The notes under the pieces are model-generated. The model was not told where the DNA came from. It saw only the letters and a list, made by a program, of their open reading frames with translations, and did not search any database. Of a DNA stretch of 61,656 bases, positions 1-61,656 are shown in pieces (the first letter of the stretch is position 1; the number at the start of each line of letters is the position of its first letter). Location: the NCBI GenBank assembly GCA_043806975.1, contig JAZDGL010000069.1, forward strand, positions 1-61,656. Reading direction: 5' to 3'. The position numbers and the translations under genes are program-made. The stretch comes from a bacterium (GTDB taxonomy: Bacteria > Patescibacteriota > Minisyncoccia > CAYZDR01).

Positions 1-1
1 T

Positions 2-1780
2 TTTGCGCCGCTTTCTGTTGTAATAAACGAAATAGCATGGGCGGGGACAAATGCGAATTCTGACGACGAATGGATTGAGCTTTACAATCCAACCAGCCAA
101 GATATTGATTTGAGCGGATGGATTTTGAGCGATGAAAAAAGCCAAAGCGGGGCGAATCAAGGGAAAAGCCAACTAGAATTGGAATTTTCCGAAGCCGAAT
201 TATACGGCGGGAATAAAATGATTAAAGCCGGAGGGTATTATCTGATTGAAAGGACAAGCGATAATACGATTTTAGACATAACAGCAGATTTTGTTTCATC
301 ATTTTCTGGTGGGCTGAATAATTCAGGAGAAAAACTTACTTTAACAGATCCCGCTGGGAATGTAATTGACGAAGTGGATTGCCTCACTCCTAAAAAATGG
401 TTTGCAGGAGAAAATAAAAATAAAAATGGCGATAACGGAGAAAGCCAAAAAATTTCTATGGAGAGAAAAAGCCCAGCGCATTCTGGCAGTGAATCTGATA
501 ATTGGGGGACGAATCAGCCAAGCGGCAGAATTGGCAAGGATTCTAGTGGAAAAAGCATTTTGGGAACTCCAAAAATGAAAAACAGCGTCTCTATCTCGGC
601 GGATGAATTTCAGCTTTTTACCATTTCGGGATATACTTTCAATAGATATATTTGGGGGAGATTGGAATCAGTCGTTCATAACGGAAAAATTTATACTGCG
701 TGGATTGAGGTTGAACAAAAATATCCAAACCAATTTTTTTATCTTAGTTTGGGATCCTGTAATTTGGACGGCAGCGGTTTTAAGCGGGTAATTCTTCCCA
801 CCGCTAATTTACTGAGCAAGGCGAATATTGAATTTTTAATTTATGGAAATTCCGCTTTTTTCAGCTGGGTAGAATGGGCTGGAATTGATTATCCATTCGG
901 ATATAAACAATTTTTTGCGAAGGCGGATCTTTCTATTTTAGACGAGGGGAATTCCGAAAATGAAGCGCTGTATCAAGAAATTCAAGTAGTTGACCCGCAA
1001 AATCCTGAAATGGAAATTTTTGGCAACAGCGTTTTGAATTTAGATATTTATAATAGTAAAATAATTCTTTCAGGCATTAAGGATGACGGTAAAATTTTTA
1101 GAGCCGAAGCGGATCCCGCAACACTTTCTTTACAAAATTTCACAGAGTTTGAAGCGCGGTTAACGAGCGCGTTTGTGGATTCTGCAATTATCGGCGACAA
1201 GCAGTATTTTTCTTGGGGCAGGAATACTGCCGACAATCAGCATTGGAGAAGCCTTCGCTGGGGAATTTTGGATTTAACCGCGCAATCTTGGCAGGATCCC
1301 GGAGCTTGGCAGGATTTTGTTTTAGAAGATGAAGTAATCGGGGATTCTAAAATAGCTGTGGTAGAAAATTCTCCGTATATATTTTGGGGCAATGAAAAAA
1401 ATAGTATGGGTGTTTCTATTGAGATGAATCGTGATATAAAATTTATGCCGATCGGAGCGAATCAAAATCCGCGGCTTTTAATCAGCGATTTTGAAGGAAA
1501 ACAGATAGTGGATGTCCATTCTTTCAATGGAGATGCTTATGTTTTGGTTCAGGAGGTTGATGTTGTGGAAACCGTGCATGAAAGCCATCTTAGATATGTA
1601 AAGCTGGTTTTGATGAAACTTGGCAGCAGCAATCGTCTTGATGAAAAGTTTACATATTTTGCGGACGGCACAGTTTATGGCTCTGCTATGGTCATTTCTC
1701 CCGCTGGACAGCCGATTTTTTTGTGGATTGAAGGTTATGGTTCGGGGAAAGACTTGCATTTTATGCGAATTAGTGATTAA
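2..1780 (+). CDS. lamin-tail-domain (LTD) protein, 5' end cut by window edge
   Basis: The frame of the 110..1780 ORF stays open back to nt 2. Upstream residues read INEIAWAGTNANSDDEWIELYNPTSQDIDLSGWIL, the LTD signature. The remaining ~480 aa have no motif I recognise. Confidence 0.7.
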   Translation, partial: FAPLSVVINEIAWAGTNANSDDEWIELYNPTSQDIDLSGWILSDEKSQSGANQGKSQLELEFSEAELYGGNKMIKAGGYYLIERTSDNTILDITADFVSSFSGGLNNSGEKLTLTDPAGNVIDEVDCLTPKKWFAGENKNKNGDNGESQKISMERKSPAHSGSESDNWGTNQPSGRIGKDSSGKSILGTPKMKNSVSISADEFQLFTISGYTFNRYIWGRLESVVHNGKIYTAWIEVEQKYPNQFFYLSLGSCNLDGSGFKRVILPTANLLSKANIEFLIYGNSAFFSWVEWAGIDYPFGYKQFFAKADLSILDEGNSENEALYQEIQVVDPQNPEMEIFGNSVLNLDIYNSKIILSGIKDDGKIFRAEADPATLSLQNFTEFEARLTSAFVDSAIIGDKQYFSWGRNTADNQHWRSLRWGILDLTAQSWQDPGAWQDFVLEDEVIGDSKIAVVENSPYIFWGNEKNSMGVSIEMNRDIKFMPIGANQNPRLLISDFEGKQIVDVHSFNGDAYVLVQEVDVVETVHESHLRYVKLVLMKLGSSNRLDEKFTYFADGTVYGSAMVISPAGQPIFLWIEGYGSGKDLHFMRISD

Positions 1781-1863
1781 AATAGAAGGAAGATAGCCTT
1801 TGTAAAACAAATTCTGAACTCTTTTTTAGAAGCGCGCATTTGCATCTGTCCGCTATAGCCTTT

Positions 1864-1934
1864 GGGCCTATGGTTCAGTGGTAAGACGCCACATTCGCAT
1901 TGTGGAGACGGGAGTTCGATTCTCCCTAGGTCCA
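1864..1934 (+). tRNA. tRNA-Ala (anticodon CGC)
   Basis: Hand-folded cloverleaf. Acceptor GGGCCTA/TAGGTCC carries the G3:U70 Ala identity pair. Anticodon stem is CCACA/TGTGG with loop TTCGCAT. T arm is GGGAG-TTCGATT-CTCCC. No encoded CCA. Confidence 0.85.
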
Positions 1935-1976
1935 CAGGCAATAGCAGACGGAGTTGTTGATAGCGGTTTTTTAATT

Positions 1977-2066
1977 ATAGCTCCCGCAAAACAAATTCCA
2001 ATATTTTCTCCCCGCGAAAAGGGAGATTGAGAGGGATTCTAAAATAAATTTGTTTTGCGACAGCTA
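1977..2066 (+). repeat. family-1 TIR/hairpin repeat, 1 module
   Basis: Sequence is TATAGCTCCCGCAAAACAAATTCC...TCTCCCcgcgaaaaGGGAGATTGAGAGGG...AAATTTGTTTTGCGACAGCTA. The termini are inverted repeats of each other. Confidence 0.9.
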
Positions 2067-2091
2067 AGGAGACTGCTGAATTACAAATATA

Positions 2092-2898
2092 ATGGAAAAT
2101 AAAAATATGGCGAAACAAATAATAATTACAGCAGAATATTTTCGTCAATATCGTCAAAAGCTGGGATTTCCAAGCCAAGCAGATGTAAAAATTTTTTTTG
2201 GCGCGAAAGATATTGCGCCAACGGTTGACTTAAATTATATTTATTTGCTAAACGGGAGGCTTTACGATGTAATTGATAAAGTAAATTCTGTTGTTGCTGA
2301 TGAAATAAAAATTGATGATGCAGTTGCATTCAAAAAAGAGTGCGTGGATCGAACTCTTGAGATTATGAGAGCTAATGATATTTTGCCGATGCTTAATAAC
2401 CAAGGGCGAAGACCAGAGCAAGTTTATTATTCTTGGATGAGAGGCTATGTTTTATCATGTTATTTTTTAAAAGCGCTTGGTTTGATATTTGAAGTGGATA
2501 TTTCAAATATAGATTTAATAGGAGATGATGGCTTAAAGAATATTGAGACATTTAAAAGAACGCCAAAGGCAGATTTGGAGATTAAATTAAATGGAAAAGA
2601 AAAAATTAGGGTAGAAATACAGTCGGGCTTTACTGGGATAAATGATATTAAACAACATAAAGTTTTAGAAGCGAAAAGAGTTTTTCGTGATTTAGGTTTT
2701 CATACATTGGCAATTCACTTTGATTTATACAATGGTCAAGCTGCTTTTATAAAATTAGATGAGATAGAGGATGATAGTGTGAATTGGATCACAAGACAAC
2801 AAATGGAGGGACAAACAGTTTTTAATATTGATCAAAATTATTTCATTTGGAAGATTACAGAAAGTCCAATAAGATTTAAGGAAATAAATTTTGGTTAG
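2092..2898 (+). CDS. putative type II restriction endonuclease (partner of the adjacent C5-MTase)
   Basis: It ends 12 nt upstream of a Dcm-type methyltransferase on the same strand. PKADLEI...VEIQSG resembles a PD-(D/E)XK core. I cannot assign a family. Confidence 0.45.
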   Translation: MENKNMAKQIIITAEYFRQYRQKLGFPSQADVKIFFGAKDIAPTVDLNYIYLLNGRLYDVIDKVNSVVADEIKIDDAVAFKKECVDRTLEIMRANDILPMLNNQGRRPEQVYYSWMRGYVLSCYFLKALGLIFEVDISNIDLIGDDGLKNIETFKRTPKADLEIKLNGKEKIRVEIQSGFTGINDIKQHKVLEAKRVFRDLGFHTLAIHFDLYNGQAAFIKLDEIEDDSVNWITRQQMEGQTVFNIDQNYFIWKITESPIRFKEINFG

Positions 2899-2910
2899 AA
2901 CTGTTTTTTT

Positions 2911-4038
2911 ATGAATAAAAATAAAAAATTAAAAGTAATAGATTTATTTTCTGGCGTTGGCGGATTAAGTTATGGTTTTGCTTGCGATGATAATTTTGAA
3001 ATAGTAGCGGCGAATGAAATTTTAATGAATATGGCAAAAGCATATTCATTAAATCATCCAACGGTAAAAGTATATGCGGAAGATATAAAAAATTTTAATG
3101 CTGGAAAAGTTGAAAAAGATTTAAATATCAAATCAAGCGAGATTGATATTGTCGTTGGTGGACCGCCTTGCCAGGCATATTCAACTGTTGGGAAAAGGCT
3201 AAACAATGATCCGCGAGGAAAATTATTCCAAGAGTATTATAGAGTATTAAAAGAGTTTAACCCTAGATTATTTCTTTTTGAGAATGTAAAAGGTCTTTTG
3301 TCAATGCAAAACGGTGAATTATTGAAAACTATTATTTCTCTTTTTGAATCGCTTGGATATAAAGTGTGGCACAAGCTTTTGAATGCCGCTGATTATGGCG
3401 CGCCGCAAATGAGAGAAAGAGTTGTAATTATTGGTTCAAAACTAAAAACTGATTTTAAATATCCAGAACCAACGCATTATAATCCTGCGGATGCAGCAGG
3501 GTTGTTCGCTACGAAACTCAAGCCTTATTTAACGCTTGAAGAGGCAATAAGCGATTTGCCATTTATCAAATCAAATGAGGAAAGTTTTGAATATTCTTCC
3601 GAGCCTCAGAATGATTTTCAAAATTTTATGCGTAAAAATGCGCCAGCAAAATTGATGGATCATAACTCCCCAAAGAATAATGGAAATTTGGTAAGAATAA
3701 TGGAATTATTGCCAGATGGCGGGACGCCCGAGGATTTGCCTGAATATTTGCGTCCTATGTCGGGTTTTAAAAATACTTATTGCCGTTTGTGGTGGAAAAG
3801 ACCGGCGATGACGATTACAAGAAATTTAGGCACGCCTTCATCATCCCGTTGTATCCATCCAAAAGCGCCAAGACCGCTTACAACAAGAGAAGGCGCAAGA
3901 ATCCAATGTTTCCCTGATGATTATAAATTTTTTGGTTCTAGGGGGGATAGAAATTTACAAGTGGGGAATGCTGTGCCGACATTTTTGTCAAATGCAATTG
4001 CAAAAGCAATTTTAAAAAATTTTAGAGAAAATAGCTAA
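2911..4038 (+). CDS. dcm: DNA (cytosine-5)-methyltransferase
   Basis: Canonical C5-MTase motifs are present: DLFSGVGG (I), GGPPCQAYS (IV), ENV (VI), QMRERV (VIII), GNAVP (X). Confidence 0.92.
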   Translation: MNKNKKLKVIDLFSGVGGLSYGFACDDNFEIVAANEILMNMAKAYSLNHPTVKVYAEDIKNFNAGKVEKDLNIKSSEIDIVVGGPPCQAYSTVGKRLNNDPRGKLFQEYYRVLKEFNPRLFLFENVKGLLSMQNGELLKTIISLFESLGYKVWHKLLNAADYGAPQMRERVVIIGSKLKTDFKYPEPTHYNPADAAGLFATKLKPYLTLEEAISDLPFIKSNEESFEYSSEPQNDFQNFMRKNAPAKLMDHNSPKNNGNLVRIMELLPDGGTPEDLPEYLRPMSGFKNTYCRLWWKRPAMTITRNLGTPSSSRCIHPKAPRPLTTREGARIQCFPDDYKFFGSRGDRNLQVGNAVPTFLSNAIAKAILKNFRENS

Positions 4039-4149
4039 TAGTTTAGCTTTTCAAACTTTTATCCACAACCTCATTAGCAAAAATTAAAAGTATCTAGTAT
4101 AATTAAAAAGCAGAGTATGGCGGATTATTTTTTGAAGTGATAAAAAACG

Positions 4150-4189
4150 GAATTTGCTTTGCGACAGTTATATTTTGCAAGAAGCTATA
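4150..4189 (+). repeat. two tandem solo 3'-TIR remnants of family 1
   Basis: GAATTTGCTTTGCGACAGTTA is followed by TTTTGCAAGAAGCTATA. The first matches the 3' TIR at 2046-2066 in 18 of 21 positions. Confidence 0.6.
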
Positions 4190-4224
4190 ATTGAGCGTTA
4201 AAATTCAAAAAAGGAGGTGAAAGA

Positions 4225-4734
4225 ATGATTTCAATTAAATTTAATCCAGATTCGGAAAAGCAGGAAATCGTTAAATCAGTCAAAGAATATCAAGAAATTT
4301 GGGATAAGGAAGGGGATAAAATTGTGCAAGCCATTGAAAAAGTCAGCGGTTTTAGTTTTGCCGAAGCGGAAATTGAGGCAGTGGTTTATGAAGGCGCTGG
4401 GCATTCTAACCCTTTCCAACTTAATGCAACCTATTCCAAAGAGGTTAAAAAGGGCAAACTTATGCACGAGCTTTGTCATCGGCTTGTTTCGGATAATAAT
4501 ATTATAGTAAAGATAAACAATTCAAAAGATAAAACATTGGAGATTCACAAGCTTTTGTATCTAATTCTTTACGATGTATGGAGCGAAGCGGGGGATGAGG
4601 AATTTGCCCGCGCGATGGTGGAGATTGAATCTAGGCGAAGCAGCGTTTATGAAAATGCGTGGGTTTGGGCGCTGAATTTAAGCAAAGAAGAAAGGGCAAA
4701 AAAATTCCGTGATGCCGCTCCTAAAAAACTTTAA
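4225..4734 (+). CDS. hypothetical protein with HExxH motif
   Basis: Strong SD (AAGGAGGTG) lies 6 nt upstream of the ATG. MHELCHRL gives an HExxH motif. No other recognisable domain. Confidence 0.55.
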   Translation: MISIKFNPDSEKQEIVKSVKEYQEIWDKEGDKIVQAIEKVSGFSFAEAEIEAVVYEGAGHSNPFQLNATYSKEVKKGKLMHELCHRLVSDNNIIVKINNSKDKTLEIHKLLYLILYDVWSEAGDEEFARAMVEIESRRSSVYENAWVWALNLSKEERAKKFRDAAPKKL

Positions 4735-4820
4735 AGGGGAAAATAAAAATCGGTCAGGTTGTGTTATTAAAGCCATTTCTCCCTGCGTAGTTATAACTTT
4801 GAAAATGATTTTGGAAACTT

Positions 4821-5948
4821 ATGGATCAGGAAATTCAGCCTAAAATTTACAGTGTTGGAGAATTTTTAGACGAAATAAATGTTAAAATTTGCGATAAGGC
4901 GCTTGTTTGCGGAGAAATTTCTAAAATTTCAAATAGTCCGATTGCTTGCTATTTTTCTTTAAAGGATCCAAAAAATGGCGATGTTTTAGATTGTTTGATT
5001 TGGCAAAATGTTTGCAAAAAATTCGGCATAAGTTTAAAAGAAGGGCTTGCGGTTAAGGTTTTAGGATCCCCTGGTATTTATAAGCCGCAGTGCAGGTTTA
5101 ATTTCAAAGTAGATATTTTGGAAATGACGGGAGAGGGAATTTTACAGAAGCAGTATGAGGATTTGAAGAAAAAATTGGAGAAAGAAGGGATTTTTGCGGA
5201 GGACAGAAAAAAAGCGATTATTAAATTTCCGAAGAAAATTGGGCTTATAACTTCTAAATTTGGAGATGCAATTCACGATTTTAATGTTAATTTGGTGAAA
5301 GCAGGGTTAGAAATTGTCTTCAAAGATTCTCGTGTTGAGGGGTTAAAAGCGGTTTTAGAAGTATCTGATGCAATTAGATACTTTAATAATTGCGGGAAAA
5401 ATGAGGCGGGGAAAATAGATGCAATTGCGATTGTAAGAGGCGGAGGAAGCTGGGAAAGTTTGCAGGCGTTTAACAATGAAGCTGTTTGTCGGGCGGTTGC
5501 GGAAAGTCAGATACCTGTTCTTTGCGGAATTGGACACGAAAAAGATGTTCCGCTAGTATGTCTTGTCGCAGATAAATCTGTTTCAACTCCGACTGCGGCG
5601 GCAAAATTTTTAAGCGCAGGGTGGGAATCTGCTAGAAAAGAAACAGAAAATTTTAGAGAAAAAATAATTTCTCGCTTTGAAAGAGATCTAAAAAATAAAA
5701 GATATTCGGCAGATGCTTTTAGAGAAAAAATAATCGGAAGATTTCAAAGCATAATGCAGGACGCGAGGCATAAAGTAAAAATTTTGAGTCAGCGGTTAGC
5801 AGACATAAATCCGCAAAGGCAGCTAGAAAAAGGGTATAGCTTGATTTTTAAAGAAGGAAAGCTGGTAAAATCAGTTAAAAAGTTAAAAAGGGGTGATGAA
5901 GTGGATTTCCAATTAAAAGACGGAAAAGCGCAGGCAGAAATTTTATGA
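4821..5948 (+). CDS. xseA: exodeoxyribonuclease VII large subunit
   Basis: N-terminal OB-fold region YSVGEFLDEIN, GLITS..GDAIHD, RGGGSWESLQAFNNE, GIGHEKD. It has a 4-nt ATGA overlap with xseB. Confidence 0.88.
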   Translation: MDQEIQPKIYSVGEFLDEINVKICDKALVCGEISKISNSPIACYFSLKDPKNGDVLDCLIWQNVCKKFGISLKEGLAVKVLGSPGIYKPQCRFNFKVDILEMTGEGILQKQYEDLKKKLEKEGIFAEDRKKAIIKFPKKIGLITSKFGDAIHDFNVNLVKAGLEIVFKDSRVEGLKAVLEVSDAIRYFNNCGKNEAGKIDAIAIVRGGGSWESLQAFNNEAVCRAVAESQIPVLCGIGHEKDVPLVCLVADKSVSTPTAAAKFLSAGWESARKETENFREKIISRFERDLKNKRYSADAFREKIIGRFQSIMQDARHKVKILSQRLADINPQRQLEKGYSLIFKEGKLVKSVKKLKRGDEVDFQLKDGKAQAEIL

Positions 5949-6145
5949 AAAAAGAAAAAACATTAGGTCAAATTTTAAAAGAATTAGAAGAAATTGTAAG
6001 CTGGTTTGATACTCAGTCTGATATTGATTTGGAAGAAGGCTTGAAAAAAGTTAAAGCAGGGAATGAATTGGTTAAAATAAGCCAAGAAAAATTAAAAGAA
6101 GCAGAAAACGAGTTCAAGGAAATTAGCGGAAAAAGCGAGAAATAA
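5945..6145 (+). CDS. xseB: exodeoxyribonuclease VII small subunit
   Basis: 66-aa helical protein (LKELEEIVSWFD...LEEGLKKVKAGNELV) that is translationally coupled to xseA. Confidence 0.8.
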   Translation: MKKEKTLGQILKELEEIVSWFDTQSDIDLEEGLKKVKAGNELVKISQEKLKEAENEFKEISGKSEK

Positions 6146-6162
6146 AAAATTAAAAATTTCTT

Positions 6163-6885
6163 ATGTATTCTTTGAAATTAGACAATTTTGAGGGACCGTT
6201 CAGCGTTCTTTTAAAGATGCTGGAAGAAAAAAAGCTGAACATAAAAGATATTTCTTTGGTGGCGATAACGGGGCAGTTTGTTCAGTTTGTGGAGGAAAAA
6301 GCGAATATCAGTCCGCTTGATTTGGCTAATTTTTTAATGATAGCTACGCATTTATTGCTTTTAAAATCAAAGGCGATTTTGCCTTCGCTGGAATTTTCCG
6401 AAGAAGAAGCGGAGGACATTGAGTCTCTTAAAGAAAAGCTGGAAAGATATAAAAAACTGGAAGAGCTAATTTCAAGAATAAGGCAATTTTTGAAAAGTCA
6501 AAAACAGATGTTTCCTTCTTGCAGGCATTCTGGCAGAGCAAAGGTGGGATTTTATCCGCCGGAAAATTTATCCGCGAAGGATTTGCTGGAAATTTACAAA
6601 GACACAATAAATTCTTACAATAAATTCGCGCAAAAAGAGGTTCTTCCGAAAGAAAGCATTCAAGAAATAGTTTCGTTGGAAGAAAAAATTCAGGATCTAA
6701 AAAATTTTATTATAAAAAACCGAAAAGAAAAATTTAGTTATTTCATAAAAGATAAAAAACCGATTGAAATTGTTGTTTCTTTTTTGGCGCTATTGGAGCT
6801 GGCAAAACAAGAATCAATATATATTTATCAGGAAACAAATTTTGCAGAAATTGAAATAAAAAGAGTAGGGGGAGAGGGTTTTTAA
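6163..6885 (+). CDS. scpA: segregation and condensation protein A
   Basis: N-terminus LDNFEGPFSVLLKMLEEKKLNIKDISLVAITGQF is the ScpA signature. scpB follows. Confidence 0.85.
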   Translation: MYSLKLDNFEGPFSVLLKMLEEKKLNIKDISLVAITGQFVQFVEEKANISPLDLANFLMIATHLLLLKSKAILPSLEFSEEEAEDIESLKEKLERYKKLEELISRIRQFLKSQKQMFPSCRHSGRAKVGFYPPENLSAKDLLEIYKDTINSYNKFAQKEVLPKESIQEIVSLEEKIQDLKNFIIKNRKEKFSYFIKDKKPIEIVVSFLALLELAKQESIYIYQETNFAEIEIKRVGGEGF

Positions 6886-6888
6886 AAA

Positions 6889-7009
6889 TATAGCTATCGC
6901 AAAACAGATTCCGATATTTTCTCCCTTTGAAAAGGGAGATTGCCGTCCAAGACGGTCTGCCTTGGGCAGGAGAGGGATTTTAGAATAAATTTATTTTGCG
7001 GGAGACATA
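6889..7009 (+). repeat. family-1 TIR/hairpin repeat with extra GCCGTCCAAGACGG/CTGCCTTGGGCAG module
   Basis: 121 nt, about 10 mismatches to the copy at 14546-14666. It occupies essentially the whole scpA-scpB intergenic gap. Confidence 0.9.
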
Positions 7010-7012
7010 ATT

Positions 7013-7507
7013 ATGTATTCTCAAATTGAAACAATTTTGTTTATAGCAGGGAAACCCGTGGCGATTAAAAAGATTGCTGGAATTTTAGTTTGCGAAGAGG
7101 AAAAGGCGCGGGAGGAAATTAAAAATTTGCAGCAGGAGTATAAAAAGCAGAATAAAGGGTTCAGAATTCTTTTTGACAATTGCGAGGCGGAGCTCGTGAG
7201 CAGTCCGGAAAACGAAGAAATTGCTTCCAAATTTTTTAAAAGTGAAATTCAAGAAGATTTATCTAGGGCGGCGCTGGAAACTTTGGCGGTAGTTGCTTAT
7301 AAATGTCCGATTAGCAGGCTGGAAATTGAGGAAATAAGAGGGGTAAATTGTCAATATACTTTAAGGAGCTTATTAATGAGAGGGCTTATCAATAAATTTG
7401 TAAAAACTGGCATAACTTATTATCAAATAACTTTGGAGCTATGCAAGAAGTTTGGGATTGAAAAAGCAGAAGATTTAATAGAAAATGTAAAATGGAGTAT
7501 TTCTTAG
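7013..7507 (+). CDS. scpB: segregation and condensation protein B
   Basis: IETILFIAGKPVAIKKIAGIL and a winged-helix region LETLAVVAYKCPISRLEIEEIRGV. Confidence 0.85.
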   Translation: MYSQIETILFIAGKPVAIKKIAGILVCEEEKAREEIKNLQQEYKKQNKGFRILFDNCEAELVSSPENEEIASKFFKSEIQEDLSRAALETLAVVAYKCPISRLEIEEIRGVNCQYTLRSLLMRGLINKFVKTGITYYQITLELCKKFGIEKAEDLIENVKWSIS

Positions 7508-8493
7508 CGGGGTTAATTTTAGTAGGGGGAATCCTTGGGTTTTGGTCAAGCAGATCTGGGGATAGACAAAATAGCGCAAAACAGTATGTGAGCTTGTTGG
7601 ATTTGCCCGTTGCAGAAGAAAAAATATCGCAAGCGCAGCTAGCAGAGCCTTTGGGCGGGCAGAAACAGGCCTTTATTAGCAAACTGCCGGGGTCTCCTGA
7701 TCCAATAGTCTATTCAATAAGAATTCCAGAAAAAATCGGCGGGCAAGAGGCTCCCGAAGTTTCCGCGCAATCGGTTATAATTCTAGATATGCAGTCCGAG
7801 GCGATTTTATTTGAAAAAAATTGTTATCAAAAGTTTCCGATTGCAAGTTTAAGCAAAATTTTTACAGCTTTGGTCGCGCGCGAACATTTAAGCGAAGAGC
7901 CGATAGAAATTTCTAAAAAAGCGGTTGAGACGGAAGGGAACGCGGGTGGCTTGAAAACAGGAGAAAAATTTAATATGAAAGAGCTTTCTGATTTAATGCT
8001 TATTTCTTCCAGTAATGATGCGGCGGCGCAAATAGCATTTAGCGTTTCTGGCGATTTTAATAATTTCAGTAAGCTGATGGATGAAAAGGCGGAAAACTAC
8101 GGTCTTAAAAACACACATTTTGCAGATCCATCTGGGCTAAACAAGGAAAATGTCTCAACGGCATTTGAATTTGCGCTTTTTGCCAAAAAGACCTTTGAAG
8201 AAACTCCTGTTTGGGATGTGTTAAAAAAACCATTTGCAGAAATTAAATCTGCGGACGGGGTTATCCACAGGTTGGAAAATACGAATGAGTTAATTTCATT
8301 GGAATATGTTTTGGCGGGGAAAACTGGCTATACTAGCGATGCCAAAGGCGCGCTTGCAATTATTGCGAATTCGGGTCAAAATAATAGAAACATCGTGGCA
8401 GTTATTCTAGGCTCATCTGACAGGTTTAAAGATATGGAAAAATTGCTAGAATGGGCGAGAGGAAATTTTAAGTGTGAGGAGCAGGGGTTATGA
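7492..8493 (+). CDS. D-alanyl-D-alanine carboxypeptidase (PBP5/6-type serine peptidase)
   Basis: N-terminal TM segment, SxxK (ASLSKIF), SxN (SSSND) and KTG (GKTGYT) motifs. Confidence 0.8.
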   Translation: MEYFLAGLILVGGILGFWSSRSGDRQNSAKQYVSLLDLPVAEEKISQAQLAEPLGGQKQAFISKLPGSPDPIVYSIRIPEKIGGQEAPEVSAQSVIILDMQSEAILFEKNCYQKFPIASLSKIFTALVAREHLSEEPIEISKKAVETEGNAGGLKTGEKFNMKELSDLMLISSSNDAAAQIAFSVSGDFNNFSKLMDEKAENYGLKNTHFADPSGLNKENVSTAFEFALFAKKTFEETPVWDVLKKPFAEIKSADGVIHRLENTNELISLEYVLAGKTGYTSDAKGALAIIANSGQNNRNIVAVILGSSDRFKDMEKLLEWARGNFKCEEQGL

Positions 8494-8515
8494 CTTTATA
8501 ACTAAACTATTATGT

Positions 8516-9574
8516 ATGCAATCTGATTTAATTTTTAATTCACTCAAAATATTTTCTCTTGCTTTTTTCTCTTTTTTGATGGCAATGCTTTGGACGCCGA
8601 TGTTGTCGCATTATTTGTATAAATATAAAGCATGGAAAAAAACTTCTAAAAAAGGCGACACAATAGGGGACGATGCTCCGCCTGTTTTTGATGAAGATCA
8701 TAAGAAAAAGGAATTTTCCACTCCGAGAATGGGCGGACTTTTAATTTGGATAACGGTTTTAGCCGTGGTTGTAATATTCAGATTTTTACCCATTGCTTTT
8801 AAAAAAGGCTGGATTACAAAATTGAATTTTTTGAGCCGCGGGCAGACTTGGCTTCCGCTCGTGATTTTAATCAGCGCTTCAATTATCGGGCTTATTGACG
8901 ATGTTTTAGTGATTAAAGGCAAGAGAGGGATAAATGTATGGTGGCGCTTAACTGCGGTTATTGCTATTGGGGTTTTAGGCGCGCTGTGGTTTCATTATAA
9001 ATTGGATTGGAATACGATTTATATTCCTGGGTTAGGCGGTGTTTTTATAGGGAAATTATACATTCCTTTATTCGTTCTTGCGATGATCGCTTTGTTCGGA
9101 GGAACTCCAATAGACGGGTTGGACGGTTTGGCGGGAGGAATTTTTGCTGCCTCCTTTGCCTCTTACGCGGGAATTGCTTTTTTTCTTAATCAAATAAATA
9201 TCGCGGCTTTTTGTTTGGTTATTACGGGGGCGCTTTTGGCGTTTTTGTGGTTTAATATCCCGCCCGCCCGATTTTATTTAGGGGAAACAGGAATTTTGGG
9301 CTTGGTTACCACCTTAACTGCGGTTGCTTTTCTTACTGATTCAGTTGTGGCTTTGCCATTTATAGCTTTTTTACCGCTTTTAACAGCCGCTTCGGATATA
9401 ATTCAAATACTCTCTAAAAAATTTAGAAAAAAGAGGGTGTTTCTTGCGGCTCCAATCCATCATCATTTTCAGTTAAAGGGCTGGAGCAAAGAAAAAGTAG
9501 TAATGCGCTTTTGGATTATTAGCTCTGTTATGGCGATTATTGGAATGGCGGTGGCGCTAGTGGGAAGAGTGTAG
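8516..9574 (+). CDS. mraY: phospho-N-acetylmuramoyl-pentapeptide transferase
   Basis: Polytopic membrane protein with DDVLVIKG, GLDGLAGG and PIHHHFQLKGWSKEKVVMRFW. I prefer the ATG at 8516 to the alternative start of the 8474 ORF. Confidence 0.9.
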   Translation: MQSDLIFNSLKIFSLAFFSFLMAMLWTPMLSHYLYKYKAWKKTSKKGDTIGDDAPPVFDEDHKKKEFSTPRMGGLLIWITVLAVVVIFRFLPIAFKKGWITKLNFLSRGQTWLPLVILISASIIGLIDDVLVIKGKRGINVWWRLTAVIAIGVLGALWFHYKLDWNTIYIPGLGGVFIGKLYIPLFVLAMIALFGGTPIDGLDGLAGGIFAASFASYAGIAFFLNQINIAAFCLVITGALLAFLWFNIPPARFYLGETGILGLVTTLTAVAFLTDSVVALPFIAFLPLLTAASDIIQILSKKFRKKRVFLAAPIHHHFQLKGWSKEKVVMRFWIISSVMAIIGMAVALVGRV

Positions 9575-9610
9575 CCCAATTACGAATTAAAAATTACGAA
9601 TTATGAATTT

Positions 9611-10717
9611 ATGAAATTAAAAACAAACAGACCCGACTATATTTTAATTGCTGCGGTTGCAGTTTTATTGGTTATTGGCTTAATAATGCTTTCTAGCGCT
9701 AGTTCGGTTTTGGCGACTCAGCAGTTTAATAATCCTTATTTTTATTTAAAAAGACAATTTTTTATCGGAGTTATTGGAGGTGGATCTTTGTGCTTTTTGA
9801 TTTCGCTAATTCCTTATCAATTCTGGCGCGCTATTGCTTTTCCGCTTCTTTTTTTTACGCTGATTTTACTGGCGCTAGTTTTTGTCCCAGGGATAGGGGT
9901 TGCCTACGGAGGTTCGCACAGATGGATAAAAACAGGCTTATTTGATTTTCAGCCGACCGAATTGGCAAAGTTAGTTTTAATTTTTTATTTTTCTGCTTGG
10001 CTTTCCGCGAAAGGGACAAAAGTCGCTACTTTTAAAGAAGGATTGTTGCCTTTCACTGTTATTATTGGAATTATTTCCGCGCTGATAATTTTTCAGCCGG
10101 ATGTCGGGACGCTGGGGATGTTGATAATTATCGCGCTTTCAATTTTTTTTGTTTCTGGGGCAAGTTTAAAACATATTTTTTTGCTTTTAGCTGGTTTAGC
10201 GCTTGGGTTGTGGGGGATAATTAAGGCGGCGCCTTATAGAATGAATCGTTTTTTGGTTTTTTTAAATCCGCGGCTTGATCCTAAGGGGATTGGCTACCAA
10301 ATCAATCAGGCGCTATTGGCAATCGGTTCAGGAGGAATTTTCGGTCTTGGGCTTGGATACAGCAGGCAGAAATTTAATTATTTACCTGAGCCGATGGGTG
10401 ATTCTATTTTCGCGATTATTTCAGAGGAGTTGGGTTTGGCAGGCGCTTGCGTTATTTTGGCAATCTTTGCGGTTGTCGCTTGGCGCGGCTGGAAAATTGC
10501 TAAAAAAGCTCCCGATAAATTTGGTCAGCTTGCCGCCGTTGGGATAACTTCTTGGATAATTTTCCAAGTGATAATAAATATCGCGGCAATTACATCGTTG
10601 ATGCCTCTTACGGGAATAACCTTGCCATTTATAAGTTATGGCAGTTCTTCTATGATAATGATGCTGGCGGCAGTCGGAGTTTTAATAAATATATCAAAAC
10701 AGGGGAATGGGTGTTAG
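9611..10717 (+). CDS. ftsW: SEDS-family peptidoglycan polymerase (FtsW/RodA)
   Basis: About 10 TM segments and FQPTELAKLVLIFYFSAWL. It lies between mraY and murG, so FtsW is more likely than RodA. Confidence 0.8.
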   Translation: MKLKTNRPDYILIAAVAVLLVIGLIMLSSASSVLATQQFNNPYFYLKRQFFIGVIGGGSLCFLISLIPYQFWRAIAFPLLFFTLILLALVFVPGIGVAYGGSHRWIKTGLFDFQPTELAKLVLIFYFSAWLSAKGTKVATFKEGLLPFTVIIGIISALIIFQPDVGTLGMLIIIALSIFFVSGASLKHIFLLLAGLALGLWGIIKAAPYRMNRFLVFLNPRLDPKGIGYQINQALLAIGSGGIFGLGLGYSRQKFNYLPEPMGDSIFAIISEELGLAGACVILAIFAVVAWRGWKIAKKAPDKFGQLAAVGITSWIIFQVIINIAAITSLMPLTGITLPFISYGSSSMIMMLAAVGVLINISKQGNGC

Positions 10718-10756
10718 AAATATGTTTTTTTGTAAAATAAATTTTCAGATTTTTCC

Positions 10757-10795
10757 AAAAAAAGAAGCCGCCAAGTCAACTTGTGACTGGCGGCT
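10757..10795 (-). terminator. rho-independent terminator for the minus-strand operon
   Basis: AGCCGCCAAGTCA-acttg-TGACTGGCGGCT forms a 12-bp stem with 1 bulge. On the minus strand it is followed by a T7 run (A7 at 10757-10763 on +). Confidence 0.7.
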
Positions 10796-10943
10796 GTAAA
10801 AGTGCTAAAAAGTTCCCTCTATGGGCGTGTCGCCGAATGCGTTTTTTACAAAATTCTGAAATTTTTTAGGCTTTATTAAGCCAAAAGATTTTTCAAAAAT
10901 TGTAAATTTTGCTATTCGGCGACAGTCCTTCTATAATTTTGCC

Positions 10944-12209
10944 CTAATCGGGAGAGCCATGATTTCCACTTTCATTGAGATCTTCATTCGGGGATTTTAC
11001 TATTGTCATAGTGTTCCCCAAAACGCAAACTCCCGCTACCTCTCCCTCGGCTATCTGTATATCCTCAGGGTATATTGATAGCCGAATTTTATCTCCAATT
11101 TCAGCTTGGCAGGATATATCAGCCTGCACTGTTATTGATATAGAGTTGGTTTTAGGGATAACCAAATGAAGATTACTAAAAATTGCTTGGTTCCCTTCAA
11201 CTTTTTCTTCAATATGATAGCCCCCGTACTCTAAATTAATCCCTAAGATATCATCATCAATGTTATTGCCATTAATAGTGATGGCAATTTGGGAAACCTC
11301 AATATCTGCCACGGGGTTCGATATAAGTTCAAATACTAAAAATTTTTTTCCAAGTACTCCTCTTGGGAGAGGAGCTGAAAGTGGAGTCAGAGTTGAGTGG
11401 TGCAAAAGAAGTAAGGGCAAGGGCGAAGGTTCTATCGCATACGCTCTCACATTCTTTAAATCCAATCCCTGCCCTGCTTCTCTCCATTCTCCTCTTAAAA
11501 CCCATTGTCCGTTTTCGTCTTGACGGATGCTTTCATAAGAATACCAGCGTTTTTCGCCATCCCAATAAACGAGTTGGACAGGAGAGCCTTCATTTAAATC
11601 GGCAGGAAGTTCTTGAAAATTAAGAAGGTATTTGACAATATTTTTAGGAACGCTTGAATCTATTTCGTGCCACAATGTTGCTTCTGAAATATAGGAAGTG
11701 ATGTCCCAGTCAAATATTTCTACGGACATGTCAATATCAGCTCCTCCCATCTCAATGGGAACCATAACAAATTTATGTTGTGTGATGATTTCGTTCGCAA
11801 CATTGAATTTTTTGCAAGGAGATTCGAACTGGCGATAAGGAGTAATTCCCGCAAAGGCAATTAGTTGGAGCTGGATAGTCCCAAAAGGGACAGAGACAAT
11901 TCCTTCCCCAGATTCTAGATAAATAATTTCGTCTGGGTCGCGATCCGAAAAAGCCTCGGTTTCTTTTAGTTGCCAAATTCGCAATTGCCAATCGTGGAGT
12001 CCTAATGAGCGCTGGCGAGAGGATTCGTCAGTATTACCAGAGGTAAAACTTATTAGACCTCGTTCCCCTTTGTAGTCAGAAAAAGCGGTGTAATTAGTGA
12101 CAGGGGGGTTGGAAGATGTATTATGTCCATCTCCATCTAAACATCCAACTCCACAAAAACAGAAAACAACCAAAAACATCAAAATCGTCAAATTCTTTAA
12201 ACCTTTCAT
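10944..12209 (-). CDS. hypothetical lipoprotein
   Basis: Signal peptide with lipobox (LVVFCFCGVGC). No other recognisable motif. Confidence 0.7.
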   Translation of the reverse strand: MKGLKNLTILMFLVVFCFCGVGCLDGDGHNTSSNPPVTNYTAFSDYKGERGLISFTSGNTDESSRQRSLGLHDWQLRIWQLKETEAFSDRDPDEIIYLESGEGIVSVPFGTIQLQLIAFAGITPYRQFESPCKKFNVANEIITQHKFVMVPIEMGGADIDMSVEIFDWDITSYISEATLWHEIDSSVPKNIVKYLLNFQELPADLNEGSPVQLVYWDGEKRWYSYESIRQDENGQWVLRGEWREAGQGLDLKNVRAYAIEPSPLPLLLLHHSTLTPLSAPLPRGVLGKKFLVFELISNPVADIEVSQIAITINGNNIDDDILGINLEYGGYHIEEKVEGNQAIFSNLHLVIPKTNSISITVQADISCQAEIGDKIRLSIYPEDIQIAEGEVAGVCVLGNTMTIVKSPNEDLNESGNHGSPD

Positions 12210-12376
12210 TTCTCTTCTCCTTTTTTAGTTTTTTTAGAAGTAAAAATAATGAAAATTGCAAAAAATAGTGATAGCGCATTTACTGCGTCAAAGCCGTCAC
12301 GAAAACAATACGCTATAGTCGGAACAAAAATTAAAGCGAATAAAACTGCCACAACCCACTCTCCAGCCTCGGACAT
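12206..12376 (-). CDS. small membrane protein (56 aa), absent from the ORF track
   Basis: Translation is MSEAGEWVVAVLFALIFVPTIAYCFRDGFDAVNALSLFFAIFIIFTSKKTKKGEEK. There are two hydrophobic helices, an SD GGGGGTG upstream, and its TGA overlaps the ATG of the lipoprotein gene (ATGA). Confidence 0.6.
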   Translation of the reverse strand: MSEAGEWVVAVLFALIFVPTIAYCFRDGFDAVNALSLFFAIFIIFTSKKTKKGEEK

Positions 12377-12534
12377 TTAATGAGTTCACCCCCTCTCAAA
12401 AATGGCTTAAATTCAGTAAAAAACTATTAAATTGTCAAAGTTCATTGTCAATTATCTTGATAGCCATATTATAGCAGATAACTTTAAATTTGTCAAGCGT
12501 GGACGGAATGTCAAAAATTTTGTAAAATATAAAT

Positions 12535-12876
12535 ATGAAGAATTTGAATTTTCATACGGAAGATATCCAATTGCCCGATTTTTTTAAGCCGATTTTGTGG
12601 TCTTACGATTTTTCTGCGATGAACCCTAAAAAACAATCTAAGACAATAATTATCAATGCGATAAATTATGGAAATTTAAATCATTGGAGATGGATAATTA
12701 AATATTATGGGAAAGATAAAATTAAAGAAATTTTGCAAAAAATTCCAACAACAGAAATAAAGCCTAAAACGCGAAGGCTAGCAGAAATAATTTTTTCAAT
12801 AGATAAATTTAATTATGTTCCAAGAAGCGCTAACGGAAGAGGGCAAGAAACTTTTTCCTCTTCTGAAAAATTTTAA
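12535..12876 (+). CDS. small conserved CPR protein (DUF6922-like, putative antitoxin-side partner)
   Basis: ILWSYDFSAMNPKK...NHWRWIIKYYGKDKIKEIL resembles, from memory, the short domain often found upstream of AbiEii-type nucleotidyltransferases. It overlaps the next ORF by 62 nt. Confidence 0.45.
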   Translation: MKNLNFHTEDIQLPDFFKPILWSYDFSAMNPKKQSKTIIINAINYGNLNHWRWIIKYYGKDKIKEILQKIPTTEIKPKTRRLAEIIFSIDKFNYVPRSANGRGQETFSSSEKF

Positions 12877-13051
12877 TGATTTTTATCTTGCAGGAGGAAC
12901 TGCCTTAGCTTTGCAGATAGGGCATAGGGTTTCAGTTGATTTTGATTTTTTTTCTGAGAAAGAAATTTTGCCAAGTCTTTTAAAAGAAAAAGTTGACAAA
13001 GAGGAAATAAAAAGCTTTTTTGAGAAAAAAATAAAGAGCATTAAATTTTGA
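12815..13051 (+). pseudogene. AbiEii/AbiGii-type nucleotidyltransferase toxin remnant (about 78 aa of an expected 200+)
   Basis: N-terminus FYLAGGTALALQIGHRVSVDFDFFS is the family signature. The ORF then ends after about 30 more residues, so most of the domain is missing. Confidence 0.55.
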
Positions 13052-13088
13052 AGCGGAGTCCAATATATCCGTAATAAACTATTTTTTT

Positions 13089-14201
13089 ATGCGCATACTT
13101 TTAACTGGCGGCGGAAGTGGCGGTCATATTATGCCAATTCTCGCCGTAGTAAAATCAATCAAACAGCAAACTCGCGAGGAAGCAGAGTTTTTATTTGTCG
13201 GTTCAGTAAATAAGGAAACGAGGGGGATTTTGGAAGCGGAGGGGATAAGGGTAAAAAATGTTTTTTGCGGGAAAATGCGCCGTTATTTTTCTTTGCAAAA
13301 TTTTTTGGATTTATTTAAAATTCCGCTAGGGCTTATTCAGGCGTTTTGGGTTGTTTTTTTCTATATGCCAGATGTCGTTTTTTGCAAGGGCGGTTATGCC
13401 AGTATGCCGGGCGCGGTTGCGGCTTGGTTTTTTAGGCTGCCGATAATAATTCATGAATCGGATACAATTCCAGGGTTAACTAATCGGATAATCGGCAAAT
13501 TGGCGCGCGTAGTTATTATTTCTTTTGAAAAACCTTTGGAATATTTTCCAAAAGAAAAAACTGTTCTTTTGGGCAATCCTGTTCGCAAAGATTTGTTACA
13601 GGGAAATCCTGGCGTGATTTTGGGAAAATTGTTTTCGGCGACTAGCAGAAAACCGCTTATTTTGATTTTAGGAGGAAGCCAAGGGGCAGTTTCTTTGAAT
13701 AATGTTGTTTTGGAAACCTTGCCGCGTCTTTTGAAAGAGGCATCAGTTATTCATCAATGCGGAAAATTGGATTTTGAAAATGTAGTTGCAACAGCAAAGC
13801 AGATTTTGGGCGAAGATTTGGCGGGGAAGGGGTATTTTCCCGCAAGTTTTATTTCCGATGAATTGCCGGATATTTTTGCGGCGGCAGATTTAATAATCAC
13901 AAGGGCTGGGGCAAATTCTTTGGCGGAAATTGCGCTTTTGGGTAAGCCGTCAATAATAATTCCTCTTCAAAATTCTGCGGGATGTCATCAGCGGGAAAAT
14001 GCTTTTGAATTTCAGCGTTCTGGAGCGAGCGTTGTAATTGAACACGAAAATTTAACTCCGAATTTATTTCTTACTGAAATTGGAAAAATTATTTATAATT
14101 CTGAACTTGCAAAAGCAATGGGAGAAAATGCCAAAAAACTTGCTTATCCCGGCGCGGACGAAAAAATTGCCGAGCTGGTTTTAAAAGTTGGCAGCATATA
14201 A
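13089..14201 (+). CDS. murG: UDP-N-acetylglucosamine--N-acetylmuramyl-(pentapeptide) pyrophosphoryl-undecaprenol GlcNAc transferase
   Basis: ILLTGGGSGGHIMP, HESDTIPG, LGGSQGA, TRAGANSLAEI. Confidence 0.9.
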   Translation: MRILLTGGGSGGHIMPILAVVKSIKQQTREEAEFLFVGSVNKETRGILEAEGIRVKNVFCGKMRRYFSLQNFLDLFKIPLGLIQAFWVVFFYMPDVVFCKGGYASMPGAVAAWFFRLPIIIHESDTIPGLTNRIIGKLARVVIISFEKPLEYFPKEKTVLLGNPVRKDLLQGNPGVILGKLFSATSRKPLILILGGSQGAVSLNNVVLETLPRLLKEASVIHQCGKLDFENVVATAKQILGEDLAGKGYFPASFISDELPDIFAAADLIITRAGANSLAEIALLGKPSIIIPLQNSAGCHQRENAFEFQRSGASVVIEHENLTPNLFLTEIGKIIYNSELAKAMGENAKKLAYPGADEKIAELVLKVGSI

Positions 14202-14202
14202 A

Positions 14203-14226
14203 ATGAAGACGCGCTTGCGCCTTCAT
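14203..14226. terminator. bidirectional hairpin between convergent murG and TPR gene
   Basis: ATGAAGACGCgcttGCGCCTTCAT has one mismatch. It is flanked by an A-run upstream and TTTTGGTTTTTTTT downstream. Confidence 0.6.
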
Positions 14227-14498
14227 TTTGGTTTTTTTTCCGATTTTTCCAATAATTTTTTCCCTTCTAAAACAGCATTCCATTTTAGGAAATTTTTTAG
14301 AGGCTTTGCTATTTCTAGCGCCTCCTTTAGCCTATCTTTTGCTTCTTCCTCTTTTCCGAGGCAAAAAAGGCATTCAGAAATGCGAATTAATAAAATTATT
14401 TTTAAATCGGCATCTTCTTGCTTCCCAAGATCTTTTAAGAAAATTTTTAACGCTTTGTCATATTCTTTCTTCTCTAAAAAAAGTGTTCCTTGATCCAT
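14223..14498 (-). CDS. small TPR-like protein
   Basis: AGGAGG sits 8 nt upstream of the ATG. EYDKALKIFLKDL...GKEEEAKDRLKEALEIA is TPR-like. The overlapping + strand ORFs are low-complexity. Confidence 0.6.
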   Translation of the reverse strand: MDQGTLFLEKKEYDKALKIFLKDLGKQEDADLKIILLIRISECLFCLGKEEEAKDRLKEALEIAKPLKNFLKWNAVLEGKKLLEKSEKKPK

Positions 14499-14545
14499 TT
14501 ATTTTTCCTCCTGACATTTTAAGAACTTTGAAATGCTATATTCGT

Positions 14546-14666
14546 TATAGATCCCGCAAAACAAATTCCGATATTTTCTCCCTTTGAAAAGGGAGATTGC
14601 CGTCCAAGACGGTTTGCCTTGGGCAGGAGAGGGATTCTAAAATAAATTTGTTTTGCGGGAGCTATA
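14546..14666 (+). repeat. family-1 TIR/hairpin repeat with extra module
   Basis: Near-identical to the copy at 6889-7009. Termini are TATAGATCCCGCAAAACAAATT / AATTTGTTTTGCGGGAGCTATA. Confidence 0.9.
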
Positions 14667-14868
14667 TTTACAATTCAATTATTTTAATTTTATTAAATTT
14701 AGATTAGAATGGTGTTAATTTTTTAAGGATTTTATAATGCGGCGCGGTTCAGTAGTTTTTCTAGACAATTGGGAAAAAATCGGATAAGATAGGGTAGCGG
14801 TTTAGAAATTTGTAATTATTAAAATATGGGGGTTGCGTGTTTGCGCGGCTTCTTTTAAATTAAAAACA

Positions 14869-15444
14869 ATGAATATACAATTTTATTCTCAAAACATTGA
14901 TTTACCCGCAAATTTAAAAAGTTATGCTAGAAAAAAAATTTCTAAAGCTTTGCGGTTTTGCAGCAAAGTGAAAGAAGCGCGCTTGGAATTTGAAATTGAC
15001 GCGCATCATAGCCATGGCGATAATACGAAAAAGGTCTTTTTAACGATTTATGTTCCGAGAGATGTTATTAGGGTGGAAGAATTTGCGTCCGATTTTCAGG
15101 AGGCAATTGACCTTTTAATTCCAAAACTAAAATTGCAAATTAAAAAATATAAAGAGAAACAGCAAACTTTGGCGCGAAAAAATGGGAGAATGTTCAAAAA
15201 AGCGATTCAGGCGGCGGCTGGAAAGATTTTTTCGCGATCTTCAGACAAGCAATTTATACCCCAATTTGAAGTGGTAAAAAGAAAAGAGTTTTCTTTGGCA
15301 GAAGTTATGAACGAAGAACAGGCGATTGAGGAGATGAACAAACTTGGTCATGATTTTTTTGTTTTCAATAATGCGAAAACAAGCAAAAACGCAGTGGTGT
15401 ATAAAAGGAAAGATGGAAAATTTGGAATTATAAATGTAAGTTAG
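14869..15444 (+). CDS. hpf: ribosome hibernation promoting factor, long form
   Basis: MNIQFYSQNIDLPANLKSYARKKI N-terminal domain plus a C-terminal dimerisation domain (EEQAIEEMNKLGHDFFVFNN...VVYKRKDGKFGII). Confidence 0.85.
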   Translation: MNIQFYSQNIDLPANLKSYARKKISKALRFCSKVKEARLEFEIDAHHSHGDNTKKVFLTIYVPRDVIRVEEFASDFQEAIDLLIPKLKLQIKKYKEKQQTLARKNGRMFKKAIQAAAGKIFSRSSDKQFIPQFEVVKRKEFSLAEVMNEEQAIEEMNKLGHDFFVFNNAKTSKNAVVYKRKDGKFGIINVS

Positions 15445-15496
15445 TTGTGGGGCGGCGAAAATCAAGCGCGTAAACTTTAAATTAAAATTAAAAAAT

Positions 15497-18301
15497 ATGT
15501 CTATTATTGATAAGCTTTTCGGGAAAACCGAGGGGAAACTAGTAAAAAAATATCAGCCTTTGGCGCAAAAAATAAACAGTCTTGAAAAAGAGTTTGAGGG
15601 GTTTTCTGATGCGCAATTGAAAGAAAGAGCGGGGGAGTTAAAGCAAAAAATTCAGCAGGAATTTGCAAAATTTTCTGATGGTTTGAAGGTTTTGGAGGAT
15701 AGTTTGCGAAAAACTGTTGACCAAGACAATAAAATTAAGATAAAAAAGCAGATAAAGTTATTTAAAAATAAAATTTACGAGCCTTTTTTGCCGGAAGCAT
15801 TTGCTTTAGTGCGGGAATCCTCTAAAAGAACAGTTAAGTTAAGGCATTTTGATGTGCAGTTGGTTGGCGGGGTTATTCTGCATGAGGGGGCTATCGCTGA
15901 AATGAAAACGGGGGAAGGGAAGACTCTTGCGGCAACTTTGGCGGTATTTTTGAATGCGCTAGAAGGCAAAGGGGCGCATATTATCACGGTAAATGATTAT
16001 CTTGCAAAACGAGATGCCAATTGGATGGGTCCGATTTACTGCGCGCTGGGGCTTTCTGTTGGCTGTATTCAGCACGACAATGCGTTTATTTTTGATCCGC
16101 ATTCGGCTCCTGACGCAAATGAAGTTTCTGTGGAAATGGAAAATTTAAAGCCGATTTCTAGAAAAGAAGCTTATTTATGCGATATCACTTATGGGACAAA
16201 TAATGAGTTCGGTTTTGACTACTTGCGAGATAATCTTGTTTTGGATCCCGAGCAGATGGTCCAAAGGGGGCATAATTTTGCGATCGTGGACGAAGTAGAT
16301 AGCATTTTAATTGATGAAGCGCGAACTCCGCTTATTATTTCTGCTCCTGATGCGGAATCGTCAAATAAATATAAGCTGGCAGCCGAGCGAGCGCTTCCAG
16401 TTTTAGGAAAAGTGAGGTTTATTACATCAATAGAGGAGTCGGAGGCGAAAAAAATTAACACCGATATTGAAGAGGGGTTTGATATTATTGCCAACGAGGA
16501 AAGAAAAAGCGCCCTGCTTACCCAGCAAGGACAGGATAAATGCGAGAAGGTGCTAGGGGTTTCGGGTCTTTTTGAAGGGGTTGATCCTGAGAGTTTTGCG
16601 TGGAAGCATGCCGTCGATCAAGTTGTGAAGGCAGCTGTATTTTTTCATAAAGACAAGGATTATGTAGTCAAAAATGGAGAGATAATAATTGTTGATGATT
16701 TTACAGGGCGCTTGATGCCGGGGCGGCGATATAGTGAGGGGCTGCATCAGGCGATTGAAGCAAAAGAGGGAGTGGAAGTGCAGAAAGAAAGTAAAACCGT
16801 GGCGACAATTACATTCCAAAATTATTTTAGATTTTACGAAAAGCTTTCTGGAATGACTGGCACGGCAGCAACCAACGCGGAAGAGTTTAATAAGGTTTAT
16901 GGTTTAGATGTGGACGCGATTCCGACTAATCAGCAGGTAGTAAGAAAAGATTTTTCTGATGGAATTTACAAAACAGAAAAGGGGAAATTTTTGGCGGCGC
17001 TAGAAAAAATAAAACAATGCCACGAAAAAGGTCAGCCTGTTTTGGTTGGAACGATTTCTGTGGAAAAATCGGAGCTTTTGAGCGGGCTTTTAGAAAAGTC
17101 AAAAATTAAGCACGAGATTTTAAATGCTAAAAATCATGAACGGGAAGCGGCTATAATTGCGCAGGCGGGGCAAACTGGCGCGGTTACAATTGCGACTAAT
17201 ATGGCAGGGCGCGGAACCGATATAAAATTGAGCGATGAAGCAAAAAATGCTGGAGGTTTGTTTGTCTTGGGGACAGAGCGGCACGAAGCGCGTAGAATAG
17301 ACAATCAGTTGCGAGGGCGATCTGGCAGGCAAGGCGATCCGGGAGCAAGCCAATTTTTTGTTTCTTTAGATGACGACTTGATGAGAATTTTTGGATCGGA
17401 TAGGATGCGCGGGATGATGGATAAACTGAATTTTCCAGAAGACCAGCCGATTGAAAATAAAATTTTGAGCAAGGCGATTGAAAGCGCCCAGGCGAAAGTT
17501 GAGGGGTATAATTTTGATGTAAGAAATCATGTTTTGGAATACGATGATGTGATGAATAAGCAGAGAGATTTAATTTATGCGCGAAGGCAGAAAATTTTAT
17601 TTGCGCTTGGGAGTGAAGAAGAAAAAAATGAGCTAAAAAATAGCGCCTTGGAGTTGCTTTCAAAGGAAATCGCGAATATAGTTTATTCTTCCGCGGGAAA
17701 AGAAAGCAAGCCGAATATCCCAGCAATTGCATCTGAATTAAAAAACATTTTAGATGCGAGGGAGTTTAGCGCGTTGGAAAAAAATGTTTTTGCTGAAAGC
17801 GGGTTGGAATTTCTGCAAATTTCTGAGGTTAAAGAGAGACTTGAAAAAGCGATTTTGGAAGTATATCAAAATTATGAGAAAACACTTGGCGCAGAAATTA
17901 TGCGCGGGCTGGAAAGATTTTTGCTTTTGAGAATAATTGACACTTTTTGGATGCAACACTTGGATTATATGGATTATTTAAGAAATAGCGTTTCTTTGAG
18001 GAGTTTTGGGCAGCGCGATCCGCTAGTAGAGTATCGCAAAGAAGGGTTTTCTGCATTTGAAAAACTTTTAGCGAATATTCAATCTAATTTCGCTCAATAT
18101 ATTTTTAAGGCAAGTTTTACTCAGGCGCAAGCAAGTATTGAAAAAGAAAAACGGCAAAGAGAGAGGTTGCGATATAGCGGCGGAGAGGATTCTTCTTCCG
18201 GATCAGCGGGAGTTACAGTTAAAAATGAAAATAAAATTGGCAGGAATGACCCTTGTCCGTGCGGAAGCGGCAAGAAATATAAGCGCTGTTGCGGCGCTTG
18301 A
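15497..18301 (+). CDS. secA: preprotein translocase ATPase SecA
   Basis: Walker A MKTGEGKTL, DEVDSILIDEARTPLIIS, TNMAGRGTDI, and a C-terminal zinc finger CPCGSGKKYKRCCG. Confidence 0.97.
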   Translation: MSIIDKLFGKTEGKLVKKYQPLAQKINSLEKEFEGFSDAQLKERAGELKQKIQQEFAKFSDGLKVLEDSLRKTVDQDNKIKIKKQIKLFKNKIYEPFLPEAFALVRESSKRTVKLRHFDVQLVGGVILHEGAIAEMKTGEGKTLAATLAVFLNALEGKGAHIITVNDYLAKRDANWMGPIYCALGLSVGCIQHDNAFIFDPHSAPDANEVSVEMENLKPISRKEAYLCDITYGTNNEFGFDYLRDNLVLDPEQMVQRGHNFAIVDEVDSILIDEARTPLIISAPDAESSNKYKLAAERALPVLGKVRFITSIEESEAKKINTDIEEGFDIIANEERKSALLTQQGQDKCEKVLGVSGLFEGVDPESFAWKHAVDQVVKAAVFFHKDKDYVVKNGEIIIVDDFTGRLMPGRRYSEGLHQAIEAKEGVEVQKESKTVATITFQNYFRFYEKLSGMTGTAATNAEEFNKVYGLDVDAIPTNQQVVRKDFSDGIYKTEKGKFLAALEKIKQCHEKGQPVLVGTISVEKSELLSGLLEKSKIKHEILNAKNHEREAAIIAQAGQTGAVTIATNMAGRGTDIKLSDEAKNAGGLFVLGTERHEARRIDNQLRGRSGRQGDPGASQFFVSLDDDLMRIFGSDRMRGMMDKLNFPEDQPIENKILSKAIESAQAKVEGYNFDVRNHVLEYDDVMNKQRDLIYARRQKILFALGSEEEKNELKNSALELLSKEIANIVYSSAGKESKPNIPAIASELKNILDAREFSALEKNVFAESGLEFLQISEVKERLEKAILEVYQNYEKTLGAEIMRGLERFLLLRIIDTFWMQHLDYMDYLRNSVSLRSFGQRDPLVEYRKEGFSAFEKLLANIQSNFAQYIFKASFTQAQASIEKEKRQRERLRYSGGEDSSSGSAGVTVKNENKIGRNDPCPCGSGKKYKRCCGA

Positions 18302-18436
18302 AATTCCGTCGCTCGCCCCAGATGCAAGCAAGTTTGCGCCTGTGGGCTCGCTAGGAATTATAAAAAGTGTTGCGGGGCATGACAGGCGTGCAATAAGGAG
18401 CATAAAATAAAACATCAAGCGGCGCTCCCGTCAATG

Positions 18437-18465
18437 TTGACCTTGAAAGCCGCCTCGGATATAAT
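18437..18465 (+). promoter_or_regulatory. sigma-70-type promoter
   Basis: TTGACC, 17-nt spacer, TATAAT. It implies that the downstream CDS starts at the ATG at 18497. Confidence 0.6.
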
Positions 18466-18496
18466 AGGAACAAGTAAGTTAAAAAATAAAAACAAA

Positions 18497-18988
18497 ATGG
18501 ATAAAAATATGAAAAATATAAATACAATTCAGGATTTGGCGGGGGTAATGTTTGATAGGTTTGGCGCGCTAGAAAATGGTTTTAGCACATTGGAAAAGAA
18601 AATTGAAGATGTTGAAAAAAAGCTGGAAAGTAAGATTGAAGATTCGGAAAAAAGAATAGTGGGCAGGCTGGAAGAGAAAATTGAGGTTGAAATTGAAGGG
18701 CTGGCGAGAATGACGCAAAATAGTTTTATGGAAATGGAATCGCGGATGAATCAAAAGTTTGAAGATTTAGAAAGCAAAGTGGCAACTAAGGTAGAAATGA
18801 ATCAAAAGTTTGAAGATTTAGAAAGCAAATTAATTGAAAAAATAGAATTGGAAGTTGGAAATTTAGCAGTGATAACTAAAAATGGTTTTGATAATGTTGG
18901 GCAGCAAATAGCAGAGAATAAAGAAGCAATTGAAGATTTAGGCAGGAGGACAACAAAATTAGAAAAAGTTGTTTTTGCCGTAAAATAA
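18497..18988 (+). CDS. coiled-coil protein with internal tandem duplication
   Basis: Heptad-rich sequence. MNQKFEDLESK is repeated with a 17-aa period. The start was chosen downstream of the predicted promoter. Confidence 0.6.
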   Translation: MDKNMKNINTIQDLAGVMFDRFGALENGFSTLEKKIEDVEKKLESKIEDSEKRIVGRLEEKIEVEIEGLARMTQNSFMEMESRMNQKFEDLESKVATKVEMNQKFEDLESKLIEKIELEVGNLAVITKNGFDNVGQQIAENKEAIEDLGRRTTKLEKVVFAVK

Positions 18989-19019
18989 TTAGAAAAATAG
19001 ATTAGGGAAAAAGAAAGCA

Positions 19020-20699
19020 ATGGGAAAAATCAAAAAAGCTTTATTGTTTATCGCAGATTCTTTTAAGTTCGTCATTGGAGGAATTTTTAAGATTATTTTC
19101 GGCGCATTTTGGTTTATCATAAAACCGATTGTAAGACCGAAAAACGATCGCTCAAAAGCTAGGGTGGCTATTTTATTTTTACTAATTTTGGCGATTGCGG
19201 CGTTTTTTTATAATTATCCCGTTGGTTTTAACAATTTTGCAGATAAAATAAATGCAGGCAAAAACAATTTGGCAAAATCAGAAAGGCTGATTTTTAAATC
19301 AAAGGGTTTTGATCAATGGCTAGGGGGCTGGCAATTTCCTTATTTCTATTCCAAGGAATTTACTCTCGGTTTAGATTTAAAAGGCGGAACCCACTTGGTT
19401 TATTTGGCGGATTTATCCAGTATCACCCCTGAAAACTATAACGATTCTATGGAAGGGATTAAAGATGTGGTTGAAAGAAGGGTGAACGCCTATGGGATTG
19501 CTGAGCCAATTGTGCAGATTAGCAAAATTGGAAGCGAACGAAGGCTAATTGTTGATTTGGCAGATGTAAAAGATGCGAATGAAGCGGTAAAAATGATTGG
19601 CGAGACTCCATTTCTAGAATTTAAAGAAGAAAAAACACAGGAAGAAATAGAGCTAGAGAAACAGGCAAACCAAACTACGGAAACTGCGGAAAAGGCAGAC
19701 GCGAGTGGAAATGAGTCTAAAAAAGAAGATTCAATGCAAATAGAGGCGCTTGATAGCGCAGGGAATCCCGTTGGCGTTCAGACAGTCCCTGTGGATAATT
19801 CAAATGTGTATATTGATCCATTTAAATCAACAGGGTTAAATGGAAAGTATCTTCAAAAGGCGGAAGTCGTTACAAATCCATACACTTCCGAGCCTCAGGT
19901 TAGTTTGCAATTTGATTCCGACGGAAAAAAATTATTTTCAGAAATTACTCAAAGGAATGTAGGCAAGAGAGTGGCGATTTTTCTTGACGGTGTTCCTATC
20001 AGTATGCCAGTTGTGAATGATCCTATTTTGGACGGAAAAGCAGTAATTCAGGGGAGCTTTAATATAGAAGAAGCTAAACAGCTTGCGCAAAGATTAAATG
20101 CGGGGGCGCTTCCTGTGCCAATTAAGTTAATCGGTCAGCAAACTATTGGCGCAACGCTAGGAAAAGCTTCTTTGGATAAAAGCTTGAAAGCTGGCGCAAT
20201 TGGCTTGTTGGCAGTTATGGTTTTTATGCTTTTGTATTATCGTTTTCTTGGGCTTCTCGCGGATTTGGCGCTTTTGGTTTATGCGCTTTTATCTTTGGCA
20301 ATTTTTAAGCTTCTTCCTGTTACGCTAACGCTGCCGGGGATTGCTGGGTTTATATTGTCTATTGGAATGGCTGTGGATGCGAATGTTTTAATTTTTGAAC
20401 GAATCAAGGAAGAATTGGCGGATTCTAGAAAAACTTTGCAAACCGCAGTGGAAGAAGGTTTTAGCAAAGCTTGGCCATCTATCCGTGATGGAAATTTTTC
20501 TACTTTAATTTCTTGCGCGATACTTTTTATGTTTGCTTCTAGCTCTGTGAAAGGTTTCGCGCTTACTCTGATAGCGGGTATTCTAGTAAGTATGTTTAGC
20601 GCCATTATTGTTACTAAGGCTTTTGTTAAATATGCAATTTTTTCAAAAGTTTTTGGGTGGACAAAAAAGATAAAGTTTTTGTGGAAATCAGGAATTTAA
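19020..20699 (+). CDS. secD: protein translocase subunit SecD
   Basis: Large periplasmic loop followed by 6 TM segments. LGLDLKGGTHLVY, GIAGFILSIGMAVDANVLIFERIKEE. Confidence 0.9.
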   Translation: MGKIKKALLFIADSFKFVIGGIFKIIFGAFWFIIKPIVRPKNDRSKARVAILFLLILAIAAFFYNYPVGFNNFADKINAGKNNLAKSERLIFKSKGFDQWLGGWQFPYFYSKEFTLGLDLKGGTHLVYLADLSSITPENYNDSMEGIKDVVERRVNAYGIAEPIVQISKIGSERRLIVDLADVKDANEAVKMIGETPFLEFKEEKTQEEIELEKQANQTTETAEKADASGNESKKEDSMQIEALDSAGNPVGVQTVPVDNSNVYIDPFKSTGLNGKYLQKAEVVTNPYTSEPQVSLQFDSDGKKLFSEITQRNVGKRVAIFLDGVPISMPVVNDPILDGKAVIQGSFNIEEAKQLAQRLNAGALPVPIKLIGQQTIGATLGKASLDKSLKAGAIGLLAVMVFMLLYYRFLGLLADLALLVYALLSLAIFKLLPVTLTLPGIAGFILSIGMAVDANVLIFERIKEELADSRKTLQTAVEEGFSKAWPSIRDGNFSTLISCAILFMFASSSVKGFALTLIAGILVSMFSAIIVTKAFVKYAIFSKVFGWTKKIKFLWKSGI

Positions 20700-20714
20700 A
20701 AACATTATAAATTT

Positions 20715-21593
20715 ATGCAAATTATTAGCAAAAGAAAAATTTGGTTTATTTTTTCAGGATCACTTGTCGTGGCAAGCATCGCGGCAAGCCTAGTGTGGGG
20801 ATTAAATTTTGGAATTGATTTTTCAGGAGGTTCTCTTGCGGAATTTGAATTCAGCCAGCAAAGACCAGCTAACGATGAGATTAAAGAAAGTTTAAAAGAA
20901 ATAAATTTAAGCGGGCTTGATGTTGCGATTTCGGGAGAGAAAAATGTTATTTTAAGATTTAAAGATACGGAAAAGCGGGTTGAAATGGAGAATAAGCTAA
21001 AAGAAAAGTTTCCTGATGCGAGCGAGGTAAATTTTGAATCAGTCGGTCCAACGATTGGAAGGGAATTGAAAATAAATTCCGTAAAGGCGCTAGTTTTGGT
21101 AATAATCGGTATTGTAATTTATGTCGCTTGGGCGTTTCGCCATGTGAGCGAGCCGATTGCTTCATGGAAATACGGAGTTGCCGCGGTAATCGCCTTGATC
21201 CACGATGTGTTAATTGTCGTTGGGGTGTTTGCTATTTTGGGAAGATTTTATGGCGTTGAAGTGGGAGTGCCATTTATAGCCGCGCTTCTGACCATTTTGG
21301 GATATTCTGTAAATGATACGATCGTAGTTTTTGATAGAACAAGAGAAAATCTAGCAAAAATTAGCGGAGATTATGATGGCATTGTGAATACTAGTATTAA
21401 CGAAACTATTGCCCGTTCAATCAATACTTCTTTTACTACTTTTTTGGCTTTAACGGCGGTTTATATTTTCGGCGGAGAAACCACGAAGTATTTTATGCTT
21501 GCTTTGATGGTCGGGATTGTTGTAGGCACTTATTCTTCTATATTTTTGGCAAGCCCGATTATGGTTGTTTGGGAAAAATTTAATAGAAAGTAA
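20715..21593 (+). CDS. secF: protein translocase subunit SecF
   Basis: GIDFSGGS, LIHDVLIVVGVFAILG, GYSVNDTIVVFDRTREN. Confidence 0.9.
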   Translation: MQIISKRKIWFIFSGSLVVASIAASLVWGLNFGIDFSGGSLAEFEFSQQRPANDEIKESLKEINLSGLDVAISGEKNVILRFKDTEKRVEMENKLKEKFPDASEVNFESVGPTIGRELKINSVKALVLVIIGIVIYVAWAFRHVSEPIASWKYGVAAVIALIHDVLIVVGVFAILGRFYGVEVGVPFIAALLTILGYSVNDTIVVFDRTRENLAKISGDYDGIVNTSINETIARSINTSFTTFLALTAVYIFGGETTKYFMLALMVGIVVGTYSSIFLASPIMVVWEKFNRK

Positions 21594-21624
21594 AAAATAA
21601 GTGTTTTGGGCAGTGAAGAAGGGT

Positions 21625-21660
21625 AAAAAATAGGCATAGACAAATTCTAGCCTATTTTTT
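21625..21660 (+). terminator. candidate terminator after secF
   Basis: AAAAAATAGGC-13 nt-GCCTATTTTTT. The stem is A/T-rich and the loop is large, so support is moderate. Confidence 0.45.
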
Positions 21661-21680
21661 GTTTTAGGGGTGTTCGCAAT

Positions 21681-21709
21681 TTGACATATTTTAAATGGTA
21701 TGATATACT
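21681..21709 (+). promoter_or_regulatory. sigma-70-type promoter
   Basis: TTGACA, 17-nt spacer, TATACT. It lies upstream of the repeat at 21750 and the gene at 21878. Confidence 0.6.
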
Positions 21710-21749
21710 TTTAGCAGTTAATCAAATAGATGCAATTTTAAGCGAAAAA

Positions 21750-21861
21750 TATAGCTTTTGCAAAACAAGTTTTCGGATTTTCTCTCTTTTTACCTCCCAA
21801 GGCGGTCTGCCTCAGGCGGAAGAGGGATTTTAAAATAAATTTGTTGCGTGGAAGCTGTATA
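21750..21861 (+). repeat. family-1 repeat, divergent copy
   Basis: TATAGCTTTTGCAAAACAAGTT...CCTCCCAAGGCGGTCTGCCTCAGGCGGAAGAGGGATTTTAAAATAAATTTGTTGCGTGGAAGCTGTATA. Confidence 0.75.
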
Positions 21862-21877
21862 AATAAAAGGGGAAAAT

Positions 21878-22981
21878 ATGCAAAGATATTTAGATATTGC
21901 AAAATTAGAGTTCAAAAAACATCCCGATCCGATTGTTTTGACTAGGGAAATTTTGAAGGTTCTTCCCGAAAGAACCAAAGAAGTTGCCGTAAATAGATTC
22001 GGTCTTTTAGGCGATGAGCCAAAAACTCTTGAAGGCATTGGAAGAAGTTATGGAATTACTCGAGAAAGAGTGCGTCAAATTGAATCCAGCGCTTTTAATA
22101 AAATTAAGCATCTTAAAGCCGATCAGCAAATCAATCCTTTGGCTGATATTTTGGAAACAATGATTCAGGCGGAGGGCGCTGTTATTTCGGAATCCCGTCT
22201 TTTGAATGATATTTTGGAATTTTCCACAGAGGCGGCTGAATTAAATAAACGAGCGGTAAGGTTTATATTGTCTTTACACGATAAATTTGTTAAAATAAAA
22301 GAAAGCGATAGTTTAAAATCTGCATGGGCAATTGATAAGAACCAAGTGGAAAAAGCCAAATCGCTTATTAACGAATTTATTAAAGCGTTTGATAGTGAAA
22401 AAAGAGTAGTCCCCGAATCAGAATTAAAGCAGTTTATTTTGCAAAAAACTGATTTAACAGAAGAAATTGAATCTTTGTCCGATGACGCGATCGTCTCTTT
22501 TATTGAAATCAGCAAAAATGTAGGGAAAAATCCTTTTAATCAATGGGGCAAAAAAGAGTGGGCGGAAATTTCTCCAAGAGGCGTTAGGGATAAAGCATAT
22601 TTAGTAATGTCTCAGTGCCGCCAGCCGATGCATTTTAGAAAAATTACTGAAAAAATTAACGAAGTAGATTTCAAAAATGGGAAAAAGGCTTTTTCTCAGA
22701 CCGTTCATAACGAGTTGATTAAAGATGACAGGTTTGTTTTGGTGGGGCGGGGAGTGTATTCTTTAAGAAACGACGAATCTGAATCAGACAAAGTCAAAAA
22801 GAATATCGTTGAAATTTTAAAAGCATCTAACAAGCCAATGAGCAAAGGCGAAATAATTGAAGAAATTCTAAAAAAAGGCGACGCGAGACGCAATACCATT
22901 GCTATCAGTTTGCAAGATTCTAAAATTTTCAAAAAGACAAAAGAAAACAAATATACATTATGCCAATCCTTGCAATCCTAG
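21878..22981 (+). CDS. sigma-70 region-4-like HTH protein with C-terminal HARE-HTH-like domain
   Basis: LEGIGRSYGITRERVRQIESSAFNKIK is sigma region 4.2. The C-terminal segment HNELIKDDRFVLVGRGVYSL resembles the RpoE-delta/HARE winged helix. Confidence 0.65.
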   Translation: MQRYLDIAKLEFKKHPDPIVLTREILKVLPERTKEVAVNRFGLLGDEPKTLEGIGRSYGITRERVRQIESSAFNKIKHLKADQQINPLADILETMIQAEGAVISESRLLNDILEFSTEAAELNKRAVRFILSLHDKFVKIKESDSLKSAWAIDKNQVEKAKSLINEFIKAFDSEKRVVPESELKQFILQKTDLTEEIESLSDDAIVSFIEISKNVGKNPFNQWGKKEWAEISPRGVRDKAYLVMSQCRQPMHFRKITEKINEVDFKNGKKAFSQTVHNELIKDDRFVLVGRGVYSLRNDESESDKVKKNIVEILKASNKPMSKGEIIEEILKKGDARRNTIAISLQDSKIFKKTKENKYTLCQSLQS

Positions 22982-24249
22982 AAACAATAAAGAAAGCCCT
23001 ATTTTTTACGCTTTCTTTATGGTGGATTTATGTCCCAATTTTTTTATTAGGGGTGTTTAAAACTCGCTGGTTGTTGTATGTGAATGGGAAATATGTAAGT
23101 TCGTTAAAATGGGTTCTTTTTGAAGTGCAAATTCCGCGGGAGGAAACTTTTGGACCGAAAGCTATGGAGCAAATTTTTGCGGGTCTTTCTGGGACGGGAA
23201 GCAAGGGCAATTTGCTAGCGAAATATATTCAAGGCAAGGTTCCCGATTGGTTTAGCTTTGAAATTGTAGGGATAGATGGAGAAGTCCATTTTTTTATTAG
23301 AGCTGTGGCAAGACAGAAGAATTTATTAGAGTCTTTGATTTATGCTCAATATCCTACTGCTATTATTCAAGAGGTAGAAGATTATGCCGCTAGAATTCCC
23401 AAAGATGCTCCGAATTCGTCTTTTGATGTTTATGGATCGGATTTTATTCTTGCGGGGGCAAATCACTTGCCTATTCGCACATATCCTCTTTTTCAGGACA
23501 TTTACAGCAAAGATATGGTGGATCCGCTAAATAGCTTTATGGAAATTCTTACCAAGCTTCAGCATGGAGAGCTTTTGGGAATGCAAATTTTAATTAGAGC
23601 GTCGGACGGAAGCTGGAAAAAAGACGCAGATAAAGAAGTGGCTAAAATTATCGGAAAAAAAGTTGCGCCTACTCCTAAAACAGGTTTTGATGATGTCAAA
23701 AGCCGAGTGTTGTTTGAGTTTAGCGATATGAAAAGAATGTTTTTTGAAGGTTTAATATCGGGAGAAACCGCGCCAAAAGATTATCCAGAGGACAAAAAGC
23801 CCGAAGGCGTGGGGGAATCAATGGTGCAATATCTCTCGCCGGGAGAAAAAGAAGCGGTTGGGGCGATTGAAATGAAAACTTCAAAAATTGGCTTTGAGTC
23901 TGCAATGAGAATATTCTATTTTTCCCGCCAGGATACGAAAAATGTTATGAATTTTTTTGCTGTTGCGGGAGCGCTAAAACAGTTCACTATACAAAATTTA
24001 AATGGGTTTAAGCCCGATGCTGACACGATAACGAATGTTGATTATATCTTTAAAAATTTTAGAATTCTTTATCGGAAAAGGCTGCTTTTAAATAAATATA
24101 TTCTTCGTGATATTTTTAGAACCGTATTTATTTTGAATACAGAAGAATTGGCAACTTTGTATCATTTCCCTGGAATCTTGGCGAAAGCTCCGATGTTGTC
24201 GCGAGTAGAAGCCAAGCGCGCTGAACCGCCGATGTCGTTACCTATATAG
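22960..24249 (+). CDS. hypothetical membrane-anchored protein upstream of TraD-like ATPase
   Basis: N-terminal TM segment (LWWIYVPIFLLGVF). No recognisable catalytic motif. It overlaps the preceding gene by 22 nt. Confidence 0.6.
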   Translation: MPILAILETIKKALFFTLSLWWIYVPIFLLGVFKTRWLLYVNGKYVSSLKWVLFEVQIPREETFGPKAMEQIFAGLSGTGSKGNLLAKYIQGKVPDWFSFEIVGIDGEVHFFIRAVARQKNLLESLIYAQYPTAIIQEVEDYAARIPKDAPNSSFDVYGSDFILAGANHLPIRTYPLFQDIYSKDMVDPLNSFMEILTKLQHGELLGMQILIRASDGSWKKDADKEVAKIIGKKVAPTPKTGFDDVKSRVLFEFSDMKRMFFEGLISGETAPKDYPEDKKPEGVGESMVQYLSPGEKEAVGAIEMKTSKIGFESAMRIFYFSRQDTKNVMNFFAVAGALKQFTIQNLNGFKPDADTITNVDYIFKNFRILYRKRLLLNKYILRDIFRTVFILNTEELATLYHFPGILAKAPMLSRVEAKRAEPPMSLPI

Positions 24250-24257
24250 TCAGCATA

Positions 24258-24290
24258 AAGCTATAACTTCCGCAAAACAAATTCCGATAT
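24258..24290 (+). repeat. family-1 5' half element
   Basis: AAGCTATAACTTCCGCAAAACAAATTCCGATAT stops exactly where the family-2 element begins. Confidence 0.7.
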
Positions 24291-24442
24291 GGACTTACGC
24301 GTTTGGTGCATTTCTTCGTCAAATACTGCGGTGCTTGCTCGCCGTACCTTTAAGTACGCCTTCCCCTCCTTTCGGAGGAGGGGTTAGGGGAGGTGCGGGA
24401 TCCTCGCATTTTCCTTGAACTGCGCTCAAATGCGCAAGCCCT
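24291..24442 (+). repeat. family-2 GC-rich structured repeat, copy 1
   Basis: About 152 nt. By hand alignment it differs from the copy at 50977-51129 by 9 substitutions and one 1-nt indel. It has imperfect TIRs and a central CCCCTCCTTTCGGAGGAGGGG hairpin. Confidence 0.85.
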
Positions 24443-24465
24443 AATATCATAATTTAAAACTGTTT

Positions 24466-26436
24466 ATGAATAACATTACTTATTTTGCTAAAACAAATTT
24501 TAGAAATCAAGAGAAAACTTTTGGAATAAAGCCTGACGATCGCCGCCGCCATGTGTATTTGATTGGAAAGACTGGTATGGGAAAAACTGAATGTATGAAA
24601 AATATGGTGATTCAGGATATCCAAAACGGGCATGGTGTAGCAATTCTTGATCCGCATGGAGACGCGGCGGAGGATCTTTTAAATTTTGTTCCGCCTTCAA
24701 GAATAAATGATGTTGTTTATTTTAATCCTGCTGACGAAGAAAACCCAATCGCGTTTAATATCTTGGAATCTGTTGATGGAAGGGACAAAAAATATTTGAT
24801 TGCGTCGGGGCTAATGGGAGTTTTTAAAAAGCTTTGGCCTGATGTTTGGAGCGCCCGAATGGAATATTTACTTAATAACACGATTCTTGCTCTTTTAGAG
24901 TATCCTAGCAGCACAATGCTGGGGATAAATAGAATGTTTTCCGATAAAGAATTTAGGAAAAAAGTTGTGGATAGGGTGACTGATCCGCTGGTTAAGTCGT
25001 TTTGGGTGAATGAATTCGCGAAATATACCGATCGGCTTGCGACAGAGGCGACTTCGGCGGTGCAAAACAAGGTAGGACAATTTTTGTCTTCTGCGATTAT
25101 CCGCAACATTATTGGACAGCCAAAATCAACGATTAGTATGCGGGATATTATGAATAATCAGAAAATTTTGATAGTAAATCTTTCCAAGGGTAAAATCGGC
25201 GAAGACAATATGAAGCTTTTGGGGGGAATGATTGTGACAAAATTACAGCTGGCGGCGATGGAAAGGGTGAATATTCCCGAAGAAGACAGAAAAGATTTTT
25301 ATCTTTATGTTGATGAGTTGCAGAATTTTGTAAATGAATCTTTCGCGGGAATTCTCTCTGAGGCAAGAAAATATCGCCTTTCGCTTACTTTGGCACATCA
25401 GTATATTAAGCAGCTCCCAGAGGTTATTCGCGACGCTATATTTGGCAACGCGGGAACTTTAATAACTTTTCGCATAGGCGCGGAAGATGCGGAATTTTTG
25501 GAAAAAGAGTTTGAGCCTGCCGTGATGATGAATGATATTATCAATCTTCCGAAATATAATATTTATTTAAAATTGATGATTGATGGGATTACCAGCAATG
25601 CTTTTAGTGCCGTTTCGCTCCCCCCGATGAAACCGGCAGAGGCTAGCTCGGTTGATAAGGTGGTTAAGGTTTCAAGAGAGCGATATAGCAAGAAGAAAAT
25701 GGAAGTAGAAGAAAAAATTATTCGTTGGATAGGCGTGGATATAGGCGATAATAGTAAAGGAAATTTGGCGGGCAAAGAAAATGGGGGTTATTCAGGCAGC
25801 GGAGGAGGCGAAAATCCTCCCGAGATGTTTAAAGCAGAGTGCGCCCAGTGCGGAAAGCCGACTTTTGTTCCGTTTAAGCCCGATGAAAGGCGGCCTGTCT
25901 TTTGCGAAAAATGTTTGAAGAATTTAAGAAGCTCGGGCGCCACTTTTTCATACAAGAAAGCAGGAAATGGGCAGGAGCAAAATGGAGCGGTTCAAAATAA
26001 AGAAAATAGAGTTAGCGAGGCGCCGAATCTGCCTAAAAAAGAAAATTATTCGCAAAATAATAATAATCAAGAGAATAATAATTATCGCAAGCCCGGGTTA
26101 AACCAATATAACAATGATCTTTTAAGCGAGGCTCCCAAAAAAGAAGTTTCTATTAAAGATGCTTTACAAAAAGCTTTGGCAGGGGAAACGAGCAAACAAG
26201 TGGTTACAAAAAGTCGCCAAAAAGAGGTTGATGTGGCAGGAATAAGGGATTTAGTAAGCAATGTTTTGAATAAGCGAATGGGGAGCGGAGATGGCGGGGA
26301 AAATAAGAGCGATGAAAATGGCAAAGGTATTGCGGATGCGGGGGTAAATAATTTGTCAGGACAAAATTTAGAAAAACCTTCTTCCGCGCAAGCAGGGAAT
26401 GAGCTTAAACAAGGAGAAGAGGTAAGATTTTCTTAA
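24466..26436 (+). CDS. TraD/VirD4-like (type IV coupling protein family) P-loop ATPase with C-terminal CxxC-x17-CxxC zinc ribbon
   Basis: Walker A GKTGMGKT, Walker B FYLYVDELQNF, LTLAHQY. CAQCGKPTFVPFKPDERRPVFCEKC at about 25840-25914. Low-complexity N/Q/G-rich tail. Confidence 0.75.
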   Translation: MNNITYFAKTNFRNQEKTFGIKPDDRRRHVYLIGKTGMGKTECMKNMVIQDIQNGHGVAILDPHGDAAEDLLNFVPPSRINDVVYFNPADEENPIAFNILESVDGRDKKYLIASGLMGVFKKLWPDVWSARMEYLLNNTILALLEYPSSTMLGINRMFSDKEFRKKVVDRVTDPLVKSFWVNEFAKYTDRLATEATSAVQNKVGQFLSSAIIRNIIGQPKSTISMRDIMNNQKILIVNLSKGKIGEDNMKLLGGMIVTKLQLAAMERVNIPEEDRKDFYLYVDELQNFVNESFAGILSEARKYRLSLTLAHQYIKQLPEVIRDAIFGNAGTLITFRIGAEDAEFLEKEFEPAVMMNDIINLPKYNIYLKLMIDGITSNAFSAVSLPPMKPAEASSVDKVVKVSRERYSKKKMEVEEKIIRWIGVDIGDNSKGNLAGKENGGYSGSGGGENPPEMFKAECAQCGKPTFVPFKPDERRPVFCEKCLKNLRSSGATFSYKKAGNGQEQNGAVQNKENRVSEAPNLPKKENYSQNNNNQENNNYRKPGLNQYNNDLLSEAPKKEVSIKDALQKALAGETSKQVVTKSRQKEVDVAGIRDLVSNVLNKRMGSGDGGENKSDENGKGIADAGVNNLSGQNLEKPSSAQAGNELKQGEEVRFS

Positions 26437-26446
26437 GGTTTTTATT

Positions 26447-27460
26447 ATGGGAAAGGCAAGGCTAGATTTAGCGGGAGTTTTAAGGGGGCAAACAGATTTT
26501 CGGCTTAAACAGATAAGCCAAAGTTTGTTTAATCCAAAAATTAGAGGCTGGGACGAAATAACAAGTCTTCCAAAAGGTTTGCGGGAAAATTTATTAGATA
26601 ATATCCCGTGGGTTTTTTTAAAACTAAAAGAGCTACAAATTAGTGAGAAAGATGGATCTCAAAAGGCGCTATTGGAGTTGGAAGACGGGAATTTAATTGA
26701 AGCGGTTTTAATGGGAAATGCTAGAGGAGGATACACGGTATGTCTTTCAAGCCAAGCGGGGTGCCCTGTTGGATGCGCTTTTTGCAGCACGGGACAGATG
26801 GGTTTCGCGCGCAATCTAACCAGCAATGAAATAATTGACCAGTTTAGGTTTTGGCTTTATAGAAATGACAAAATCAATAATATCGTTATAATGGGGATGG
26901 GAGAGCCGTTTTTAAATTATGAAAATGTGAGAGACGCCGTAAGAAGCATTATAAAGTATTCTGAAATCGGTCCGAATCACATTGTGGTGTCTTCGGTGGG
27001 GATAATAGATAAGCTGGAACAGGTTTTGTCTGATGAGAGCTGGCCAAAAGCGCGATTGGCAATTTCGCTTCACAGCGCCATTGATTCTACCCGCAAAAAA
27101 ATAGTCCCTGTCCACAACGAGACATTTTTTGCCGATTTGATCGGGTGGTCTAAAAAATATTTGGAAAAGTTTGATGCTAGAAATAGCCATTTGTCTTTTG
27201 AATATATTTTGCTGGAAAGCATAAATGACTCGCAAGATGAGGCGCAGGCGTTGGTCAGTTTTTTAAAGGAAATTGGTGATAGGGACAGGATAAAAGTTAA
27301 TTTAATCCAATATAATCAAACTTTGGGAAGTTTTTCTCCGTCTAAACGGATATTTGATTTTCAGAATACGATTAAAAATGCTGGGATTTTTTGCGCGATT
27401 CGCAAGTCTTATGGAAGCGATATTTCAGCCGCTTGCGGGCAATTGGCGGGGAAAATTTAG
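26447..27460 (+). CDS. rlmN: 23S rRNA/tRNA adenine-C2 methyltransferase, radical SAM
   Basis: CPVGCAFCSTG radical-SAM cluster, MGMGEPFLNY, and a C-terminal DISAACGQL. Confidence 0.88.
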   Translation: MGKARLDLAGVLRGQTDFRLKQISQSLFNPKIRGWDEITSLPKGLRENLLDNIPWVFLKLKELQISEKDGSQKALLELEDGNLIEAVLMGNARGGYTVCLSSQAGCPVGCAFCSTGQMGFARNLTSNEIIDQFRFWLYRNDKINNIVIMGMGEPFLNYENVRDAVRSIIKYSEIGPNHIVVSSVGIIDKLEQVLSDESWPKARLAISLHSAIDSTRKKIVPVHNETFFADLIGWSKKYLEKFDARNSHLSFEYILLESINDSQDEAQALVSFLKEIGDRDRIKVNLIQYNQTLGSFSPSKRIFDFQNTIKNAGIFCAIRKSYGSDISAACGQLAGKI

Positions 27461-27469
27461 TGATTTTAA

Positions 27470-27694
27470 GCTGTTTTGCGATAGCTATAGCTGCCGCAAA
27501 ACAAATTCCAATATTTTCTCCTTTTGGTTCTCCTTCGCCCTATGGGCTTCGCGGGATGCAGCAAGGGAGATTAAGAGGGATTCCAATATTTTCTCCTCGC
27601 AATAAGGGAGACTGAGAGGGATTCCAATATTTCCTCCCTTAATAAGGGGGGATGAAGGGGGTTTTTAAAATAAATTTGTTTTGCGGAAGCTATA
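27470..27694 (+). repeat. family-1 cluster: solo 3' TIR plus full element with 3 tandem modules
   Basis: GCTGTTTTGCGATAGCTA overlaps the start of the full element, TATAGCTGCCGCAAAACAAATTCC. Three units of ATTCCAATATTT(T/C)CTCC-loop-GG(G)GA..AGAGGG follow, and it ends TTTGTTTTGCGGAAGCTATA. Confidence 0.9.
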
Positions 27695-27715
27695 ATTTAT
27701 TTGCAAATAAGTTTA

Positions 27716-27786
27716 CGGGGTATAGCGTAAAGGTAGCGCGCAGCTTTCGGGTAGCTGTAGTTCCAGTTCAATTCTGGATACCCCGA
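27716..27786 (+). tRNA. tRNA-Pro (anticodon CGG)
   Basis: Acceptor CGGGGTA/TACCCCG, U8, D stem GCGT/GCGC, anticodon stem CAGCT/AGCTG with loop TTCGGGT (G37), T arm TCCAG-TTCAATT-CTGGA. Confidence 0.85.
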
Positions 27787-27798
27787 CAGGAAGTTTAA

Positions 27799-27852
27799 AT
27801 TAAAATTGCTCAAGCATTAGATATAAAAGTGGATGATTTAACCAAAAAATAA
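27799..27852 (+). pseudogene. C-terminal remnant of an XRE/controller-type HTH gene
   Basis: Translates to IKIAQALDIKVDDLTKK*, typical of the last helix and tail of XRE HTH proteins. A TAA lies immediately upstream, there is no start codon, and it ends 2 nt before the MTase ATG. Confidence 0.4.
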
Positions 27853-27854
27853 AT

Positions 27855-29126
27855 ATGAGCCAAACAGTTATCTCGTTATTGAATAAAATAAAAATTGATC
27901 CATCGTGGTCTTTTTCCGATAAAACAAGGAAGGAAACGGCGTATATTACGCATGGGTATCATCGTTATCCTGCAAAATTTATTCCGCAAATAGTTTCTCG
28001 TTTGGCGGAAAAATATACACGAGCAGGCGATTTTATCGTTGATCCATTTGGTGGTTGCGGGACGACTCTTGTTGAATCAAGAGTTATGGGACGGCCGTCA
28101 ATTGCCGTTGATATTAACCCAGTCGCTGTTTTAATTACGAAAGCGAAAATTACGGCAATTGATCCTATAAAAATTGAAAAGGAATTTACAATTTTTCAAA
28201 AGAAATTGGAATCTTATAGCGAAAAAACAAAAGTAAAAGCTCCTGAGCACGAAAGAATTGACTATTGGTTTAAGCCAGAAGAAAAAAGAAAACTTGCTTT
28301 TATTTTTGCTGAGATTTCAAAAATAAAAGATCAAGATATTCAAGATTTCTTTTTCTGCGGGTTTTCAAACATTCTTAAAAATTGTTCAATATGGCTACAA
28401 AAAAGTAATAAACCAACAAGGGATTTTGAAAAAAAACCTTCGGAGCCGATTAAAACATTTTTAAAACAAATAAAAATGATGTTGCGAGGCAACACGCGAT
28501 TATTTGAATTGTTATCAGAAAAAGGTTATTCGAAGATTTCAAGTAAAGTAATTTGCACAGACGCAAGGACAATTCCCGCAAAGGATAACAGTGTTAGCTT
28601 GATTGTTACTTCTCCGCCTTATGTGACCTCTTACGAATACGCCGATCTGCACCAACTCACTGCTTTATGGTTAGAATATACTAAGGATTTGAGCGACTTT
28701 CGAAAACGATTTATTGGCACTTCGTATCACAATAAAAAAGATTTGACGCTTAATAGTGCGATTGCGGAAAATATCAGAAAAAAATTGTTAGAGAAAGATA
28801 AAAAAACCGCCGAGGAAGTTTCAACATACTTTAGCGAGATGAATCAGGTATTTGTTGAAATGAAAAGAATGCTAAAAAAAGGCGGAAAAACCTGTATTGT
28901 CATTGGCAATACGAGCTTAAAAGGCGTTGAAATACTTAATGCGGAGGTTTTTGTTGAGCAATTACAAAACTTGGGATTAAAAATCGCCGATATTATTAAA
29001 AGAGAAATTCCTTCAAAAAATTTGCCGTCTGTTCGAGATGAAAAGACGGGTAAATTTGCGAGCATAAATGATAAAAATAAAGTTTCTGTTTATCCAACAG
29101 AGTATATATTAATAATGGAAAAATAA
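27855..29126 (+). CDS. DNA methyltransferase, N4-cytosine or N6-adenine (SPPY type)
   Basis: Motif I DPFGGCGTT near the N-terminus and motif IV TSPPY about 190 aa later (alpha-like order). SPPY is commoner in m4C enzymes. Confidence 0.8.
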   Translation: MSQTVISLLNKIKIDPSWSFSDKTRKETAYITHGYHRYPAKFIPQIVSRLAEKYTRAGDFIVDPFGGCGTTLVESRVMGRPSIAVDINPVAVLITKAKITAIDPIKIEKEFTIFQKKLESYSEKTKVKAPEHERIDYWFKPEEKRKLAFIFAEISKIKDQDIQDFFFCGFSNILKNCSIWLQKSNKPTRDFEKKPSEPIKTFLKQIKMMLRGNTRLFELLSEKGYSKISSKVICTDARTIPAKDNSVSLIVTSPPYVTSYEYADLHQLTALWLEYTKDLSDFRKRFIGTSYHNKKDLTLNSAIAENIRKKLLEKDKKTAEEVSTYFSEMNQVFVEMKRMLKKGGKTCIVIGNTSLKGVEILNAEVFVEQLQNLGLKIADIIKREIPSKNLPSVRDEKTGKFASINDKNKVSVYPTEYILIMEK

Positions 29127-29130
29127 AACT

Positions 29131-29799
29131 ATGAGTATAAACGACCTTATCAAAATTTACGAAACAAAAAAGAAAAAATATGGTGTGCAAGCATATCGCC
29201 ACATTTCAAATGTTTTGAAAGAAGCCAAAGAATTACATAAAAAAGATTTTACAGGCAATGACCACGAGCAATCGTGGCGCGCTTTCAAAGGTAAAAACTT
29301 GGAAAAATTGATTGAATACATTATCACGGATGAAGTTAACGCTTTAAACTTGCGGGTAGTAAATGGAAATAGTCTTGAAAGAACGAACGGATCAAATCTT
29401 TCAAAAGAGTTAAGTTTGGTTAAAAGAAATCTAATTGTTGATTATGGCGAGTTTGGTTCGCATTTACCGGATGTCGATTTGATTATTTACGACCCAAAAA
29501 CTAGCAAAGTCGTTGCTGTTTTGTCAAGCAAGGTAACTTTGCGGGAAAGAATAGCCCAAACTGGTTATTGGAAAATTAAACTTGCCTCTGACGAAGCGAC
29601 AAAACATATCAAAGTTTATTTCGTAACGCCGGATGAAGACGGAACACTAACGATTAAAAAACCTACAAAAAAAGGCAGGGCAATCGTTGAAGTGGATACA
29701 GACGGCAGTTATGTTTTGAGTGAGACAGATATTGAGGAAAGCGACAAGGTAAAAATGTTTGATAAATTTATTGATGATCTTAAGAAATTGCTCAAATAA
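29131..29799 (+). CDS. type II restriction endonuclease, PD-(D/E)XK, possibly CCGG-family-like
   Basis: It sits between two MTase genes with gaps of 4-5 nt. PDVDLIIYD...VLSSKVTLRER gives a PD...SxK core followed by K-x3-R-E-R. Confidence 0.65.
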   Translation: MSINDLIKIYETKKKKYGVQAYRHISNVLKEAKELHKKDFTGNDHEQSWRAFKGKNLEKLIEYIITDEVNALNLRVVNGNSLERTNGSNLSKELSLVKRNLIVDYGEFGSHLPDVDLIIYDPKTSKVVAVLSSKVTLRERIAQTGYWKIKLASDEATKHIKVYFVTPDEDGTLTIKKPTKKGRAIVEVDTDGSYVLSETDIEESDKVKMFDKFIDDLKKLLK

Positions 29800-29804
29800 A
29801 TAAT

Positions 29805-30533
29805 ATGTCCAATAATTTAATAATTGAGTCAACAACTTTATGGGATTTTCCGAGACAAAATTATGGTGACAAGCCACACGGAAATAATAAATATAACGGT
29901 GTAACGCCGGCTTTTGTCATTTGGAATTTACTCCAAAGATATACCAAAGAGGGCGATTTAGTCGTTGATCCGATGTGCGGGAGCGGGACGACAATTGATG
30001 TTGCAAAAGAATTGAACAGGAAAGTAATCGGCTATGATCTGAACATTGTTAGACCCGATGTAATTAAAAACGATGCCCGACAAATTCCGCTTGCTGACAA
30101 TTCTGTTGATTTTGTTTTTATTGATTCGCCATATTCCGACAATATCAATTATTCTGACAATAAAGAGTGCATTGGTAAAATTTCTTGCGAAAAAATAGAA
30201 TTTTATGATGAATTAGAAAAAACCGCTACGGAAATTGCAAGAATTTTAAAACCTGGAAAAGCTATGGGTTGGGTTATTGCCGATCAATGGGTCAAAAAGA
30301 AATTTACAGCCGTTGGATTTTTGATGTGGCAAAGGTTAGAAAAACATTTTGAACCAATGGATATTGTTTGCTTAACAAGGCATAACCAAACATCAAACAC
30401 GGGGATTTGGCATAACAGAGCAAGGCAGTTTAATTTTTATTTGAGAGGTTTTAAATATTTGTTTATTATGAGAAAATCAGCGCCATTGCGAGAAAAGCAG
30501 GTGAGTAGTCGTGAACCCAGCCATTTACTTTAA
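29805..30533 (+). CDS. second DNA methyltransferase (amino-MTase, motif I before motif IV)
   Basis: VVDPMCGSGTTIDVA (motif I) and FVFIDSPY (motif IV-like). Confidence 0.7.
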   Translation: MSNNLIIESTTLWDFPRQNYGDKPHGNNKYNGVTPAFVIWNLLQRYTKEGDLVVDPMCGSGTTIDVAKELNRKVIGYDLNIVRPDVIKNDARQIPLADNSVDFVFIDSPYSDNINYSDNKECIGKISCEKIEFYDELEKTATEIARILKPGKAMGWVIADQWVKKKFTAVGFLMWQRLEKHFEPMDIVCLTRHNQTSNTGIWHNRARQFNFYLRGFKYLFIMRKSAPLREKQVSSREPSHLL

Positions 30534-30570
30534 ACTTAAAATATGGTAAAATAAAAAAGTGGAATTCACC

Positions 30571-30610
30571 GAAGAGGAATTTGTAAATAATTTTTTTTGC
30601 GGGATCTATA
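30571..30610 (+). repeat. family-1 3' half element
   Basis: GAAGAGGAATTTGTAAATAATTTTTTTTGCGGGATCTATA aligns to GAGAGGGATTCTAAAATAAATTTGTTTTGCGGGAGCTATA. Confidence 0.65.
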
Positions 30611-30650
30611 TTTTAATCAATTTATAAATTTATAAAACTAGAATAAAACT

Positions 30651-31574
30651 ATGAAAAAAACTGCGATAGGGGTAATAATAATTGTGGCATTGATTTTAGC
30701 AGGGGCGGGTGTTTTGAGGAACCTTAAAAATAGAGAAAATGGTTGGGTTTGTGAAAATGGGCAGTGGGTGAAGCGCGGGAACCCAAATACTTCAAAACCG
30801 GAAGGATTATGTGGAGTTCCTGCCGAGGATGAAAATAAAGAGAATGAAAATGCCGATGAGACAGAGGAAGAATCAAATATCATTGTTTCGTATCCTGAAC
30901 CGGGCGATCAGGTGAGTTTTCCTTTTAGGGTGGAAGGGATGGCGCGGGTTTTTGAAAGCACTCTTATGATTGAGTTGAAAGATAAAAATGGCAATGTTAT
31001 TTTTGATTCTTTCGCGATGGCGAACAGTCCAGATATGGGTCAGTTCGGACCGTTTGAGAAGGAAATTGATTTTTTAACAAATGCGCCGGAAAAAGAAGAT
31101 GTAGTTTTGGAAGTTTTTTGGTATTCTCCAAAAGACGGATCAAGACTTGATATGCGGTCTATCCCCTTAAAAATGACAGTCGGCGATGTTAGCAAAGTTG
31201 AGATTTTTTTCAGCAATGACAATTTTGACCCAGAAATTTCTTGCAATGTAGTTTTTCCAGTGGAGAGAGTTGTCCCCGCGGCGGAAAATATCGCGGAAAC
31301 TGCCATCGGGATGTTGCTAAAAGGATTGTTTAGAAAAGAATATAATGAAGGTTATCGCACGAATATAAATGCGGGAGTTAAATTTCAAAAAATAACGATA
31401 AAAAATCAAATAGCGTATATAGATTTTAACGAAGAATTGGAAGCGGCGGTTGGAGGATCTTGCTGGGTTTCTGCCATTCGCGCGCAAATCACACAGACAT
31501 TAAAACAGTTTTCAACCATTAAAGATGTTGTGATTTCAATTAACGGAAAATCTGAGGACATTTTGCAGCCGTAA
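30651..31574 (+). CDS. secreted/anchored Gmad2 Ig-like plus GerMN domain protein
   Basis: N-terminal TM segment. SYPEPGDQVSFPFRVEGMARVFESTLMIELKD is Gmad2-like. The C-terminal part (FPVERVVP...AIGMLLKG...IAYIDFNEEL...IKDVVISINGKS) is GerMN-like. Confidence 0.65.
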   Translation: MKKTAIGVIIIVALILAGAGVLRNLKNRENGWVCENGQWVKRGNPNTSKPEGLCGVPAEDENKENENADETEEESNIIVSYPEPGDQVSFPFRVEGMARVFESTLMIELKDKNGNVIFDSFAMANSPDMGQFGPFEKEIDFLTNAPEKEDVVLEVFWYSPKDGSRLDMRSIPLKMTVGDVSKVEIFFSNDNFDPEISCNVVFPVERVVPAAENIAETAIGMLLKGLFRKEYNEGYRTNINAGVKFQKITIKNQIAYIDFNEELEAAVGGSCWVSAIRAQITQTLKQFSTIKDVVISINGKSEDILQP

Positions 31575-31635
31575 AAAATAGTTGGCGGACGGTTAGCTGA
31601 TTAAAATGCGTGTTTTTATTGATCCGCCAAATTCT

Positions 31636-31707
31636 GAGCCTATAGCTCAGTGGTAGAGCGTTCGATTCACATTCGAAAGGTCGATGGTTCAAAACCATCT
31701 GGGCTCA
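31636..31707 (+). tRNA. tRNA-Val (anticodon CAC)
   Basis: Acceptor GAGCCTA/TGGGCTC, D arm GCTC-AGTGGTA-GAGC, anticodon stem TTCGA/TCGAA with loop TTCACAT, T arm GATGG-TTCAAAA-CCATC. Confidence 0.88.
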
Positions 31708-31772
31708 CTATTTGAAAAGCGGAGCGTGCTTTATAAGTTTAGTTTTTTAAATTTTTATTTTTTGGAGGGCAA

Positions 31773-32168
31773 ATGGAAAAGATAAAAGAAAAAATTAATA
31801 GCGCCTTAGGAGCGCTATCAAAGAAGGCGTTGAAAGAGCTTCCTGGAGACGGGGATTCCGATCGATTTGTTTTTTGTTGCATTGCCATTGGAGATTTGAT
31901 ACAAAAAAAGGTGTTCAATTTTCTGCTATCAAAAATGGTTGATGTCGATTTTTCGATCATAGAAAATGAGGTGTTTAATTGTTTTAATGCTGGCAAAAGT
32001 GTTCAAATAATAATTACCGCTTCTGAGCTTGGGACGGAGGTTAGAAGCGAGGCAACATTTGAGCAAAAAAATCCCTCTTTTAAAATTAGGGGGAAATTTT
32101 TTAAAATCGTTAATGATTTTGAGAAAAGGTCATCTTTGCTGGTAAAGCAGGATAGACTGAGAATTTAA
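31773..32168 (+). CDS. hypothetical protein
   Basis: 131-aa ORF with GGAGGG 4 nt upstream of the ATG, followed by a clean terminator. No motif recognised. Confidence 0.5.
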   Translation: MEKIKEKINSALGALSKKALKELPGDGDSDRFVFCCIAIGDLIQKKVFNFLLSKMVDVDFSIIENEVFNCFNAGKSVQIIITASELGTEVRSEATFEQKNPSFKIRGKFFKIVNDFEKRSSLLVKQDRLRI

Positions 32169-32176
32169 GGAGAAAA

Positions 32177-32208
32177 GGCTGTTCGGTGTTTGACGAATAG
32201 CCTTTTTT
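32177..32208 (+). terminator. rho-independent terminator
   Basis: GGCTGTTCG-gtgtttga-CGAATAGCC (9 bp including one G-U) followed by TTTTTT. Confidence 0.75.
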
Positions 32209-32271
32209 GTTTTATAAATTATAAAAGTAGTTGCGTAGTTGTGGCGCAGTTTTGGAAGTATAATAAATTTT

Positions 32272-33339
32272 ATGGAGAAAAAAGCGGCAATTTTATTATC
32301 TGGCGGGGTAGATTCAGCGGTGGCGGCGTTTTTAATGAAAGAGCGCGGTTTTGGCGTTGAAGGATTTTTTATGCGGACTGATTTTTTTACGGAGGAAGCG
32401 GAAAAATCGGCTAAAAAAATTGCAGATTTTTTAGATATTAAGTTGAATATATTGGACGCGACGAAAGAGTTTAGCGAAATTGTTATTCAGAATTTTGAAA
32501 GTGAATTTAGTAAATTAAGGACTCCGAATCCGTGCGCTTTGTGCAACAAAAAAATTAAATTCGGTTTTTTATTTAATGAAATTAGAAAAAGAGAATTTGA
32601 AACGATTGTTTCTGGACATTATATTGCAAAATATCAAATAGGGGGCGCGCTCCCCTTGGAAGAAGGACAAGAATATAAACTTCGCAAAGCGAAAGATAAC
32701 AAAAAGGATCAAACATACTTTTTGTATAATTTAACGCAAGATCAATTGAAGTATTTGGAATTTCCGCTAGGCGGTTTAACAAAGCAAGAAGTTTTTGAAA
32801 TTGCCCAAAAAAATAATTTGCCGATTTCTATATCTGAAAGCCAGGACATTTGCTTTTTGCGAGGCGATCATAATAAATATTTGCAGCAGCATTTAAAGCT
32901 TGAAAATGGTCCGATTGTTGATAAAACAGGAAAAATTGTTGGGGAGCATTTTGGACTTCCTTTGTATTCAATCGGTCAAAGGCGCTGGATTAAAATTGGC
33001 GGGACGGGGCCTTATTATGTTTTAAGAATTGATGCGAAAAATAATTCGTTAGTGGTTTCTAACCGCTTTGACGATCCGGAGTTTTATGATGATAAATTTG
33101 AGGTTAGCAAGGCGAGTTGGGTTAGCGGGCAGGAATTTAAGCAAAATTTAGAGCAAGAAAATTTATCGGTAAAAATTAGATATTTGCATCCCGATATTCT
33201 TGTCAAGAAGCTGGAAAAAATGGGTGAAGGCAGGTATAAAGTTATTTTAAAAAAACCTCAAAGGGCGATAATTGCTGGTCAATCAGCGGTTTTTTACCAA
33301 GGAGAGGAGCTTCTTGGCGGGGGTATTATAGAACATTAA
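32272..33339 (+). CDS. mnmA: tRNA 2-thiouridine(34) synthase
   Basis: PP-loop ILLSGGVDSAVAA, NPCALCNKKIKF, DQTYFLY. The ATG at 32272 is preferred. A TATAAT at 32259-32264 leaves no room for a leader. Confidence 0.88.
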   Translation: MEKKAAILLSGGVDSAVAAFLMKERGFGVEGFFMRTDFFTEEAEKSAKKIADFLDIKLNILDATKEFSEIVIQNFESEFSKLRTPNPCALCNKKIKFGFLFNEIRKREFETIVSGHYIAKYQIGGALPLEEGQEYKLRKAKDNKKDQTYFLYNLTQDQLKYLEFPLGGLTKQEVFEIAQKNNLPISISESQDICFLRGDHNKYLQQHLKLENGPIVDKTGKIVGEHFGLPLYSIGQRRWIKIGGTGPYYVLRIDAKNNSLVVSNRFDDPEFYDDKFEVSKASWVSGQEFKQNLEQENLSVKIRYLHPDILVKKLEKMGEGRYKVILKKPQRAIIAGQSAVFYQGEELLGGGIIEH

Positions 33340-33399
33340 AGAAAGATTAAAATTAGATTAAAACTGTGGATAACTAGCTTGTTAAAAACCAATTAAAAT

Positions 33400-33428
33400 T
33401 TGTCAAGTTAGAAAATTGTGGATATACT
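33400..33428 (+). promoter_or_regulatory. sigma-70-type promoter
   Basis: TTGTCA, 17-nt spacer, TATACT. Confidence 0.55.
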
Positions 33429-33474
33429 TATATTGAAGGTCGAAAATTTAAATAGTAAAAAGGAGGAAAAAAAG

Positions 33475-33582
33475 ATGAAAGAAATCATAAAAAAAGCCTT
33501 AACGGATAAAAAAATGAGAAAAGCGGCTTTAATGTCAACTCTAGCTTTAACTGTTGTTGTTATGACTCCATGGGGAGGATAG
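33475..33582 (+). CDS. 35-aa small peptide/membrane protein, absent from the ORF track
   Basis: AAAGGAGGAAAAAAAG precedes the ATG. Translation is MKEIIKKALTDKKMRKAALMSTLALTVVVMTPWGG. It lies 15 nt upstream of the histidine kinase gene. Confidence 0.45.
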   Translation: MKEIIKKALTDKKMRKAALMSTLALTVVVMTPWGG

Positions 33583-33596
33583 TTTAATCATAAAAA

Positions 33597-35076
33597 ATGA
33601 GTGCCCAAGAAATACTTAAAATGGCGCGATGGAGGGATTCTGCAAATGAGAGCTTTAAAAAGGGTGTTCATTTTTTATTTAATCACCTTATCAAGCCTAT
33701 TTCGGAAAATGAAGATTTAAAAAGAGTAGAGTTTATTTTGAATGTTATTTTGCTTGGATCGTTGGCGATCTCTTTAATGGCTTTTTTTGATACTGTAATT
33801 TATTGTTTTATCCAACGCGGAGATTATCAAGGGGCTCCCCCAATTGTTCTTTTTGCGGTGGTTTTTGTTTTTTTGAGTTTGTTGGTTTTTTCTAGGTTGG
33901 GATTTTTCAAGTTTTCCTCTTACCTTTTAGTAATTGTTTATTTTTTAGCAGCTTTTTACACTATTTTTAATTGGGGCATAGATATCCCGCAAGGTTTGCT
34001 GATTTATGTCGTAATTATTGTCATTTCAGGGATTTTGATCGGCGCAAAATTTTCCTTTTGGGTTTCTTTTTTTGTTTCTGTGGTGATGCTATCTGTGTGT
34101 TATTTGCAAAAAAACGATATTGTTAAACCGGCGTTGTTTTGGAGAAGTCAAAAAACAAGCTGCGGAGATGTCATTGTTTATATTGTCACTTTCTTTATTA
34201 TTTTTATACTTTCATGGCTTTCAAACCGCGAGATTGAAAAATCTTTAAAGAGGGCGCGCGAATCAGAAAAGGCGTTGAAATTGGAAAAAGATAATCTTGA
34301 AAAAAGAGTTGAAGAGAAAACTCGCGAGTTAAAAAACGCTCAGCTTGAAAAAATGGCGCAGCTTTATCAGTTTGCAGAGTTTGGACGGATTGCGGGGGGG
34401 ATTTTTACATGATATTATCAATCCTTTGACGGCAGTTTCTTTAGATTTGGAGCAGATTCATAATGAAACTTGTAAAAAAAATGGAAATTATGGAAACTTT
34501 AAAGAGCTTTTAGACGATGCGATTTTTGGGACAAAAAGGATGGAGGGGTTTGTCCAGTCGGCTCGCCGTCAGCTTCAAAAAAATGACGAAAGAATTGTTT
34601 TTTCAACTTTGGATGAAATTGAGAAGGTAGTTCAGGTTATCGCGCGCAAGGCAAGAATTTTTGGAGTTGATATAGTCGTGAACCAGCCTGATTATATTGA
34701 GTTTTTTGGCGATCCGATCAAGTTTAATCATTTTTTGACTCATTTAATTTCCAATGCGGTTGATTCTTATGAAAATATGGAAAATTGCGGGAACAAAAAA
34801 GAAATTTTAATTTCAATTTTTGATTTTGATAGACAGATAAAAATGGAGGTTCAGGATTGGGGATGCGGGATTAAAAAAGAAATAATCGGGAAAATTTTTA
34901 ATCCATTTTTTACTACAAAGAATACAGAGAAAGGCACGGGGATCGGGCTTGCAATATCAAAAGACATTATTGAAAATGATTTTAAGGGAACGATTGCGGT
35001 TGAAAGTGAATTTGGTATGGGGGCGAAATTTTTAATAACAATTCCAAAAGAAGATTTAAGTGAGGAAAAAAAATAA
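33597..35076 (+). pseudogene. sensor histidine kinase interrupted by a +1 frameshift in a G7 tract (ORFs 33597..34412 and 34345..35076)
   Basis: The N-terminal ORF has multiple TM helices plus a coiled coil. The second ORF carries the H-box HDIINPLTAV, N-box HLISNAVDS, G1 VQDWGCGI and G2 GTGIGLAI. With G6 instead of G7 the frame reads FGRIAGGFLHDIINPL. Confidence 0.75.
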
Positions 35077-37093
35077 AGCAGGCAAAAATAAAATTATTTT
35101 CGGCTCAGATTTGGCAGATGGGATAGAAAAAGCGGTTAGCGAAGCAGCAAGTTTTTTAGAGAAAAACCAGCTGGACGATGGGAGTTTTTTAAGTTTTTCT
35201 TCGGAAGATCTTGGTGATTTTTCAAAGGTTAAAGAGTATCATTCAATTTTTTCTTCAAGTTTAATTTTATCAAGTTTGGCGGCTGTAAAAACGCGTGGAT
35301 TTGCGAAAAAAAAGATTATCGGGCGGGTAAAAAAGGGAATTGCTAATTTTTTACTTTCTCAAAAAAGTGATTGCTGGTCTTTTAATTATTGGAAAAGGGA
35401 TTCGGAAGAATCAGGGGGGATGCCTTATCCCGATGATTTAGATGATACATTTTGCGCTTTATCGGCGCTTTTTTTGTGCAAATCTAGTATTTTTGGCGGA
35501 GATGTTTTAGCTAAAATTGTCGCGCTTCTTGCTTCGACGGAGAAAAAAGAAGGCGGTCCGTATCAGACATGGTTAGTTTGTGGTAACGCTGATCCTGTGT
35601 GGAAAGATGTTGATTTGGCTGTAAATAGCAATGTTGCTTATTTTCTTTCTTTGCAGGAAGTAGAATTGCCTAATTTGGAAAATTTTGTTGAAAAAGCGAT
35701 AATGGTAGATAAGTTAATTTCGCCGTATTATCCAAATTTTTATCCGCTGGTATATTTTATTTCTAGATTTTATAAGGGGAGGCTAAAAAATAGGCTTATT
35801 GATTTTATACTTTTAAATCGGAAAAATGGAATTTGGGAAAATTCTCTTTATACTTCTTTGGCTATTTCGGCGCTTTTGAATTTAGGATATTCTTTTGGCA
35901 AACTTAAAGAGGCGGTTGAATATTTATTAAGCTGCCAGCAAAACGGGGGATGGGGAGCTTGCGCTTTTTGCCTTGATCCTGCTATTGGCGGGAAGGTTTT
36001 TTATTGCGGTTCAGATGCTTTGACAACGGCTTTTTGTGTGGAAGCGCTGGAAAAATATAAAGAAAAAATAAATTTAGAAAAAAAACAGGCAGGGGCGTTT
36101 GTAGGCGAAATTTTAAATCGAAAACTTGAAGAGCAGCTGAAAATTCAAAGTTTAATTATTGAAAAATATCGGGAAAAATTTTCTTATTTAGGCGAAGATT
36201 TAAACAAGCAATCTGAAATAGCGCTTAAAAAAATTTTGAAAATTGATGAACGGGATCGTCAAATAACTTTGTTGCCCTATCTTTTTAAAAAGTCTTTAAA
36301 GCGCGGCAATGAGATTTCTAGCGATTTGGCAATTCAGCTTGGTTTCGCTAATTTGCTAGGGTGGACTGCTTATACAATTTATGATGATTTTCTTGATTTA
36401 GAGGGCGATTCTAAAATGCTTTCTGTGGCGAATGTTGCGTTAAGAGAGCTTGCTTTGATTTTTGGCAGTTTAGATATAAGCGGGGTTAAAGATTTTTTTA
36501 CGAAAATTATGGATAAAATAGATTCTGCGAACGGACAGGAAGTTTCTAAATGCAAACTGGAAAATTTTGTTTTTTCTGAAAGGGAAAATGTATTTGGCGA
36601 TTATTCAATTTTGGCTGAAAAATCACTGGGTCATTGTTTGGGGTGTGTTGCTATTCTTCTAAAATTAGGGTTCAAAGAAAATTCTTCTGAGATAAAAAAA
36701 CTTATGGATTTTTTTAGCCATTTTTTGATTGCTCGCCAGCTTCATGATGATGCGCATGATTGGGAAGATGATTTAAGGCGAGGTTATGTGAATTCGGCAA
36801 GTGCTTTAACTTTAAATGAAGCTGGTAAGGCGCGAGGTAAAAAAGAAAATCAGAAAAAAATTGATTTAAAGAAAGATTTAAAACATTTGCAAGAAATTTT
36901 TTGGGAAAATACGATTATTCAAATTTGTAAATTGGTTTTAGCGCACCTAAAAGAAGCGGAGATTTGTTTAAGCGAGCTTACCTGTCTTGAAGATATTTCA
37001 ATATTTAAGGATTTTTTGGCAAATTTGAAAAATTCTGCTAAAAAAACATTGCGCCAGCAGAAGGATGTAAAAAATTTTTTGAATAATTTTTAA
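35060..37093 (+). CDS. two-domain terpene-synthase-like protein (class II cyclase-like N-domain plus squalene/phytoene-synthase-like C-domain)
   Basis: DDLDDT (DxDDT) at 35432-35449. QW-like repeats (FLEKNQLDDGSF, AVEYLLSCQQNGGWG). DDFLD at 36383-36397. HDDAHDWEDDLRRGY at 36743-36787. The GTG start overlaps the HK stop by 17 nt. Confidence 0.6.
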   Translation: MRKKNKAGKNKIIFGSDLADGIEKAVSEAASFLEKNQLDDGSFLSFSSEDLGDFSKVKEYHSIFSSSLILSSLAAVKTRGFAKKKIIGRVKKGIANFLLSQKSDCWSFNYWKRDSEESGGMPYPDDLDDTFCALSALFLCKSSIFGGDVLAKIVALLASTEKKEGGPYQTWLVCGNADPVWKDVDLAVNSNVAYFLSLQEVELPNLENFVEKAIMVDKLISPYYPNFYPLVYFISRFYKGRLKNRLIDFILLNRKNGIWENSLYTSLAISALLNLGYSFGKLKEAVEYLLSCQQNGGWGACAFCLDPAIGGKVFYCGSDALTTAFCVEALEKYKEKINLEKKQAGAFVGEILNRKLEEQLKIQSLIIEKYREKFSYLGEDLNKQSEIALKKILKIDERDRQITLLPYLFKKSLKRGNEISSDLAIQLGFANLLGWTAYTIYDDFLDLEGDSKMLSVANVALRELALIFGSLDISGVKDFFTKIMDKIDSANGQEVSKCKLENFVFSERENVFGDYSILAEKSLGHCLGCVAILLKLGFKENSSEIKKLMDFFSHFLIARQLHDDAHDWEDDLRRGYVNSASALTLNEAGKARGKKENQKKIDLKKDLKHLQEIFWENTIIQICKLVLAHLKEAEICLSELTCLEDISIFKDFLANLKNSAKKTLRQQKDVKNFLNNF

Positions 37094-37110
37094 AAATAGT
37101 ATTGGTAGGG

Positions 37111-37141
37111 GCGGGAGATGTTTTTGCATCCCCGCTTTTTT
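37111..37141 (+). terminator. rho-independent terminator
   Basis: GCGGGAGATG-tttttg-CATCCCCGC (9 bp, 1 bulge) followed by TTTTTT. Confidence 0.75.
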
Positions 37142-37170
37142 ATGTTTAGAAAACTAGCGCAAATAAAAAT

Positions 37171-37199
37171 TTGTCGGAAATGCAAATGTTTGATAGTAT
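37171..37199 (+). promoter_or_regulatory. sigma-70-type promoter placing the TSS at or next to the alaS ATG
   Basis: TTGTCG, 17-nt spacer, TAGTAT. Only 6 nt (ATTAGT) separate the -10 box from the ATG at 37206, and there is no SD. Confidence 0.5.
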
Positions 37200-37205
37200 A
37201 TTAGT

Positions 37206-39278
37206 ATGATAACGGCGAAAGAGCTTAGACAAAAATATATTGATTTTTTTAAGGAAAAAGGGCATAAAGCAATCCCCTCGGCTTCTTTAATCCCAGAAAA
37301 TGATCCAACTGTGCTTTTTACAACAGCTGGAATGCACCCGCTGGTTCCTTATTTATTGGGACAGCCGCATCCAGAGGGCAAGCGAATTGTTGACGCGCAA
37401 AAATGCGTTCGCACAGGGGACATTGAAGATGTTGGGGATAACCGTCATCTTACTTTTTTTGAAATGCTGGGGAACTGGTCGTTTGGGGATTATTTTAAAG
37501 AAGATGCGATCCAGTGGAGTTGGGAATTTTTAACTGGAAAAAAATGGCTGGGGCTTGACCCAAAAAGACTGTATATCACTGTCTTTAAAGGCGATGGTGA
37601 AATTCCCCGCGATGATGAGGTAGTTAAAATTTGGCAGGATCAGTTTAAAAAGTTTGGAATTTTTGCTGGCGTTGCTAATGATAATGCAGTTTGGGGGAGT
37701 GAGGATGTGAGGATTTTTGTTTTGCCAAAAAAGGATAATTTTTGGGAAATGGGAGGCGAGAATGGTCCGTGCGGACCTTGCACGGAAATTTTTTATGATG
37801 TTTTTCCTGAAAAGGGCTGGGAGAACAAAAATTTCGATGAGCTTACCTGCGAGTTTAGGTTTATAGAAATTTGGAATAATGTTTTTATGTTGTATAATAA
37901 AGCTGGCGCAGGAACATATGAGCCGCTTTTGCAAAAAAATGTTGATACGGGAATGGGTGTTGAGAGGACGGTTGCAATTTTAAATGGAGCAAAAAATGTT
38001 TTTGAAACGGAATTATTCGCGCCGATTATTAAGAGAATTAAGGGGATGGAAAATCCCCCTCAATCCCCCTTTGCAAAGGGGGAAAACGAAGGAGATTCTT
38101 TCCTAACCTCTTCTTTATCAAGGGAGAGAGAGGAAGAAAATCTCCCTGCCTCTTTTGCAAAGGGGGAAACGGAACACCCCCTCCAACTCCCCCTCCGGGA
38201 GGGGGAGAGAAAGAAGGAATGCCTCCTTCCTGAAGAGGAGAGAAGGAAGGGAGAAGTGGAAAAGTCTGAGCGAATTATCGCTGATCATATTAAAGCGGCA
38301 GTAATGATTTTGGCGGACGATAAAAAAATAGTTCCATCTAATGTTGAACGGGGGTATGTTTTGCGACGGCTGATCCGCCGCGCTGTTAGATATGGGAAAA
38401 TTTTGGGGATTGAAGGAAATTTTATGGCGCAAATCGCGGAGGCGGTTGTGGATATGTATAAAGAAACATATCTAGAAGTTGGAAAAAATAAGGACTTTAT
38501 TTTTAGAGAGCTGGAAAAAGAGGAGGATAAATTTGGGAAAACTTTGGGTAGGGGGCTTATAATGCTTGAAAAAACTGTGAAAGAATTAGATAAAAATACA
38601 ATGGCCGCGTTTAAAAAACATGGAGAAAAAGTTTATGAACCGAAAATTTCGGGAAAAATTGTGTTTGATTTGTATCAAACTTATGGTTTTCCACCTGAAT
38701 TAACGGAGGAGGAGCTGGCTGAATATACTTGGACATATGATAAAGAAGAATTTCAACAAGAGCTTAAAAAACATCAAGATCTTTCTCGCACCGCTTCTGC
38801 TGGAATGTTTAAATCAGGGCTTGCGGATAACTCAGAAGCTACAACGAAACTTCACACAGCTACTCATCTTCTTCAAGCGGCTTTGAGAGAAATTTTAGGA
38901 GTAAAAGTTGAGCAAAGAGGAAGTAATATCACCCCTGAAAGATTGCGTTTTGATTTTTCTCATTTTGAAAAAATGTCTTCTTCACAAATTAAGCAAGCTG
39001 AAAATTGGGTTAATGATAAAATTCAAAAAAATCTTGCTGTTATTTGTGAGGAAATGTCTCCAGAAAAAGCAAAAGAAAGCGGCGCGCTGGGGCTTTTTGA
39101 CGCAAAATACGGCAATCTAGTGACAGTTTTTACAATAAAAGATGGAGAAAAAATAATTTCTCGTGAAATTTGCAAAGGTCCGCATATAGAGGAAACGGGG
39201 GTTCTTGGAAAATTTAAAATTGTGAAAGAAGAAGCATCTTCGCAAGGAGTAAGAAGAATTAAAGCAGTTTTGGAATAA
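37206..39278 (+). CDS. alaS: alanine--tRNA ligase (short form) carrying an in-frame repeat insertion
   Basis: ELRQKYIDFFKEKGHKAIPSASLIP, FTTAGMHPLVPY, VDTGMGVERT, RGYVLRRLIRRA, editing-domain HxxxH (HTATHLLQ). About 73 extra codons lie between IIKRIKG and ERIIADH. Confidence 0.92.
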   Translation: MITAKELRQKYIDFFKEKGHKAIPSASLIPENDPTVLFTTAGMHPLVPYLLGQPHPEGKRIVDAQKCVRTGDIEDVGDNRHLTFFEMLGNWSFGDYFKEDAIQWSWEFLTGKKWLGLDPKRLYITVFKGDGEIPRDDEVVKIWQDQFKKFGIFAGVANDNAVWGSEDVRIFVLPKKDNFWEMGGENGPCGPCTEIFYDVFPEKGWENKNFDELTCEFRFIEIWNNVFMLYNKAGAGTYEPLLQKNVDTGMGVERTVAILNGAKNVFETELFAPIIKRIKGMENPPQSPFAKGENEGDSFLTSSLSREREEENLPASFAKGETEHPLQLPLREGERKKECLLPEEERRKGEVEKSERIIADHIKAAVMILADDKKIVPSNVERGYVLRRLIRRAVRYGKILGIEGNFMAQIAEAVVDMYKETYLEVGKNKDFIFRELEKEEDKFGKTLGRGLIMLEKTVKELDKNTMAAFKKHGEKVYEPKISGKIVFDLYQTYGFPPELTEEELAEYTWTYDKEEFQQELKKHQDLSRTASAGMFKSGLADNSEATTKLHTATHLLQAALREILGVKVEQRGSNITPERLRFDFSHFEKMSSSQIKQAENWVNDKIQKNLAVICEEMSPEKAKESGALGLFDAKYGNLVTVFTIKDGEKIISREICKGPHIEETGVLGKFKIVKEEASSQGVRRIKAVLE
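38046..38264 (+). repeat. GC-rich hairpin array inserted in frame inside alaS
   Basis: CCCCCTTTGCAAAGGGGG (38065-38082), GGAGATTCTTTCC...GGAAGAAAATCTCC, CTCCCCCTCCGGGAGGGGGAG (38187-38207), CCTTCCT...AGGAAGG. 219 nt = 73 codons with no stop. Confidence 0.8.
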
Positions 39279-39358
39279 GAAAATCATTTAATCGGGGAAA
39301 CAAGAATTTAAAAAAATTGGCAAGCGGCTGTAAAAAATAATTAAAACAAAAAAACAAA

Positions 39359-40564
39359 ATGTTTTGGAGGACAAAGAGGGGGGCAAATTGTCTTGCGGTG
39401 GATTTGGGAACGGAGTATATTAAAGCTCTTGTTTTTTCTGTTGACGAAGAAAAAATTGACATAAAATCAAAATTTAAAGTTAAGCGCGAGGTGAAAAATT
39501 TGGGAGCAAATGAAATTATTAAAATTTTGAAAGACTTAATTTATCGGGCAGAGAAAAAAAGTTCTGCAAAAATTTCTTCTTTAACAATTGGATTTTCTGG
39601 AAATTTTTTAAAAGGAAATATCACTGCTTATTCTTATTGCCGTCCTAACCCGCAGGATGAGATTATTATTTCTGAAATTGAAAATATAATTCAAAAGTCG
39701 CAGTGGAAAGCTTTGGATATTTTGAGAAAAGATTTTTTTTCTAGCGCTGATTTTGATTTTTTAAAGATAGTGGATGCGCAAGTATTGCGGATTATTTTGG
39801 ATAAAAAAGATGTTGAAAGTCCGATAGGCGGACAGGGGGAAAATTTAGTTTTGGAAATTGCGAATTCCGCGACTTCCAAAGAAAATTATGATATAATTAA
39901 AAAAGTAGCAAGCGATTTAAAAATTGAATCAAAAATAGTTTCTTTGCCTTGCGCGGTTGCAAATCTTATTAAGACCGAGGGAAGTATGGAAACAGATGCT
40001 TTAATTATTGATGCTGGTTCTAGCGCTACCGTTGTTTCGGTTTTAAAAAATGGTTTAATTTGTTTTTCGGAGTCATTTCCGCTGGGCGGCGAGGCTTTTT
40101 CTAAAAAGATTTCTGAAATTTTTTCTATTCCTGCAAGCAGCGCGGAAAAAATTAAAATAAAATATGCGGGTGGAAATTTAAGCGGCGGAGTAAACTTTAA
40201 GCTCAGGAGTATTCTAAAAGAAGATGCAAGAATTTGGTCTAAGGCGATAAAAATTGCGCTGGAAAAGTTCTTAAAATTTCAAATTTTTCATCCATCCGCA
40301 ATTTATTTGCTGGGCGGCGCATCGCAGCTTCCAGAAGTTAAAGAGGCTGTCCAAATAATGGCAGGAGACTTTAAAAATCGTTATGTTCCTGTTGTGGCTT
40401 TGTCGGGAGAGATTTTTTATAGTAAAATTAAAAATAGCGGAGAGGTTCAATTAGGAGTTGACGATGTGGCTTGTTTTGGGCTTGCAAGCCTTGCCTTAAA
40501 TAAACATAATGGATTTATTGAACAAACTCTCAAAAGAGCTAATAGAATTATCCAAGAAGGATAA
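39359..40564 (+). CDS. actin-like ATPase of the FtsA/PilM family
   Basis: LAVDLGTEYIKALVF (phosphate 1), LIIDAGSSATVVSV, GGEAFSKKISE, IYLLGGASQLPEV. Confidence 0.65.
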   Translation: MFWRTKRGANCLAVDLGTEYIKALVFSVDEEKIDIKSKFKVKREVKNLGANEIIKILKDLIYRAEKKSSAKISSLTIGFSGNFLKGNITAYSYCRPNPQDEIIISEIENIIQKSQWKALDILRKDFFSSADFDFLKIVDAQVLRIILDKKDVESPIGGQGENLVLEIANSATSKENYDIIKKVASDLKIESKIVSLPCAVANLIKTEGSMETDALIIDAGSSATVVSVLKNGLICFSESFPLGGEAFSKKISEIFSIPASSAEKIKIKYAGGNLSGGVNFKLRSILKEDARIWSKAIKIALEKFLKFQIFHPSAIYLLGGASQLPEVKEAVQIMAGDFKNRYVPVVALSGEIFYSKIKNSGEVQLGVDDVACFGLASLALNKHNGFIEQTLKRANRIIQEG

Positions 40565-40580
40565 AAAAGTATAAAAATCT

Positions 40581-42155
40581 ATGGCAGGGAATTTATTTCA
40601 AACAATATATGTTTCTGCGGAAGAGGGAGTATCCGCGATAATTGAGAAAATTTTGGCGACAAAAGTTCCCAAGATATTTTTAGCTGTTCCAAAAAAAGCT
40701 TTGCTTTTTTCTAGTCCGATAAATTTAAGGATTTTAAAAGAAGAAGCAGATAAGCGGGGAGTTTTATTAACAATTGTTACTTCTGATCAGACTGGTCAAT
40801 TATTGGCGCAAAGAAGCGGTATTGAGACGGCAGAAACTTTGCTGAATAAAAAAGTTGACAATATGCAAAAGAAAAAGCCGAGAATTTGGATGTCGCGAGG
40901 AGAAAAGGATAAAGAAAACTCTTTTCAACAAATTTCGCGCTCAGAATCTTCTTCTTTTGCGCAAAATTTTCAAGAGGCGGGTCAAGTAAAAAAGAAAAGT
41001 TTGAAAAATAAGTTTATTTTTGCTGCATGTTTTATGGTGATTTCTTTGGCGTTATTTTTTGCTTTTTTCAATCTTCCGTTTGCGAATGTGCTTATTTCTT
41101 GCCAAGTTCAGCCATTCCAAAAAGAGCTGGATTTATATATTAAAGCGGCAGAAAATGTTGCGATATTAGATCAAAAAAATGTTATTTTAGGAAGAGTTTT
41201 GGAAGAAGAAAAAAAGATTGCGCAAAACTTTTCTGTTACTGGGCAGAGAGAAATAGAAAAATATGCCGAAGGAGAAATTGAAATTATCAATGAATGGGAT
41301 TCTTCCAGCCAAACTTTTGTTAAGGGAACAAAATTGGTTTCTGACGATGGAAAGATATTCTCTTTGGCGCAAGCGACGACGATACCCGGGTTTAGCCGTT
41401 CTGGGGGGCAAGATTTAGCGGGGAAGGCAATGGCAAAGGTTATTGCTCAAAAACCAGGAATAAGCTATAATATAAATGTGCAGAAGCTGCATTTTAGCGC
41501 GTTTAAAGAAACTAGCAAATATGAAAAGGTTTTCGCGAATCTTACAAATGGCGCTTCAGGCGGAGAATTGGGGAAAGAAACCGTTGTTTCACAGGAGGAC
41601 ATTGAAAAAGGCAAAGAATTTTTCGCTTCTCAAATTAAGAATAATTTGAGCCAAGATTTTTTTGAATTGGAAAACGGGCAGATTTTAGTTGAGAATTCAG
41701 ATAACTTTCAAATTTCTAATTTGCAAATTGGAGCAAAATTGGGAGATGCGGTAAAGCAATTTGAAATAACTGCGAATTTGCATAGGCGGGCATGGGTTGT
41801 CGATGAAGAGCGGCTGGGGAGCTTTTTAAAAGAGGCTTTGTCTTCTGAAATTGGGGAAAACGATTTTCAGATAGATAAAAATACTGAAATTGTCTTTTTG
41901 GAAAATTCAAAAGATTATTGCAAAGCTAAGTTGAAAGTTTCTGGCATTATTTCTAAAAATATATCTTCCGAAGAGGTTAAGGGAAGACTTTTGGGGAAAG
42001 ATAGGCAGGAAGCGGAGAAATTGCTTGGGGAACTGTCTTCTGTGAGTGGTTTTTCGCTTAAATTTTGGCCTTTTTGGTCAAAAAAGGTGCCTGCTAACGG
42101 CGAGAGAGTAAACATTTTTCTTGACAGAAATAATTATTTTAGTATAATAAATTAG
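40581..42155 (+). CDS. hypothetical single-pass membrane protein
   Basis: 524-aa ORF with one TM segment (FIFAACFMVISLALFFAFF). No recognisable motif. It follows the FtsA-like gene by 16 nt. Confidence 0.6.
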   Translation: MAGNLFQTIYVSAEEGVSAIIEKILATKVPKIFLAVPKKALLFSSPINLRILKEEADKRGVLLTIVTSDQTGQLLAQRSGIETAETLLNKKVDNMQKKKPRIWMSRGEKDKENSFQQISRSESSSFAQNFQEAGQVKKKSLKNKFIFAACFMVISLALFFAFFNLPFANVLISCQVQPFQKELDLYIKAAENVAILDQKNVILGRVLEEEKKIAQNFSVTGQREIEKYAEGEIEIINEWDSSSQTFVKGTKLVSDDGKIFSLAQATTIPGFSRSGGQDLAGKAMAKVIAQKPGISYNINVQKLHFSAFKETSKYEKVFANLTNGASGGELGKETVVSQEDIEKGKEFFASQIKNNLSQDFFELENGQILVENSDNFQISNLQIGAKLGDAVKQFEITANLHRRAWVVDEERLGSFLKEALSSEIGENDFQIDKNTEIVFLENSKDYCKAKLKVSGIISKNISSEEVKGRLLGKDRQEAEKLLGELSSVSGFSLKFWPFWSKKVPANGERVNIFLDRNNYFSIIN

Positions 42156-42173
42156 TCTGATGTTAAAATAAAT

Positions 42174-42398
42174 ATGAATAGCGAATCTCATAAGGATGTA
42201 ATCAAAGCCAAAGGGGTTGTGCTGGAAAATTTGCCAAGCACAATTTTTAAGGTAAAATTAGAAAATGATCAAGAAATTCTTGCCCATATTTCTGGAAGAA
42301 TGCGAATGAACTATATCAAATTGTTGCCGGGGGACAAGGTGATAATAGAAATGAGTCCTTACGATCTCACAAGAGGAAGAATAACCCAAAGATTATAA
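42174..42398 (+). CDS. infA: translation initiation factor IF-1
   Basis: S1-like fold: [57 protein letters not shown]. Confidence 0.95.
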
Positions 42399-42465
42399 TT
42401 TTTTAGCGGTGGAAGGAATAGGGGCAGGAACAATAAAATTAAGCAAAGATTTTAAAAATAATATT

Positions 42466-42579
42466 ATGAAAGTTAGAGCATCAGTAAAAAAAATCTGCAA
42501 CAAGTGCAAAGTGATTAGACGAAAAGGACGATTGCGAGTGATCTGTGAAACTGCGAAACATAAGCAAAGACAAGGGTAA
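42466..42579 (+). CDS. rpmJ: 50S ribosomal protein L36 (absent from the ORF track)
   Basis: [37 protein letters not shown], 37 aa, lying between infA and rpsM as usual. Confidence 0.95.
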
Positions 42580-42602
42580 GTAAATTTTAATAATAATTAA
42601 AT

Positions 42603-42992
42603 ATGGCAAGATTAATAGGGGTTGAAATCCCTGATAAAAAAAGAATAGAAACCTCTTTAACCTATATATTTGGAATAGGGGCGACTAAAAGCGCGCAAAT
42701 TTTGAAAGAAGCCGGTATCGATCCAAGCAGAAGAACCCGCACCTTAAATTCAAGCGAGCTTGATACTCTTAGAAAAGTTATTGAAAAAACTACTTCCGTT
42801 GAAGGGGATTTAAGAAAAATCACTTTTTTAAATATTAAAAGATTAAAAGATATAAATTGTTATCGCGGGATTAGGCATCAAAAGCATCTTCCTGCAAGAG
42901 GTCAAAGGACGAAGACTAATTCTAGAACCGTTAGGGGTAATACTAGATTATCCGCTGGAAGCGGAAGAAAGCCTTCTGGACAAAAAACCTAA
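42603..42992 (+). CDS. rpsM: 30S ribosomal protein S13
   Basis: MARLIGVEIPDKKRIETSLTYIFGIG...YRGIRHQKHLPARGQRTKTNSRT. Confidence 0.97.
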   Translation: MARLIGVEIPDKKRIETSLTYIFGIGATKSAQILKEAGIDPSRRTRTLNSSELDTLRKVIEKTTSVEGDLRKITFLNIKRLKDINCYRGIRHQKHLPARGQRTKTNSRTVRGNTRLSAGSGRKPSGQKT

Positions 42993-43011
42993 ACAGTAAA
43001 CTATTTATTTT

Positions 43012-43443
43012 ATGGGAAAGAAAACTATCAAAACAATTAGCCAAGATGCGAATGAGTTAAAGCTTTCATCTAGCGGTTCAAAAAAGAACAAGAAGAAGGT
43101 TATAGTTGGATGCGCGCATGTAAATTCATCTTATAATAATACAATGGTTTCTTTGTCAGACACTAATGGCGAGATTATTAGCTGGTCATCTGCGGGATCT
43201 TTGGGGTTCAAAGGCGCTAAAAAAGCCACTCCTTATGCCGCAGGGTTAGTTGCTAAAAATGCAGCCGAAAAAGCCAAAAAGAGCGGACTTAAAGAAATTT
43301 TTGTTTTAATTAAGGGTATTGGGACAGGAAGAGAGTCGGCAGTAAGATCGCTGGCAGCTTCTGGACTTCAAATTAATTCAATTAAAGATGTGACGCCAAT
43401 TCCTCACAATGGATGCAGGCCGCCTAAGGTTAGGAGAGTATAA
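43012..43443 (+). CDS. rpsK: 30S ribosomal protein S11
   Basis: GCAHVNSSYNNTMVSLSDTNGEIISWSSAGSLGFKGAKKATPYAA...TPIPHNGCRPPKVRR. Confidence 0.97.
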   Translation: MGKKTIKTISQDANELKLSSSGSKKNKKKVIVGCAHVNSSYNNTMVSLSDTNGEIISWSSAGSLGFKGAKKATPYAAGLVAKNAAEKAKKSGLKEIFVLIKGIGTGRESAVRSLAASGLQINSIKDVTPIPHNGCRPPKVRRV

Positions 43444-43445
43444 GT

Positions 43446-44081
43446 ATGGCAAAAATGCTACCAGCAAAATGTGTTAAATGCAGAAGGGAAAAAGAGAAGC
43501 TTTTTTTGAAGGGCGATAGGTGTTTTACGGCTAAATGCGCTATGGTGAAAAAGCCTTATGCGCCGGGAATGCACGGAAAGCAAATGAGCAGAAATTCTTC
43601 TGAATTTGGAAAGCAGTTAAGAGAAAAGCAAAAAGTTAAAAAAATTTATTCAGTGCTTGAAAAGCAATTTAAAAATTATTATAAAGAAGCTAGCCGCAAA
43701 AAAGGTGTTACTGGCGAGATGATGTTAAAAAGCTTGGAAAGAAGGTTGGACAATGTGATTTTCAGAATTGGGGTTGCTAAATCTAGAGCGGCAGCGAGGC
43801 AGATCGTAAACCATGGGCATATTCAAGTGGAAAAAAATGGAGTTAAAAGAACAGTGAATATCCCTTCATTTGGAGTAAAAAGCGGAGACAAGATTTATCT
43901 AAAAGAAAGCAGTCTGAAAAAAGGAATTTTTAAGAATTTAGATTTAAAGAAAGTTCAGCTTCCGTCATGGATTAGCCTTAATCCAACAGAAAAAGTGGCG
44001 CAAATTGTTTCCGAGCCTAGTATGGAAGATATAAATGTTAATGCGGATATGCAGTTAATCGTGGAACATTACGCTAGATAA
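43446..44081 (+). CDS. rpsD: 30S ribosomal protein S4
   Basis: Zinc-finger-like CVKCRREKEKLFLKGDRCFTAKC, the S4 domain LERRLDNVIFRIGVAKSRAAARQIVNHGHI. Confidence 0.95.
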   Translation: MAKMLPAKCVKCRREKEKLFLKGDRCFTAKCAMVKKPYAPGMHGKQMSRNSSEFGKQLREKQKVKKIYSVLEKQFKNYYKEASRKKGVTGEMMLKSLERRLDNVIFRIGVAKSRAAARQIVNHGHIQVEKNGVKRTVNIPSFGVKSGDKIYLKESSLKKGIFKNLDLKKVQLPSWISLNPTEKVAQIVSEPSMEDINVNADMQLIVEHYAR

Positions 44082-44129
44082 AAAGTAATTTTGCTCGGTG
44101 CTTACAAGCGGGCAAAAGGGAGAAAAATA

Positions 44130-45080
44130 ATGGAAACTATAATTAAACCTGAAGTAGTCAAAATATCCGAGGAAAAACATACGGCTGTTTTTGAAATCAA
44201 GCCTTGTTATCCTGGATATGGTTTGACTTTGGGTAATGCGCTAAGGAGAGTTTTGCTTTCCAGCTTACCAGGCGTTGCCATAACAAGCGTAAGGATTAAA
44301 GGCGTGAATCATGAGTTTTCTACAATTCCTTATGTTTTGGAAGACATTGTCCAGTTTATTCTTAATTTAAAGCAAATTAGGATTAAAATGGATTCTGCGG
44401 AAGATTCTGTTCAGGCGGAGTTAAAAGTTTCTGGTGAAAAAGAGGTTAAAGCGGGCGATATTGAAACAACATCTGGCGTAGAAATTATCAATAAAAATCT
44501 TCACTTAGCAACTTTAACAGATAAAAAGGCAAGCTTGGAGATGATTTTAACTATTCAAAAAGGGATTGGGTATATTCCAGTGGAAAAAAACGAAGAGGGC
44601 GCTATTCCAATTGGCTCAATTGCTTTGGACGCAATTTTTTCTCCTGTTGTTAAAGTAAATTACGATGTAGAAGATATGCGCGTGGGGCAAATGACTAATT
44701 ACAATAAAATCAAGATGGAAATTGAAACCGATGGGACGGTTGAACCTGATTATGCTTTAACCCAGTCAGTTAAAATCTTACTTGAACAATTTCAGTCTCT
44801 TTTGGGTGAGAATATTCAAGAAGAAAGCGCTCCTGTAAAAGAAAAATCTGCAGAAGAAGATATTGATGAATATAATGAAACCCCTGGCGCGCTAAAAGTT
44901 TCCGAGTTGAATATCCCTAAAAAACTTTTAAATATATTAGAAGAAAATAATATCAAGACCGTTAATAAATTAGCGAGCAAGTCCAAGGAAAACATTTCTA
45001 GCTTGGCTGGAATTGGCGCAAAAGGGCTTGATGACATCAACAAAGCGCTTAACGATCTCGGGCTATCTTTAAAGGAATAA
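44130..45080 (+). CDS. rpoA: DNA-directed RNA polymerase subunit alpha
   Basis: GYGLTLGNALRRVLLSSLPG, with a C-terminal helix-hairpin-helix domain (VSELNIPKKLLNILEENNIKTVNKL). ATG at 44130 with a GGGAG SD. Confidence 0.93.
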   Translation: METIIKPEVVKISEEKHTAVFEIKPCYPGYGLTLGNALRRVLLSSLPGVAITSVRIKGVNHEFSTIPYVLEDIVQFILNLKQIRIKMDSAEDSVQAELKVSGEKEVKAGDIETTSGVEIINKNLHLATLTDKKASLEMILTIQKGIGYIPVEKNEEGAIPIGSIALDAIFSPVVKVNYDVEDMRVGQMTNYNKIKMEIETDGTVEPDYALTQSVKILLEQFQSLLGENIQEESAPVKEKSAEEDIDEYNETPGALKVSELNIPKKLLNILEENNIKTVNKLASKSKENISSLAGIGAKGLDDINKALNDLGLSLKE

Positions 45081-45082
45081 TT

Positions 45083-45427
45083 ATGAAGCATCAAAAAGCA
45101 GGAAGAAAATTTGCAAGAAAAACGGGACCAAGAAAAGCTTTAATTAAAGGCTTGGCTTCCTCTTTGATTGAGTATGAAGCGATCGTTACCACAAAGGCAA
45201 AAGCGAAAGAAACATCTCCTTATGTTGAAAGATTGATAAATATCGCGAAAAAGGCAGATTTGCCTGCAATCAGAAGAGCAAATGCCGATTTAAATAAAAA
45301 AGCGGCTTTGAAGATTATAAAAATTTCTTCCCGATTTAAAGATAGAAACGGCGGATATACAAGAATAATTAGTTTGGGGCAAAGAAAAACTGATGGGGCG
45401 GAAATGGCAAAACTAGAATTAGTATAA
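45083..45427 (+). CDS. rplQ: 50S ribosomal protein L17
   Basis: MKHQKAGRKFARKTGPRKALIKGLASSLIEYEAIVTT...GGYTRII. Confidence 0.95.
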   Translation: MKHQKAGRKFARKTGPRKALIKGLASSLIEYEAIVTTKAKAKETSPYVERLINIAKKADLPAIRRANADLNKKAALKIIKISSRFKDRNGGYTRIISLGQRKTDGAEMAKLELV

Positions 45428-45440
45428 GTAAGAAATAATT

Positions 45441-45836
45441 ATGAAAACTATTGTTCAGCGAAAATGGCATATTTTAGACGCAAAGGATAAAATCCTTGGA
45501 AGAACGGCCGAACGGGCTGCGGTAATTTTGCGCGGTAAAAATAAAGTAAATTTTACATATCACCAAGATTTAGGAGATTATGTTGTTGTTATCAATGCGG
45601 AAAAAGCTAAATTTTCTGGGAAAAAGATTACTAATGAATTTTATAGAAAACATTCAGGCTATTTAGGCGGACTAAAAGAAATGCCAAAAATTGTATATTT
45701 TGAAAAATTCCCAGAAAAAGTGATTCGTTCTGCTGTAAAAGGTATGCTTCCTAAAAATAGGTTGTCTAACCAAATAATTAGGAGGTTGCAAGTGTTTAAG
45801 GGAGAAGAGCATCCTTATAAAGATAAAATTGTTTAA
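45441..45836 (+). CDS. rplM: 50S ribosomal protein L13
   Basis: KWHILDAKDKILGRTAERAAVILRGKNK...GMLPKNRL. Confidence 0.95.
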   Translation: MKTIVQRKWHILDAKDKILGRTAERAAVILRGKNKVNFTYHQDLGDYVVVINAEKAKFSGKKITNEFYRKHSGYLGGLKEMPKIVYFEKFPEKVIRSAVKGMLPKNRLSNQIIRRLQVFKGEEHPYKDKIV

Positions 45837-45841
45837 ATATT

Positions 45842-46297
45842 ATGATTACTAAAAAAACCCAAACAATTGAGAATTTAGATATGAATAAAGCAGGAAGGTA
45901 TGTTTATGGTCTTGGCAGAAGAAAAACCGCTATAGCAACAGTTAGGTTGTATTTTGACTGCGCAAAAGAGCTTAAAGGAACAACTGTTGTTAATCAAAAG
46001 CCAATTAGCGAATATTTTTCAGTTTCCGAATTTTTATCAAATATAGGCAAACCTTTTGAAATTGTTGGAATGAATAAGGGCGATATGTTTATTTCAATTC
46101 AAGTTAAAGGCGGAGGAAAAGGCGCTCAATCAGAGGCTGCCCGCCTTGCAATTGCAAGAGCGCTGGTTGATAAGAATGAAAATTTAAAGCCTGTTTTGAG
46201 GGCAAGCGATCTTTTAACTCGCGATCCAAGAATAAGAGAGAGGAAGAAACCTGGTTTAAAGCGCGCTCGCAAGGCTTCGCAATGGGTAAAGAGATAA
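45842..46297 (+). CDS. rpsI: 30S ribosomal protein S9
   Basis: GRRKTAIATVRL...VKGGGKGAQSEAARLAIARAL...LTRDPRIRERKKPGLKRARKASQW. Confidence 0.95.
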   Translation: MITKKTQTIENLDMNKAGRYVYGLGRRKTAIATVRLYFDCAKELKGTTVVNQKPISEYFSVSEFLSNIGKPFEIVGMNKGDMFISIQVKGGGKGAQSEAARLAIARALVDKNENLKPVLRASDLLTRDPRIRERKKPGLKRARKASQWVKR

Positions 46298-46320
46298 AAC
46301 GGAGCTTTAATAAGATTTTT

Positions 46321-46348
46321 AAAAAACGAACCGAAAGGTTCGTTTTTT
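46321..46348 (+). terminator. rho-independent terminator of the ribosomal protein operon
   Basis: AAAAAACGAACC-gaaa-GGTTCGTTTTTT, a perfect stem with a T-run. Confidence 0.85.
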
Positions 46349-46369
46349 GATGGATCGTTTGGTTGATGG

Positions 46370-46503
46370 GTGTGTTGCTGAATAGCTGAAGCGTCATCCT
46401 GAACAAAGCGGAGCGGAGTGAAGGATCCCGCATTTAAGTTAAAAAAAAGTGATTTCTCGCTCTTTCGTCGCTCAGAATGATGTAAAAAATTATTCGGCAA
46501 CAC
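46370..46503. repeat. palindromic composite of two inverted GTCATCCTGA(A/G)C...GAAGGATC-type units (family 3)
   Basis: The outer inverted repeat GTGTTGCTGAATAG / TTATTCGGCAACAC brackets GTCATCCTGAACAAAGCGGAGCGGAGTGAAGGATC and its imperfect reverse complement. It lies between convergent genes. Confidence 0.7.
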
Positions 46504-46508
46504 GCTCC

Positions 46509-47936
46509 TTATTCTAAATTCCAGTCAATTTTCCACAGTTTTCCTTCGCTGGCGAAATATGAAATGGGATAATTTTGAAAAATTTCTTGGTTGATCCAAA
46601 AGTTTTCAATAGAATCTTTGAGCGGAGCGATAGTATTCCTGCCGTTGTAATAAATTAGCTCCGTGATGTAAAAATTCCCATCTTCTAATAAATATGCGAT
46701 ATGATGACCGTTAAACCACATCGCTTTTTTGATTTGTTTTTCAGCGCGAACAATCAGCTCATTTTTGGGGGCGGAAGAGTTTTTAATTTTGCTAATATCT
46801 AGAAAATCTATTGTGTGGTTGCTGTGAATTAGCATTTTATTTTTTTCAAAAATATCTACACTTTTTGCGTCTTCGTGAATTTTAATAAGCCCATTTTTGT
46901 TATCCACAAGGTATAAAATGTTGTCTTCAAATAGTAAAAATCTTTCATCGGTTAAAGCTGAAATTCTGTAATTTTTTTCAGGAGAAAATTCCGGCGAAGC
47001 TGTTTTTGTGAATTGGGTTTTTAGTTCGGAAGAATTAAAATTTTCAAAAGGGGCAGACCACGGATCTAAAACGGAGTAAACAAGCCCATTTTGTCGGTTA
47101 ATATAGTAAATTTTATTTTCATAAAAAGTAAAATCAATGGCATCTAAATTTAAAGAAGAAAATTTTCCGTTTTCTAAATTTAGCAAATTTATAATTCCAT
47201 TTTGGTTTAAAACCGCCAAAATCTGGTTGTTTTCGTTGTGCCAGGCTATCTTTTTAAGATTTTCTTTACTGATCTCATAGGCGAAGCGAACCTGCTTTTC
47301 TTTTTGAATCCATACTGATATTCCTGATTTTCCATTGTCTAAAAGGCTCCAAAAAGCAAAATTTTCTTGGTTCGCAGACCATTCTATCGCGTTTTCGTTT
47401 ATTTCTATTAGTTTTAGGCTGTTGTCAACTCTTGAAACAATTGAAATTTCGTTTATACTTAAATTGATTGCTCCCAATTGTTTTTCGGTTTCTTGCGGGG
47501 ATATAGCTAGACCGAATTTTTTATTTGGAGAAAGAATAATAGTTGCGGAAGAAAAATTTTGAGAATTTTCAAAAATAGTTTCAGGAAGCGGGTTAAGCGG
47601 CAAAAGAAGGATGTCGTCAGCGGCTGTTAGGTAGTAATCTTTAACAAGAAGAGTTTTTTCCCAGTTTGTAAAATTCTCTTTTTCCACTTTTATTTTATAT
47701 TCTCCTGTTTGCAAATTGTTCAAATAGGCGGGTGTCCGTTCTCCGCGAAGGCTATTATTTACATAAATAAGCGATTGTTCAGGGATGCTTTTAAGCCTGA
47801 TCGCGCCTGTGGAAATAATTTTTTTGTTATTAAAATCAAAATAATAACCTAATGAGTAGGCTAGAATTATTGGGCAAAAGATTATAAAAATCAGGAAACA
47901 AACGATAAATAAAGTTTTTCTAGCTGGATAGTTCAT
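46509..47936 (-). CDS. PEGA-domain membrane-anchored protein
   Basis: N-terminal TM segment and a PEGA motif region (LIYVNNSLRGERTPAYLNNLQTGEYKIKVEKENF). The ATG at 47936 is preferred to the TTG at 47981 because TTGACT-17-CATAAT lies at 47972-47944. Confidence 0.7.
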   Translation of the reverse strand: MNYPARKTLFIVCFLIFIIFCPIILAYSLGYYFDFNNKKIISTGAIRLKSIPEQSLIYVNNSLRGERTPAYLNNLQTGEYKIKVEKENFTNWEKTLLVKDYYLTAADDILLLPLNPLPETIFENSQNFSSATIILSPNKKFGLAISPQETEKQLGAINLSINEISIVSRVDNSLKLIEINENAIEWSANQENFAFWSLLDNGKSGISVWIQKEKQVRFAYEISKENLKKIAWHNENNQILAVLNQNGIINLLNLENGKFSSLNLDAIDFTFYENKIYYINRQNGLVYSVLDPWSAPFENFNSSELKTQFTKTASPEFSPEKNYRISALTDERFLLFEDNILYLVDNKNGLIKIHEDAKSVDIFEKNKMLIHSNHTIDFLDISKIKNSSAPKNELIVRAEKQIKKAMWFNGHHIAYLLEDGNFYITELIYYNGRNTIAPLKDSIENFWINQEIFQNYPISYFASEGKLWKIDWNLE

Positions 47937-47943
47937 TTGTTTT

Positions 47944-47972
47944 ATTATGCTGTATTTTTGTAATTTAGTCAA
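47944..47972 (-). promoter_or_regulatory. sigma-70-type promoter for the PEGA gene
   Basis: On the minus strand: TTGACT, 17-nt spacer, CATAAT, then 7 nt to the ATG. Confidence 0.5.
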
Positions 47973-47987
47973 TAAAAACAAAATTTT

Positions 47988-48998
47988 ATGTCAAAAAAAA
48001 TTGCAGTTGATTTAGGAACGACAAATACCCTTGTTTATGTCCCTAAAAAGGGGATTGTGATTAACGAGCCTTCTGTTGTGGCGGTTTCCTTGTTGGATAA
48101 CAGCGTTATAGCGGTAGGGAGCGAGGCGAAGGAGATGCTAGGCAGGACTCCTGACGCGATCAAGGCATCTTGCCCACTAAAAGAGGGTGTAATAGCAGAT
48201 TATAAGGTTACAGAGGCTATGTTGAGGTATTTTATCAACAAGATTTGCGGGAAAATTCGTTTATCTCGTCCAGAAGTGCTTGTATCTGTGCCGGCGGGAA
48301 TAACTTCCACTGAAAGGCGGGCTGTACTTGAAGCGGCTAGGCAGGCAGGCGCAAAACAAGCATATATAATAAAAGAACCTGTTGCTGCGGCGCTGGGGGC
48401 AGGGATCCCTATAAATGCTCCTTCGGGTAATTTAATTGTGGATATTGGGGGCGGAACAAGCGAAGTGGCAGTTATTTCTCTTGGGGGCATCGTTGCAAGC
48501 GCGTCGGCGAGAGTAGGCGGGAACAGGCTGGATCAGTCAATAATTGAAATGATTAAGAAAAAGCATGGCTTGGCGATTGGCGAAAGAACTGCCGAAGAAA
48601 TAAAAATTGCCATAGGAAGCGCAGTTGCTCAGGAAAATGAGGAAGTTTTGGAAATAAGAGGCAGGGATTTAGCATCGGGGTTGCCGAAAACCGTGGAGGT
48701 TTCTTCTGATGATGTGACGGAGGCATTTCAAGATAATCTTAAAGAAATTTTAAGAACGATTAAACTGGTTTTGCGGGAAACCCCCCCCGAGCTTTCTGCT
48801 GATGTGATTGACAAGGGGTTGATTATTTCTGGCGGAGGCGCGCTTTTGAAAAACATTGACAGCCTCATATCTTCTTATACGGGTGTTCCCTGTTATGTTG
48901 CCAGCGAACCTTTGCTTTGTGTTGCCAAAGGAGCGGGGATGGTGTTGGAGAATCTAGATAATTTTAAGAAGAGTATATTAGCGGGAGCGAGAGGATAA
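47988..48998 (+). CDS. mreB: MreB-family actin homolog, paralog 1 (not linked to mreCD)
   Basis: IAVDLGTTNTLVYVPKKGIVINEPSVVAV, IVDIGGGTSEVAVISLGG, ISGGGALLKNID. Confidence 0.9.
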   Translation: MSKKIAVDLGTTNTLVYVPKKGIVINEPSVVAVSLLDNSVIAVGSEAKEMLGRTPDAIKASCPLKEGVIADYKVTEAMLRYFINKICGKIRLSRPEVLVSVPAGITSTERRAVLEAARQAGAKQAYIIKEPVAAALGAGIPINAPSGNLIVDIGGGTSEVAVISLGGIVASASARVGGNRLDQSIIEMIKKKHGLAIGERTAEEIKIAIGSAVAQENEEVLEIRGRDLASGLPKTVEVSSDDVTEAFQDNLKEILRTIKLVLRETPPELSADVIDKGLIISGGGALLKNIDSLISSYTGVPCYVASEPLLCVAKGAGMVLENLDNFKKSILAGARG

Positions 48999-49023
48999 TA
49001 AAGTTTTCGCAAGACAAAAAAAT

Positions 49024-50154
49024 ATGAAAATTGCTATTGTTCACGATTATTTAACTCAATATGGCGGAGCAGAGCGGGTTTTTAAGGCTATCCACGAACT
49101 TTTTCCAGAGGCATCTGTCTTTACTTTTATATACGATAAAAAGGCTGTGGAAAAGTTTATTCCGTTAAAAGATGTCCACACTACTTTTTTGAGCAGGCTT
49201 CCCCGTTTTTTAAGGAATAGGAGAAGGTATTTTTTGCCATTTTTTCCTGTTTGCGCGGAGAGGTTTAATTTAAGAGATTTTGATGTAGTAATTTCTTCCA
49301 GCAGCGCTTTCGCCAATGGAATAGTTGTGAAGCCGAAAACTTTGCACATTTCTTACTGTCATTCGCCAATGCGTTTTGTGTGGGATTGGCATAGTGAGTA
49401 TAAAAAAGAGCAAAGGAAGGGGTTTTTTACTAACATTGCTATTGATTTTATGTCTAATTATTTAAGAATTTGGGATTTTTTGTCTGCCCAAAGAGTGGAT
49501 TATTTTATAGCTAATTCACAAAATGTGGCAGATAGAATTAAAAAATACTATCGCAGGGAAAGCAAAGTCATCCATCCATTTTTTGAGCATTCGCATTGCC
49601 TTAAAAATAATTGCGGCGGGGATATTCGGGAACCGCTGCCTGAAAGTTATTTCTTAATAATTTCACAGCTTGCTCCTTATAAAAAGATTGATCTTGCGGT
49701 GGAAGCGTTTAACAAGTTGGAATTGCCCTTGATTATTATAGGAGATGGAAAAGAAAAAAAACGGTTAAAAAAAATGGCAAATCCGAATATAAAATTATTG
49801 GGGTTTGTCCCAGAGGAGGAAAAATGGCAAATTTTAGCTAAATGCCAAGCGCTTATTTTTCCTGGTGAAGATGATTTTGGGATTACGATGGCGGAAGCGA
49901 TTTCTGTTGGCAAGCCTGTTTTGGCTTTTTCTCGCGGAAGCGCCCGAGAGATTATTCAAGAAGGGATATCAGGGGAATTTTTTGATGACTTTTCTGTTGA
50001 ATGTTTGGCAGAAGCTGTGAAGCGAATTAGAGAAAAATTAGGCGCATACGATGCGGAAAAAATCAAAAAAACCGCAGAAAAATTTTCTAAAAAAAGGTTT
50101 AAGGAAGAATTTATGGATTTTTTTATGCGCGCGACATCAAAACATAAGCCATAA
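49024..50154 (+). CDS. glycosyltransferase family 4 (GT-B)
   Basis: MKIAIVHDYLTQYGGAERV N-terminus and the E-x7-E region PGEDDFGITMAEAISVGKPVLA. Confidence 0.8.
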   Translation: MKIAIVHDYLTQYGGAERVFKAIHELFPEASVFTFIYDKKAVEKFIPLKDVHTTFLSRLPRFLRNRRRYFLPFFPVCAERFNLRDFDVVISSSSAFANGIVVKPKTLHISYCHSPMRFVWDWHSEYKKEQRKGFFTNIAIDFMSNYLRIWDFLSAQRVDYFIANSQNVADRIKKYYRRESKVIHPFFEHSHCLKNNCGGDIREPLPESYFLIISQLAPYKKIDLAVEAFNKLELPLIIIGDGKEKKRLKKMANPNIKLLGFVPEEEKWQILAKCQALIFPGEDDFGITMAEAISVGKPVLAFSRGSAREIIQEGISGEFFDDFSVECLAEAVKRIREKLGAYDAEKIKKTAEKFSKKRFKEEFMDFFMRATSKHKP

Positions 50155-50166
50155 TTTATATAATTT

Positions 50167-50976
50167 ATGAATTTTTACGGAAATCAAAAGGCGAAACAAA
50201 CATTGCTGTCTCTTATAGAAAAAAACTCCTCGCACAGTTATTTGCTTTATGGACCGAGCGGTCTTGGCAAACGGACATTGGCGAAGGAAATGGCGAAAAT
50301 AATTTTAAAAAGCGAACAAGCGGAGTTCCATTCGGATTTAATTCTTTTTGACGGGTCGGAAGATGCGGGGATTGAGACAATTAGGCAGGTAAGAAAAAGG
50401 GTTTCCTTATCTTCGCAATTTGGCGGGTTTAAAGTTGTTTTGGGGTTTAACATTGATAAAATGAGTGAAGAATCTTTAAATGCTTTGTTGAAAAGCTTGG
50501 AGGAGCCGAATGAAGGCGTGGTGTTTATTTTAACTGCTTCGTCTGCCATTTTAAAAACGATTGAATCTAGGTGTTTTTTAATAAAATTATTTCCAATTTC
50601 AACAGAGCGGATGGAGTCTTTTCAAAAAGAAGCGCTGTTTTGTGTTGAGAAAGGCTTGCTTGCATTAGGAAAGCCGGGCATCGCGCTTAAAAAAATGCAG
50701 CAAACGGAGAAAATAAATTTGCAAGTGATGTGTTCTATGGATATTAACGATAGATTCGCGTTAGCGGAGAAAATTTGTAAATCTATGGAAAAAATATTTT
50801 TTTTGTTGTATAATTGGATAGGAGAGGCAAGAATTGCCTTAAAAGAAGCGCGCACGCGAAAAGAAATGTCTTTTGCAGCGCAAACACTAAAAGAATTATT
50901 AGATTGCTATGGCTTAATCGGGCAGTCGGGGGCTAATACAAGGTTGATTTTAGAAAATTTATTTTTAAAAGTATAG
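50167..50976 (+). CDS. holB: DNA polymerase III subunit delta-prime
   Basis: SYLLYGPSGLGKRTLA (degenerate Walker A), NALLKSLEEP, and the SRC motif IESRC. Confidence 0.75.
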   Translation: MNFYGNQKAKQTLLSLIEKNSSHSYLLYGPSGLGKRTLAKEMAKIILKSEQAEFHSDLILFDGSEDAGIETIRQVRKRVSLSSQFGGFKVVLGFNIDKMSEESLNALLKSLEEPNEGVVFILTASSAILKTIESRCFLIKLFPISTERMESFQKEALFCVEKGLLALGKPGIALKKMQQTEKINLQVMCSMDINDRFALAEKICKSMEKIFFLLYNWIGEARIALKEARTRKEMSFAAQTLKELLDCYGLIGQSGANTRLILENLFLKV

Positions 50977-51129
50977 AGGAATTACGCGTTTGGCGCATTT
51001 CTTCGTCAAATACTGCGGTGTTTGCTCGCCGTACCATTAAGTACGCCTTTCCCCTCCTTTCGGAGGAGGGGTTAGGGGAGGTGCGGGCTCCTCGCATTTT
51101 CCTTGAACTGCACTCAAACGCGTAAGTCC
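50977..51129 (+). repeat. family-2 GC-rich structured repeat, copy 2
   Basis: AGGAATTACGCGTTTG...CAAACGCGTAAGTCCT terminal inverted repeat, with central CGTAC-CATTAA-GTACG and CCCCTCCTTTCGGAGGAGGGG hairpins. Confidence 0.85.
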
Positions 51130-51165
51130 TAAAATATAGGAATTAAATAAAATAAGGAGAAAAAT

Positions 51166-51708
51166 ATGCAACAACAGCTATTAAGCGAATTATCACAAGA
51201 ATTTTCCAAAGTTTTGGAACATTTTAAGAAAGAATTAGCAGGAATAAGAACAGGGAGAGCGCATTCTTCTTTGGTGGAAGATATACTAGTTGAAAGTTAT
51301 GGGTCTAAAATGCCCTTAAAACAGCTTGCGTCTATTTCTATTCCTGAATCTAGATCAATTACAATTTCTCCGTGGGATAAGAGCGTTTTAAAAGAAGCGC
51401 AAAAAGCGATAGAGATGGTTTTGGGGGTATCGGCGCAAAACGATGGAAGTGTTATTAGAGTAAATCTTCCCTTGATGACAGAGGAAAGAAGAAAAGATTT
51501 AATTAAAGTTGTTGGGAAGAAATTAGAAGAAGCGAGGGTTGCTATGCGCGGCGCTAGGCACGGGATTATTGATAAATTGGAAGAATCGGGAATCGGGGAC
51601 GAGGAGGTTGAAGCGGCGAAGAAAAAAGTTCAGGACGAAGTGGATAAGTTTAACAAGCAATCTGATGAGATTGCGAAAAACAAAGAAGAAGAAATAATGA
51701 AAGTGTAG
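51166..51708 (+). CDS. frr: ribosome recycling factor
   Basis: ELAGIRTGRAHSSLVEDILVESYGSKMPLKQLASISIPESRSITISPWDKS. Confidence 0.95.
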   Translation: MQQQLLSELSQEFSKVLEHFKKELAGIRTGRAHSSLVEDILVESYGSKMPLKQLASISIPESRSITISPWDKSVLKEAQKAIEMVLGVSAQNDGSVIRVNLPLMTEERRKDLIKVVGKKLEEARVAMRGARHGIIDKLEESGIGDEEVEAAKKKVQDEVDKFNKQSDEIAKNKEEEIMKV

Positions 51709-51750
51709 AGAATAATTAGTCAATTAAAATAAATTTTTGGATATATTTTT

Positions 51751-52851
51751 ATGTCTATATTTACAATTTTAATTATTATTTTTGGTTTTAGCTTTTTAAT
51801 TATTGCTCACGAGCTGGGACATTTTTTAGCTGCTAAATGGTCGGGGATGAAGGTGGAGGAATTTGGGATAGGATTTCCGCCTAATATCTTTTCTTGGAAG
51901 CCGAAAAAAAGCGAAACCGCTTATTCTATAAATTGGATTCCTTTTGGCGGTTTTGTAAGGATTAAAGGAGAGGATGAAATTTTAGATTCGGGGCAAAAGC
52001 CTGATTCGGACAGTTTTAAAGCAAAACCAATTTGGAAAAGAATGTTTGTAACGGTTGCAGGGGTAGTGATGAATATTTTCGTAGCTGTAATAATTTTAAG
52101 TTTTGTAGCGGCATTAGGAATTCCGTCGGGGATAGATGATTCAAACGAAAACGCGATTAACCCTCAGGTGCAGATAGTTTCTGTTGGAGAAGGAACGCCG
52201 GCGGAAAGCGCAGGCTTGCAAGCGGGCGACATAATTGAAAAAATCAATTTTGGAGGGGATGCTAAAAATGTGAGCAAAGTTCAGGAAATTATTGATATAG
52301 CCAATAATTTTAAAGAGAAAGAGATTATTTTCACAATAAACAGGGAAGGATCGCAGCAAGAAATTGCGCTTACGCCAAGAGCGGATCACCCAGAAGAAGA
52401 GGGTCCGATAGGGATTGGCTTGGCGAGAATTGGTTTAGTAAGAGTTGCTTGGTATAAAGCTCCCGTAGAAAGCGTGAAGCTTGTATGGGATATTGCAAAA
52501 ACGATGCTTTCTTTTCTTGGCGATATGCTGGCGCGGATTTTTACGAAAGGACAAGTTCCTCAGGATATTGTCGGGCCAGTGGGAATTGTAGCGCTTTCTG
52601 GCAAAATTGTGAAAATGGGGTGGGTGTATGTTGGCTGGCTATTCGCGCTTATAAGCATCAACTTATTTCTAATTAACTTATTGCCCATTCCCGCGCTAGA
52701 CGGCGGTCGGTTGCTATTTTTAGCGATTGAAAAAGTAAAAGGGTCTCCAATAAGCGAAAAATTGGAGCAAAAACTTCATTTTTACGGGTTTGTATTTTTG
52801 ATCGCGCTGATGATTTTAATAACGATTAGGGATGTAAGCAGGCTATTTTAA
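51751..52851 (+). CDS. rseP: RIP metalloprotease RseP (site-2 protease, M50)
   Basis: HELGHFLAAK, a PDZ region (GTPAESAGLQAGDII), NLLPIPALDGG. Confidence 0.9.
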   Translation: MSIFTILIIIFGFSFLIIAHELGHFLAAKWSGMKVEEFGIGFPPNIFSWKPKKSETAYSINWIPFGGFVRIKGEDEILDSGQKPDSDSFKAKPIWKRMFVTVAGVVMNIFVAVIILSFVAALGIPSGIDDSNENAINPQVQIVSVGEGTPAESAGLQAGDIIEKINFGGDAKNVSKVQEIIDIANNFKEKEIIFTINREGSQQEIALTPRADHPEEEGPIGIGLARIGLVRVAWYKAPVESVKLVWDIAKTMLSFLGDMLARIFTKGQVPQDIVGPVGIVALSGKIVKMGWVYVGWLFALISINLFLINLLPIPALDGGRLLFLAIEKVKGSPISEKLEQKLHFYGFVFLIALMILITIRDVSRLF

Positions 52852-52853
52852 TT

Positions 52854-53393
52854 ATGGGAACAAATAAATTTCGCCAATTGAATAATTATGCTTATATAGA
52901 TGCTGCAAATTTGCATAACGGAGTTTTTAGTTTTGGGTGGAAGCTTGATTATGCCCGATTTAGAGTTTGGCTAACTGAAAAATTTCAAGTTAAGGTTGCA
53001 TATATTTTTATAGGATTGATTCCAAAATATAAGTATTTATATAAGTATCTTCAAGAATGTGGTTTTACCTTAATATTCAAGGAAGTTGTTTATAATAACG
53101 ATGGAAAAGCAAAAGGGAATTGTGATGCTGATTTAGTTCTACAAGCGGTATGCGATACCTATGAAAATAAATTTAAACAGGCGATTATTGTTTCAAGTGA
53201 TGGTGATTATGCAGGTTTAGTAAACTTTCTTAAAAATCGCAAAAAATTAAGAGTAATTTTATCTCCGCACGATAAAAACAAATGTTCTATTTTACTTAAA
53301 AGAACGAACTCTTCTATAACATATTTGAGTGATGTTCGTAGATTTTTTGAGCTTAAAAAAGAAAAAGCCCCCGATGCGGACAAAACCGCATAG
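52854..53393 (+). CDS. NYN/LabA-like domain protein
   Basis: AYIDAANL...GNCDADLVLQAV...IVSSDGDYAGLV, an acidic residue pattern typical of NYN (PIN-like) domains. Confidence 0.65.
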   Translation: MGTNKFRQLNNYAYIDAANLHNGVFSFGWKLDYARFRVWLTEKFQVKVAYIFIGLIPKYKYLYKYLQECGFTLIFKEVVYNNDGKAKGNCDADLVLQAVCDTYENKFKQAIIVSSDGDYAGLVNFLKNRKKLRVILSPHDKNKCSILLKRTNSSITYLSDVRRFFELKKEKAPDADKTA

Positions 53394-53403
53394 GGGTCTT
53401 TTT
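53369..53403 (+). terminator. rho-independent terminator overlapping the NYN gene stop
   Basis: CCCCGATGCGG-acaaaa-CCGCATAGGGG (one mismatch) followed by TCTTTTT. Confidence 0.7.
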
Positions 53404-53487
53404 CGTAGGTATTACTTATATAATATCAGATAATGATAATATGTCAATGTGGTTAAGTTTTGGCTTTAACAAAGTAAAATTATTTTT

Positions 53488-54747
53488 ATGAGGCAAACTC
53501 AACTTTTTACAAAAACAATCAAACAAGCTCCGAAAGATGAGCCGAGCTTAAATGCGCAGCTTTTAATTCGGGCGGGATTTATTGATAAATTAGCGGCGGG
53601 AATTTATTCTTTTTTGCCATTGGGGCTAATGGTTTTAAATAAAATAGAAAATATAATTCGCGAGGAAATGAATGCAATTGGAGGGCAGGAAATTTTGATG
53701 CCGGCAATACATCCAAAAGAAAATTGGGAGGCAGCAGGCAGGTGGGAAGCGATGGATGTGCTATATAAAATTAAGGATTTTTCAGAAAGAGAATTTGCGC
53801 TTGGGGCAACTCACGAAGAAATTATAACTCCTTTGGCGGGGAAATTTATTAGTTCGTATAAAGATTTGCCGAAATATATTTATCAATTTCAGACTAAATT
53901 TAGAGATGAAAAGCGGGCGAAGTCGGGGCTATTAAGAGGCAAAGAATTTAGAATGAAGGATTTATATTCTTTCCACCAAAATCAGAATGATTTGGATGAT
54001 TATTATGAAAAAGCTGCGGAAGCATATAAAAAAATTTTTATGCGGCTGGGAATTGGCGAAATTACTTTTTTAACTTTTGCTTCCGGCGGCGCATTTAGCA
54101 AGTATTCTCACGAGTTTCAGACAGTTTCTGAAATAGGCGAAGACACGATTTATATTTGCGAGAAATGCAAAGTAGCGGTGAACAAAGAAATTATAGGAGA
54201 GCAAAAAACCTGTCCGCAATGCGGAAATTCTGATTTAACTGAAAAAAAATCTATTGAGACAGGCAACATTTTTAAGCTAGGCGATAGATTTTCAAAAGCT
54301 TTTGGGTTGAAGTATTTAGATAAAAATGGAAAAGAAAATTGTGCTTTGATGGGGTGCTACGGAATTGGACTTTCTAGAATAATGGGGACATTGGTTGAGA
54401 TTTTTCACGACAATAAGGGGATTATTTGGTCAGAGATGGTTGCGCCGTTTAGAGTCCATTTAATTGATATTTGCAAGGGTGAAAAATTTTCTGCTGGATT
54501 AAATTCAGAAAATCGCGCTGACAAAATTTATTGCGAATTGCAGGAGGCGGGAGTTGAAGTTTTGTTTGACGATCGCGATATATCTGCTGGGGCTAAATTC
54601 GCCGATGCTGATTTGATTGGAATTCCTTACAGGGTGGTTGTAAGTGAGAAGACATTGTCCGAAGATTCTGTGGAAATAAAAAGACGAGATTTGGAAAAAA
54701 TAGAAATGGTAAAAATCAATAAATTAACAGAAAAATTTAAAATTTAA
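53488..54747 (+). CDS. proS: proline--tRNA ligase, short form lacking the INS editing domain
   Basis: MRQTQLFTKTIKQAPKDEPSLNAQLLIRAGFI, class II motifs (FRDEKRAKSGLLRGKEFRMKD, GCYGIGLSR). A CxxC-x14-CxxC sits where bacterial ProRS carries the INS domain. Confidence 0.88.
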   Translation: MRQTQLFTKTIKQAPKDEPSLNAQLLIRAGFIDKLAAGIYSFLPLGLMVLNKIENIIREEMNAIGGQEILMPAIHPKENWEAAGRWEAMDVLYKIKDFSEREFALGATHEEIITPLAGKFISSYKDLPKYIYQFQTKFRDEKRAKSGLLRGKEFRMKDLYSFHQNQNDLDDYYEKAAEAYKKIFMRLGIGEITFLTFASGGAFSKYSHEFQTVSEIGEDTIYICEKCKVAVNKEIIGEQKTCPQCGNSDLTEKKSIETGNIFKLGDRFSKAFGLKYLDKNGKENCALMGCYGIGLSRIMGTLVEIFHDNKGIIWSEMVAPFRVHLIDICKGEKFSAGLNSENRADKIYCELQEAGVEVLFDDRDISAGAKFADADLIGIPYRVVVSEKTLSEDSVEIKRRDLEKIEMVKINKLTEKFKI

Positions 54748-54759
54748 AAAATACTTATT

Positions 54760-55797
54760 ATGTTGAATAAACTGTTATCTTTGTTATCTCATGACATTGG
54801 CATAGACCTTGGCACCGCTAATACCCTTGTTTATGTCAGAAAAAAAGGCATTGTTATCAACGAGCCTTCCGTTGTGGCAATAAACCAAAAAACTGGAAAA
54901 GTTTTGGCGATAGGCGAAAATGCAAAAAAGATGGTGGGGAAAACGCCTGGGTATATAACGGCGATAAGACCATTAGTTGATGGGGTTATTTCTGATTTTG
55001 AAATTACCGAACAGATGCTTAGATATTTTATTGATAAAGTTCAGAGCGCGAAGTTTTTTTCATTTTTGTCGCGGCCGAGGATAGTAATTGGGATCCCGTC
55101 AGGGGTTACGGAAGTGGAAAAGAAAGCGGTTCAAGATGCGGCAATGAGCGCGGGAGCGCGGGAGGTATATTTAATTGAAGAGCCGATGGCGGCGGCAATT
55201 GGCTCGCGGCTTCCTATACAAGAAGCAACGGGGAATATGATAATTGATATTGGGGGAGGAACGACAGACATTGCTGTGATTTCGCTTGGCGGGATAGTTG
55301 TTTCAAAAAGCTTGCGAATTGCAGGCGATGAAATGAATGAAAGTATAATCCAATTTGTTCGTGAGCAGTTTAATATCCTTTTGGGGGAAAGAACAGCTGA
55401 AGCCGTGAAGATAAATATCGGTTCTGCTTGTGAATTGCCTGAACCGATGGAAATGCAAATTCGCGGACGAGATATCGTTACGGGGCTTCCGCGTGAAGCG
55501 ACTATAACTGACGAACAGGCAAGGATGGCCTTAAAGAAAACCGTAAAGGTGATAATTAGCAACGCAAAGGCTGCCATCGAAGAAACTCCGCCTGAGCTAG
55601 TTGCCGATATTATGCACAGGGGGATTGTTTTAACGGGAGGCGGAAGCCTTTTGAAGGGGTTGGATAAGGCGATTGCCGAAGAAACAAAAATGCCGATTAA
55701 AATTACCGAGGATCCGCTCACTTCCGTGGTCCGCGGAGCAGGAATAATTTTGGAGGATCTAGATTCTTTAAGGGAAGTTTTGGCGAGCGCGGTTTAA
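54760..55797 (+). CDS. mreB: rod shape-determining protein MreB (operon copy)
   Basis: IGIDLGTANTLVYVRKKGIVINEPSVVAI, IIDIGGGTTDIAVISLGG, LTGGGSLLKGLD. It is followed by mreC, mreD and PBP2. Confidence 0.95.
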   Translation: MLNKLLSLLSHDIGIDLGTANTLVYVRKKGIVINEPSVVAINQKTGKVLAIGENAKKMVGKTPGYITAIRPLVDGVISDFEITEQMLRYFIDKVQSAKFFSFLSRPRIVIGIPSGVTEVEKKAVQDAAMSAGAREVYLIEEPMAAAIGSRLPIQEATGNMIIDIGGGTTDIAVISLGGIVVSKSLRIAGDEMNESIIQFVREQFNILLGERTAEAVKINIGSACELPEPMEMQIRGRDIVTGLPREATITDEQARMALKKTVKVIISNAKAAIEETPPELVADIMHRGIVLTGGGSLLKGLDKAIAEETKMPIKITEDPLTSVVRGAGIILEDLDSLREVLASAV

Positions 55798-55806
55798 GGG
55801 CGTGTT

Positions 55807-55981
55807 TATAGCTCCCGCAAAACAAATTCCGATGTTTTCTCCCTTAGTAAGGGGGAATTGAAAGGGGTTCTAAAATTTTCTCCCTTTGAAAAGGGAGATT
55901 GAGAGGGATTCCGATATTTTCTCCCTTTTTGAAGGGAGACTAAGAGGGATTTTAAAATAAATTTGTTTTGCGGGAACTATA
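55807..55981 (+). repeat. family-1 repeat with 3 tandem modules between mreB and mreC
   Basis: TATAGCTCCCGCAAAACAAATTCC, then three TTTTCTCCC-loop-GGG(G)GA units, ending AAATTTGTTTTGCGGGAACTATA. The last A is the A of the mreC ATG. Confidence 0.9.
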
Positions 55982-56769
55982 TGTTATTTAAACCAAAAAA
56001 ACCAATTTTAAAATATATATCAATTGCGTTTCTTTCTGTGGGAATAATTTGGATTTTGCTTGTAAACTCTTCCGCTGGAAGCTGGGTTTTTAAAATTTCG
56101 CATCCATTTATTGAAACAGGCAGCGATGTTTTTTTATTTGTAAAATCTTTTTTAAAAATAAATCAAATTAGTCAAGATAATATCAGGCTTGGCAAAGAGA
56201 ATTTAACTCTTCTTTCAGAGAATATCAGGCTAAAAGAAGTAGAGCTAGAAAATGTTGCGTTAAGAAAGCAGCTTAGTCTTCCCGCGTTGGGGAACAAACG
56301 GTCGGTAAGAGCGAATATCTCTGGCTTTGATCCGTTTGAGTCTGCAAACTATTTGACGATTGATAAAGGCGCGAAAGACGGAATAAAAAATAATTTGCCC
56401 GTTTTGTCGCAAGAAGGCTTTTTGGTGGGGAGAATAGAAGAAACTAATCAAAATTATTCTAAAATTATCACTATTTTTTCTCCAAAAAGCTCAATTGCCG
56501 TGATAGACCAAGAGACAAGAAGCGCAGGGGTTTTAAAAGGAAATTTTGGAACTTCTCTCGCGCTGGATTTGGTTCCTCAATACGAAGATTTGAAACAAGG
56601 CGATATCCTTATCACATCTTCTATGGGAGGAATTTTTCCAAAAGGAATAGTCGTTGGAAAAGTAGGCGAGGTGGCTTCAAATTCTAATGATATTTTTAAA
56701 AAAGCCGAGGCAAGCTCTTTTTTGGATTTGCGCAAGCTTGAAGTCGCGGTCGTTATTTTAGAAGAATAA
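55981..56769 (+). CDS. mreC: rod shape-determining protein MreC
   Basis: N-terminal TM segment, coiled coil (ENLTLLSENIRLKEVELENVALRKQL), a C-terminal beta-barrel region (GDILITSSMGGIFPKGIVVGKV). The ATG at 55981 is preferred because the upstream part of the ORF lies inside the repeat. Confidence 0.85.
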   Translation: MLFKPKKPILKYISIAFLSVGIIWILLVNSSAGSWVFKISHPFIETGSDVFLFVKSFLKINQISQDNIRLGKENLTLLSENIRLKEVELENVALRKQLSLPALGNKRSVRANISGFDPFESANYLTIDKGAKDGIKNNLPVLSQEGFLVGRIEETNQNYSKIITIFSPKSSIAVIDQETRSAGVLKGNFGTSLALDLVPQYEDLKQGDILITSSMGGIFPKGIVVGKVGEVASNSNDIFKKAEASSFLDLRKLEVAVVILEE

Positions 56770-56770
56770 A

Positions 56771-57268
56771 ATGCAGGATTTATTATTATTTTTAATTTTC
56801 TTTTTCGCTTCTATTGCTGATGTCGCTTTTTTTGCAAGTTTTTCGGGAAAATTTCCGATATTTTTATCGCTAGCGCTGGCAATAGTTTTGGCGGCTGATT
56901 TTAATGAGCGGGGGCAGTTTTTTTGGATAATGACGCCTGTGGCTGTAATAAGTATTTTTTCAAAGTCATTTTTAAGGATTTTCGCCTATTTTTATTTCGC
57001 CTATTTTTTTACCAGGTTTTTATCCAGGAAGATTAAATCGGAGAAGAAAATAAAAATAGCGCTGATTTATTTTTTGCCGATTTTGATATGCGCGCTATGG
57101 AATGTATTTTATAGAACGAGCGGGTTTAAAAAGCTGGATTTAGATATTCTCACATTGCAAGCGGAGTTTATTGTGATAGAGTTATTTTTCATTTTTTTGA
57201 TCAAAAAAATCTGTAAAATTATAAAAATAAAGCGCGATTTTGATGGAACAAGATTCAAACGAATTTAA
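56771..57268 (+). CDS. mreD: rod shape-determining protein MreD
   Basis: 165-aa polytopic membrane protein in the canonical position between mreC and PBP2. The call rests mainly on position. Confidence 0.65.
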   Translation: MQDLLLFLIFFFASIADVAFFASFSGKFPIFLSLALAIVLAADFNERGQFFWIMTPVAVISIFSKSFLRIFAYFYFAYFFTRFLSRKIKSEKKIKIALIYFLPILICALWNVFYRTSGFKKLDLDILTLQAEFIVIELFFIFLIKKICKIIKIKRDFDGTRFKRI

Positions 57269-59180
57269 AAAATATAAAGTGTCAAAGAACAGGGATGAGA
57301 TTGAAGCGGAGCATGTGATGGCAGAGGCGAATTTAGATGATGACTATGGAGAATTTGAATTTTCTTTGGGCGGAGCTAGAATTTGGAGCTTGGGGGTTTT
57401 TATTATTTTGGCGCTGCTTGTATTTTTGGGAAAAACGGCTTATTTGCAAGTGATAAGAGGAGCGATTTATCAGAACGAAGCGCTTGAAAATAAAATAAAA
57501 AAAATTCCCGTTGAAGCGCCGAGGGGTATAATATTTTCAAGAGATGGGAGGCAGCTGGTTTCCAATTCAGCAGTTTTTGATTTAGCCGCGGCGCAAAAAA
57601 CTTTTCCAAAAAGCGAAGCTGGGCGCAATGAAATTATTAAGAATTTGAAAGATTTGCAGGGGGCATATTCCAATGGAGAGGCTTTGAAAGAAATTTCTGA
57701 CGCGATTTTAAATTTTAATTTGGATAAATCGTCGCTTATTTTATATAAAGATATTCCAAGAGAAATTGCTCTTGCGATTGAAGCCAATTCGGAGAAATTT
57801 TTGGGAGTGGAGGTTTTGAGGGGAATTTCTCGTTTTTATATTGAAAAAGATATAATGGCGCATATTTTGGGGTATTTAGGCCTTGTTTCCAAAGATGATT
57901 TAAAAAAAGGTTCGCAGTATTTGCCTACGCAGGTTATTGGAAAATCAGGTGTGGAGTTGGTTTATGAGGATTTATTAAAGGGCGAGCTTGGCGTTCAGCT
58001 TGTTGAAACCGATTCTTCTGGCGCAAAAAAAGAGAATTTAGCGCTTAAAGAGCCTGAACCTGGCCGCGATTTGATTATTTCAATAGACTTTGATTTGCAG
58101 AAATTTATTTATAATGTTTTGAAAATTAGAGCGTTTGAAAGCGAGTCAGATAAGGCTTGCGCTGTGGCGATGAACCCGAAAAATGGAGAAATTTTGGCGC
58201 TGGTGAATTTGCCATCTTTTGATAATAATGTTTTTTCAGGGAATATAAACAAGGGCGAATATGACAAGCTGATTTTAGATAAGAATAAGCCGCTTTTTAA
58301 TAGGGTAATTTCTGGGGAATATCCGCCTGGATCAACCATAAAACCGGTGGTGGGGATTGCGGCGCTGGAAGAGAATGTTGTTAGTAGGAATACAGTAATT
58401 CAAGATAATGGCGTAATAACGATAGTAAATCAATATAATCCTGGCGTTGTTTATAATTTTTTTGGGTGGAATAGATCGGGCTTGGGTCCGATGGATATTT
58501 TTAGCGCAATTGCGCAGTCGTCAGACATTTTCTTTTATACAGCGGGAGGCGGAAATGGCGATTTTTCTGGCTTGGGGGTGGATAAGTTGAATAGTTATTT
58601 TAAAAAATTCGGGATGGGCGAAAAACTTTTGATAGATTTGCCGGGAGAATCTGCGGGGCTGGTTCCCGACCCTCAGTGGAAAAAGAAAATAAAAAATGAA
58701 GATTGGTTTTTGGGCGATACTTACCATATTTCAATCGGGCAGGGCGATTTGCTGGCAACTCCTTTACAGGTGGCGGGGTGGACTGCGGCAATTGCGAATG
58801 GTGGAGTTTTGATGAAGCCTCATTTGGGAATTTTTGAGGTAGAACCGAACGGCGATAAAAAAGCGGTAGAGGCGGAAGTTTTGCGAAAACTTGACTTAGA
58901 AAGTAAAAATCTTGAAATTATAAAAGAGGCGATGCGAAAGTCGGTTTTAGAGGGATCGGCGAAGAGTTTGGCAAATTTACCGGTTGAAATTGCGGGAAAA
59001 ACTGGAACGGCTGAATTTGGCGGGCAAGATCAAACGCACGCGTGGTTCACTTGTTTCGCTCCCTTTAATAATCCTGAAATTGTTTTAGTTATTTTAGTTG
59101 AAGGCGGAGGCGGCGGAAGCGATGTCGCTGTCCCAATCGCAAAAGAAATTTTAGAATTTTGGGCAGATAAATACTTTTAG
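57243..59180 (+). CDS. mrdA: penicillin-binding protein 2 (elongation transpeptidase)
   Basis: TM anchor, dimerisation domain RGIIFSRDGRQLV, SxxK (GSTIKP), SxD (SSD) at the SxN position, KTG (GKTGTAE). Confidence 0.9.
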   Translation: MEQDSNEFKKYKVSKNRDEIEAEHVMAEANLDDDYGEFEFSLGGARIWSLGVFIILALLVFLGKTAYLQVIRGAIYQNEALENKIKKIPVEAPRGIIFSRDGRQLVSNSAVFDLAAAQKTFPKSEAGRNEIIKNLKDLQGAYSNGEALKEISDAILNFNLDKSSLILYKDIPREIALAIEANSEKFLGVEVLRGISRFYIEKDIMAHILGYLGLVSKDDLKKGSQYLPTQVIGKSGVELVYEDLLKGELGVQLVETDSSGAKKENLALKEPEPGRDLIISIDFDLQKFIYNVLKIRAFESESDKACAVAMNPKNGEILALVNLPSFDNNVFSGNINKGEYDKLILDKNKPLFNRVISGEYPPGSTIKPVVGIAALEENVVSRNTVIQDNGVITIVNQYNPGVVYNFFGWNRSGLGPMDIFSAIAQSSDIFFYTAGGGNGDFSGLGVDKLNSYFKKFGMGEKLLIDLPGESAGLVPDPQWKKKIKNEDWFLGDTYHISIGQGDLLATPLQVAGWTAAIANGGVLMKPHLGIFEVEPNGDKKAVEAEVLRKLDLESKNLEIIKEAMRKSVLEGSAKSLANLPVEIAGKTGTAEFGGQDQTHAWFTCFAPFNNPEIVLVILVEGGGGGSDVAVPIAKEILEFWADKYF

Positions 59181-59196
59181 AGCAAGCGAGGAATTT

Positions 59197-59225
59197 TTGC
59201 GTAAAAATTGCGTTTTTGGTATAAT
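59197..59225 (+). promoter_or_regulatory. sigma-70-type promoter upstream of the third R-M cassette
   Basis: TTGCGT, 17-nt spacer, TATAAT. Confidence 0.55.
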
Positions 59226-59238
59226 GATATTAAGGAAT

Positions 59239-59459
59239 ATATAGCTTTTGTAAAATAATTATATGGTAACTATTTCAATATCACAAAAAAAATTTCAAAA
59301 AATGAAAAAACTTTATGATAGATTTTATGAGATATATGGGGACAATGAAACCGTTTGGGATTTAAGCGATTTAGATAATATGCGCGAGATGGGGCAGGAA
59401 TTTATGGATATTTTCGCTGTTAATTTTAAAGAATAAATAAATTAGTTTTGCGAGAGCTA
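59239..59459 (+). repeat. family-1-like TIR pair enclosing a small ORF instead of hairpin modules
   Basis: The left end TATAGCTTTTGTAAAATAA resembles the divergent copy at 21750. The right end AAATAAATTAGTTTTGCGAGAGCTA matches the 3' TIR consensus. Confidence 0.5.
59263..59436 (+). CDS. 57-aa acidic small protein, absent from the ORF track
   Basis: MVTISISQKKFQKMKKLYDRFYEIYGDNETVWDLSDLDNMREMGQEFMDIFAVNFKE. It lies downstream of the 59197 promoter. There is no clear SD. Confidence 0.3.
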   Translation: MVTISISQKKFQKMKKLYDRFYEIYGDNETVWDLSDLDNMREMGQEFMDIFAVNFKE

Positions 59460-59483
59460 CATTATTATGAAAATAAAAAACAT

Positions 59484-60347
59484 ATGGATAATTACGAAGA
59501 TTTTAAAAACAGATTTAAACTTTTAGCTAGTAAAAATCATCATTTGGTAGTTAATACATTGTCAAATATTTTTACAATGCGGTTGATTGGCAATAAAACA
59601 CACGGAGATTTAGCGGAAATTGGGATGGTTGAATTTATCAATCAATTTATGTATGACTTTAAAAGTATCCATGTCGGGAAAGATCGTTTTAGAGCAAAAG
59701 AGCATGAAGAAGATATTATGATAATAAATGAAATAAATAAAACAGAATTTCCTGTTAGTCTAAAAGCTTATGGAGTTGGTCCATTGCAGTTATCAACTGA
59801 TAGCCAGCAAAAAATGTTTCCTTTTCTTGAAAAACAGGGGCGAATGATAAAAGATTATGAAAAAGTAAGGGGAGTTTTTAACGCTTCTGAATTTTCTGAT
59901 TTTGGAGCTATAAATATTATGCCATTGATTTATGATGAAGAAAATCAACGCTGCAATATTATGATATTTAACCATAGAAAAGCGATGTCTGATACGATGA
60001 AAATCATATTCGTTGATAGAGGGAAAAAAATTGACTTTTCAACGGGAAAAATTATAGCAGGAAAAGGGAGATCTCATCCTATTTTTATGTTTTTAGATTC
60101 AAAGAATAATTATATATGCGAGGTAAGGTATGGAGGCGCATCTGCAAATGCTTTGCAACGCGGTCTTTGGACGCATACAAAAAATGCTGTAAGCTATTTT
60201 GATTCGTTGACAAATGGATGGATAGATTATTCGTATAATCATACGCTCGTTAAACTTTTTGGTCTTGCTTTAAATAGTTCTGAAGATGGTCATAAAATAG
60301 CCAATGATATATTGCAAAAAGATATTGAGAGGCTGAAAAAGATATGA
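59484..60347 (+). CDS. putative type II restriction endonuclease (partner of the D12 MTase)
   Basis: 4-nt overlap with the downstream adenine MTase. HGDLAEIGMVEF...EEDIMIIN...VSLKAYG is compatible with a PD-(D/E)XK core. The ATG at 59484 is preferred because the 59448 start lies in the TIR. Confidence 0.5.
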   Translation: MDNYEDFKNRFKLLASKNHHLVVNTLSNIFTMRLIGNKTHGDLAEIGMVEFINQFMYDFKSIHVGKDRFRAKEHEEDIMIINEINKTEFPVSLKAYGVGPLQLSTDSQQKMFPFLEKQGRMIKDYEKVRGVFNASEFSDFGAINIMPLIYDEENQRCNIMIFNHRKAMSDTMKIIFVDRGKKIDFSTGKIIAGKGRSHPIFMFLDSKNNYICEVRYGGASANALQRGLWTHTKNAVSYFDSLTNGWIDYSYNHTLVKLFGLALNSSEDGHKIANDILQKDIERLKKI

Positions 60348-61462
60348 GTGGGAAGCAATTAGATATTTTTGGAAAGGAAGCATTGATTATCCCAAAAACG
60401 GAGGGAATAAAGTATGCAGGTTCAAAACTAAAAATACTACCGTATATTATCCAGCTTTTAAGCGAAATTGGTGAAGTAAAAAATGTGTTAGACGGATTTA
60501 GCGGGACGACCAGAGTGTCGCAGGCGCTTGCTCAGCTTGGGTATAAAATAACAGCTAATGATGTTTCGGCGTGGTCAGAGGTTTTTGGTGTTTGCTATTT
60601 GAGGTCAGACAAGGAAGATAAATTTTATCAAGAGATTTTAAATCATCTGAATGGTTTAAAGGGGTATGATGGTTGGTTCACGAAACATTATGGAGTTGAA
60701 ATAAGTGGAGGGAAAAAACCATTTCAAGCGAAAAATACTAGAAAATTAGATGCAATTAGAGATGAAATAGATAAATTAAATTTGATTTGGGAAGATAAGT
60801 GTGTTATTTTAACGAGTCTTATTTATGCTCTTGATTCTGTTGATAATACTATTGGACATTACGCGTCTTATTTGGCAAAATGGTCGCCTAGATCGCATAA
60901 TAATCTATTTTTAAAATTGCCTAGGAGGTTTAAGAATAACCAAAGTCATAAAATAATTCGCGGGGATATTTTTGATGTAATACGGAAAAAAGAATTTGAT
61001 TTTGCTTATTTTGATCCCCCTTATGGTTCCAATAATGAAAAAATGCCTCCAAGCCGCGTAAGATATTCTTCTTATTACCATATTTGGACTACGGTGATTA
61101 ACAATGATAAGCCGGAATTATTCGGGAAAGTTAATCGTAGGGCAGACACAAGAGATTTGATAGCCGGATCTGTGTTTGAAGAATATAGAAAAAATGAGAA
61201 TGGAAATTTTATTGCTATGGAGGCTTTGAGGAAATTGATTCAGCAAACTAAATCTCGTTATATTCTTCTTTCATATAGCTCTGGCGGGAGGGCGACAAAA
61301 CAGGAGTTGAATGGCATAATTCATGAATCAGGAAAACTATTAAAAGCAGTTGAAATTAATTATAAAGTGAATGTTATGGGAGGGATGCGCTGGACAAATG
61401 AATGGGTCAACAACGACAGCCAGCATCATGAGTATTTATTTCTAATGGAAAAAAACAAATAG
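60344..61462 (+). CDS. N6-adenine DNA methyltransferase, D12 (Dam-like) class
   Basis: IKYAGSKLKILPYI (Dam-like N-terminus), motif I LDGFSGTTRVS, motif IV FAYFDPPYG. Confidence 0.8.
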   Translation: MSGKQLDIFGKEALIIPKTEGIKYAGSKLKILPYIIQLLSEIGEVKNVLDGFSGTTRVSQALAQLGYKITANDVSAWSEVFGVCYLRSDKEDKFYQEILNHLNGLKGYDGWFTKHYGVEISGGKKPFQAKNTRKLDAIRDEIDKLNLIWEDKCVILTSLIYALDSVDNTIGHYASYLAKWSPRSHNNLFLKLPRRFKNNQSHKIIRGDIFDVIRKKEFDFAYFDPPYGSNNEKMPPSRVRYSSYYHIWTTVINNDKPELFGKVNRRADTRDLIAGSVFEEYRKNENGNFIAMEALRKLIQQTKSRYILLSYSSGGRATKQELNGIIHESGKLLKAVEINYKVNVMGGMRWTNEWVNNDSQHHEYLFLMEKNK

Positions 61463-61656
61463 GGTTTTGGTGTTGGATAAACCGCTCGTAGTTAGTTGAA
61501 GGGTTTTTTAACTGTCTGTTTGTTGCATATTTTTCTATTGGTGGTATAATTATTGTAAAGTTAATAAAAAGCAATGGCATAGCGGGAAGAAGCTGTGTTT
61601 TTGCATTATTTATAATTAACTAAATAGGGGGGAGGAACAATAAAAAATGAATGAAA

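What the first reader, a model, noticed from the sequence alone, without database searches (positions are those of the whole stretch)
38046..38264. In-frame 219-nt hairpin-repeat insertion inside the essential alaS gene
**Position and size**
- Between the conserved blocks ...FAPIIKRIKG and ERIIADHIKAAV..., E. coli AlaRS has only about 10 residues by my recollection.
- This gene has about 73 extra codons there: MENPPQSPFAKGENEGDSFLTSSLSREREEENLPASFAKGETEHPLQLPLREGERKKECLLPEEERRKGEVEK.

**DNA features**
- The DNA is a string of GC-rich CT/GA-arm hairpins: CCCCCTTTGCAAAGGGGG, CTCCCCCTCCGGGAGGGGGAG and CCTTCCT...AGGAAGG.
- These have the same style as the family-1 and family-2 modules.
- The segment is open in both orientations, which is typical of palindromic DNA.

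This parallels Rickettsia palindromic elements, which insert in frame into protein genes and become surface loops.
Basis: partly seen in the sequence, partly recalled or inferred. Interest (0 to 1): 0.75.

Follow-up and report, generated by a model that had tools for sequence, protein, structure and literature searches.

The report
Hairpin-repeat array translated inside alaS
An essential enzyme gene (alanyl-tRNA synthetase) of an uncultured Patescibacteria/CPR-type bacterium carries, in frame, about five copies of a small hairpin repeat that otherwise lies between genes; related bacteria have filled the same protein loop with different hairpin repeats many times, much like the "selfish DNA in genes" known from Rickettsia.

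Summary
alaS (37206-39278, +) has an in-frame, stop-free, GC-rich, hairpin-dense segment at 38046-38264. It falls where E. coli AlaRS has about 10 residues. The nearest insert-free ortholog is 65 codons shorter there.

It is repeat DNA, not an old protein domain. A profile built only from the window's intergenic 36-nt hairpin modules hits alaS 38052-38086 full length in reverse orientation (E 7e-8), the only coding hit. The segment parses into about five tandem 39-45-nt modules and has no terminal inverted repeats.

Of the four closest orthologs, three lack a module and one has a single module at the same codon position. Among 120 Patescibacteria-type AlaRS, 24 have 31 or more residues at this loop (baseline 21-28), in about 8-10 separate lineages, and the DNA read is always hairpins, from at least three unrelated families. 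Two genes 90-93% identical in their flanks carry unalignable inserts.

AlphaFold2 models residues 284-341 as an unstructured excursion between two confident helices.

Best reading: a Rickettsia-palindromic-element-like selfish hairpin module, amplified in place inside a permissive inter-domain loop that acts as a recurrent hot spot. This is a new variant of a known kind. Translation and any function are untested.

The parts
37206..39278 (+). alaS ORF. It encodes a 690-aa Patescibacteria-type alanyl-tRNA synthetase with catalytic, tRNA-recognition and editing domains.
   Evidence: 100% to an NCBI MAG protein; Pfam PF01411 and PF07973; model matches E. coli AlaRS 3HXU, TM 0.79 normalised to the target.
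38046..38264 (+). The net gain over the empty-site ortholog L082 is 65 codons (195 nt). It encodes an acidic (net charge -6), E/P/S/K/R/G-rich peptide.
38046..38090 (-). Module 1 (45 nt), the best-preserved copy. The core 38052-38086 is a full-length reverse-orientation copy of the intergenic 36-nt module. It contains the perfect hairpin 38064-38083.
   Evidence: nhmmer profile of six intergenic modules: E 7.1e-8, 28.5 bits, model positions 1-35 of 36. blastn-short: 35 nt, 88.6% identity to 55876-55910..
38091..38132 (-). Module 2 (42 nt). It is degenerate, with an imperfect CCTCTTC...GGGAGAG hairpin.
   Evidence: Alignment with the other modules. Only a weak profile hit, E 0.15.
38133..38171 (-). 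Module 3 (39 nt), a near-duplicate of module 1 (GAAAATCTCCCTGCCTCTTTTGCAAAGGGGGAAAC).
   Evidence: Direct repeats D3 (26 nt, 85%) and D7, at 84-87-nt spacing..
38172..38212 (-). Module 4 (41 nt). It holds the perfect 9-bp hairpin CTCCCCCTC-cgg-GAGGGGGAG at 38187-38207.
38213..38257 (-). Module 5 (about 45 nt). It is degenerate (CCTCCTTCC...GGAAGG).
   Evidence: (D1).
38047..38053 (+). Left copy of a 7-nt direct repeat, TGGAAAA, that brackets the insert. The right copy is at 38257-38263, 210 nt away. It may be a target-site duplication or simply the module's own 5' end.
   Evidence: Not resolved.
38257..38263 (+). Right copy of the TGGAAAA direct repeat.
55806..55982 (+). Intergenic element of the same family. 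Terminal inverted repeats TATAGCTCCCGCAAAACAAATT / AAATTTGTTTTGCGGGAACTATA enclose three tandem 41-nt hairpin modules.
27486..27695 (+). Intergenic element of the same family (inverted-repeat-bounded, two to three modules), just upstream of tRNA-Pro.
1975..2066 (+). Intergenic element of the same family (inverted-repeat-bounded, one module), just downstream of tRNA-Ala.
6888..7010 (+). Intergenic element of the same family (inverted-repeat-bounded, one module plus a different hairpin cargo).
14545..14667 (+). Intergenic element of the same family, 91% identical to 6889-7013.

Best explanation
**What it is.** The segment is a tandem array of about five copies of a small hairpin repeat module of about 36-45 nt. 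Each module has a box AAATCCCYCTCAA followed by a C/T-rich arm, a short loop and a G/A-rich arm. The module is mostly free of stop codons.

**Where else the module occurs.** In this genome the same module sits in intergenic regions. There it occurs singly or in arrays of up to three, usually enclosed by 24-nt terminal inverted repeats.

**How it most likely arose.**
1. One module entered alaS in the DNA that codes the loop joining the last helix of the catalytic domain to the first helix of the tRNA-recognition domain (inferred).
2. It landed in an orientation and length that keep the reading frame open (shown by the sequence).
3. It then multiplied in place by slippage or unequal recombination between modules (inferred).

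**Why it persists.** The result is read through by the ribosome as a 65-73-residue acidic, low-complexity, probably disordered surface excursion that AlaRS tolerates. The enzyme needs no function from it. It is selfish or neutral DNA filtered by protein tolerance, as described for Rickettsia palindromic elements. Because this loop is one of the few permissive places in an essential gene, it accumulates such insertions repeatedly and turns them over quickly.

**Shown:** homology to the intergenic modules, empty and one-module orthologs, recurrence, turnover, and the low-confidence loop in the model.

**Inferred:** the insertion and amplification mechanism, translation of the insert, and its neutrality.
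For: 1. **Homology to intergenic repeats.** A profile built only from six intergenic modules hits alaS 38086..38052 over its full length (E 7.1e-8). This is the only coding hit in 61.6 kb. The five-module parse aligns with reverse-complemented intergenic modules.
2. **Empty and one-module orthologs.** The syntenic ortholog L082 and also L209 have no module. The syntenic ortholog L081 has one module (AAAATCCCCTCAAGCCCTTTTTTTGAAGGGGAAAGAT, +10 codons) at the same position and in the same frame. The window minus L081 is 165 nt, about 4 x 41.
3. **Recurrence.** 24 of 120 Patescibacteria-type AlaRS have 31 or more residues at this loop, against 21-28 in the other 96. They fall in about 8-10 separate lineages whose nearest neighbours (about 72-84% identity) are at baseline length.
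4. **Hairpins in every lineage read.** The DNA of six such lineages is always hairpins. They belong to at least three unrelated families: the CCCTCC...GGAGGG type, GTCATCCCGGA...GCGGGAACGAC, and GTCATCTCGAC...CTCGGAATGAC.
5. **Same module in distant lineages.** The window's intergenic-module profile also hits the alaS inserts of L087 (E 1.2e-5) and L083 (E 4.9e-5). Orientation and reading frame match the window (ENPSQPPFTKGGEE against ENPPQSPFAKGENE).
6. **Turnover.** The alaS genes of L087 and L088 are 90-93% identical in DNA on both sides, yet their inserts do not align.
7. **Tolerance.** In the AlphaFold2 model (mean pLDDT 84.7, pTM 0.77) residues 284-341 have pLDDT below 50 and are coil, lying between helices 272-281 and 343-370. 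The loop also varies in length across other phyla: 47-94 residues between the DTGMG and ADH motifs.
8. **The module type is common and enters other genes.** At least 120 metagenome contigs match it. Most copies are intergenic, but it is in frame inside a 3-hydroxyacyl-CoA dehydrogenase (three sites) and a RibD.
9. **Precedent.** In-frame palindromic elements in Rickettsia are documented (PMC10969869, PMC3184786).
Against: - Only module 1 is individually significant against the intergenic profile. Modules 2-5 are recognised by architecture and by similarity to module 1, with weak profile scores (E 0.15-1.6).
- The insert has no terminal inverted repeats, and no clear target-site duplication has been established, so the insertion mechanism is unknown.
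- Recurrence of the same module in the same orientation and frame in AlaRS only about 58% identical could instead mean one ancient insertion with many losses.
- Hairpin arms stay perfectly complementary while differing between copies. This could indicate selection on structure, and so a function, rather than pure neutrality.
- No read-level or protein-level data exist for this exact sequence. Its 90% cluster has one member on one contig, and it is not on record in the contig index.
- Surface exposure is inferred from low model confidence, not measured.
Confidence: 0.8

Rival explanations
1. The hairpin array is kept because it acts in cis on the mRNA. It might slow ribosomes at the boundary between the catalytic and tRNA-recognition domains to aid co-translational folding, or it might modulate alaS mRNA stability or expression. 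The peptide would be a by-product. This reading can coexist with a selfish origin.
For: - The insert sits exactly at a domain boundary.
- It is the most strongly folding stretch of the gene in the window, L084, L087 and L088.
- Hairpin arms differ between copies but remain perfectly complementary.
- The same loop is occupied in many lineages.
Against: - 96 of 120 relatives, including three of the four closest orthologs, manage without any insert.
- Copy number, family and sequence change freely, even between genes 90-93% identical.
- Modules 2 and 5 are decaying.
- Perfect palindromes are equally explained by recent insertion from distinct subfamilies.
Confidence: 0.1
2. It is an old, lineage-specific functional insertion peptide of AlaRS, an idiosyncratic synthetase insertion domain inherited vertically. 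Its palindromic DNA and its resemblance to the intergenic repeats would be secondary, with the repeats perhaps derived from it.
For: - Same site, orientation and reading frame in the window and in AlaRS about 58% identical.
- Aminoacyl-tRNA synthetases are known to acquire lineage-specific insertions (general knowledge).
Against: - Patchy distribution, with baseline-length nearest neighbours.
- No conserved peptide, and a search with the 73-aa peptide found nothing.
- At least three unrelated hairpin families occupy the site.
- Inserts do not align between genes with 90-93% identical flanks.
- Predicted disordered.
- The module is abundant in intergenic DNA of many unrelated metagenomic contigs.
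Confidence: 0.05
3. It is an assembly artefact: a chimeric join or a mis-estimated copy number of a dispersed repeat placed inside alaS.
For: - The exact protein is known from a single contig only, and the contig index did not return it.
- Repeats are classic sources of misassembly.
Against: - Both flanks are contiguous alaS, and the segment keeps the frame with no stop.
- No intergenic copy is identical to it. The best match is 35 nt at 88.6%, so reads could not have been bridged through a shared repeat.
- The five modules differ from each other by 15% or more.
- An independent metagenome (L081) has a module at the same codon position.
- Eight independently assembled alaS genes carry hairpin inserts at this site.
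Confidence: 0.03
4. The segment is not translated. It would be an intervening sequence removed from the RNA, or skipped by programmed translational bypassing, as with the GC-rich 'byp' elements of a yeast mitochondrion or phage T4 gene 60.
For: Hairpin-rich GC-rich islands within an AT-rich coding sequence resemble bypass elements (analogy from general knowledge only).
Against: - The segment is a multiple of three and stop-free here and in every relative examined.
- No known RNA family matches. All Rfam hits are far below their gathering scores.
- At 219 nt it is shorter than typical group I or group II introns (general knowledge; not tested beyond the Rfam scans).
Confidence: 0.02

Closest known systems
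Rickettsia palindromic elements (RPE; Ogata et al. 2000 and 2002, as summarised in PMC10969869 and PMC3184786)
   Same: - Both are dispersed palindromic repeats with an open reading frame.
- Both are found between genes and, in frame, inside unrelated housekeeping genes.
- Both are read through as extra peptide at positions compatible with the protein fold.
- Both occur in small-genome bacteria: obligate intracellular Rickettsia, and a Patescibacteria-type genome here.
   Different: - RPEs are about 105-150 bp single units (PMC3184786, PMC10969869); I know them only from Rickettsia. Here the unit is 36-45 nt, GC-rich in an AT-rich genome, and forms tandem arrays of one to five units.
- No sequence relationship to RPEs was tested.
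- Here one loop of one gene has been colonised repeatedly, by several unrelated hairpin families, in many lineages, with fast turnover. I do not know of an equivalent report for RPEs.
REP / BIME elements (repetitive extragenic palindromes and their clusters) of Proteobacteria
   Same: - Both are short (20-40 nt) GC-rich imperfect palindromes.
- Both are often clustered in tandem.
- Both are mostly extragenic and have many subfamilies.
   Different: - The GTAG/CGTC terminal tags that define the two large REP superfamilies (PMC3733652) are absent from the insert and from the intergenic modules.
- An associated REP transposase was not looked for.
- REPs are by definition extragenic, whereas this array is translated.
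MITEs with in-frame fusions (ERIC, BOX, RUP, Nezha and Anabaena MITEs; reviewed in PMC3184786 and PMC10969869)
   Same: - The window's intergenic elements have 24-nt terminal inverted repeats around a structured core, as MITEs do.
- MITE open reading frames are known to fuse with host genes.
   Different: - The alaS insert carries only the internal modules. No terminal inverted repeat lies within about 7.4 kb of it (the nearest is at 30589).
- No target-site duplication has been established.
- The modules behave as an expandable tandem array rather than a unit transposon.

Membership tests
Rickettsia palindromic elements (RPE) | Repeat that can fold as a hairpin (palindromic). | tested here: met
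   Perfect 8- and 9-bp stems at 38064-38083 and 38187-38207. DNA fold z-score -2.85.
Rickettsia palindromic elements (RPE) | Inserted in frame in a protein-coding gene, without a stop codon, extending the product. | tested here: met
   690-aa uninterrupted ORF. The flanks align to AlaRS on both sides of the insert.
Rickettsia palindromic elements (RPE) | Homologous copies dispersed elsewhere in the genome, including intergenic regions. | tested here: met
   The intergenic-module profile hits alaS at E 7.1e-8. There are 8-9 intergenic loci in the window.
Rickettsia palindromic elements (RPE) | Unit of about 100-150 bp belonging to one of the RPE sequence families of Rickettsia. | tested here: not met
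   The unit is 36-45 nt. The host is a Patescibacteria-type genome. Sequence comparison with RPE consensus sequences was not possible with the tools at hand.
Rickettsia palindromic elements (RPE) | Insertion lies at a position compatible with the protein's fold and function (surface). | tested here: inconclusive
   AlphaFold2 gives residues 284-341 pLDDT below 50, coil, between two confident helices. The loop is length-variable across phyla. Solvent exposure and distance to the tRNA were not measured.
MITE | Terminal inverted repeats flanking the element. | tested here: not met
   No copy of the 18-nt inverted-repeat core (up to 3 mismatches) in or near alaS. The nearest are at 30589 and 55811. 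The intergenic relatives do have them.
MITE | Target-site duplication. | tested here: inconclusive
   A 7-nt direct repeat TGGAAAA brackets the insert (38047 and 38257). It may simply be the module's own start.
REP / BIME | GTAG or CGTC tetranucleotide tag at one end of the palindrome (PMC3733652). | tested here: not met
   GTAG, CTAC, CGTC and GACG are all absent from the insert and from the six intergenic modules.
REP / BIME | Associated REP transposase (RAYT) in the genome. | not tested
   The window's ORFs were not scanned for Y1 transposases, and the rest of the genome is not available.
TIGR arrays (guide-RNA arrays reported from Patescibacteria/CPR and phages, PMC12045711) | 36-nt units with conserved edge and loop repeats (box C/D) around two variable spacers, next to a Nop-domain Tas gene. 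| tested here: not met
   The period is 41 nt. The arms are conserved and self-complementary rather than variable spacers. There is no TGATGA box. A Tas gene was not searched for.
Known structured RNA families, including self-splicing introns and riboswitches (Rfam 15) | Match to a curated covariance model at or above its gathering score. | tested here: not met
   No hit at the gathering threshold. In the permissive scan the best hits are 14-23 bits against thresholds of 36-105.

The most novel reading that the evidence does not exclude
A widespread family of mostly stop-free 31-45-nt hairpin modules is an active generator of protein-loop insertions across Patescibacteria and other phyla, not a one-off. 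Under this reading the inter-domain loop of AlaRS is a genuine insertion hot spot. It would be colonised independently many times, by several hairpin families, and remodelled faster than about 8% flanking nucleotide divergence. Possible drivers are a structure- or sequence-targeted insertion mechanism, or selection for an mRNA or protein property at the domain boundary. [quoted passage not shown] It would also provide a natural series of empty, one-module and multi-module alleles of an essential enzyme.
Probability: 0.4. Interest if true: 0.72.

Novelty: new variant of a known kind. Interest (0 to 1): 0.58.

Why it matters
**Extends a known phenomenon.** In-frame colonisation of housekeeping genes by palindromic repeats is textbook for Rickettsia but has been regarded as nearly unique to it. 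A 2024 review (PMC10969869) still calls similar protein evolution in other prokaryotes only 'conceivable'.

**What this locus shows.**
- The same behaviour occurs in an uncultured Patescibacteria-type genome, with a much smaller, array-forming module.
- One loop of an essential synthetase has been hit again and again by different hairpin families.
- The loop therefore gives a natural map of a permissive site in AlaRS.
- It offers a test bed for how selfish DNA becomes protein sequence, through the series of empty, one-module and five-module orthologs.

**Practical warning.** Hairpin-derived peptides such as PPFAKGG and PSPSKGEG inside conserved proteins are repeat DNA, not domains.

Tried and rejected
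**Searches that led nowhere**
- Contig look-up of the window's own AlaRS: not on record. No sample or read information could be obtained.
It served only to show that the loop varies in length across phyla.
- Module profile against L001-L082: no hit at E <= 0.01. The L081 module is too degenerate to score alone (E 0.14-0.75), so its homology rests on position, orientation and frame.
- Self-BLAST of the inserts of L083-L086 against their own flanks: essentially no extra copies in 6-22 kb. The link between in-gene and intergenic copies is therefore demonstrated only in the window.
- Search with the 73-aa insert peptide against 5.8 billion proteins: nothing at E <= 10.
- Literature searches for the hairpin-derived peptides and for in-frame palindromes in Patescibacteria/CPR: nothing relevant.

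**Readings considered and rejected**
- Intein: no conserved splice-junction residues visible by inspection of the sequence, and at 73 aa it is too short.
- Intron or riboswitch: Rfam hits are far below threshold.
- TIGR guide-RNA array: wrong period, no box C/D, no variable spacers.
- Canonical REP: no GTAG/CGTC tags.
- The antisense ORF 38118-38432 (104 aa) as a gene: it is explained by the stop-poor composition of the palindromes.
- Most long ORFs containing the module in metagenome contigs: the module lies upstream of the true start, so they are not in-frame insertions.
Full report
**1. The observation**

The window is AT-rich (37% GC). Nearly all of its genes lie on the + strand.

ORF 37206-39278 encodes a 690-aa alanyl-tRNA synthetase. 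It is 100% identical over 690 aa to an NCBI protein named 'MAG: alanine--tRNA ligase [bacterium]'. Its best relatives are named Parcubacteria, Moranbacteria, Falkowbacteria and other Patescibacteria.

- GC is 0.48-0.51 in 200-nt windows, with a 60-nt peak of 0.65.
- It contains two perfect GC-rich hairpins, 38064-38083 and 38187-38207. These are two of only five in the whole window.
- It also holds several imperfect hairpins and internal direct repeats spaced 81-87 nt apart.
- As single-stranded DNA it folds better than 198 of 200 shuffles (z -2.85).
- In a 60-nt sliding fold it is the longest and strongest structured stretch inside any gene of the window.
- It is stop-free in the coding frame and in one antisense frame.

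Against solved structures, HMMER breaks the AlaRS match exactly here. Query residues 279 and 352 correspond to E. coli AlaRS 267 and 277, so E. coli has about ten residues at this point.

The one correction concerns size. Compared with the nearest insert-free ortholog the net gain is 65 codons rather than 73.

**2. What the DNA is**

The window carries a dispersed intergenic repeat family.
- 24-nt terminal inverted repeats (TATAGCTCCCGCAAAACAAATT... / ...AAATTTGTTTTGCGGGAGCTATA) enclose one to three tandem modules of 41-nt period.
- Each module is TTTTCTCCC-loop-GGGAGA followed by TTGAGAGGGATTC.

I built a profile from six intergenic modules, leaving alaS out, and searched the window.
- Apart from the intergenic copies, the only significant hit is alaS 38086..38052 on the minus strand. 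It is full length, at E 7.1e-8 and 28.5 bits, which is better than one of the training members.
- Read on the alaS sense strand, the insert parses into five consecutive units of 45, 42, 39, 41 and about 45 nt.
- All five share the architecture of the reverse-complemented intergenic module: an A-rich start, the box ATCCCYCTCAA, a C/T arm, a loop and a G/A arm.
- Units 1, 3 and 4 are well preserved. Units 2 and 5 are decayed.

The insert has no terminal inverted repeat. The nearest copies are at 30589 and 55811. A 7-nt direct repeat, TGGAAAA, brackets the insert 210 nt apart. It may be a target-site duplication or just the start of the module.

The second repeat family of the window (24291-24447 and 50978-51135) shows no detectable similarity to the insert.

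**3. Orthologs**

The four closest AlaRS are 69-71% identical over the whole alignment (72-73% over well-aligned columns outside the loop). Downstream synteny (ftsA-like gene, infA, rpsM, rpsK, rpsD, rpoA...) is shared by the relatives' contigs and matches the ORF sizes in the window. Their state at the site:

| Ortholog | State at the site |
|---|---|
| L082 (proteins P0002 and P0003) | Empty site: ...KIKSLAPKSDEKAERIIADH |
| L209 (P0004) | Seven extra residues, no hairpin module |
| L081 (P0005) | One module, AAAATCCCCTCAAGCCCTTTTTTTGAAGGGGAAAGAT, at the same codon position and in the same frame (+10 codons) |

The window exceeds L081 by 165 nt, about four 41-nt periods. So the window's insert is an expansion of a single-module state that is either older or recurrent. 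The clade as a whole does not share a conserved domain.

**4. The site is a hot spot**

In an alignment of the 120 best Patescibacteria-type AlaRS, the stretch from F271 to R356 (window numbering) has these lengths:
- 21-28 residues in 96 sequences;
- 31-86 residues in 24 sequences, with the window the longest.

On a neighbour-joining tree built without the loop, the long-loop sequences fall into about 8-10 separate lineages. The nearest neighbours of most are at baseline length (for example P0062/P0113 at 79%, P0050/P0024 at 84%, P0035/P0096 at 78%).

I fetched the DNA for six of these lineages. In every case the extra codons are hairpins:
- CCCTC/GAGGG-type modules in L083, L086, L087 and L088;
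- an unrelated GTCATCCCGGA...GGATTCCCGCCTTCGCGGGAACGAC element in L084;
- another unrelated element, GTCATCTCGAC...TCGACTTCGCTCGGAATGAC, in L085.

The window's intergenic-module profile also hits the alaS inserts of L087 (E 1.2e-5) and L083 (E 4.9e-5). Orientation and reading frame are the same as in the window: ENPSQPPFTKGGEE against ENPPQSPFAKGENE. These AlaRS are only about 58% identical to the window's.

L087 and L088 are 90-93% identical in DNA on both sides of the loop, yet their inserts do not align. The loop is therefore remodelled much faster than the gene diverges.

Hairpin arms differ between copies but stay perfectly complementary (TCCCCCTT/AAGGGGGA, CCTCCCTT/AAGGGAGG, TCTCCCTT/AAGGGAGA, CCCTCTCCTT/AAGGAGAGGG). 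This pattern fits either recent insertions from distinct subfamilies or selection on the structure.

**5. The protein**

- AlphaFold2 with the 120-sequence alignment gives a confident AlaRS model (mean pLDDT 84.7, pTM 0.77).
- The model matches E. coli AlaRS (3HXU) with a TM-score of 0.79 normalised to the target.
- Residues 284-341 have pLDDT below 50 and are coil. They lie between helices 272-281 and 343-370.
- The peptide is 23% glutamate, has a net charge of -6, and is rich in P, S, K, R and G.
- In other phyla the same loop ranges from 47 to 94 residues between the DTGMG and ADH motifs.

All of this fits a tolerated, probably disordered excursion at the junction of the catalytic and tRNA-recognition domains.

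**6. Beyond alaS**

The contigs I checked for GC, those with long ORFs around the match, range from 47 to 69% GC. So this module type is common and not confined to Patescibacteria.
- Most copies lie in short ORFs or just upstream of genes.
- At least two are true in-frame insertions in recognisable enzymes. One is a 3-hydroxyacyl-CoA dehydrogenase with hairpin peptides at three separate sites (L110). The other is a RibD with the module in the opposite orientation (L136).
- Within the window itself alaS is the only gene hit.

**7. Mechanism**

Most likely (confidence about 0.8), one module of a dispersed hairpin repeat entered the loop-coding DNA of alaS in a stop-free orientation and frame. 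It was tolerated because the loop is permissive. It then multiplied in place by slippage or unequal exchange between modules, just as the intergenic arrays vary from one to three modules. The array is translated as a disordered acidic loop and needs no function. The hot-spot pattern follows from selection removing insertions everywhere else in an essential gene.

The following are shown:
- homology of module 1 to the intergenic modules;
- the empty, one-module and five-module series of orthologs;
- recurrence across lineages;
- turnover between closely related genes;
- the model's unstructured loop.

The following are inferred:
- the insertion and amplification mechanism;
- translation of the insert;
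- its neutrality.

Rivals:
- a cis-acting mRNA role at the domain boundary (about 0.1, and compatible with a selfish origin);
- an ancient functional insertion domain (about 0.05);
- misassembly (about 0.03);
- a non-translated intervening or bypassed sequence (about 0.02).

**8. Comparison with what is known**

The behaviour matches Rickettsia palindromic elements. These are dispersed palindromic repeats with open frames that sit in frame inside housekeeping genes at fold-compatible positions (PMC10969869, PMC3184786).

It is not a member of that family.
- The unit is 36-45 nt rather than about 105-150 bp.
- It forms arrays.
- It is GC-rich.
- The host is unrelated.

It also fails other membership tests.
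- It lacks the GTAG/CGTC tags of the main REP superfamilies (PMC3733652).
- It lacks the terminal inverted repeats of a MITE, although its intergenic relatives have them.
- It is not a TIGR guide-RNA array (PMC12045711).
- It matches no Rfam family.

I found no paper describing in-frame hairpin repeats in Patescibacteria proteins, or the characteristic peptides. The searchable library is incomplete.

**9. Verdict**

It is a new variant of a known kind. The new elements are the very small array-forming module, the host clade, and above all the repeated independent colonisation and rapid turnover of one loop of an essential synthetase by several hairpin families. Interest is moderate to fairly high (0.58). 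The mechanism is probably 'just' selfish DNA under a tolerance filter. The locus nevertheless offers a clean natural series for studying how such DNA becomes protein.

Noticed in passing
window 1975-2066, 6888-7010, 14545-14667, 21750-21860, 27486-27695, 55806-55982; lone half-sites near 4133-4170, 24262-24302, 30571-30608, 59422-59459: A MITE-like intergenic element family. 24-nt terminal inverted repeats (TATAGCTCCCGCAAAACAAATT) enclose variable cargo: one to three 41-nt hairpin modules, or other GC-rich hairpins such as TTGCCGTCCAAGACGGTCTGCCTTGGGCAGG. Several copies abut tRNA genes or gene starts. No Rfam match. The mobilising enzyme is unknown.
   Followed up: partly
window 24291-24447 and 50978-51135: Two 93%-identical copies of a 157-nt intergenic sequence that is the most strongly folding in the window (-36 kcal/mol per 60 nt). 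Each lies just upstream of a gene (starts at 24466 and 51166). The first copy is preceded by a left-end inverted repeat of the MITE-like family. A permissive Rfam scan of the first copy gave nothing credible; the whole-window gathering-threshold scan also gave no match at either copy. It could be an unrecognised leader or small RNA.
   Followed up: partly
L110:85-1824 (+) (metagenome contig ORJL010181769.1): A 3-hydroxyacyl-CoA dehydrogenase (Pfam 3HCDH_N and 3HCDH) from an organism with 53% GC carries hairpin-module peptides in frame at three separate sites: NPPQPPFAKGGDGTIPPLKKGGEGGFE; PPNPPLEKGGKSQVPPFAKGGKGGFE; IPPVPPFSKGGVREFPPFVKGGVREFPPFVKGGEGGF.
   Followed up: partly
L136:464-1669 (+) (metagenome contig CXWL01003622.1): A RibD (deaminase plus RibD_C domains) with one in-frame hairpin module in the orientation opposite to that in alaS (...LALTSPPFAKGGWEGFRQPL...).
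   Followed up: partly
L087:1066-3144 against L088:303-2393: Two alaS genes from different metagenomes are 90-93% identical in DNA on both sides of the loop. Their hairpin inserts are non-alignable and differ in length (the loop stretch F271-R356 is 62 against 47 residues). This is the clearest case of rapid turnover.
   Followed up: yes
Alignment A1 columns 119-128 (after the NWSLGD motif), 281-300, 540-600 and 640-665: Patescibacteria-type AlaRS have further lineage-specific insertions at other sites. One example is DPEKPDGIGAGY after NWSLGD in P0005, P0063, P0073, P0118 and P0083; there are also long variable stretches in the helical domain. I did not check whether any of these also derive from repeats.
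   Followed up: no
window 37766-37786: A perfect 7-bp hairpin, TCCGTGCGGACCTTGCACGGA, inside alaS. It is simply the coding sequence of the conserved GPCGPC motif. A similarly strong local fold is seen in L083 and L086 at a similar gene position (nt 564-600). It is a coding palindrome, not a repeat element.
   Followed up: partly
window 1-61656: 54 of the 56 ORFs of 70 or more codons are on the + strand, and G exceeds C on that strand across the region profiled (36500-40000). The AlaRS is about 610 aa without its insert, shorter than the 878-residue full-length AlaRS chain in PDB entry 9a7x. The shortfall probably corresponds to the C-terminal C-Ala domain, which I did not check.
   Followed up: no

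Follow-up and report, generated by a model that had tools for sequence, protein, structure and literature searches.

The C (controller) proteins of type II R-M systems, such as C.PvuII, C.AhdI and C.Esp1396I, are Xre-type helix-turn-helix proteins. The minimal mobile elements of Neisseria are alternative cassettes, R-M genes among them, that lie between conserved housekeeping genes. SspI is a type IIP R-M system that recognises AATATT (REBASE/NEB). A discussion in PMC12455944, with reference to Burstein et al. 2016 (PMC4742961), notes that CRISPR is mostly absent from Patescibacteria, which are thought to depend on R-M systems.

Here we describe the third of three R-M cassettes in the window, by which we mean the whole 61,656-nt stretch of DNA analysed. 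We consider it likely that positions 59181–61646 are a horizontally acquired, low-GC islet of ~2.4 kb in the mrdA-greA spacer of a small Patescibacteria-type genome, and that the islet holds a 57-aa small gene, an SspI-like R-M pair and a decayed MITE. The features that bear on this reading are as follows.

57240–59180, + strand: mrdA (PBP2), left housekeeping flank (Pfam PBP_dimer and Transpeptidase; orthologs in 30 relatives)
59197–59225, + strand: promoter-like site P1, read from the sequence as TTGCGT (59197–59202), 17 nt and TATAAT (59220–59225), with a TG-extended -10 (TGGTATAAT)
59240–59259, - strand: left arm of a family-1 MITE, degenerate
59263–59436, + strand: 57-aa small gene; its family is undescribed and associated with R-M and nuclease genes
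59442–59461, + strand: family-1 3' TIR, right arm, its outer end 22 nt before the R start codon
59484–60347, + strand: SspI-like type II restriction endonuclease R, 287 aa (homologs, PADLOC REase_II)
60344–61462, + strand: D12-class (alpha) N6-adenine DNA methyltransferase M, 372 aa, with a DPPY motif (PF02086)
61523–61550, + strand: promoter-like site P2, of putative function, TTGCAT, 16 nt and TATAAT, TG-extended, before greA
61576–61599, + strand: weak hairpin in the greA leader, its terminator-like match at chance rate
61647–61656, + strand: start of greA, right housekeeping flank, which continues on contig C48

The mrdA-greA islet and its R-M pair

Contig C48, which has a 141-nt overlap with the end of the window, carries the GreA gene followed by that of LysS. 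At the family level, where the nearest genomes for synteny share only 52–54% PBP2 identity, mrdA leads directly into greA-lysS without an insert in three same-family genomes (G001–G003), and the small ORF, R and M are therefore a low-GC insertion of ~2.4 kb. GC content is 28–35% in the islet, 40% in mrdA and 37% in the genome. Neither end of the islet is marked by repeats, an integrase or a tRNA.

P1 occupies the position at which three same-family genomes have TTGACA-17-TATAAT before greA. The preliminary description had reported this TTGCGT-17-TATAAT site; it is present, its -10 is TG-extended, and a promoter role is probable from its sequence. A consensus promoter scanner did not list P1 because its -35 matches at only 3/6 positions. 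Transcription of the three co-directional islet genes, the 57-aa gene, the SspI-like R and the D12 M, would most likely start from this extended -10 promoter at the place of the relatives' greA promoter, and greA would be served by the second, similar promoter P2 behind the islet. We also considered P1 and P2 as a duplicated promoter region at the islet ends and rejected this, as they have TTGC(G/A)T and TGGTATAAT in common but the remaining alignment is poor.

Regarding the R-M pair itself, R has 3721 homologs, and the best 120 of these 3721 are 75–84% identical and come from many phyla; one homolog, 76% identical, is labelled SspI by its source. R matched PADLOC REase_II PDLC03568 end to end (E 2e-108, positions 5–275 of 281), and M matched PF02086 in a Pfam search (E 5.8e-21). 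Translation of R starts at ATG 59484, giving 287 aa as in all homologs, and not at TTG 59448, while its stop TGA (60345–60347) overlaps the M start ATG (60344–60346) in an ATGA arrangement that suggests translational coupling. The earlier view of a nuclease and a Dam-like MTase with overlapping stop and start codons behind a promoter is thus borne out. The pair is kept as a unit at six other loci (L001–L006), and at the DNA level cassette 3 matches other SspI-like cassettes only within 59465–61465. By its sequence, cassette 3 is an ordinary SspI-like R-M pair, presumably acquired horizontally.

AATATT occurs in this genome at an observed/expected ratio of 0.57 (z -20.6), the most negative z of the 64 palindromic hexamers, and other palindromes, ATTAAT among several, are likewise depleted. 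The AATATT/TTATAA ratio of 0.72 is the lowest of 31 genomes (next lowest 0.89, median ~1.5). Among the same 31 genomes the SspI-like R gene is carried by this genome only and is absent from its 30 relatives. The cassette 3 pair most likely methylates and cuts AATATT, an assignment that draws on the depletion of this word and on the name that a single source gives to a 76% identical protein.

The 57-aa gene and its neighbours

The 57-aa ORF is a conserved, real gene that is absent from all libraries searched. Its family comprises 23 representative clusters at E<1e-3 with conserved residues I4, Y25, G26, W32 and G44, and the islet ORF is uninterrupted, with all of the nearly invariant positions preserved. 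Searches of Pfam, NCBIfam, PADLOC and PHROGs gave no hit for the protein, IMG/VR viral contigs contained no relative of it, and a profile search of PDB sequences yielded nothing below E 0.08. An AF2 model (pLDDT 94) predicts an N-terminal tail followed by two long antiparallel helices in a two-helix hairpin, for which Foldseek against PDB and BFVD found nothing below E 0.3. We rejected a ribbon-helix-helix reading, to which the strand-like N-terminus MKTIxIS had pointed, since the model has two long helices and Foldseek returned no such fold. Also set aside were long apparent homologs of 402–906 aa, which are VWA, LRR and TPR proteins with spurious repeat matches. One relative (P0124) is a HepT-like fragment fused to the small protein.

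The preliminary description had raised the prospect of small-ORF homologs beside other R-M systems, and the outcome was strongly positive: in 25/33 non-redundant loci a DNA methyltransferase or type II REase lies ≤2 genes from the small gene, against a base rate of 5.8% (~6%) for a methyltransferase ≤2 genes away in this genome (G000). A nuclease or defence gene is near the small gene in 31/33 non-redundant loci. Its partners include at least 10 R-M enzyme families and several stand-alone nucleases, and at two loci (L034 and L014) it stands beside nucleases without a methyltransferase; at L034 the small gene and nuclease form a stand-alone pair between housekeeping genes. The small gene is last, not first, in about a third of loci. 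Upstream regions of 38 small-gene loci have in common only an AT-rich leader, (T)TAATTTAT(T/C)AAT, and no common palindrome was seen by eye in these 38 loci.

Collectively these data suggest that the small protein may regulate or restrain the neighbouring nuclease, by controlling its transcription or by inhibiting it directly. More broadly, we tentatively propose, as a possibility that we rate somewhat below an even chance, that the 57-aa protein represents a new class of small partner without a helix-turn-helix for restriction and defence nucleases, a controller or inhibitor that would be swapped among unrelated type II R-M systems and PD-(D/E)xK or NYN nucleases, mainly in Patescibacteria, and that would do the job of a C protein or an antitoxin.

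A different account, which we think doubtful, is that the small gene has no role in cassette 3 and is the remnant of an earlier module of small gene and nuclease (for example PDC-S18-like), whose nuclease was displaced by the SspI-like pair. Consistent with such a history, the small gene is absent from the SspI-like cassettes at the six other loci, and its commonest partner is a different nuclease family, the PDC-S18-like pairing being common. The spacing also fits: the nuclease gene that follows a small gene usually starts between 29 nt inside and ~20 nt past the small-gene end, whereas here 47 nt containing a TIR, the end of the MITE, separate the small gene from R. Against this history, the ORF is intact with every nearly invariant residue, and it shares one strand and one putative promoter with the R-M genes. 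Partners from at least 10 R-M enzyme families would moreover make a new partnership in character for this family.

The PDC-S18-like nucleases are followed by a protein of 120–216 aa. We asked whether it might be the missing C-terminal half of the cut methyltransferase; it has no significant similarity to a full-length relative, and its D..(V/I)KF motif has a nuclease-like look instead, so that it may well be something else.

Family-1 ends around the small gene and the R-M cassettes

Family-1 is a genome-specific MITE without a transposase of its own. This genome has 135 copies at ≤3 mismatches and the same-family genomes have 0; there are 184 family-1 ends in 670 kb, with 60 paired elements and 43 solo ends, and 24% of intergenic gaps ≥60 nt hold an end. 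No DDE_3 transposase was found in this genome, and Rfam over the window gave three tRNAs only, with no match on the repeat.

The preliminary description had placed a family-1-like TIR pair at 59239 and 59459 around the small ORF. The right arm (59442–59461) is genuine: it has 3/20 mismatches, and a 32-nt matrix derived from 98 copies gives it 27.5 bits and shuffled genomes never more than 15 bits. The left arm lies at 59240–59259, not at 59239, and is degenerate (14/20 consensus matches, 6 mismatches, 2.8 bits). In controls, equally good sites occur 1–10 times per whole genome on both strands, which corresponds to ~0.1–1% on this strand within 200–300 nt of a true 3' arm, and the left arm is probably a real family-1 arm. 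As had been described, the pair encloses the 57-aa ORF (59263–59436) instead of hairpin modules: the 174-nt ORF fills the interior of the copy at 59240–59461, and the 41-nt hairpin modules are absent there. Next to the right arm, the flanking dinucleotide is CA, not TA. The family-1 sequences round the small gene are most likely a decayed MITE copy with one good and one degenerate arm. Homologs of the small ORF occur in genomes without the family-1 MITE. The weak TIR-like string that had been reported behind the cassette at 61582–61597 scores -21.7 bits on the family-1 matrix and is not a TIR; it lies within the weak hairpin of the greA leader. No -35/-10 pair with workable spacing was seen by eye in the TIR end, and we do not propose that R is transcribed from it.

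The preliminary description had offered as an alternative that the TIR is part of the regulatory region, and this may be so. In one form of it, the arms might have been co-opted as a regulatory RNA stem, pairing across the small ORF in the P1 transcript and either masking its start region or creating a site for processing that would separate expression of the small gene from that of the R-M genes. We regard this stem as improbable. Positions 59242–59260 do pair with 59440–59459 in both the minimum-energy and the centroid folds of 59232–59495, and four pairs broken in the DNA by C-to-T changes of the left arm persist as G-U in the sense RNA, but the fold of 59232–59495 is no more stable than its shuffles (z -0.75). 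Across the family, mismatched arm positions are compatible with G-U on the transcribed strand in 53 cases and are A-C in 34, a bias that is marginal (P 0.053). Any MITE with inverted ends yields a stem, used or unused, and small-gene homologs in other genomes lack such flanks. A decayed MITE copy remains our preferred description of these sequences.

The remaining claim was that all three R-M cassettes of the window abut 3' TIRs and that the repeats may act as landing pads for defence cassettes. A TIR does lie in the upstream gap of 3/3 cassettes (P about 0.002–0.014 when the window is taken alone), but it is directly upstream only at cassettes 1 and 3 (23 and 22 nt); at cassette 2 the TIR is followed by a tRNA gene (27716–27786) and only then by the first methyltransferase gene. 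Genome-wide we found no enrichment of R-M genes beside family-1: an end is upstream of 2/9 DNA-methyltransferase loci by a strict count and 4/9 by a loose one; the corresponding base rates are 17% and 24%, and both counts are at chance level (P 0.46 and 0.15). Adjacency of cassettes and TIRs is expected because family-1 ends are so frequent, at the density given above, and the right-hand match behind cassette 3 fails as well. A landing-pad role is not supported, although a local link between the cassettes of the window and family-1 ends may exist. Contact between TIRs and R-M genes would reflect a dense filling of operon-boundary spacers by MITEs, not the capture of cassettes.

It is accordingly very unlikely that family-1 ends were substrates of recombination or integration at which defence cassettes were captured, so that R-M genes came to stand right behind 3' TIRs. 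In favour of capture, solo 3' ends also lie downstream of cassettes 1 and 2, a GCGACAG variant is common to both ends round cassette 1, and the stretch that cassette 3 shares with other SspI-like cassettes starts 4–9 nt past the TIR end. Against it, there is no family-1 end downstream of cassette 3, and inter-cassette homology ends 13–19 nt upstream of the ATG in all pairs, whether or not they have a TIR. Cassettes 1 and 2 also lie next to tRNA genes, which are classical sites for islands, and reverse causation is simpler, with MITEs gathering in dispensable spacers made by accessory genes.

Comparison with described systems

The R-M pair and the MITE are ordinary, and the proposed link between them dissolves on the whole-genome count, which spares others from building on it. 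What is left is a compact, well-folded small protein without a Pfam, NCBIfam, PADLOC, PHROGs or PDB match that stands beside at least 10 R-M enzyme families across dozens of metagenomic loci. If it does regulate or restrain nucleases, the establishment of R-M systems in a new host would have a second solution, unrelated in structure to the first, and the small gene would serve well to mark defence islets in genomes that yield little to standard tools.

Cassette 3 resembles the SspI system in that R is 76% identical to an SspI-labelled protein, an adenine methyltransferase adjoins it and, of the genomes compared, only the one that carries it is depleted in AATATT, and it differs from its SspI-like relatives, which lack the preceding small accessory gene and MITE end. 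Like the minimal mobile elements of Neisseria, it places an R-M cassette between conserved housekeeping genes without an integrase, tRNA or flanking repeats, and relatives have the empty site; alternative cassettes are known for Neisseria, whereas one occupant is known for the mrdA-greA site. Family-1 shares with RUP of pneumococcus and the Correia elements of Neisseria inverted ends of ~20 nt starting with TA, lengths of 90–280 nt and hundreds of ends per genome that are intergenic, transcribed with their neighbours and without an internal transposase. The copy at 59240–59461 departs from these elements by its conserved protein gene in place of the 41-nt hairpin modules and by its decayed left arm.

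With type II toxin-antitoxin pairs the 57-aa family has in common a small upstream gene with a nuclease close behind it, sometimes overlapping, and in L034 standing alone. In contrast to such pairs, neither its fold nor its family is that of a known antitoxin, and most of its loci hold a methyltransferase, by which the host would already be protected. It is set apart from C proteins by the lack of a helix-turn-helix (Pfam and NCBIfam searches were empty, and the model is a two-helix hairpin). Its last position in about a third of loci and its methyltransferase-less nuclease partners (L034, L014) are further differences. Yet, as with C proteins, the small gene is co-directional with the R-M genes of many unrelated families and often immediately precedes the endonuclease gene, at times with an overlap.

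The islet between mrdA and greA

The source genome (G000) is represented by a 670.5-kb assembly of 75 contigs with 37% GC and an estimated completeness of 87%; the window spans contig C69 entirely, and related genomes measure 0.5–1.2 Mb. Going by the names attached to its protein homologs, the genome belongs to the Patescibacteria (CPR). The assembly is fragmented, with some methyltransferase loci on short contigs, and for genome-wide counts we used long ORFs as gene proxies rather than gene-caller output. The last 141 bases of the window (61516-61656) are identical to C48:1-141 of a second contig, making the two joinable. From this overlap the ATG at 61647 is the start of greA, with lysS next, and the joined gene order is mrdA, islet, greA, lysS, with all genes around the islet on the + strand. 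In three genomes of the same family (G001–G003), mrdA is followed after ~70–110 nt by greA and lysS, and a TTGACA-17-TATAAT promoter overlaps the mrdA stop. GC content is lower in the small ORF (28%), the endonuclease gene R (31%) and the methyltransferase gene M (35%) than in mrdA (40%). Given the empty junction in the three relatives and the low GC, 59181-61646 is an acquired islet inserted between mrdA and greA. Neither an integrase, a tRNA gene nor a flanking direct repeat was found at its ends. The features preceding greA are, in order:

59197-59225, + strand: promoter-like site P1, TTGCGT-17-TATAAT with TG extension, at the same place as the promoter of G001–G003
59263-59436, + strand: small gene, a 57-aa ORF
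59484-60347, + strand: R, SspI-like endonuclease (PADLOC PDLC03568, homologs)
60344-61462, + strand: M, D12-class adenine methyltransferase (PF02086, E 5.8e-21, DPPY present)
61523-61550, + strand: promoter-like site P2, TTGCAT-16-TATAAT, similar to P1, between M and greA

Transcription probably starts from P1, and M, whose ATG overlaps the TGA of R, would be translationally coupled to R. The extended -10 word TGGTATAAT flanks the islet on both sides (59217-59225 and 61542-61550). TGNTATAAT occurs only 100 times on both strands of the source genome and lies no more than 130 nt upstream of 33 genes.

The R-M pair and its probable target

The ORF list puts R at 59448-60347 with a TTG start. We place its start at ATG 59484, as the 120 best of 3721 homologs (E≤1e-3) are all ~287 aa long and align from MDNYEDF. 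R matches no Pfam or NCBIfam model and matches the PADLOC type II REase model PDLC03568 end to end (2e-108); one homolog cluster, 76% identical, carries the source name SspI. These 120 homologs are 75–84% identical to R although their sources range over Patescibacteria, Gammaproteobacteria, Ignavibacteria, Planctomycetota and Deltaproteobacteria, the usual pattern for a gene that moves horizontally. For a restriction enzyme family, 75–84% amino acid identity over at least five phyla (59484-60347 compared with P0002–P0120) is unusually tight, which suggests recent wide spread.

R and M (287 aa and 371–373 aa) are found together in six further loci with unrelated surroundings. DNA similarity of the islet to these loci is 77–79% and is limited to 59465-59470 through 61459-61465; the mobile unit extends barely beyond the two ORFs.

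The pair is predicted to recognize AATATT. This word occurs 466 times in the source genome where a maximal-order Markov model expects 821, and its z score of -20.6 is the most negative of the 64 palindromic hexamers. Among the source genome and 30 relatives, R occurs only in the source genome, whose ratio of AATATT to the reversed word TTATAA is also the lowest (0.72; next 0.89, median ~1.5). As judged from genome sequence, word depletion and sole carriage support, rather than prove, an active AATATT system. Other palindromic hexamers also lie far under expectation in this genome (GTATAC 0.13, CTGCAG 0.25, CTTAAG 0.29, GATATC 0.38, ATTAAT 0.47); the depleted hexamers may be sites recognized by R-M systems, past or present, those of the eight other methyltransferase loci included.

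Family-1 repeats beside R-M genes

The family-1 MITE has terminal inverted repeats (TIR) whose end, TTTGTTTTGCGGGAGCTATA, occurs in 163 copies with up to four mismatches in the source genome and 0–2 in shuffled genomes. The copies resolve into 60 paired elements (90–279 nt, one to several hairpin modules) and 43 solo ends, and a 32-nt weight matrix scores 184 ends above 10 bits. With up to three mismatches, 135 copies are present in the source genome, none in G001–G003 and a chance level in 27 other genomes; family-1 is thus confined to the source genome, where no DDE_3 transposase was found.

The preliminary description had placed a TIR pair around the small ORF and a weaker TIR-like string behind M. 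The right arm (59442-59461) holds up at 27.5 bits on the 32-nt matrix, and the left arm (59240-59259) is weak at 2.8 bits. Since reversed or column-permuted matrices reach this score only 1–10 times genome-wide, a chance match on the correct strand within 200–300 nt of a true end is unlikely. The left arm deviates from consensus mostly by C-to-T changes, so the arms still pair in the sense RNA, forming a stem of 15 contiguous pairs (four G-U) present in both minimum-energy and centroid folds. With a score of -21.7 bits, the string at 61582-61597 is no family-1 copy. Across 33 family-1 elements between co-directional genes of the source genome, arm mismatches on the transcribed strand are G-U-compatible in 53 cases and A-C in 34 (P 0.053), which weakly hints that RNA pairing is under selection.

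The two other cassettes of the window and their adjoining tRNA genes are:

1864-4172: cassette 1 region
1864-1934: tRNA gene adjoining cassette 1
27486-30610: cassette 2 region
27716-27786: tRNA gene adjoining cassette 2

Each of these two cassettes lies downstream of a full family-1 element and is followed by a solo 3' end; the GCGACAG variant is common to the ends on both sides of cassette 1. All three cassettes of the window have a family-1 end in the upstream gap, which is unusual in isolation and had led to the proposal that the repeats are associated with R-M systems. Genome-wide, four Pfam families locate nine DNA methyltransferase loci, of which four (three in the window, one on contig C50) have a family-1 end anywhere in the upstream gap and two have one within 150 nt of the first gene and pointing at it. 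Such ends occupy 13% of all gaps, 24% of gaps of at least 60 nt and 17% of the positions before operon-first genes, giving binomial tails of 0.02 (loose, all gaps), 0.15 (loose, gaps of at least 60 nt) and 0.46 (strict). As R-M cassettes form operons of their own and always have real spacers, the fair comparison is with the larger base rates. The adjacency is at chance level, and these counts do not establish an association. Two of the three cassettes in the window also border tRNA genes; most simply, MITEs would collect in the dispensable spacers that surround accessory genes.

The small gene and its nuclease partners

An exhaustive HMMER search (E≤1e-3) gave 23 representative clusters of small-gene homologs, ~19 of them true small proteins of 41–79 aa and 33–64% identity with nearly invariant I4, Y25, G26, W32 and G44. 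The AlphaFold model (pLDDT 94) has a short N-terminal tail and helices at 8–25 and 34–55; the N-terminal third is basic and the remainder acidic. The protein matches nothing in Pfam, NCBIfam, PADLOC, PHROGs, PDB sequences, PDB folds or viral folds. Present in single copy in the source genome and in 3 of 401 genomes of the class, and absent from IMG/VR, the gene is a rare, patchy accessory gene. One family member, P0124 (161 aa), also contains the C-terminal portion of a HepT-like (HEPN) ribonuclease, another toxin/defence neighbour; it may represent two neighbouring genes read through as one.

We collected 38 loci with the small gene, 33 after removal of redundancy and partly related by descent, and annotated the neighbours by clustering, Pfam and PADLOC. 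A DNA methyltransferase or recognized type II endonuclease lies within two genes in 25 of the 33, and some nuclease or defence-type gene is nearby in 31; in the R-M-rich source genome, 5.8% of genes have a methyltransferase within two genes. The expectation that homologs would recur beside other R-M systems is thus borne out, and the small gene is linked to R-M genes.

The commonest layout comprises a gamma N6-methyltransferase cut ~30 aa after NPPY, the small gene, a PDC-S18-like PD-(D/E)xK nuclease (~330 aa) and a short protein of 120–216 aa whose N-terminus varies and which carries a nuclease-like motif, D..(V/I)KF:

L038:2373-4714: four-gene layout; also in loci L035, L037, L041, L049, L051, L052, L059 and L064

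The layout appears to go back to a single old event and to have spread since. It is either a pair of small gene and nuclease that sits inside a disrupted R-M pair, or a split system. At L034, in a diderm bacterium, the small gene and a nuclease form an isolated pair flanked by housekeeping genes.

The small protein may act as a regulator or an inhibitor. We tentatively entertain a real function of a new kind, directed at nucleases; that the gene is a leftover of another module at the islet site is rather unlikely, and other roles take up the rest. The small gene is co-directional with its partners in every case and stands first or last, and a nuclease gene 3' of it starts between 29 nt inside and ~20 nt past its end. 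Its partners are diverse. The methyltransferases are of D12, N6_N4 and Eco57I/TaqI type; the nucleases include SspI-, MjaI-, TdeIII- and DpnII-like enzymes, DUF6996/6997 proteins, matches to three further PADLOC REase models, HNH and NYN proteins and the PDC-S18-like nuclease.
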